NCBI RefSeq assembly: GCF_965212735.1
Contig: NZ_CBDBYJ010000002.1
Coordinates: 96,692 to 128,691, forward strand
Source: Mycoplasma todarodis
GTDB lineage: Bacteria; Bacillota_I; Bacilli_A; Mycoplasmatales; Metamycoplasmataceae
Direction: 5' to 3'
Length of the DNA: 32,000 nucleotides
Shown: positions 1 to 32,000 of the stretch, piece by piece
Layout: every line of letters begins with the position of its first letter
Position numbering within the stretch: the first letter of the stretch is position 1
Program-made: the position numbers and the translations under genes
The notes under the pieces: model-generated
What the model was told of the DNA's origin: nothing
Database searches by the model: none
What the model saw: the letters and a program-made list of their open reading frames with translations, nothing else

Positions 1-1277
1 GAACAAAAATATCATTGGGTGCAGCTAGTGCACTAGTAGCGGTGGCAACACCAGTAGTTACAGCAGTTTCTTGTGGAAAAGAAGCAAAAACATCGAAGAA
101 AGAATCAAGGCACGTTAAAGGTATTGCAGCAACACCTGGGGTAGAAAGTGTTAATGCGAAAATCGATTTAGATAAAATTTTCAAAAAAGCTAAAAAGAAT
201 TCAACTGATTTGAATATTAAAAACAAATTAGTTAAAACAGCTGGACCTTTAAAATATTTTGATGCACAATCAGATAAATATGTTGATCCACTATACTACA
301 CAGTTGGAAGTGTTATCGAAGAATTAATGACATCAATGTCTAAAGATGCACCTAAAATAAAACCTATTTTAAATAAATTGAAGAAGGATAATGGACTTTA
401 CAATATTTCTAAAGATATCATCCAAGGAATTTTAGATAAAAAAATATTGAAATTATATAATCCGAGTTCTGATAGTAAATCTGCAGAACTTAAAAAAGCT
501 TCAATTAACGAAATTATAACTGCGCCAAGTGGACAAGGTGGATTATTAGGATTTGGTCTTGCGACAACAGCAATCCTACAAAGTCCATTAGCACTTATAA
601 ATGATGTAATTCAATCAGTTTGAAAAAACACAAAAGATGATCTTGAAAAAACAGGTATCACTGTTGGAGAAGTTGCTTCTTTATTAAGGCAAATTGATAA
701 ATCCAAAATTACAATTTCTTTAAAGAGTAACGGCAAAGAAATAAAATTACTTGACAAGAAACAAGTGAAAATACCTGATATGCTTTGAATAGTTTTCGGC
801 GAAGGTAATAACAACTCTTTAGCAAAAACATTAGATGTATTAATGCCTAATTTGGATGCAGTTCTACCAAAATTATTCGGTAAACTTCCTGAAGAACCAG
901 TTGGAAATTTAATTAGAAAATTATTATCAATGGAACCACTGGATACATCAAAACTTTCTAAAGCGGATAAAAAGAAATTAAAACCACAAGAAGATGCGAA
1001 ATCAATATATCAAACTTCAAATAAAAACCAACCAGGTTTAAGTGGTGGTATTGGTGGACTTATGGAATTATTCAAAGATGCCACTATAGGTAAAATTAAT
1101 GCCGCAATTGTAAGAATTGCAAGACACGATGTTTCACCAATAGATCCTAGATTAAAATTAGAGGCTAAGGATGTAGAAAAATTAATGAAACTACTTCCAA
1201 TACCAACTAAATATAAATCAATGCTTGGATTAACTCTTTCTATAATGGGTAGAGTAGCTGATCTTTACCAAGCTTAA
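1..1277 (+). CDS. Putative surface lipoprotein, 5' end outside window
   Basis: ORFs 15..623 and 843..1277 are in the same frame and join across two in-frame TGA codons (621-623, 786-788). The N-terminal part reads ..KISLGAASALVAVATPVVTAVSCGKE, a hydrophobic signal peptide ending in a lipobox-like AVS-C. Stop is TAA at 1275-1277. No family recognised. Confidence 0.7.
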
Positions 1278-1286
1278 TAATTAATA

Positions 1287-1309
1287 AACAACCTTACGCG
1301 GTTGTTTTT
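1287..1309 (+). terminator. Rho-independent terminator
   Basis: Stem aacaacc / ggttgtt, loop ttacgc, followed by a T-run. Confidence 0.75.
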
Positions 1310-1324
1310 CTTTATAATTGAAAC

Positions 1325-3067
1325 ATGGAAAAAATAGAAGAAAAAATAACATTTGCAAAACTTAAGAAATTACTAACTAGCCAACCATATTTTGTTTGAC
1401 ATTCAATCGATGATTTAGGATTCGATAAAAATGAAGATGACAATGATCAATTTACATTCCAAATACCTGGAATCATTGATATTATTGCTCCAACGATAAC
1501 TGAAGTTCAAACAAAAACATTCCACAGAGTTAACAGAGAATTCTTTGAATATGTTCGTTCTATGGGTAGAGCAGCTTGAACACCAAAAATGATGTCTATG
1601 GAAGAAAGAGCCGAAGAAACTAAAAAGATGATGAGGAACCCTGGTATAGATATAATCTTTGAACCAGTTTTCCAATATGGAGATGCTTTCTCTGTTCCAA
1701 CTCTTTATGATAAAAAACAGAAAAAGATTTCAAACTTAAAAATTTCTTCTTCTACTAAAAAGATAGACCTTATCAAACCATACTTCGATTATCAAATTGC
1801 TGATAAATGTAAAGTTCCAGTTAATGAAATTTCATACTTTGTTTTAGATACAAAGAAATATAAAGCTTTTGAAATAGGATTCTATGAAACTTTTAAAGTT
1901 AATACATCTTCAACTGCAAGAAATGATAAAAATGCAAAAGATCATAATGATTTTGTAACAATGCGTAAAAAGAAAACTGGTAATGGAGTTAATAAGAAAG
2001 GTGTTCACGATGAACCACATACAATATTTGATATTGTTGCTTGTGCAGTTCCGTTCGGACCTAAAAAGAACCCTATTATATTCGAAGGTATTGATTATTA
2101 CTTAAGATTGATTAGAGAAGCTAAAACTGCTGAATTCCAAAATGGTTTAACGGCAGAAGACAACGGAAGAATGGGTCCAAACCCAATGTCTTCAACAATA
2201 ATAGAATACTTACATCCTGAGTTCTTAGGATACAATGGTAAATTTGTTAAAAAGAAAGATATTCAAGAAGGTAAAACACTTGAACAAATAGCACAAGACA
2301 GTGTTCTTGTTGATGCACTATTGAATCGCTCTCTTTCAATCACCGATAGAGATGATGCAATGTCTTATGTAACTAAACTAGATAATTCAAGAGTTATTTG
2401 ATATGACTTTGAAGGATTCTCATTACCATTCCCAACTATTGATGGATTTAACCCATTCCAACAAGCTACATTCCAAGTTTCGATAATTGAAACAAATAAA
2501 ATGGAAGAAACTTCAGGGATAAACTACATCTTTGACCCTAAAACATTCTCTTACACAGACTTCCCTAAAATGATAGATATGATTTATTCTGGTGGAGCAG
2601 ATTACTATGTTGTGTTTAATGCTGGATATGAAAATCCAAGAATGTTAGAAATGGTTGCAACATTAAGAGATATGAATTACCCCGGTTGAACAGAAGTTCA
2701 AGATAAAGTTTATTGAATTATCGAAAGAACAGTTGACCTTGCAAAACCATTCGCGGCTGGTTCAAAAGATGGGTTACCAGTTATATTCATTCCAGAATTA
2801 AAAGGTAAACACTCAATTAAATTAATTGAGAAATACATCACAAAACATAAATATTGATTTAAAGATATGATCAAACCATATAAAGATTTAACTATTCAAA
2901 ATGGTGGTATGGCAATGGATGCAGCTATCCAAAGAGCTATCAATGTTATTGGTGATGAAGAATGAGAAGAAAAACAAATTGTATTAAAAGAGTATTGTGA
3001 AAATGATGTTCGTGCAATGATAATGGTTTACACATTAATAAAAGAATTATTGAAAACAACTAAGTAA
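1325..3067 (+). CDS. DUF2779-like protein (N-terminal nuclease-like region plus C-terminal DEDD-type exonuclease-like region)
   Basis: ATG at 1325, with TATAAT at 1313-1318. ORFs 1589..2401 and 2501..2689 are in the same frame and join across about 7 in-frame TGA codons; stop is TAA at 3065-3067 (580 aa). The C-terminal half has a W-Y-D-F-E-G-F motif (Exo I-like DxE) and Y-C-E-N-D-V-R-A-M near the end (Exo III-like Yx3D). The overall layout resembles the DUF2779 proteins commonly annotated in mycoplasmas. Confidence 0.6.
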
Positions 3068-3078
3068 GTTGTTTTTTT
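3056..3078 (+). terminator. Rho-independent terminator overlapping the stop codon
   Basis: Stem acaact / agttgt, loop aagta (contains the TAA), then a T-run. Confidence 0.7.
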
Positions 3079-3188
3079 AATTACCTATATTAATTAGGTT
3101 ATATTATTGGTGTTTACTTCCTCAGAATGAACTTTATACATCTAATAAAAAAAGATAAATAAGTAACTTTAATGAAAAGAATATTTTT

Positions 3189-3219
3189 TTTACAAAAAAG
3201 TCATTTTTTTATATATAAT
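3189..3219 (+). promoter_or_regulatory. Candidate promoter of the tRNA cluster
   Basis: TTTACA (3189-3194), about 17-19 nt spacer, then TATATAAT (3212-3219), about 45 nt upstream of tRNA-Pro. Confidence 0.4.
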
Positions 3220-3263
3220 AATAAAGCACTATATGAAAACCAACATATATGTGAAACAACTGT

Positions 3264-3340
3264 GGAGAAGTAGCTCAGCTTGGTAGAGCGCTACGTTTGG
3301 GACGTAGTGGTCGAAGGTTCAAATCCTTTCTTCTTCACCA
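3264..3340 (+). tRNA. tRNA-Pro (anticodon UGG)
   Basis: Hand-folded cloverleaf. Acceptor ggagaag/cttcttc, anticodon stem ctacg/cgtag with loop tttggga, T-loop ttcaaat, encoded CCA. 77 nt. Confidence 0.9.
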
Positions 3341-3343
3341 TTT

Positions 3344-3420
3344 GGGGGGGTAGCTCACTTGGCTAGAGCACCTGCCTTGCACGCAGGGGGTAGTGGGTTC
3401 GATTCCCATCCTCTCCACCA
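3344..3420 (+). tRNA. tRNA-Ala (anticodon UGC)
   Basis: Cloverleaf with acceptor ggggggg/cctctcc, which gives the G3:U70 Ala identity pair. Anticodon loop cttgcac, T-loop ttcgatt, encoded CCA. Confidence 0.9.
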
Positions 3421-3421
3421 T

Positions 3422-3498
3422 GTCACGGTAGCTCAGTTGGTTAGAGCATCCGGTTCATACCCGGAAGGTCGAGAGTTCGAATCTCTCTTGTGACACCA
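3422..3498 (+). tRNA. tRNA with anticodon CAU, probably elongator Met
   Basis: Acceptor gtcacgg/ttgtgac, anticodon stem tccgg/ccgga with loop ttcatac, encoded CCA. It lacks the three consecutive G-C pairs in the anticodon stem typical of initiators. Confidence 0.8.
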
Positions 3499-3521
3499 AA
3501 TGGAATTATTCCGTCGTACGT

Positions 3522-3598
3522 GGACCTATAGCTCAGTTGGTTAGAGCACTCGGCTCATAACCGATCGGTCACAGGTTCGAGTCCTGTTGGGTCCACCA
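3522..3598 (+). tRNA. tRNA with anticodon CAU, probably tRNA-Ile2 (lysidine-modified) rather than Met
   Basis: Begins ggacctatagctcagttggttagagca, with anticodon loop ctcataa and end gggtccacca. From memory it resembles Firmicute tRNA-Ile(CAU). The Ile2 versus Met assignment cannot be proven from sequence alone. Confidence 0.75.
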
Positions 3599-3601
3599 TA
3601 T

Positions 3602-3628
3602 CATCCTTAATAGAGGATGTTTTTTTTC
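3602..3628 (+). terminator. Rho-independent terminator after the tRNA cluster
   Basis: catcc ... ggatg hairpin followed by eight T residues. Confidence 0.75.
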
Positions 3629-3718
3629 GCAAAAATTCACCACCATAAAAGAAGTGAACAATAATCATTTATAAAAAAGGCAAAGAAAAAACCAGGCTTT
3701 AGGCCTAGTTCCTACAAA

Positions 3719-3811
3719 TGGCGGGCAAAGAGGGATTCGAACCCCCGCGGGCCGTGAAGCCCCTGCTGGTTTTCAAGACCAGTCCCTTCAGCCAGACTTG
3801 GGTATTTGCCC
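3719..3811 (-). tRNA. tRNA-Ser (anticodon UGA), long variable arm
   Basis: The reverse complement reads gggcaaatacccaagtctggctgaagggactggtcttgaaaaccagcaggggcttcacggcccgcgggggttcgaatccctctttgcccgcca. Acceptor gggcaaa/tttgccc, discriminator G, anticodon loop cttgaaa, class II variable arm, encoded CCA. On the minus strand it is followed by an aggc/gcct hairpin plus T-run at about 3690-3715. Confidence 0.9.
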
Positions 3812-3830
3812 ATTTGTGAAGTGCCTTATT

Positions 3831-3860
3831 ATTATAATATAAAAAAACATTTTTTTGCAA
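3831..3860 (-). promoter_or_regulatory. Promoter of tRNA-Ser
   Basis: Minus strand reads TTGCAA, 18 nt spacer, TATAAT, with the -10 box ending about 20 nt upstream of the mature 5' end. Confidence 0.55.
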
Positions 3861-3953
3861 GAAATTCTTATAAATATTTTTTTAGGTAAAAGCACTTGGT
3901 TAATCATTGGTATTTATATTGTGTATAATTTAAAAAAATAACAAGGAGTATAT

Positions 3954-4271
3954 ATGTCATTACAAAGAGATAACAGAGCATTAATTAAATTTGAAGGAAG
4001 AATTGGTGGAGACACATATGAAACATCAACAGCTTTCCCAGGAGGAACATCAACAAGAGTATATCCATTAATCATTGGATCTAACTCATTCATCGGCGCA
4101 GGTAAAGATTTTACAACAGGTAAAGACTACAAAGGGTTTGAAGAACAATTAATAGGTATGGAAAAAGGGGAAACAAGAATTATTGAAGTTATTTTCCCAC
4201 AAAACTACCACGCAGCAGAGTTTGCAGGTAAAGTTGCATTCTTTAAAGTTGAACTAGATGATTTCTCATAA
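3954..4271 (+). CDS. Stand-alone FKBP-type peptidyl-prolyl isomerase domain of the trigger-factor type (105 aa)
   Basis: Strong SD (acAAGGAGtatatATG), extended -10 TGTGTATAAT at 3922-3931, and its own terminator. The sequence ..GFEEQLIGMEKGETRIIEVIFPQNYHAAEFAGKVAFFKVEL.. matches the conserved core of the trigger-factor PPIase domain (GFEexLiGmkaGeek..v.FPe.YHaeeLaGK.a.F.v.v). No ribosome-binding N-domain or C-terminal chaperone arms are present. Confidence 0.75.
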   Translation: MSLQRDNRALIKFEGRIGGDTYETSTAFPGGTSTRVYPLIIGSNSFIGAGKDFTTGKDYKGFEEQLIGMEKGETRIIEVIFPQNYHAAEFAGKVAFFKVELDDFS

Positions 4272-4273
4272 TT

Positions 4274-4292
4274 AGGTCTTAGACCTTTTTTT
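4274..4292 (+). terminator. Rho-independent terminator
   Basis: aggtc tta gacct hairpin followed by a T-run. Confidence 0.6.
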
Positions 4293-4375
4293 ATTTGCTT
4301 TTTATATGTTAGGTTTTCATAACATAGAATAAAAAAACAAAAAAATGCACTGAAATAATAAAAAACATACTTTTT

Positions 4376-4407
4376 TGTGTAAAACACTGTGTAAAACACT
4401 ATATAAT
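4376..4407 (+). promoter_or_regulatory. Perfect tandem 12-bp repeat (candidate MarR operator) fused to a -10 box
   Basis: TGTGTAAAACAC (4376-4387) is repeated exactly at 4388-4399. Each unit contains the inverted repeat GTGT-AAA-ACAC. It is followed immediately by TATATAAT (4400-4407), and the marR ATG lies 7 nt further on. Confidence 0.6.
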
Positions 4408-4413
4408 ATTTTT

Positions 4414-4848
4414 ATGAACGCACAACAAACAAAACAAATAAGTAACGTATTTTTAACTTTTGAAACTAAAGTACAACAAGTACAACAACAAGAACTGAAA
4501 AAACGTGGTCTAAAGATTTCACATAGAGAATTAATTTACATCGTTTTCATCAAGAACAACGAAGGTAAAAGAATGTTAGAAATCGGTAAAAAAATGGGCT
4601 TAAGTAAAGGTGCATTTTCAAACACTGTAAAAACTCTAGTTGAAAAAAAATTAGTTAAAAAACAAAAAAATGCAGAAGATAAAAGAATCATGATGCTAAC
4701 GCTTGACGAAAAAGGCGAAGAAGCTTATGCAATACATGGTAAAGCAAGAAAAAGAATCACAAAATCAATTGGTAACATACTTACTGATCAAGAAAAAGAA
4801 GGATTTATAGCACTTTGTGACAAATTAGTCGCATCTTGAAAAGAATAA
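4414..4848 (+). CDS. MarR-family winged-helix transcriptional regulator (144 aa)
   Basis: ATG at 4414; the track's upstream extension to 4375 overlaps the promoter. Reads through TGA at 4837-4839 to TAA at 4846-4848. Contains the motif LSKGAFSNTVKTLVEKKLVKKQKNAEDKRIMMLTLDEKG, a typical MarR recognition helix plus wing (D-[KR]-R...L-T-x-x-G). Confidence 0.8.
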
Positions 4849-4955
4849 CAATTATAGTTATCTTTTTTTATACCCTTTTTATTTGTGAAATATGTTAAAA
4901 TTATATTTGTAATATGGTTTCAACATAAAACCATTATTAATAAAAAGGGGTAAGG

Positions 4956-6563
4956 ATGAAGAATATGCCAGTGAAAAAGAAAGTCTCCATAATACTTTCG
5001 ATAATAACTGTTATTTTAGCTTTGGTAACATTGATGATAAGTATTGCTTTTATAGTTAGTGCTAAGAATACCATTAATGAACAAATGGAAAGTTACAGTG
5101 TAAATCAAAAAACAATTATGTGAATTGCAGATCTAGGAAAACCATTCTTTGGTAGTTCAACTGAATTTGCGATATCAGCCATAGCATTATCAATTATTGC
5201 TTTAATGGTTATATCAATAATATGATTAATTATTTTATTGAGAAAGAAGAAGAAATCTATTGCATTCAATGGTTCGAAAACAGTGGTGATTGCCTCATCA
5301 TTAACAGCTCTTGCTGCAGTAACAAGTCTTGGGGTTGCTTCATATGCAACAGCAGACTTTAATAAAAATACGGACATGACTAGAGTATCAACATACTTTG
5401 AAGCTAATGCAAATAAAATAGCGGAAAATAGAGAAGAAGCGGCGAAAGCGGGATTGTTATATGTTTTAGCTAACAAAAATGATTTATCCGCATTTTCAAA
5501 TGCATCTGCATTACAAATGTCTCTATCAACAACTGTATTTGCTTCAGTTAAAGCCGAAATCAAAAATAACAATACTAAGATTATTTCTGAAATAGAAAAA
5601 TTTTCTAAAAAGAATCCTGAATTATATGAACCAGTACTTGGTCAATTCAAAGGAAAATTAATTAAAGGTGATGCAACTAAATCTGTAGGTCAAAAATGAA
5701 TTGAGAATTTTGATCTAGGTAAGATGGCAACAACCTCAAATGGAACAACTATTCATGCTGCAAACATATTATTAAATAATGATGCATATATAGATTTAAT
5801 CTCTGGTGATTATCCAGCAATACAATCTTTAGTAAAAACAACATTTGATAATAATGAACCATTCGCAACAATACCTTTCAGCAGTTTCCCAGCTAAAGTT
5901 CAAAAAATAATTAAAGAAGCTGAATATTACAATACTACTGAACACCCAGGTGAATATGATACTGAGATATTTGAATGATCAACAAAGATTAGTGTGGAAT
6001 CAGCTAAATTCGAAAAACGTGTTCTTGGAACAATAGCCAAATTATTCAAGATGCCTTACACAACTAAAGAAGAACAAGTTAAAGCCAGAATCACAATTTT
6101 AGAATGATTAAATACAATCATCAATGGTATTGATTACATTTCTAAAGATGAAGTAATTAAAGTTCAACAAAATGTTAAGAATGTTTATGGTAAAAACATT
6201 TCAACAGCAGACACAATATACATGCCAACAACATCAACAAATGGTACATTTTCAATTGATAAGACTGAAGATAAAATTGTCGGTAAAGCAGGGGATAATG
6301 CTTACGATGTTAAATTAAATATGATGAAATACATCCTAAAAGAATTGCCAAAAGCTAAGGGTGGAATAATCGAAAAACTACTTGAGAGACAAAAAAATAT
6401 AACGCCTGATTCATTCATTGAAAACATCTTAACTTCAAAAGGTCTTGAAGAAATGACAAATCAATATGCAATGGAGAATTCTTACATTGATGATAAAAAC
6501 AATTATCAAGATGAAGAGAATATTATTAATATCGTAGACAAAATTGAAAATTTCATTAAATAA
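4956..6563 (+). CDS. Membrane protein of unknown function (535 aa; three N-terminal hydrophobic segments plus a large soluble domain)
   Basis: SD aaaaGGGGtAAGGATG. ORFs 5238, 5724 and 6222 share the frame and join across 5 in-frame TGA codons. Hydrophobic segments are VSIILSIITVILALVTLMISIAFIV, FAISAIALSIIALMVISIIWLIILL and VVIASSLTALAAVTSLGVA. The remainder is hydrophilic with no recognised family. Confidence 0.7.
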
Positions 6564-6569
6564 TAATCA

Positions 6570-6597
6570 AAACACTTTTTAAAGGTGTTTTTTTATT
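6570..6597 (+). terminator. Rho-independent terminator
   Basis: aaacacttt / aaaggtgttt hairpin followed by a T-run. Confidence 0.7.
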
Positions 6598-6630
6598 GTT
6601 TCAAATTGAAATGTATGTATAATTTATAAT

Positions 6631-7461
6631 ATGAAATTAGGAATAATAGTAGACTCTGCATCTGGTTTATCGGAAAAAGAAGCGAGAGCAAAAGGATGAG
6701 GTTATTTACCTCTACATATTTTTATGGATAATATTGATTATGCAGAAGGAAGAGACATTACTGCTCAAGATGTATATGACAAATTAACAATTGATACAGT
6801 AACAAGAACTTCATCTTCTTCATCAGCTGATATTCTTGAAGAATTTGAAAGAATGTCAAAAGAATACGATCACGTAATTTTCTATCCATTATCTTCAGGT
6901 CTTTCTGGACAATATTCAACAACATCAATGTTTGCTAAAGACTTTGACAATGTTCATGTTTTTGAATCACACTCACTTTCACTACAAGCTAAATGAAGTG
7001 CTGAGTATGCAGAAAAACTTGCATCTGAAGGTAAAACAATTGAAGAAATACTTCAAGCGTTAGAAGAAACAAAAGATAATGCATTTGCTATTATCGCACC
7101 TGGAACACTTGACTGATTAGTTAAAGGTGGAAGAGTTAAGCAAAATGTTGCTTCTATGGCTAATATGCTAAAGATTGTTCCAATGATTAAATTTGAACAT
7201 GGAGAATTAAATAAATACGGAAAAGGTAGAACTTACAACAAAACGATAATCAAAGCTATCAAAGGTGTTCAAGAGCACTTTGAAGGCGAAGAATATAAGT
7301 TACTTGTAATTCACACTTCTCACCCTGATTTAGATAAGCACGTAAAGGTTGCTGAAGAGCTAACTGGTAAAAAAGCGATAGTTATATCATTACCAACTGT
7401 AATTACAATGCACGTTGGTTTAAAAGCTATTGTAATTGCTGGTGTTAAAAACTTTGAATAA
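6631..7461 (+). CDS. DegV-family fatty-acid-binding protein (FakB-like), paralog 1
   Basis: MKLGIIVDSASGLSEKEARAKGWGYLPLHIF.. is a typical DegV N-terminus. ORFs 6724 and 7156 share the frame and join across 3 TGA codons. 276 aa. Confidence 0.85.
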
Positions 7462-7462
7462 G

Positions 7463-7487
7463 AATCCTTGATAGGATTTTTTATTTT
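7463..7487 (+). terminator. Rho-independent terminator of DegV-1
   Basis: aatcct tgat aggatt hairpin followed by a T-run. Confidence 0.7.
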
Positions 7488-7508
7488 GACAAAATAGGTA
7501 TTAAAAAA

Positions 7509-7532
7509 AGATAAGCGTTTTGCTTATCTTTT
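7509..7532. terminator. Bidirectional terminator between the convergent DegV-1 and ppa genes
   Basis: 8-bp stem agataagc / gcttatct, loop gtttt, flanked by an A-run upstream and a T-run downstream. Confidence 0.7.
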
Positions 7533-7548
7533 AAAATGTGAATAACAA

Positions 7549-8100
7549 TTAAGCTACGTATTTTTCTGGGTGTTCTTTCATCATTTTAGCGATGAATTCT
7601 TTTTTATCCATTTTTCCGTATTTATTCATTAGTTCAACACATTCTTCATATTCTTCTTTTGCTCATTCTTTACCTTCAAAACCAGCAACTGAAGTAATAC
7701 CTTCACGTTTTCAGTTTTTGTAAGTAGAGAAGAATGTTTCAACTTCTTTTAATCATTCTTTTGGTAAGTCATCCATTGACTCAATGTTTGCAAGTCTGTA
7801 ATCGTCAGCGTGAACTGCAACAAGTTTTGTGTCAGTTTCTCCGTCATCGATCATTTTCATTGCACCAATAATTCTGGCGTTAACTTCAACACCTGCTTGG
7901 AATACTTCATCTGAGTAAACTAATACATCTAGTTCATCTCCATCTCAATCAAGAGCTTCTTCGATGAAACCGTAGTTAGCTGGATATGTGAATCCATCTC
8001 TTAAAATTCTATCTACGACAATTTTACCTTTCGATCTGTCGTATTCATATTTAATGTTTGATCCTTTTTGGATTTCTATAGTTACGTTTAAATTTTTCAT
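7549..8100 (-). CDS. ppa: Inorganic pyrophosphatase, family I
   Basis: Not in the ORF track because of 4 in-frame TGA codons. My translation is [65 protein letters not shown]...[19 protein letters not shown].., which carries the family I PPase signature (E-x-x-K...Y-P-x-N-Y-G-F-I...D-G-D-x-L-D-V-L...D-x-G-E-x-D-x-K). 183 aa. Confidence 0.9.
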
Positions 8101-8174
8101 ACCAATATTATATATTGTTTTTAGTGGTTAAAATGCATGAAATTTATTGAAATAACTTAGAATTAATATATCGA

Positions 8175-8202
8175 TTAGCACCCTAGTATATAAGAGTGCT
8201 AA
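8175..8202 (+). promoter_or_regulatory. CIRCE-like HrcA operator upstream of hrcA (variant)
   Basis: TTAGCACCC-tagtatataa-GAGTGCTAA, compared with the consensus TTAGCACTC-N9-GAGTGCTAA. It has one arm mismatch and a spacer one nt longer. TATAAT at 8219-8224 lies 6 nt before the hrcA ATG. Confidence 0.8.
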
Positions 8203-8230
8203 AAAGAGCCCTTTCATATATAATAATATT

Positions 8231-9226
8231 ATGAATAATTTAACTAAAAGACAACAAGAATATCTACTCTTAATAACAAGAGAATATATATCAAGCGGTA
8301 ACCCAGTTGGTTCAGCTTCTTTAATAAAAGAATTTGCACTTGACGTATCACCAGCAACAGTACGTAACGAGATGGCAGCACTAGAGAAAAAAGGATACTT
8401 AGAAAAATGCCATACATCATCAGGAAGAATACCATCAGCAGAAGGATTTTTACTATATGCCAATCATTCTAAAAATACTGATGTATCTGTAGAAATACAA
8501 AAACAACTTAAAACAATATTTGCCAAAAGAACAATTGGTATTGATCAAGTTCTTGAAGAAGCTGCAGAAGCTATTTCAACAATCACTGATTTAACATTGG
8601 TTACAAAAACTGATGCAGCTGATGAATTATGTAAATCAATTCAATTTGTTCCTTTAAACGAACAAAACGCAACAATTGTTATTGTTACTTCAACTGGTAG
8701 AGTGGAATCAAAACTAGTATCTGTTAAGAATGGTGCTCAATTAGAAGATATACGTATTGCAGTTAGAGTCTTAAAAGATAGATTAGTAAATACTTCAATG
8801 AAGAATCTTGCAATTAAAACGGAAGCATTGACAGGTATTGTTTCAGAAGAAGTTAAAGATTTTGAATTTGTTATCCAAGAGATGGTTACAAAAGTATTCG
8901 ACTTCCATACAAAACAAACATCACATGTTTATGGAAGAACTAATATTATTAAAAAACCTGAATTTAAAGATAGAGAAAAACTTATTAATATTATGGAAAG
9001 ATTGGAAAGTAAATCAATTTGAGAAACTATTGAAGATCAAGCTGATAACGAAGATGAAACATTGAAAATTTCAATATTAGATAATCAAGCATTGATTTCT
9101 AAGAAAATTCAAATTGGAACAGGTTCTATGGAAATCTCTGTTGTCGGATCTGATAGAGTTGACTATGAAAAAGCGCTTCCAATCTTAAAACTACTAGATG
9201 ACCTAGTTAATGGAGGGAAAAAATAA
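8231..9226 (+). CDS. hrcA: Heat-inducible transcription repressor HrcA
   Basis: MNNLTKRQQEYLLLITREYISSGNPVGSASL...VSPATVRNEMAALEKKGYLEKCHTSSGRIPS is a typical HrcA N-terminal wHTH. Reads through TGA at 9020-9022 to TAA at 9224-9226. 331 aa. Confidence 0.9.
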
Positions 9227-9750
9227 TGTCTACAACACAAGAAATTAAAACAAGCCCTGTAAATGACAGGAAGGGTATTGGGAGTTATGTTAAAAGAGAA
9301 CTTTCAAAATTAGAAAAATCTAAAAAGAAATCAAGAACATGATGAACAATTGTTACGTCATTAGTTGGACTTTGTAATATATCAATAGTTGTTATTGCTA
9401 TTTATGCTTTAATCGGAATTTCATTTAGAAAAGTTGGTGCTGATATCTTAGTTCCAGCTTCATTGGTTTGTTTAATTACAATCACATTATTCTTTATGGG
9501 ATTTGTTCTTGCTTTATATCAAAACTTCAAACAAGATCATAAGTACAAAAAAGCAATCGACACTATTCAAAATGAATATATGAAATATAAAAGTTCTTCA
9601 TACATTTATAAAGGTAAAAGCGAAAAAGAACAAACTGAGCTTTTAAGAAGTCAAATCCAAGAAGATTTAATAAATATATTTAAGGTTAAAAAGAAACCAA
9701 GTGTTTCAAAAATTATTGTTAAAACATTGATTGGAGATAAAGATGAGTAA
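9226..9750 (+). CDS. Small 2-TM membrane protein, paralog A (174 aa), SLATT/DUF4231-like layout
   Basis: The ATG overlaps the hrcA stop (TAATG) and is preceded by GGAGGG. Two adjacent in-frame TGA codons (WW). Layout is a basic helix (KLEKSKKKSRTWW), TM1 (TIVTSLVGLCNISIVVIAIYALIGI), TM2 (LVPASLVCLITITLFFMGFVLALY), then NFKQDHKYKKAIDTIQNEYMKYKSSSYIY. Confidence 0.75.
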
Positions 9751-10270
9751 AAAAATAAGAAAAAGTATTTATCATCTTCACGATACACCAATGGAATATG
9801 TTGAAGCGCGTAGAAAACACTCTAAAAGAGATTTAATAATTTTTAGACAATTATTTATTTGATTGAATGTTGCGATTGCTATAGCCGCTGCAACAATGGC
9901 GATACTAACAGCATTAATATTCTCACTATTATTATTTGGTGGAAAAAAACCTGCATGATTCTTCTTTATGGTTACTGGAGTTTCCGCAACTACAACAATG
10001 CTAACTTCATTCATTAACTTCTTTGTTATTAAAGGTAGATACCAAGAAGCTATGAAAATCAATCAACGTATTAGAGGACAAATTACTCTATATATTAATA
10101 AAGCTGGATTCTATTCAGAAGATTCTGAAAATAGAGAAATAACTCTTTACACAAGAGTCGCACAAATTTGTGGAAATTACGATGCTATTGGCGAAACAGA
10201 TGATAACGTCAAAGAAGTAGAAGAATTAATTAAGGAAACACGTAAAAGGAGTAAAAATGCAAAAAAATAA
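9743..10270 (+). CDS. Small 2-TM membrane protein, paralog B (175 aa)
   Basis: The ATG at 9743 overlaps the end of paralog A by 8 nt and is preceded by GGAG. Layout is EARRKHSKRDLIIFRQ, TM1 (LFIWLNVAIAIAAATMAILTALIFSLLLF), TM2 (WFFFMVTGVSATTTMLTSFINFFV), then IKGRYQEAMKINQRIRGQITLYINKAGFY. 2 in-frame TGA codons. Confidence 0.75.
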
Positions 10271-10703
10271 AATAGTTGAAATACTCCAAAAAGATGAAGG
10301 AGTTATGCATATTTGAAATGTATTTAATACACAATACAGAAAAACAAGATTCTACAATGTATTAATAAACAGTTCTATATTCATCCTTACTGCAACATTG
10401 GTACTAATTAACCTTTGAGCCATGTTAACGCTTAAAAACGCTCCTTATAATACTCATGATTGACAATGAGCAAGGAACTGTTTCTTAGTAATGGCTATTA
10501 TTACAGCGTTCACAGGATTACTTACATCAGCATTATCAATATTTAAGTTTAAAGATAAGACTAGACAAATCAAAGATGCTATCTCTTCTATTAAAGAAGA
10601 GTATAAAGAATATAAGTCAAAAGACGGAAGATATTCTGAGTTCAAAAATAAAGATCAAGTATTCATTGAATTTGTTTCTGAAGCAGCATTTATAGAGTTT
10701 TAA
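10257..10703 (+). CDS. Small 2-TM membrane protein, paralog C (148 aa)
   Basis: The ATG at 10257 overlaps the end of paralog B by 14 nt and is preceded by AAAGGAG. Layout is QYRKTRFYNVL, TM1 (INSSIFILTATLVLINLWAML), TM2 (CFLVMAIITAFTGLLTSALSIF), then KFKDKTRQIKDAISSIKEEYKEYKSKDGRY. 4 in-frame TGA codons. Confidence 0.75.
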
Positions 10704-10724
10704 AAGGCACATGTGTCTTTTTTT
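10703..10724 (+). terminator. Rho-independent terminator closing the hrcA / 2-TM transcription unit
   Basis: aaaggca catg tgtcttt hairpin followed by a T-run. The T-run merges directly into the left arm of the second CIRCE. Confidence 0.6.
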
Positions 10725-10749
10725 AGCACTCTTATGCAACAAGTGCTAA
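10723..10749 (+). promoter_or_regulatory. CIRCE HrcA operator upstream of grpE-dnaK
   Basis: TTAGCACTC-ttatgcaac-AAGTGCTAA has canonical spacing and one mismatch in the right arm. A -10-like TATGAT at 10759-10764 lies 6 nt before the grpE ATG. Confidence 0.85.
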
Positions 10750-10770
10750 AAAATGTGATATGATTTGATT

Positions 10771-13265
<2,495 letters not shown>

Positions 13266-13286
13266 TTTTATTTTTATAAGTAATTC

Positions 13287-13312
13287 CCTTTCATACATAT
13301 AAAGATGAAAGG
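13287..13312 (+). promoter_or_regulatory. Hairpin sequestering the ribosome-binding site of the following gene
   Basis: CCTTTCAT (13287-13294) is a perfect 8-bp complement of ATGAAAGG (13305-13312), with a 10-nt loop. The 3' arm covers AAAGG of the SD AAAGGAG (13308-13314), and the start codon is at 13321. Confidence 0.5.
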
Positions 13313-13320
13313 AGATGAAA

Positions 13321-14571
13321 ATGATACCAATTTTACTTGGCGATATGCCAAAAGAGATTCCTAAAAGTAAGGTTGTAGAAAGAGAGGAACTTAATTATTC
13401 GATAAGTATGTCTCACACTGATTCTTCGGGCGTTAAAATAGCTAAAAACCCTAAACACATAAAGATGGAGGATCTTGTGGATTATCCAGGAGTATATATT
13501 GGGATAAGAAGACATCTGCGTTCCAATAGGTATTCTATTATTATTAAGTTTCTTGAACACGATTCTCAATATGAATTATCATACGCAAGAATAAACGGGA
13601 AACTATATAAAGAAAGTGAATTAAGTTACCTTAAGAATCCAAATGGGTTTTATCAAATTCATCCCGATAGCGGACTAGAAGGTTGATCAAGTGATTTAAA
13701 AGATTTTTCTTCAATAGTTTTAATAGCTACCAACAATATTACAGAATCCAAAACATTACGTTTCAGTTTTAATTTAAAATCTCATAAAAATACGGAAAAT
13801 AAAAAAGTTAATATGAATAAAAATCCAATAGATTTGGAGAGTGTTAATAATTCAAATTTCTTCTTTTTTTACAAACCAAACACAGGTGAATTTGTAGAAG
13901 AACATTGAAATATGTATAACCACTTAATACTAAAACCGCTTCCTATTAAAAATAGGGTCATTAAAGATATTTACGAGATTTACTCATATAATGATTCTAT
14001 TGATCCAGAAAAGAGGAAACCTGTTCAAGGAACTCCGATTGATAATTTTAAGTATATGCTTATGCAACGATATTTTAATCAGCATAGTGAAGATGAATCT
14101 TTGGAAAGAGATTTTGATTTTCATCAAGGGAAAATCGGTGGTTTAAAAGCTAATAAAAAAACCGAAATGGAAACATGGATTAACGTTGATAAAAAAAGTA
14201 AATATAACCTTGGTAAAATGTCCATAAAAAATTATTCGTATTACAATTTCAAACAAAAGAAAACAATAATAGAACCAAATAAAAGATCAGTTAAAGGGTA
14301 TATTTTTCCTCTTAATGAAAAAGGTGAGTTAAAAACACACTTAAGTTTTTCTCCGAATGCTGCATATAAAAAATTAGAGGTTTATAGACAATATAATATT
14401 GAGGATAAAGTGCTGGATATGTATGAAGGTTTGGTCTCTTTAAAGATTACGAACCCCAAGAAAACAAGCCTGCCAATTAAAAAAACAATGATTTTCAATA
14501 AAGAATCATTCAAAAAGATAATTTTAAATGATTTATCGCTTAAATCACTTGAGAGAATAAGTGATGAATAA
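13321..14571 (+). CDS. Hypothetical protein (416 aa), no recognisable family, no signal peptide
   Basis: ORFs 13315..13686 and 13912..14571 share the frame and join across 2 TGA codons. The ATG at 13321 sits 6 nt after AAAGGAG; the ATG at 13315 is an alternative. Contains one in-frame TGG Trp codon (14176-14178). Confidence 0.65.
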
Positions 14572-14986
14572 AATCAATAAAATCATTATATTAAGTTCTC
14601 CTGTTTTTATTTCTGGGATGGGTGTTGGTATTTATTATATTGTTAAAAATAATAAAAAAGATAAAGTTATCAGTAAACCCAACACAAGAAATGAAGAAGA
14701 AATATACAAACCTAGTTCCAAAACAATTTTCCCTTCTATAACATTCGACGAAGTATATGATGAAATTGTAATAGATGGTAAAGTTGCGATAATAAGCGAT
14801 GAAATGATAGCTAAAATGATTAAGTTAGTTTTTATGAGGATTAACACTTCACAAGGAGAGATAAAGGTGGAGATTGGTTATAGAGATAAAACCAATGTTG
14901 AACTAAAGTTCTCATGGATTTGCAATTCCAAAATTCAAGAAACAAAAATATATAATATGAAGTTGAAGTTTCAAGATTTGGTATAA
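14564..14986 (+). CDS. Hypothetical N-terminally membrane-anchored protein (140 aa)
   Basis: GTGATG start overlaps the stop of the upstream gene (translational coupling). The N-terminus KINKIIILSSPVFISGMGVGIYYIV is a single TM anchor. Contains one in-frame TGG (14915-14917). Confidence 0.6.
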   Translation: MNKINKIIILSSPVFISGMGVGIYYIVKNNKKDKVISKPNTRNEEEIYKPSSKTIFPSITFDEVYDEIVIDGKVAIISDEMIAKMIKLVFMRINTSQGEIKVEIGYRDKTNVELKFSWICNSKIQETKIYNMKLKFQDLV

Positions 14987-14993
14987 TAACAAC

Positions 14994-15221
14994 ATGAATA
15001 TTAAAGAACAAATTATCAAAACATTATCTAAAAACACAAAAATCAAAGTTACTGAAGCAACAAAGATTTCTGACTTAGGAATCGATTCATTAGATCTAAT
15101 GGATTTAGTGATTGAAGCGGAAGAACAAATTGGTGGAGAATTAAGTGAAGAAGTAATAACATCACTTAAAGAAAAAACTGTTGGAGAGATAATCAAAGAG
15201 CTAGAAAAAGTTGCTAAATAG
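14994..15221 (+). CDS. acpP: Acyl carrier protein
   Basis: 75 aa with the phosphopantetheine attachment motif LGIDSLDLMDLV (D-S-L). TATAAT at 14982-14987 lies 6 nt before the ATG. Confidence 0.85.
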   Translation: MNIKEQIIKTLSKNTKIKVTEATKISDLGIDSLDLMDLVIEAEEQIGGELSEEVITSLKEKTVGEIIKELEKVAK

Positions 15222-15309
15222 CATCTTTTTATTTTTTGATTTTATAAAAAATTAAAATAAATAGACCAAATGAGTCGTTTTTATTTTATAATTATTTAGC
15301 ATTACACGT

Positions 15310-15385
15310 AGGGGTGTAGTTCAATTGGTAGAACAGCCGGCTTCAACCCGGCATGTTGTGGGTTCAAGTCCTGTCACCCCTGCCA
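15310..15385 (+). tRNA. tRNA-Trp (anticodon UCA, reads UGA and UGG)
   Basis: Acceptor aggggtg/cacccct, anticodon stem gccgg/ccggc with loop cttcaac (anticodon TCA), T-loop ttcaagt, encoded CCA. 76 nt. Confidence 0.9.
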
Positions 15386-15426
15386 TTTTTTTTCGCCTTT
15401 TTTTACAAAACAAAAAATAGGTTTCC

Positions 15427-16251
15427 CTATTTTTTTAATGCCATAATTCCAACTGCTTCTAATCCAACATGCAATGCTATTGCTGAAGGTAAGTATATTT
15501 CTATTGGCTTTTTACCAGTTGCAGTTTCAATACGTTGTAAGTGTTCTTTTATGTCTTTGTTCCCAACATGATATACGTATAGGTCACAATTATCAGCTCC
15601 AAATTTATTAATAGTATCTTTAGCAGCTTTTGTTACTGTTTTTTGGAAGGTTCTACCTTTTCCATATTTATTCAGTTCTCCTTGTGCAAAAGAAATCATT
15701 GGTACAATTTTCAACATTGTAGCCATTGAAGCTACAGTTGATCCTACTCTACCACCTTTCACAAGTCAATCAAGTGAATGAGGAAGTAAAACAGCAAAAT
15801 AATCATCTCTTGAATTATGTAGAGTATCTAATATTTCTTCTATTTCTTTTCCTTCTTTGGCCATTCTCTCTGCTTTTTCACATTGGACAACATTAATCTT
15901 TGAAAGACCATGCGACTCTATAATGTGTATATTTGAAAATTCTTTAGCAAACATTTTTAAATTATTTGTTTGACTTGAAAGTTCTGAAGATAAAGGGTAA
16001 ACAATGATGTGGTCATATTTATCAGTCATTCTTTCGAATTCTGCTAAAACTTCCCCTGGTGCTGAAGCAGATGTTCTAACCTCAGTTTCCAATGTTAATT
16101 TATCATAAACTCCTTGTGTTGTGATATCAATACCATCAGCGTAATCTACTTTATCTAAAAAAATGTGTAAAGGGATGAAACCTCAGCCCCTATCTTCTGC
16201 TTCCTTTTTTGAAAGACCAGAAGACGAATCTACTATTATTCCTAATTTCAT
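15427..16251 (-). CDS. DegV-family fatty-acid-binding protein, paralog 2
   Basis: Minus-strand ORFs 15427..15762 and 15766..16092 plus an N-terminal part join across 2 TGA codons. The protein starts MKLGIIVDSSSGLSKKEAEDRGWGFIPLHIF.. and is collinear with DegV-1. 274 aa. Confidence 0.85.
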
Positions 16252-16337
16252 ATAGACATTATAACAATTACTATCAAACTATGAGTATTTTAATAACTTT
16301 ATCTCCAACAATTTTTGCATTCATATATAATAAATAT

Positions 16338-16913
16338 ATGGCTTTAATATATTGAAATAAGACATCTTTACAAGATCAAGCAATAATTTGATTTAAAGAT
16401 TCAAACAAAGAAAAAATAAACGTTGAACAACATGATGGTTTCACATTAATTAAGGAAGAAAACGAAATCGTTGGGGTTAACATACAAAACGCATCATCTA
16501 TACTAAAATTAAAAGAAGGTGCTCAATCAATTACAGATGAAATGATTACAACAATGAACGAAAAATTAAAACTAGATATTTCAGAACTTAACACAAGTTC
16601 AATGTTAGTTGTTGGAGAAATATTAGAAAGAAAAGCACATCCTAACTCAGATAGATTAGCAGTGCTTAAAGTTCAAGCACACAAAGAACTAAAAATTGTA
16701 ACTAACACTACAAACTCTGTTGAAGGAGCTAAGATTGTTGTTGCAAAACTTGGAGCGATATTACCATCAGGAACAATGATTAAACCTGCTAAGGTTATGG
16801 GTGTAGCTTCTGAAGGAATGTTATGTGGTGGAGAAACTCTTGGTTTAGAAAAAACAAATGGAGCAGCATACATTGTTAAGGATTTAAATCCTGGAGACGA
16901 ATTCGTTTTATAA
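16338..16913 (+). CDS. YtpR-like tRNA-binding-domain protein
   Basis: ATG at 16338, 2 in-frame TGA codons. The C-terminal part VVGEILERKAHPNSDRLAVLKVQ...MGVASEGMLC matches the tRNA_bind (CsaA / PheT N-terminal / EMAP-like) OB fold. The N-terminal region is of the type found in Firmicute YtpR. 191 aa. Confidence 0.75.
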
Positions 16914-16940
16914 ATTTAAAGAAATGAGAGGTATAAATAT

Positions 16941-17288
16941 ATGTCAATAGCAACATCAGTTCTAATTATTGTCGCAATCATAGCAACAATATTACTTATA
17001 TTTGCAATACTGTATGCGATTGCTGCATTTAGAAGAATGTCAATCACTTACAAAAAGGTCGATTACTTAATTGAAGATTTAACTTATAAATCAGAAATGT
17101 TGAATTCGACAGTTGAAACAATTTCAAAAACAGCAAACTACTTGGATGCTTTTGAAGTTGTCGCTAAGAAGAATGTTAAATCAGCAATTAAATTAGCTTC
17201 AAGAAATAGAGATACTATCTATGCTGTAGCTGAAAGATTGAAAGATCTTGCAACTGGTGAAACAGAAGAGAAAAAAGGAGGTAAATAA
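16941..17288 (+). CDS. DUF948-like membrane-anchored protein
   Basis: N-terminal TM (IATSVLIIVAIIATILLIFAILYAIAAF) followed by a helical region (..KVDYLIEDLTYKSEMLNSTVETISKTANYL..), typical of Firmicute DUF948 proteins. Adjacent to a YtxH-like gene, as in Firmicutes. Confidence 0.6.
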   Translation: MSIATSVLIIVAIIATILLIFAILYAIAAFRRMSITYKKVDYLIEDLTYKSEMLNSTVETISKTANYLDAFEVVAKKNVKSAIKLASRNRDTIYAVAERLKDLATGETEEKKGGK

Positions 17289-17758
17289 TGAAAGTAAGTA
17301 CATTATTATTTTTAATTGGTGCAACTGCCATTGGTGTTCATTTACAATCAGAAGAGGGTGAAGAAAACCGTAAAAAGCTGAAAGAACAAATGGATAATTT
17401 ATCTCCTGTTGTTAATGATATCTTTAAAAAACTTGAAGCAGCTCTTACAGGTGCTGAATCAATCAAGTCTGATGAGATTAGAACTAATGTTGAAATGAGA
17501 GTTAACGAAGTTAAGAAACAAATCGCAAAAGTTGATGCTAAGAAAGTTGGAGACGCAACTGAAGAAGCAATTAAAGTAGCATCTAAAAAAATTAGAGATA
17601 TTAGAACTCAAATCGAAACAGCAGAACATTACACAGATAATTACGATGAAATGACTGTTGCAGAACTAAAAGAAGAAGCTAAAAAGATGAAGGTTACAAT
17701 AGCATCTAGAGATAAAAAAGCTGATATCATTTCAAAACTTAGAAAAGCAGAAAAATAA
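17288..17758 (+). CDS. YtxH-like membrane-anchored protein with a Rho_N/SAP-like C-terminal motif
   Basis: The ATG overlaps the upstream stop (TAATG). N-terminal TM (VSTLLFLIGATAIGV), a long charged helical region, and the C-terminal sequence MTVAELKEEAKKMKVTIASRDKKADIISKLRKAEK, which resembles the Rho N-terminal helical motif. Confidence 0.6.
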   Translation: MKVSTLLFLIGATAIGVHLQSEEGEENRKKLKEQMDNLSPVVNDIFKKLEAALTGAESIKSDEIRTNVEMRVNEVKKQIAKVDAKKVGDATEEAIKVASKKIRDIRTQIETAEHYTDNYDEMTVAELKEEAKKMKVTIASRDKKADIISKLRKAEK

Positions 17759-17770
17759 TTAATTTGAATA

Positions 17771-17795
17771 ATAGTCTTAATAGACTATTTTTTTA
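17771..17795 (+). terminator. Rho-independent terminator
   Basis: atagtct / agactat hairpin followed by a T-run, then immediately TATATAAT of the tyrS promoter. Confidence 0.7.
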
Positions 17796-17807
17796 TATAA
17801 TTAGACT

Positions 17808-19032
<1,225 letters not shown>

Positions 19033-19034
<2 letters not shown>

Positions 19035-19056
19035 TTCGCATTGCGAATTTTTTTAT
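19033..19056 (+). terminator. Rho-independent terminator of tyrS
   Basis: aattcgc att gcgaatt hairpin followed by a T-run. Confidence 0.8.
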
Positions 19057-19080
19057 ATCCTTTTGACTAAAAAAAGACAA

Positions 19081-19104
19081 AGAAAAAATAACCCGAAGGT
19101 TATT
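19081..19104 (-). terminator. Rho-independent terminator of rpsD
   Basis: aataacc cgaa ggttatt hairpin. On the minus strand it is followed by a T-run. Confidence 0.7.
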
Positions 19105-19117
19105 ATGAATTTTCTTA

Positions 19118-19723
19118 TTATTTTGAGTAGTACTCAACGATAAGTGCTTCATTGATTTCTGAGTTAAGTTCTTTTCTTTCAGGTAATCTTGTTAGTTTAG
19201 CTGAGAAAGTAGCTTTATCAAATTCAATTCATGCAGCAGGAGCTTTAGCTTCCATAGCTTCAACGATTTGAACGTTTTTTCTTGATTTTTCTTTTAGAGT
19301 AATAACATCTCCAAGTTTGATTTGCATTGATGCAATATCAGCTTTTTTACCATTTAATGTAAAGTGACCGTGGTTAACAAGTTGTCTTGCTTGACGTCTT
19401 GTAGCAGCCATTCCCATTCTGTAAACAACGTTATCTAATCTTGTTTCTAGCATTTGTAGGAAGTTAACCCCGGCAACACCACGTAGTTTAGAAGCTTTTT
19501 CAAATGTTTTTCTGAATTGTTTTTCATTAATTCCGTACATGAATCTAACTTTTTGTTTTTCATGTAAGTGTAGACCGTAGTCTGACATCTTAATTCTTCT
19601 AGCTCCATGTTGTCCTGGAGGAGTTTGTCTTTGTTTTCCTTTTGCGAATTCTTTTCCTGTTTCTAGGATTGAGAAACCATATCTTCTTGATTTCTTAAAT
19701 GTTGGGCCTGTATATCTTGCCAT
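19118..19723 (-). CDS. rpsD: 30S ribosomal protein S4
   Basis: [21 protein letters not shown].., preceded by SD AAAGGAG. The track ORF stops at TGA (19229-19231), but code 4 extends it by 37 codons (..[39 protein letters not shown]) to TAA at 19118-19120. The track's N-terminal extension ([11 protein letters not shown]) is rejected. 201 aa. Confidence 0.93.
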
Positions 19724-19875
19724 AAGTATCTCCTTTAGTTTTCTTTTTATATGCATAACTAAGGCTTAATTTCTTTAATGATGTGTTGACACAAATAGGT
19801 TCGGCGTCCAGCGAGCTTACTACTAATCCTGTGTTGACAACGCTAATCAAAAAATAATTAAGTGCTGTATATGCT
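19724..19875 (-). promoter_or_regulatory. Long 5' leader of rpsD, candidate S4 autoregulatory RNA
   Basis: About 150 nt lie between a candidate promoter (minus strand TTACAT..TAAAAT at about 19878-19905) and the ATG. The region is locally GC-richer (ggttcggcgtccagcgagc) and contains two copies of TGTCAACACA (plus strand TGTGTTGACA at 19782-19791 and 19831-19840). Confidence 0.4.
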
Positions 19876-19909
19876 CCTTTATTTTACACTATTTTTATAT
19901 AATGTAACT

Positions 19910-21637
19910 ATGGAAATGTGAAAAGTAATTTTATTATCAGTTGGAATTCCAGTAATTATAATCATAGGAATAGCATTAATAGTGCTTATTACAAGGATTA
20001 TGTTCCAAAAAAAACACGAAGATTTGGTTAAGTCCACATCTACTTTTGTTGAGCGAGAAAGATTGAAAAAAGTAGAGATAATGTACCAAAGAATTTCTAT
20101 TATTGCAAAAACCAATGCAAAATATGAAAAATTGTTTGAAGAACTTTCAAAAGATTTTGATCAAATAGATGAAACTTTTAAACTACTTGATAAAGAGGTT
20201 TCAGAATTACAAATTACATATAAGAAAATGAACTCAAAAACACTAAGTGTTGAGTTAGAAAAAATAGAATTATTAAATTCAAAATTAACTTCAAAAATTT
20301 CTAAAATATCGAGAGTTGCAAATAAGGTTCTTAAACAAGAAGAATTTTTAAGAAACGAAATGTCATTATTTAGAGAAAAAGGAAGAATGATTTCAAATAG
20401 TTATTCAAAGAAAAGAATTAGACTAGATAAGGTTTCTGCAAAAATTGATGCATTGAATAATCAAATAACTCAAAGAACTAAAAAATTCGATCGTTTAATT
20501 GAAAAAGGAAAAACAAGAGAAGCTTCTGATTTAATCGAAAAGATAAGAGAAGACATTATTAAATTCGGAATAATAATTAATGAAGGTCCAAAGATACAAG
20601 CTACACTATACGATGCAATTCCTTCATACATCAAAAAATTAATTGGAATTTACCAACATGCTGAGACATCATTAAAGGTTGACTTATCTCACATTGATTT
20701 TACGAACTCAGTTAAACACCTTTCTTCTAGTTTTAATAAAGCAAAAGAATTATTCATCGAATTAGAATTAGAAAGTGTAAAGAAAGAAGTAATTTATTTA
20801 ATTAAAAATATAAAAGCTATTGAAAGAATTATTAATTCTGAAATTAAAGCACGTAATATATTTGTTAAAGAATTCATGACTTCTCAAAATATAGTTGCTT
20901 CCACACTTAAACAATATGTTCAAATTCGTAAAGAAGTTAAGAAACAATCTCAAAAAGGAACAGTTCTAAATGCTGAAATTACTGAGATTATGACAAATCT
21001 AAAATTCGAAATCGCAGATTTAGATGAAACAGTAATGTCATTCTCTAATTTAATTTCTGATAAAAATATTCCATTCACTTCAAAATTATCACGTATGAAA
21101 ATCTTATTAAATAAAAATATTTCCGCAGTAAATATGATGAATGAACTTTATGAATTATTATGAAGAGATGACTTAACAAAAAGAACTATCCAAAATAAAT
21201 ATATGCAAGCTGAACATGCAATGATCTCATTAAGAGCTAAAGTAATAGATTCAAATATATTATTATCTAGTCAAGAGGAACAACAATTGATAGATATTGA
21301 AGAAACAAAAGAATTATTAAAACAAACATTATCAATCGCACCTTTCAATGCTAAGAAAGCTGAACAACATTCTAAAAATCTTATGGAAAACGTAGCTTCT
21401 TATTATAAAGTTGTTGGTGGAAAAATTGAAATGTCTAAAATGATTAGAAATTTAATTAAAGAATTTGCTCCAAATAGGGCGATGGATGCTAAACTTAATA
21501 TAGCATTTGTACAAGGAGAGAAACAATTCTTGGCAGGTAAATACGCATCATCATTAAGAATAACAATCGATGCTGTTGAGGATTTATTAGAATCATCAAC
21601 CAAAAGGAGAAAACATGTACGGAACAATACTAATTAG
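19910..21637 (+). CDS. ezrA: EzrA-like septation ring formation regulator (N-terminal TM plus long coiled coil)
   Basis: ATG at 19910 with TATAAT at 19898-19903. N-terminus MEMWKVILLSVGIPVIIIIGIALIVLITRIMFQKK is a single TM, followed by about 540 aa of heptad-rich helical sequence. 575 aa, similar in size to B. subtilis EzrA. The position between rpsD and thiI matches the B. subtilis neighbourhood as I recall it. 2 in-frame TGA codons. Confidence 0.6.
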
Positions 21638-22754
21638 ATTTGGTGAACTATCAACCAAAGGAAAAAATAAAATGTCTTTCGTTAGACAATTAGAAAAAAA
21701 TATTAAGAAATTAATGGGAGTAGAACCTGAAGTTCTTTTCGACAGAATGTTTTTAGAATATTCAGAAGAAAATATGGAAGGTCTACAAAGAATCTTTGGT
21801 ATTTCATCTTACTCACCAGTTATGACTGTTGATACTGAAATGGAAACAATTAAAGATGCGGCTTTAAAGTTAGCACAAAAATTCCCTGAAGCAAAAACAT
21901 TTAAAATAGCAGCAAGAAGACACTGAAAGAAATTTGAAAAAACATCGCAAGAACTAAATGGATTACTTGGTGGACACATTTTAGAAAATACTGATTTAAC
22001 AGTTAATGTTAAAAAACCTGATCTTAAAATTGAAGTTGAAGTAAGAAATGGTAAATCATATGTATTTTGTGAAAGAACTCAAGGACTTGGTGGTTACCCA
22101 GTTGGAATCAATGGGAAAGTGCTACATTTAATTTCAGGTGGAATTGATTCACCAGTTGCAGCATTCGAATTAATGAAGCGTGGACTACATGTTGATTACT
22201 TATCATTCATCACTCCTCCTTTTACAGATAACAAAACAAGAGAGAAGATTTCTGAAATTGTTAACTTACTTAATAAATATCAAGGTAAATCATATATCTA
22301 CAGATTAACTTATACAGATTTAATGCACACAATTGGATTAACTTCTAAACAATCATATAAAATCACATTAATGAGAAGATCATTCTATAGAATCGCATCT
22401 AAAATTGCTGAATCAAGAGGATTCCTTGCAATTGCTAATGGTGAAAACATTGGGCAAGTTGCTTCTCAAACACTTGAATCAATTCATACTATTCAAGAAC
22501 AAGCAACATTACCTGTTTTAAGACCAATCTTAACAGCTGATAAAATCGAAACAATTAATAAAGGTATTCAAATTGGTACATATGAGATTTCAATTGTTCA
22601 AGCATCTGAAACATGTGAACTATTTGCACCAAAGGCACCAGTTACAAAACCTACACCTAAAGAGGCATACAGATTAGAAGAAGAATTCGGTAATTTACTT
22701 GAATTAGAAGATAAATGTATGGAAGGTATGGAAATCGAAAGAGTAGAGTTATAA
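21615..22754 (+). CDS. thiI: tRNA 4-thiouridine(8) synthase ThiI (short form without rhodanese domain)
   Basis: SD AAAAGGAGaaaacATG; overlaps the end of ezrA by 23 nt. N-terminus MYGTILIRFGELSTKGKN and PP-loop motif LISGGIDSPVAA. 379 aa, ending shortly after the AANH domain. Confidence 0.88.
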
Positions 22755-22767
22755 CTCTATTCTTTTT
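22744..22767 (+). terminator. Rho-independent terminator overlapping the thiI stop
   Basis: tagagt / actcta hairpin followed by ttcttttt. Confidence 0.6.
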
Positions 22768-22796
22768 ATATCCATTATATTTGTTAAAATATAAGT

Positions 22797-25709
22797 ATGT
22801 CTAGATACGTAAACTTACACACAAATACTGAATATTCATTGTTGGAATCAACAATTAAGATAGATTCATTAATAGAATATGCAAAAGAAAACAAAATGGA
22901 TACCCTTGCAATAACAGATCACAACGTTATGTATGGTGTTGCCGAATTTGTTGATAAATGTAAAAAAAATGGGATTAAACCAATAATCGGTTTAGATCTT
23001 GATGTTGAGGATTTCAGAATGGTTCTTCTTGCTAAGAACTATAATGGATACTTAGATTTAGTGAGACTTTCATCAAAAAGAGTTCGTAATGAAGAAATCA
23101 AAATCAAAGATATACCTGTTAAAGACCTCTTCTTAATAGATCACCCAACTTTAGGACACTATGCAACTAAAGGTGAAATTTTACAACTTCACAATTACTA
23201 TGTTGGTGTTGAAAAAGGTGAACATCCAAACGGAGTAGCCATTTTTGAAGCTAGAACATTAAAGGAAGAAGATAATAAAGCTTTAACTATTTTAAATTAC
23301 ATTAAAAATTCAGAACAAAAAGACTTTAATATGAAACCTTATAATTACAACCCAATGGGTGTTAGTTCTCTTATGATAGAACAAGCTATTGCTATCGCTA
23401 AAGAATGTAATGTTGTATTTCCGGAAGTTAAAAACATACTTCCTAGTTTTCCAACACCAGATGGTTTAACATCACCAGCATACTTAAAACATATAATCCA
23501 AGACAACATTGGAAAAAGATTAAAAGAAAAAGCTTTTGATGCTGAATATGTAAAAAGAATTAGATATGAAGTTGGTATTATAGAAAAATTAGGTTATTCA
23601 GATTATTTCTTAATTATTTGAGATTTAATTAAATGAGCAAAAGAACAAGATATAGCTGTAGGTCCTGGTAGGGGTTCAGCTGCTGGTTCACTTGTTTCAT
23701 ACATTCTGGGTATTACTGATATTGATCCAATAAAATTTGAACTTATCTTTGAGAGATTCTTAAACCCTGAACGTGTTACTATGCCGGATATCGATATTGA
23801 TATTCAAGATAGTAGACGTGATGAAGTTGTTAAATATATGTTTGATAAATATGGTGAAAATAAAACTGCTTTAATTATCACATTCTCAAAATTAGGTGCA
23901 AAAATGGCCTTAAGAGATTCAGCGAGAGCTATGGGGATTACTCCAAGAGAAGTTGATGTTCTTTCAAAAATGATTAGACTTGGGGAAACATTAGAATCAA
24001 CATATAGAAAAGTTTCTGCTTTTAGAGCTCACATTGATAGAGATCCAAAGATGCAAGAGTTATTCTTTGCTGCAAAGAGTATTGAAGGTCTTCCAAGAAA
24101 TCATGGAACACATGCTGCTGGTGTAGTTCTTTCTAAAAATGATATTTCAAATTCTGTTCCAACAATTAGTGGAATAAATGATTATAACCAAACACAATAT
24201 TCAATGGATTATATGGAAGCAAATGGTTTACTAAAAATTGATATCCTTGGGTTAAGAAACTTAACAATAATACAAGACATCCAGAAAGAAGTTTACGACA
24301 ACTACCAAAGAAGATTAGTTCTTGAAAAAATTAAGTTAAATGATAAAACAACAAATAAATTACTTTCTGATATTGATACTAATGGTGTATTCCAATTAGA
24401 GTCTTATGGAATGAAAAACACATTAGCATCAGTAGGTGTAGCTGGTATTGATGATATAACTGCTATATTATCTCTTTATAGACCAGGTCCAATGGAATTT
24501 ATAAAAACATATGCCGCTAGAAAAAAAGGCTTAGAATCAGTTCCAAGTGTTTCAGTAGAGTTTGATAAAATCACAAAAAGAACATATGGTATTATTGTGT
24601 ACCAAGAACAGATTATGCAAATTGCTCAAGAATTTGCTGGAATGTCTTTTGGTCAAGCAGACATTCTTCGTAGAGCAATCAGTAAGAAAAAAATGGCTTT
24701 AATTGATGGACTAAAAAAAGAATTTACAAATGGAGCATTAGTAAAAGGGCAAACACAAGAATCAATTGATAATGTATACCATTCAATAGAAGCCTTTGCA
24801 TCATATGGTTTCAATAAATCACATGCTGTAGCTTATGCTGTTATTTCATATAGAATGGCATTCTTAAAAGCAAGATTCCCATTAGAGTTTTACACATCTC
24901 TATTAAATGCATCACTTGATTCTCAAAAAGCTGTATTAACTTATGTTAATGAAGCTAAGAAAAAAGATATTGTTGTGAATGCACCTGAAATCAACCTATC
25001 AGAAACAAGAGTATTCAATAAAGAAAAACAAATTTACATGCCACTTAAACTTATTAAAGGGTTTGGTAATGTAGCTTCTAAAAAACTATTGGATGAAAGA
25101 GATGCAAATGGTAAATTTAAAGACTTCTTTGATTTTGTAGCTCGTGTAAAATTATCAGGTCTTGGTGAAGCAGCAATAACATCACTAATACAATCAAATG
25201 CTTTAAGAAATTTTGCACACATGCAAGTTCTTCTTGATACATTACCTTCTGCAATAAGATATGCTGATATGATCACATTTAAAAAAGAAGGTGAAAAAGT
25301 TCTTGATTTCGATTTAATTGCAAAACCTAAAATGGTTCATAGTGAAAGAAACATTAAAAATGAGATTATCTCTGAAAATAAATTCCTAGGATTTAATTAC
25401 AATGTATTCTTTACAGATCCATATGCCACAGAAGAACGTATTAAAGATCTTGAAACAAAAGACACTGTTGAAATAGCTATTTATGTAGATAAGATTTATA
25501 AGAAAAGAAATAAAGACGGAAAAGAATTTGCGGTTATACTTGCGCATGATTCTTCAAATAAAATTGAATTCACTGTATTTAATAGAACATGAGAGTTTAT
25601 TCATAAGTCAAGAGACAAAAAAGTATACATAGCAAAAATAAGGGTAAACATGTTCAATGACAAGAAAAATTACATTCTTGCACAACCTTGAAAGGAAACA
25701 AATGAATAA
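22797..25709 (+). CDS. dnaE: DNA polymerase III alpha subunit, DnaE type
   Basis: N-terminal PHP domain (YVNLHTNTEYSLLES...ITDHNVMYG), GPGRGSAAGSLVSYILGITDIDP, and PDIDIDI. Three fragments join across 4 TGA codons; stop is TAA at 25707-25709. 970 aa. Confidence 0.95.
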
Positions 25710-26832
25710 AATTTTATTAATAGACGGGAACTCACTTACGTATAGAGGATACTTTGCAACTGCATTTTCAAGAGCTGGTATCTTAACAACATCAGATGGA
25801 ATTCCTACTAATGCAGTTCTTTCTATGAACAATATGCTTTCTAACATAATATATACAGAAAGCCCAACTCACATCTTGATAGCATTTGATGCTAAAAAGA
25901 AAACAAGAAGACACGATATATTTCCCGACTATAAAGGTGGACGTTCAAAAACTCCACAGGAATTAATTCAACAATTCCCAATAGTTAAAGAGATGATTGA
26001 AAAGATGGGGATAAAATGATATGAAGTTGAGGGTTGAGAAGCAGATGATATTATTGCAACTGTTGCAAAACAATCAAGTGAAGCTGGACACAAAGTTCAA
26101 ATCCTTTCATCAGATAAAGATTTACTTCAATTGGTAGATGAGAATATCGAAGTATTATTTAATAACAAAGGTGTTAGAGATCTTAATGTTATTACTAACG
26201 ATAATTTCTTTGAAACACAAGGGCATTTCCCAAATCAAGTTGCAGATATGAAAGGTTTAGTTGGTGACTCATCAGATAACTTACCTGGTGTAAAAGGTAT
26301 AGGTATTAAAGGTGCCAATAAATTATTAGAGAAATATGGAACAGTTGAAAACATTTATAGAAATATAGAAGAAATCACTGGAGCAACTCAAACAAAACTT
26401 ATTAATGATAAAGAAATGGCTATGATGTGTAGAGATATTGCAACATTGAAATTTGATGTTGAAATTCCTTATACATTTGATGAATTAGCTTATAGGTTTA
26501 GAGTAACTCAAGAATTAATCGATTTTTATCAGAGATATGAATTGAAATCATTAGTTAATAAATTTTCAAAATATAAATCAAATACTTCAAATGAAGAAAG
26601 TATTTCTGAAAATGCACCGGAACTTCCTATGGAGGAATTAACACCGATGGATATTCCTGCGATTGAAACTCCTTCAATGGAAGAAATACCTCCACTAGAT
26701 ATTCCTACAATAAACATTAGTTCTTCACAAGAATCATTACCTATAGAAGAAATTCAAGATGATATTTTCGAAGAAGAGAATCCTACTGAAAAAGAAAAGG
26801 ATGAAGTTAAATACAAGAATATAATATTTTAA
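25702..26832 (+). CDS. polA: 5'-3' exonuclease (Pol I N-terminal domain only) with an acidic Pro-rich repeat tail
   Basis: The ATG at 25702 overlaps the dnaE stop (ATGAATAA). MNKILLIDGNSLTYRGYFA.., ..LVGDSSDNLPGVKGIGIKGANKLLEKYG (the H3TH motif of FEN-like 5' nucleases). No polymerase domain. 376 aa, with the last ~85 aa unusual. Confidence 0.88.
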
Positions 26833-26852
26833 AAAAGGCGATGCCTTTTTTT
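26832..26852 (+). terminator. Rho-independent terminator
   Basis: aaaggc gat gccttt hairpin followed by a T-run. Confidence 0.8.
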
Positions 26853-26865
26853 ATATAATTCATTT

Positions 26866-27402
26866 ATGATAGCAATAATAGGAAATCCCAATGTTGGAAA
26901 GACAACATTTTTAAGAAAATTAAAAGAATACGGGTATTCAACCTATGAAACCGATGCATGAGTATTAGAACAATACAATAATGAACAATCAGAAGTGTTT
27001 AAAAAGATGATTGATGAATTTGGTGAAAGTATTGTTAATGACAAAAAAATTAATAAAAACGCATTAAAGAAACTAATAAGTGAAGATTTTGATATTTTAA
27101 AGAAAATTGAATTAATTGTTCACCCCTTTATTAAGCAACATTTAGAGGAAAATAAGTATGATTTTGTGGAAATTCCGATATTAAAATGATCTCCTGTTAA
27201 CTTTATCGATTTATTTGATATGGTCTTTAATTTAAAGGGTTTAACCCCCAAAAATAAAATTAGTAATGTGGATAACTTTTCCGATACGCTAATAGACACT
27301 AATAAAAGGGGTTTCAGGACATTTGATACTGTGGATATCTATGCTAAAAACACACAAAATATAGCTGAATTTTTAAAAAAATATGGGATTGCTCCTCGAT
27401 AA
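26866..27402 (+). CDS. coaE: Dephospho-CoA kinase
   Basis: MIAIIGNPNVGKTTFL P-loop, ..LKKIELIVHPFI.. Three fragments join across 2 TGA codons. 178 aa. The position between polA and dnaB matches B. subtilis as I recall it. The sequence is divergent. Confidence 0.65.
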
Positions 27403-27452
27403 ATCTATAATAGTATTACCACTTAATCACTGGGTCAAAATCGGAGGAAATA

Positions 27453-28337
27453 ATGAATCAATATATAGTAGAAGCAAACGAGTATGTATCACAGGATGAT
27501 TTAAGGAATATTAGAACACTATATTTACCAATTATCGGGAATAAAGCTGTATCTTTATACCACGCATTAGCTGATGAGGCAATCGAAACTTTTAAAATAG
27601 ATTTCAGACACTTATCATCATTAATGAACTCTCTTAAATTTAATAAAGAGGATTTACTGTCAGCAAGAAAAACATTAGAGGCAGTAGGTTTAATGAGAAC
27701 ATATGCACAACAAGAAAGATCAACATTCTTATTTGCCATTTCAAAACCATTAGACATTAAGAAGATGCAAAATAATAAACTACTTCTTAATAAACTAAGA
27801 AACGCCATTGGTGAAGTAGAGCTTGAAAGAATCATCTTTGAAAATAAAACACAAACTGTTGATAAATCAGGTTATGTTGAAATTTCAGCAAAATACCATG
27901 AGATATTCGATATTGAACTTACTACTAAAATTCAAAAGACTTCAGAAATTGCAATACCTTCATTCGAAAATAAAGAAGAAGCAATTAAGGGACTTTCAGC
28001 AGAAATGTTTACAAAATTCCTTACAAACGATATTGCAGGACCTACATTATCAAGAACATTTGATACATTAAGAAGTTTAGGATTCTCAAACCAATCATTA
28101 AATACAATTCAAAATTATTCATTTGAAGTAAATAACAAAGTTGTTGCTAAATATGTTGAAACAATTGCTTACGATTTCTATAAATCAGACATCACATCTT
28201 CAAACGATATCGAAAAAGAATTAAACAAAGCATCAGCTTCTAAAAAACATGAGGTTAATGTACAACCAACTTCAGAAATAATATCGGAAGGAGGAGATAT
28301 GAGTTTAGATGAAATATTCTCAGACTTATTCTCATAA
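27453..28337 (+). CDS. dnaB: Replication initiation / membrane attachment protein (Firmicute DnaB, DnaD-like)
   Basis: SD GGAGGaaataATG. The N-terminus ..LRNIRTLYLPIIGNKAVSLYHAL.. is typical of the DnaB/DnaD N-terminal winged helix. Lies immediately upstream of dnaI. 294 aa. Confidence 0.7.
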   Translation: MNQYIVEANEYVSQDDLRNIRTLYLPIIGNKAVSLYHALADEAIETFKIDFRHLSSLMNSLKFNKEDLLSARKTLEAVGLMRTYAQQERSTFLFAISKPLDIKKMQNNKLLLNKLRNAIGEVELERIIFENKTQTVDKSGYVEISAKYHEIFDIELTTKIQKTSEIAIPSFENKEEAIKGLSAEMFTKFLTNDIAGPTLSRTFDTLRSLGFSNQSLNTIQNYSFEVNNKVVAKYVETIAYDFYKSDITSSNDIEKELNKASASKKHEVNVQPTSEIISEGGDMSLDEIFSDLFS

Positions 28338-28343
28338 TTCACT

Positions 28344-29171
28344 ATGACAAAACAAGAAATTATAGATAAAGCTTTAGCCATACCTCGTGTTGCGGCTAGA
28401 GTTTTAGAGCTTAAAATAAATTTAGAACAGTTAGAAAGTGGAATGATCATACTTTTAGAGATACTAACTGAGCAAGAACAAGAAGTGGAACCAAAATATA
28501 TCACTTCTTTTAATCTTGCACCAGATGGATCTTTAGTAATGTCTAAAATCCTTTCTGAAAGAGGTAAGAAATTGTCTATAAATGACAATATCATTACTCA
28601 AACAATGTCTCCTATTAATGAAACTATTAGTTTTGAAGATATGGAACAAACAAGAGAACGTATTGAATTTGGTTTATTCTTTAAAAAATTTAAACAAGAA
28701 GTTGCTGAAGAAACTAATCCAAAAGGCTTTTTCTTATATGGGAAAATGGGTATTGGTAAATCATTCATTGCTCAAGCTATGGCTAACACATTAGCTAAGT
28801 CGGGACATAAAGTAGCATTCTTAAATGTTGCTGAACTTGTTTCAATAATTAAATCAAAATTTAAAACAGGATATGAAGAGTTTCTAGAAGATTTAAGAAC
28901 TGTTGATTATTTATTTTTAGATGATATAGGTGCTGAAACGGTAACTGCATGATTTAGAGATGATATTCTTCTTGGCGTTTTATCAACAAGAATGAATAAT
29001 AAAAAAACTACTTTCTTCACATCTAACTACTCTATGGAAGAGTTAGAGAAAATAGAATCAAGAACACAAGGCGCAAAATATCCAGATAAAGCTAAATCAG
29101 CTAGATTAATGGAAAGAATAAGAGCACTTTCAACTCCTGTTGCAATTAGTGGGCACAATCGTAGATACTAA
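28344..29171 (+). CDS. dnaI: Primosomal helicase loader DnaI (AAA+)
   Basis: Walker [15 protein letters not shown], Walker [11 protein letters not shown], ..TTFFTSNYS.. One in-frame TGA. 275 aa. Confidence 0.85.
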
Positions 29172-29186
29172 GTATCTGCTTTTTTA
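29163..29186 (+). terminator. Rho-independent terminator overlapping the dnaI stop
   Basis: agatac taa gtatct hairpin followed by gctttttt. Confidence 0.75.
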
Positions 29187-29311
29187 ATCAAAATACTTGC
29201 TTTTTCTTTAAAAAATTGTATAATTTTAATGCAGTTCAAGACTGCAGTATACTGCCTTACAAGCACAATAAACATTATAAAAATTATAGAAAACTAAAAA
29301 AGGAAATTAAT

Positions 29312-30304
29312 ATGAAAAAAATCGCAATTAACGGTTTTGGTAGAATCGGACGTCTAGTATTTAGACAAATGATTGAAAACAAAAACTATGAAATCGTTGC
29401 TATCAACGACTTAACATCACCTGCTATTTTAGCTCACCTGCTAAAATACGATACAGCACACGGAAACTTCAACGGAACAGTTGAATCAACAGAAGACTCA
29501 CTAATTGTAAACGGCCAAACAATTAGAATCTACGCTGAAAGAAACCCAAAAGATCTTCCATGAGCAGAACTTAACATCGACGGTGTTGTTGAATCAACAG
29601 GATTCTTCGTTTCAAAAGAAGCATCAATGGCACACATCGAAGCTGGAGCTAAAAAAGTTGTTATTTCAGCACCTGCAAAAGGTGACTTAAAAACAGTTGT
29701 TTACTCAGTAAACGAAGAAGTACTATCAGCAGATGACCAAATCATCTCAGCTGCTTCATGTACAACAAACGCTTTAGCACCAGTTGCTAACGTTCTAAAC
29801 AAAGAATTCGGTCTTGTAAAAGGATTCATGACTACAGTTCACGCTTACACAGGTGACCAAGGTACTCAAGATAAACCACACGGTGACTTACGTAGAGCCA
29901 GAGCTGGAGCAATGAACATCGTTCCTACAACTACTGGTGCTGCTGTTGCTGTTGGTAAAGTTCTTCCAGAACTAAACGGTAAACTAGATGGTATCGCTGT
30001 ACGTGTACCAACAATTACAGGATCACTTGTTGACCTTGTTGTTGAATTAGAAAAAGACGTAACTGTTGCTGACATTAACAAAGCAATGGAAGCTGCTGCT
30101 TCAGATTCAATGGCTTACGTAGTTGACCCAATCGTTTCTTCAGACATCATCGGAGCTACACACGGAACTCTATTTGATTCACTAATGACTAAAGAAATGT
30201 CAGTTGACGGTAAAAAATTATTCAAAATTATTACATGATACGATAACGAAAACTCATACGTTTCACAATACGTAAGAACATTCGATCACTTCATCAACCT
30301 ATAA
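29312..30304 (+). CDS. gapA: Glyceraldehyde-3-phosphate dehydrogenase
   Basis: [14 protein letters not shown] (NAD-binding motif) and the active site [12 protein letters not shown]. The ATG at 29312 follows aAAAGGAaattaat; the track's upstream extension from 29216 is rejected. 2 in-frame TGA codons; stop is TAA at 30302-30304. 330 aa. Confidence 0.95.
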
Positions 30305-30316
30305 TAGTTGATAAAG

Positions 30317-30341
30317 AAAATAGGCAATTTGCCTATTTTTT
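30317..30341 (+). terminator. Rho-independent terminator
   Basis: aataggc / gcctatt hairpin followed by a T-run. Confidence 0.8.
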
Positions 30342-30384
30342 GTTTCGCCCTTTTTATATTGCAAATATAAGTTATAATGTGTTT

Positions 30385-30936
30385 ATGTGAAAATTTATAG
30401 TATCAGCATCAAAAAAATCGAATTGATTAAATACACACGCAAAAGAAGTGTGTTTCGTAGGTAGATCAAATGTAGGTAAGTCATCACTTATCAACGCATT
30501 AGCTAATCAAAAAATAGCTAGAACATCAAATACACCTGGGCGTACACAATTAATTAACTACTTTGAAAATGAAGATGGAAAAATGATTGTCGATTTACCT
30601 GGGTATGGTTTTGCTAAGATGCCCAAAAAAGAATTAAAGAAAATGTCTGAAATGGTTGAGGAGTATTTCGGAGAAAGACGTCAATTAATCATGACTTTTT
30701 GTCTAATTGATTCTAAGATAGGTATAACATCAGATGATTACGATATGTTTGAGTATTTAGAGGCTGTAGGACGTCCTTACTTTATTGTAGGTACAAAAGC
30801 CGACAAAGCTAAACAAACAGAAATCTCAAGTACCTTAAAACAAATTCATGAATTAGGAGTTGATTATTTAATTACTTCAGCTTCAAAAGGTAAAAATATT
30901 AATAAACTTAAAGCAGTTATTAAGAAAATATTTTAA
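30385..30936 (+). CDS. engB: Ribosome biogenesis GTPase YihA/EngB (YsxC)
   Basis: ATG at 30385 with TATAAT at 30374-30379. G1 motif GRSNVGKSSLINAL, G2 region PGRTQ, G3 DLPGYG, G4 TKADK. 2 in-frame TGA codons. 183 aa. Confidence 0.88.
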
Positions 30937-30949
30937 ATAATTGTAAAAC

Positions 30950-30979
30950 AAAAAAACAAGGTTACTTGTTTTTTATTTT
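30950..30979 (+). terminator. Rho-independent terminator
   Basis: aaacaag gtta cttgttt hairpin followed by a T-run. Confidence 0.8.
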
Positions 30980-31201
30980 GGGTAAATTGTTGTCTAATAA
31001 GGGTGGATTTTAAGGTGGAAAAAATGCAAAAACCCTAAAAAATCTTGTTTTTTTAATTAAATCTTAAAAAGTGTATTTTAGGCCTTAAAATTATTATTTT
31101 TTTAACTTTTTAATTAAAATATTTTAAATTATAATTTTGTAAAATTTATTCCTATATAATATTATTGCTCGGTATTAAACCGGAAATGAAGGAGAATAAT
31201 T

Positions 31202-31819
31202 ATGAAAAACGAACCCGCATTATGAGTACAAGAAAATGCAGAAAACATTGAATTAATCGATGTTAGAACACCTGCTGAGTTTGCAATGGCTCATGTTAAA
31301 GGAGCTATAAATATCCAAAAAGATGAGCTAATTGCTAATCACGCCAAATATCTAGAAAAAGATAAAGCATATTACATCATGTGTGGTTCAGGTGGTAGAT
31401 CACAATTTACTATTACAAGCCTTTTCTCACAAGGGTACAACATGACAAATGTTGCAGAAGGAATTAGTGGAATGGATCCAGCAAAATTAATAATGGAAGC
31501 AAAACCTGAAACTAAACAAGATGGTAGATTAATTCTAGATCACTTAAAAAATACAAAAATGAATTTTGTAATTATCTTCGCTGAAAATTGTGGAACATGC
31601 GACATGCTAAAACCAATTTTAGAATCACTTGATGAAAGATATAAAGATGTATCAACAACAGCCTTAAAAATCACTGATTACCAAGAAATCGCTGAACAAG
31701 AAAATGTTGTTGGAACACCAACTACATATGCTTTTATAGAAGGTAAAGAAGTATTTAATTTTAAAGGTTACCTTCCTGAAACAGAGATTCTTAAAAAGAT
31801 ACAAGAACATAATCAATAA
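31202..31819 (+). CDS. Rhodanese domain / thioredoxin-like domain fusion protein
   Basis: SD GAAGGAGaataattATG. The N-terminal half LIDVRTPAEFAMAHVKGAINI...YIMCGSGGRSQ is a rhodanese fold with a catalytic Cys loop. The C-terminal half NFVIIFAENCGTCDMLKPIL...VVGTPTTYAF is a thioredoxin fold with a CxxC motif and cis-Pro. 205 aa, one in-frame TGA. Confidence 0.8.
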
Positions 31820-31825
31820 TAAAAT

Positions 31826-31846
31826 GCGAGTTAATCGCTTTTTTTA
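31826..31846 (+). terminator. Rho-independent terminator
   Basis: gcga gttaa tcgc hairpin followed by a T-run. The stem is short. Confidence 0.5.
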
Positions 31847-31877
31847 TTCACGTAGTGGTTTATATTATGTATTTTCT

Positions 31878-31947
31878 TGTTATAATACTTTACGAGTAAG
31901 TAATTACTCCTTGGCAGTAATGCCCAGAGACCAAAAGGAGGCCCAAT
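31878..31947 (+). promoter_or_regulatory. rpsF promoter and structured leader (candidate S6:S18 autoregulatory element)
   Basis: Extended -10 TGtTATAAT (31878-31886). Hairpin GAGTAA-GTAA-TTACTC at 31894-31909 and hairpin GGCA-GTAA-TGCC at 31913-31924. CTCCTT (31907-31912) is a perfect complement of the SD AAGGAG (31935-31940). Confidence 0.5.
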
Positions 31948-32000
31948 ATGGCTAAATATGAAATTATGCTAGTTCTGGACCCTAAAGCTGACTCAGCAAT
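31948..32000 (+). CDS. rpsF: 30S ribosomal protein S6, 3' end outside window
   Basis: MAKYEIMLVLDPKADSA.. is a typical S6 N-terminus, preceded by SD AAAAGGAGG. Confidence 0.85.
   Translation, partial: MAKYEIMLVLDPKADSA

Follow-up and report, generated by a model that had tools for sequence, protein, structure and literature searches.

Three translationally coupled DUF4231/SLATT-like genes between hrcA and grpE of Mycoplasma todarodis: a conserved Mollicute cassette predicted to be under CIRCE control in one clade

In the canonical Firmicute hrcA-grpE-dnaK(-dnaJ) operon, hrcA comes first, a CIRCE operator overlaps the promoter and grpE-dnaK follow downstream. The Mycoplasma todarodis locus presented here has the same elements but differs in two respects: three membrane-protein genes and a likely terminator lie between hrcA and grpE, and the operon is split into two putative CIRCE-controlled units. 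What do these three genes, here called A, B and C, encode, and why do they follow the gene of a heat shock repressor? We addressed these questions computationally, starting from a prediction made on a 32,000-nucleotide stretch of DNA that contains the locus (the window).

Gene structure, family and membrane layout of A, B and C

The window is read with genetic code 4 (TGA = Trp). Translation table 11 breaks hrcA, dnaK and A, B and C at TGA codons, and re-translation with table 4 restores intact ORFs. In support of this code, ARAGORN and Rfam identified a tRNA with the anticodon UCA on the plus strand at 15310-15385, i.e. a tRNA-Trp reading UGA, which ARAGORN labels SeC under the standard code. 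All genes of the locus lie on the plus strand. hrcA (8231-9226; 331 aa with one TGA-Trp codon) is followed by A (9226-9750; 174 aa), B (9743-10270; 175 aa) and C (10257-10703; 148 aa) and, further downstream, by grpE (10771-11427) and dnaK (11457-13244). The orthologues of the table-4 translations of hrcA, grpE and dnaK match the Pfam families HrcA, GrpE and HSP70, respectively.

The stop codon of hrcA and the start codon of A share one nucleotide at 9226 (TAATG). A and B overlap by 8 nt (ATGAGTAA; A ends at 9750, B starts at 9743) and B and C by 14 nt (B ends at 10270, C starts at 10257). An SD motif, GGAGG or GGAG, precedes each start codon by 8-13 nt: GGAGG at 9212-9216 in the case of A, GGAG within a conserved C-terminal Gly codon of A in the case of B, and AGGAG within gene B in the case of C. 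The overlap between A and B, ATGAnTAA, is kept in 8 of 9 loci. The coordinates and overlaps given in the original prediction, the SD-like GGAG assigned to each gene and the juxtamembrane peptides quoted for the three proteins, which recur verbatim, were all recovered from the table-4 translations. Lack of conservation in related genomes had been named as an argument against the prediction; M. marinum carries the triad in the same synteny with 56-63% identity. Compared with the closest relative (dS about 0.5), the dN/dS ratios are 0.13 for A, 0.06 for B and 0.08 for C, and those of grpE and hrcA in the same comparison are 0.12 and 0.055. Genes A, B and C, whose base composition is native, are thus under purifying selection (dN/dS 0.06-0.13) comparable to that on grpE.

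The proteins had been likened to DUF4231/SLATT, and profile searches bore this out. B matched PF14015 (DUF4231) with 34.8 bits (E 2.4e-8; model positions 7-100 of 103), above the gathering cut-off of 24.7 bits, and all of its orthologues (9/9) matched the family as well (best E 3.9e-9). C of the window scored 22.9 bits, 1.8 bits under the cut-off, and 7 of 9 C orthologues matched (best E 9.4e-7). No Pfam family matched A of the window; the A profile recovered 44 full-length relatives, and 18 of the 44 family members matched DUF4231 (best E 1.2e-7). DUF4231 is the commonest family among the orthologues of A, B and C alike, and orthologues of A and C match the model over its full length. A and C are therefore assigned to DUF4231 transitively, through their orthologues, and by profile-profile comparison. 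In the latter, hhalign returned probabilities of 97.5% (A-B), 98.3% (A-C) and 98.4% (B-C) with E values from 6e-12 to 6e-15, in line with the predicted paralogy; shallow profiles gave only 13-72%, and the relationship became clear after distant orthologues had been added. Local HMMs of the three families also produced cross-family matches. Direct BLASTP of A against B found nothing, and pairwise BLAST similarity among the three proteins is barely or not detectable. Judged by their profiles, the three proteins are paralogs of the DUF4231/SLATT fold whose divergence is ancient.

The scores of the window proteins against the NCBIfam model SLATT_1 (NF033634), 14.6-25.2 bits, lie below its curated cut-off of 41 bits (E 1.3e-5 for C). 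Among the orthologues, 8 of 9 B proteins (best E 1.4e-8) and 9 of 9 C proteins (best E 4.1e-8) matched as judged by E value. Such consistent sub-threshold matches indicate a superfamily relationship rather than membership in the SLATT_1 sub-family. The Pfam search revealed no extra domain beyond the DUF4231/SLATT region in the window proteins, and several of these proteins are already labelled as DUF4231 domain-containing in NCBI and UniRef. One-off weak matches to other Pfam and NCBIfam families (MgtE, Orbi_NS3, AmaP, holin-like and others) were taken as noise arising from TM composition.

One 2-TM layout had been proposed for all three proteins. We examined the hydropathy and K/R distribution of 27 proteins, taking 1.6 as the cut-off for hydrophobic segments, and found two such segments in A, C and most B orthologues, for which the proposal holds. 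The second segment of B is rich in S, T and G and weakly hydrophobic; it stays below 1.6 in 3 of 8 orthologues and in the window's own B, where TM2 was thus not recovered at this cut-off. The short loop and the K/R-rich termini point to an N-in/C-in topology. The AF2 model of A (pLDDT 88.9) contains helices 14-67, 72-122, 133-152 and 160-169, the first two of which form a hairpin. The C model, computed from a 7-sequence alignment, was of low confidence (pLDDT 60) and left unused. A structural search of the PDB yielded no significant match, and the weak top BFVD matches include SLATT-annotated giant-virus proteins. Hydropathy, K/R distribution and the A model agree with the DUF4231/SLATT arrangement of two TM helices, cytoplasmic termini and a helix after TM2. 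In each of A, B and C, a basic N-terminal helix runs on into TM1; after a short outside loop, TM2 extends into a long cytoplasmic helix, and both termini are inside.

CIRCE operators, promoters and terminator

CIRCE was defined as TTAGCACTC-N9-GAGTGCTAA with at most two mismatches, located at the promoter of a transcription unit. Functional CIRCEs in Mollicutes carry up to two mutations, and heat strongly induces HrcA promoters (PMC5138195). The quality of the operators described below falls within the functional range reported for the Mollicute HrcA/CIRCE regulon of dnaK operon, clpB and lon (PMC5138195).

Operator 1 lies on the plus strand 5' of hrcA (8175-8202) and reads TTAGCACCC-N10-GAGTGCTAA, with one arm mismatch and a 10-nt spacer. 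This spacer is atypical but conserved, as the same form precedes hrcA in loci L001, L003, L008 and L009 with 0-1 mismatches. With a single mismatch in this operator, the hrcA-A-B-C unit carries the sequence signature of the HrcA/CIRCE regulon. A putative -10 box of hrcA (TATAAT, 8219-8224, plus strand) ends 6 nt before the ATG and implies a leaderless mRNA. The succession of CIRCE, -10 box, 6-7 nt and ATG is common to all five hrcA-linked loci.

At the other end of the unit, a weak hairpin (10702-10721, plus strand; RNAfold -5.4 kcal/mol) begins right at the stop codon of C and, together with a run of seven T, is a likely intrinsic terminator (entire element 10702-10724). A hairpin with T-run of different sequence occupies the same position in L003 and L001 and, in weaker form, in L009. 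For L008, another fold with a large loop is predicted, and a hairpin with T-run is not evident. The element is clear in 3 of the 5 hrcA-linked loci. A consensus terminator scanner called nothing on the plus strand inside the block, in accordance with the claim that no terminator appears before 10703-10724, and the hairpin after C was left uncalled as well. As a weak hairpin missed by the scanner, it may permit read-through into grpE-dnaK.

Operator 2 (10723-10749, plus strand; TTAGCACTC-N9-AAGTGCTAA, one mismatch) is situated between this hairpin and grpE. It is the sole match in the window with up to three mismatches, 0.01 being expected by chance, and a CIRCE upstream of grpE is kept in all five hrcA-linked loci. 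A putative extended -10 element (TGaTATGAT, 10756-10764, plus strand) ends 6 nt before the grpE ATG, a layout also kept in the five loci. Across these loci, both CIRCEs carry at most two mismatches. With a CIRCE promoter of its own, grpE-dnaK is not the simple downstream part of the hrcA operon that had been assumed at the outset.

Co-transcription of A, B and C with hrcA is predicted from the overlaps of 1, 8 and 14 nt, the lack of an internal terminator and the hairpin with T-run after C. By this sequence logic, the three genes probably belong to the CIRCE-guarded hrcA transcription unit in all five loci, in agreement with the original prediction.

The cassette in other Mollicutes and in the light of defence systems

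All eleven Mollicute lineages examined have the full triad, with the gene order unchanged. Linkage to hrcA is confined to one monophyletic clade composed of M. todarodis, M. marinum and three metagenomic lineages. In six lineages the triad is unlinked to hrcA and is found after rpoA-rplQ, near dnaG-rpoD, or beside lipoprotein, glycosyltransferase or HAD-hydrolase genes. The upstream genes in L007 and L012 were considered as divergent hrcA and ruled out; they appear to encode glycosyltransferase-like proteins and lipoproteins. The first, second and third genes of two held-out loci gave their best matches to the HMMs of A, B and C, respectively. A neighbour-joining tree of concatenated A+B+C places the hrcA-linked loci in a monophyletic group with the rplQ-linked loci as sister, and triad identity declines in step with that of DnaK and HrcA. 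By these comparisons the triad is vertically inherited, its genomic context tracking phylogeny. An exact-pattern scan of a genome collection recovered the close clade only, and two metagenome scans gave no match to the triad. The module had been treated as an insertion in the hrcA gap. Its presence in six lineages away from hrcA contradicts this, and the triad is instead an old, free-standing three-gene cassette of Mollicutes.

The unlinked loci also argue against the suggestion that the triad is a membrane-proteostasis sensor feeding the HrcA circuit. Such a sensor would perceive membrane or heat perturbation and modulate HrcA, thereby replacing the titration of HrcA by GroEL, the mechanism known from Bacillus. 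The triad does lie directly 3' of hrcA, translationally coupled to it and under the same operator, and HrcA stress sensing in Mollicutes is not settled. Nevertheless, the ancestral function cannot be HrcA-specific when the complete triad is unlinked to hrcA in six lineages; no CIRCE was found within 5-6 kb of it in the four such loci scanned, and A, B and C show no domain suggestive of protein contact with HrcA. We therefore consider a sensor role very unlikely.

The same loci lend more weight to the view that the triad is a hitch-hiker in the hrcA operon, i.e. a housekeeping membrane complex that is unrelated to heat stress and came to lie behind hrcA by chance during the shuffling of a reduced genome. 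A low basal level of read-through from the promoter of hrcA, which is autoregulated, would then suffice for its expression. Six other lineages keep the triad in other contexts, CIRCE-free in the four scanned, and a TATAAT box just upstream of the ATG of A in three of them (L007, L011 and L012) suggests that the cassette can have a promoter of its own. In the hrcA-linked clade, however, the block of hrcA, A-B-C, terminator, CIRCE and grpE-dnaK is intact over a considerable evolutionary depth (DnaK 83-99% and triad proteins 32-93% identical) while the flanking genes vary. Moreover, the start of A has been remodelled to overlap the hrcA stop codon and is equipped with an SD, which speaks for tight coupling rather than loose juxtaposition. 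An accidental association is thus a serious but less probable explanation.

In CBASS and type VII Thoeris, SLATT domains are known or predicted membrane effectors that kill the cell, and their protomers are believed to form oligomers that span the membrane (bioRxiv 10.64898/2025.12.03.692087). They have been predicted to be nucleotide-responsive pores (PMC7159879), and DUF4231 was reported to be enriched in defence islands (PMC10799925). Since A, B and C belong to this superfamily, the triad might be a classical conflict effector: a pore for abortive infection or suicide that opens in response to a nucleotide second messenger or some other signal of infection, with HrcA control as an added layer. 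Like the SLATT effectors (CBASS 2-TM, Thoeris type VII ThsH, DRT and GTPase-centric conflict systems), the triad has the fold family, the N-in/C-in 2-TM topology and basic cytoplasmic helices, and the membrane oligomer expected of those effectors is likewise proposed here. It differs in that the defence proteins are single effectors, whereas the triad would be heteromeric, made up of three paralogs. In addition, precomputed Pfam annotation revealed no SMODS/CD-NTase, cyclase, TIR, SLOG or other sensor gene within 5-8 kb of the triad in the 11 lineages, which extends the initial observation that such a partner is missing from the window, and neither linkage nor fusion to a signalling partner was found. 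PADLOC models gave 0 matches to A, B and C, tblastn of the triad against phages and plasmids gave none, IMG/VR scans detected no relatives, and a mobile or defence-island context was not observed. Given housekeeping neighbours, vertical inheritance, native composition and strong purifying selection in genomes of 0.65-1 Mb, it is highly improbable that the triad serves as a killing effector.

A possible role at the membrane

On balance, and with confidence only somewhat better than even, we favour the reading that A, B and C form an obligate heteromeric 2-TM membrane complex that is not an abortive-infection module and was recruited by one clade into its HrcA regulon. Their function we infer as follows. 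Translational coupling and fixed order would provide for equimolar synthesis of the three proteins and, together with strict co-occurrence, point to an obligate hetero-oligomeric assembly. In the ancestor of the M. todarodis/M. marinum clade, the cassette would have become attached to hrcA at its 3' end, and its transcription would hence start at the hrcA promoter, which is leaderless and overlapped by CIRCE. HrcA would repress hrcA-A-B-C, and heat or proteotoxic stress would relieve repression. The unit would stop at the weak terminator, and the second CIRCE promoter would restart transcription at grpE-dnaK. The weakest step concerns the role itself: as a domesticated, non-suicidal SLATT-type assembly, the triad might form a small gated pore or else a scaffold that organises the membrane. 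In either form it would contribute to the membrane homeostasis of wall-less cells and, in the hrcA-linked clade, constitute a membrane arm of the heat shock response. The stress-induced permeabilisation or remodelling of the membrane that was suggested at the outset is a hypothesis at present. With six lineages lacking hrcA linkage and four scanned loci devoid of CIRCE, the core function would not be intrinsically a heat shock function.

A bolder version sees in the triad a channel with a housekeeping function, built from SLATT-fold subunits as a heterotrimer or a higher-order assembly. An endogenous signal, for example a nucleotide of the cell or a change that heat brings about in the membrane, would gate this channel, and as a membrane component of the HrcA regulon in the M. 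todarodis clade it would protect or vent the wall-less membrane under stress. We regard this as speculative and rather unlikely. If true, the triad would represent the first non-immune form, domesticated or ancestral, of the CBASS/Thoeris suicide-pore fold and, in this clade, the first case of a membrane component in an HrcA heat shock regulon.

SLATT/DUF4231 proteins are currently understood almost wholly as killing effectors of anti-phage signalling. A vertically inherited and strongly constrained cassette in housekeeping context, free of a sensor partner, suggests a physiological, non-suicidal membrane role of the fold, and the genomes that carry this cassette are among the smallest of bacteria. 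The HrcA regulons reported for Mollicutes consist of chaperones and proteases and include no membrane proteins (PMC5138195); if our favoured reading holds, a membrane component would be added to them. The hrcA-linked version might be seen as a natural experiment in which one heat-triggerable repressor/operator pair is set over the cassette in M. marinum and M. todarodis. As both have been isolated (strains PE and 5H, respectively), this control makes a stand-alone DUF4231 complex directly testable. The DUF4231 fold and the HrcA/CIRCE regulon were known already; what appears to be new, as far as sequence comparison can tell, is a conserved three-paralog DUF4231/SLATT cassette that was put under CIRCE/HrcA control in one lineage.

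Stand-alone DUF4231 (PF14015) proteins of about 135-190 aa resemble A, B and C in size, 2-TM hairpin and conserved post-TM2 helix. They differ from the present case, in which three deeply diverged paralogs make up a single, translationally coupled cassette, and a triad of this kind is not described in the papers mentioning DUF4231 that we consulted. The ply operon of Streptococcus pneumoniae was rejected as a homologous triad because only one of its three small genes, SPD_1729, is DUF4231. SPD_1728 and SPD_1727, for which antibodies were raised, are not described as 2-TM paralogs. SPD_1729 itself (SPN23F19500) could not be overexpressed in E. coli. By description, it resembles the proteins studied here as a stand-alone, non-defence DUF4231 membrane protein that heads the ply operon and is co-transcribed with two small genes.

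Gene structure and family membership

Translated with table 4, hrcA (8231–9226), the three small genes A (9226–9750, 174 aa), B (9743–10270, 175 aa) and C (10257–10703, 148 aa), grpE (10771–11427) and dnaK (11457–13244) are all intact on the + strand of the window (30.5% G+C), whereas with table 11 TGA breaks hrcA, dnaK, A, B and C. Protein matches at full identity assign the window to Mycoplasma todarodis. A tRNA with the anticodon UCA (15310–15385, + strand), labelled SeC by ARAGORN, is a UGA-reading tRNA-Trp in a Mollicute and confirms that table-11 ORF lists mislead for this window; TGA is a sense codon at all compared triad loci. The table-4 translation confirmed the coordinates and junctions of the original prediction, i.e. 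TAATG at hrcA/A, an 8-nt overlap (ATGAGTAA) at A/B and a 14-nt overlap at B/C. GGAGG or GGAG precedes each of the three start codons by 8–13 nt. G+C content and GC3 equal those of the neighbouring genes. In a comparison with the most closely related genome, which is a Mycoplasmatales MAG (dS ~0.5), dN/dS was 0.13 for A, 0.06 for B and 0.08 for C, next to 0.12 for grpE and 0.055 for hrcA. By these sequence measures, A, B and C are real genes.

Against Pfam DUF4231, B scored 34.8 bits, above the gathering score of 24.7, and C 22.9 bits, just under it, while A of the window had no Pfam match. NCBIfam SLATT_1 matched each of the three weakly. A search of 1.84 billion representative proteins with an A-family profile revealed 44 full-length relatives of 147–228 aa. 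DUF4231 was the commonest Pfam family (18/44 A relatives, 9/9 B orthologues and 7/9 C orthologues), and SLATT_1 matched 8/9 B and 9/9 C orthologues. Some triad proteins carry the label DUF4231 in NCBI and UniRef already. Both hydrophobic segments are clear in A and C, while B has a strong one and a weaker, S/T/G-rich one, and K/R counts predict cytoplasmic N- and C-termini for all three. The AF2 model of A is confident (pLDDT 88.9, pTM 0.73) and consists of a long helical hairpin with two short helices after it. It showed no significant resemblance to solved structures; several SLATT-annotated giant-virus proteins were among its weak matches to viral structures. Membership of A, B and C in the DUF4231/SLATT superfamily is thus supported by the B score, the orthologue matches and the model of A, and the likeness proposed in the original prediction is supported at superfamily level.

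The paralogy proposed at the same time was marginal in BLASTP among the window proteins (A-C 1e-4, B-C 7e-4, nothing for A versus B). Profile-profile comparison with orthologues added was decisive for it at the sequence level: A-B 97.5% (E 6e-12), A-C 98.3% (E 1e-14) and B-C 98.4% (E 6e-15), with collinear alignments across the whole domain.

Predicted transcription and translational coupling

All five hrcA-linked loci, i.e. the window, M. marinum (L001), L003 and the metagenomic lineages L008 and L009, carry a CIRCE with a 10-nt spacer directly 5′ of a putative −10 box that ends 6–7 nt before the hrcA ATG. A second CIRCE with a 9-nt spacer and a putative −10 box, the latter 6–7 nt before the ATG, precedes grpE. 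In both promoters CIRCE would occupy the −35/spacer position. Neither has an SD sequence before the ATG (window 8203–8233 and 10750–10773, likewise in the other four loci), which together with the short distance implies leaderless hrcA and grpE mRNAs. In Mollicutes, functional CIRCEs have at most two mutations, and induction of up to about 100-fold occurs (PMC5138195).

At these five loci the genes hrcA, A, B and C follow each other without gaps; only in L009 do 8 nt separate A from hrcA. A small hairpin with a T-run, starting from the C stop codon and variable in sequence between lineages, is clear at three loci and weak or not evident in L009 and L008. A terminator scanner reported no + strand terminator within the block; the weak hairpin after C escaped it as well. 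The arrangement supports one HrcA-repressed, probably leaderless hrcA-A-B-C transcript and a second CIRCE unit comprising grpE-dnaK. We infer with good support that A, B and C would be co-transcribed under HrcA control in the hrcA-linked clade. In M. marinum the C-grpE spacer (L001 6133–6542) measures 410 nt compared with 67 nt in the window, and includes an SD-led 30-codon ORF (VSNHEDCCKNESKDEAKEECKMKSEPKKEK); another hairpin/T-run, the second, lies in this spacer 5′ of the grpE CIRCE.

The A-to-B overlap reads ATGAnTAA in 8/9 loci; the B-to-C overlaps are 1, 8, 11 or 14 nt long. At all loci the SD sequences of the next gene (GGAGA, GGTGG, AGGAG) encode the A C-terminus and the basic B tail (window 9730–9750 and 10240–10270). 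For instance, GGnGG/GGAGA, the SD of B, specifies the conserved Gly-Gly/Gly-Asp at the end of A. On the codon evidence this is a dual coding constraint, and some of the apparent protein conservation at the A and B tails may reflect the ribosome binding site. Fixed order, co-occurrence and coupling are a signature of fixed-ratio subunits. Thus, we infer with good support that the three paralogous 2-TM proteins of DUF4231 fold would be made in equimolar amounts and assemble as a hetero-oligomer.

Distribution and descent of the cassette

Besides M. todarodis itself, word-indexed searches recovered M. marinum and related MAGs and nothing else; the order hrcA-A-B-C-grpE-dnaK is identical in them. 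The conservation in related genomes on which the original prediction had been made to depend is present, with the same synteny. The genomic context of distant A relatives showed that L008 and L009 keep this block between different flanks; their triad proteins are 32–42% identical to those of the window, compared with 83–86% for DnaK.

The same contexts revealed complete A-B-C sets without hrcA in six lineages. The triad lies 3′ of rpsM-rpsK-rpoA-rplQ in L011 and L013, followed in the latter by dnaG-rpoD; it adjoins lipoprotein genes and gidB on a 654-kb contig (L012), glycosyltransferase and licC-like genes in L007 and HAD hydrolases in L014, and occurs on a TARA contig in L015. CIRCE was absent within 5–6 kb at all four non-hrcA loci scanned. 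Both observations argue against the triad as a sensor for HrcA, which makes this role less likely. The triad, as these loci present it, is a conserved cassette that is not specific to hrcA. The main alternative to a function in the heat-shock response is that its position behind hrcA is functionally incidental.

Local HMMs of A, B and C, built from nine loci, assigned genes 1, 2 and 3 of two held-out loci to A, B and C in that order, and detected no extra paralog at any of the loci, nor in the rest of the 32-kb window. In a neighbour-joining tree of concatenated A+B+C, the hrcA-linked loci form one clade with the rplQ-linked loci as sister, indicating that genomic context tracks descent. On this tree, the cassette joined hrcA once and has the character of a stable set of chromosomal genes.

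Several features of the surroundings deserve mention. The heat-shock block lies between two DegV-family paralogs of opposite orientation (6631–7461, + strand; 15427–16251, − strand) whose N-termini are very similar, and this pair likewise flanks it in M. marinum and the DT_67 MAG. Just 5′ of ppa-hrcA in L009 (1376–4290), after a ~1000-aa ORF, two ATP-synt_ab genes look like an F1-like ATPase alpha/beta pair. Scaffold_90 of the public M. todarodis strain 5H assembly (L005, 1–4625) is collinear with window 8023–12665, from hrcA to the 5′ part of dnaK, at only 88.3% nucleotide identity. The 4.6-kb scaffold is a second, divergent copy of the locus; co-culture with another strain, contamination or a true duplication could account for it.

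Conflict systems and a possible membrane function

SLATT domains have been described as nucleotide-responsive pore-forming effectors (PMC7159879) and, for CBASS and type VII Thoeris, as effectors that oligomerise and kill the cell (bioRxiv 10.64898/2025.12.03.692087); for DUF4231, enrichment in defence islands is reported (PMC10799925). In contrast to such conflict systems, the triad lacks the defining partners and contexts. The original prediction had noted no cyclase, SLOG or other sensor partner in the window, and we found no cyclase, TIR or SLOG gene at any triad locus. PADLOC models gave zero matches to A, B and C, and phage, plasmid and IMG/VR collections contained no relatives. The triad also lies among housekeeping genes, is inherited vertically and is strongly constrained in genomes down to 654 kb, which likewise renders a suicide-effector role less likely. 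On these grounds we place A, B and C in the DUF4231/SLATT superfamily, but do not count them as part of a conflict system.

The triad may nonetheless act in the manner of SLATT effectors, as an oligomer in the membrane with possible gating. It might serve as a pore or scaffold for membrane homeostasis and give the heat-shock response of these wall-less cells a membrane arm, a role at which the present data hint weakly. The publications consulted on DUF4231, SLATT and Mollicute HrcA describe no three-paralog cassette and no membrane-protein insertion in an hrcA operon. Of the relatives addressed by experiment, pneumococcal SPD_1729, which heads the ply operon, is the nearest. Antibodies have been raised against its two downstream partners, which, unlike the triad proteins, are not described as membrane proteins or paralogs. 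Of the C orthologues, 7/9 matched N-terminal model positions ~55–143 of NCBIfam NF046000 (MAG1210 family, 550 aa, Mycoplasma-specific; best E 1.6e-5), which suggests that in other mycoplasmas a larger protein carries a fused SLATT-like 2-TM module.
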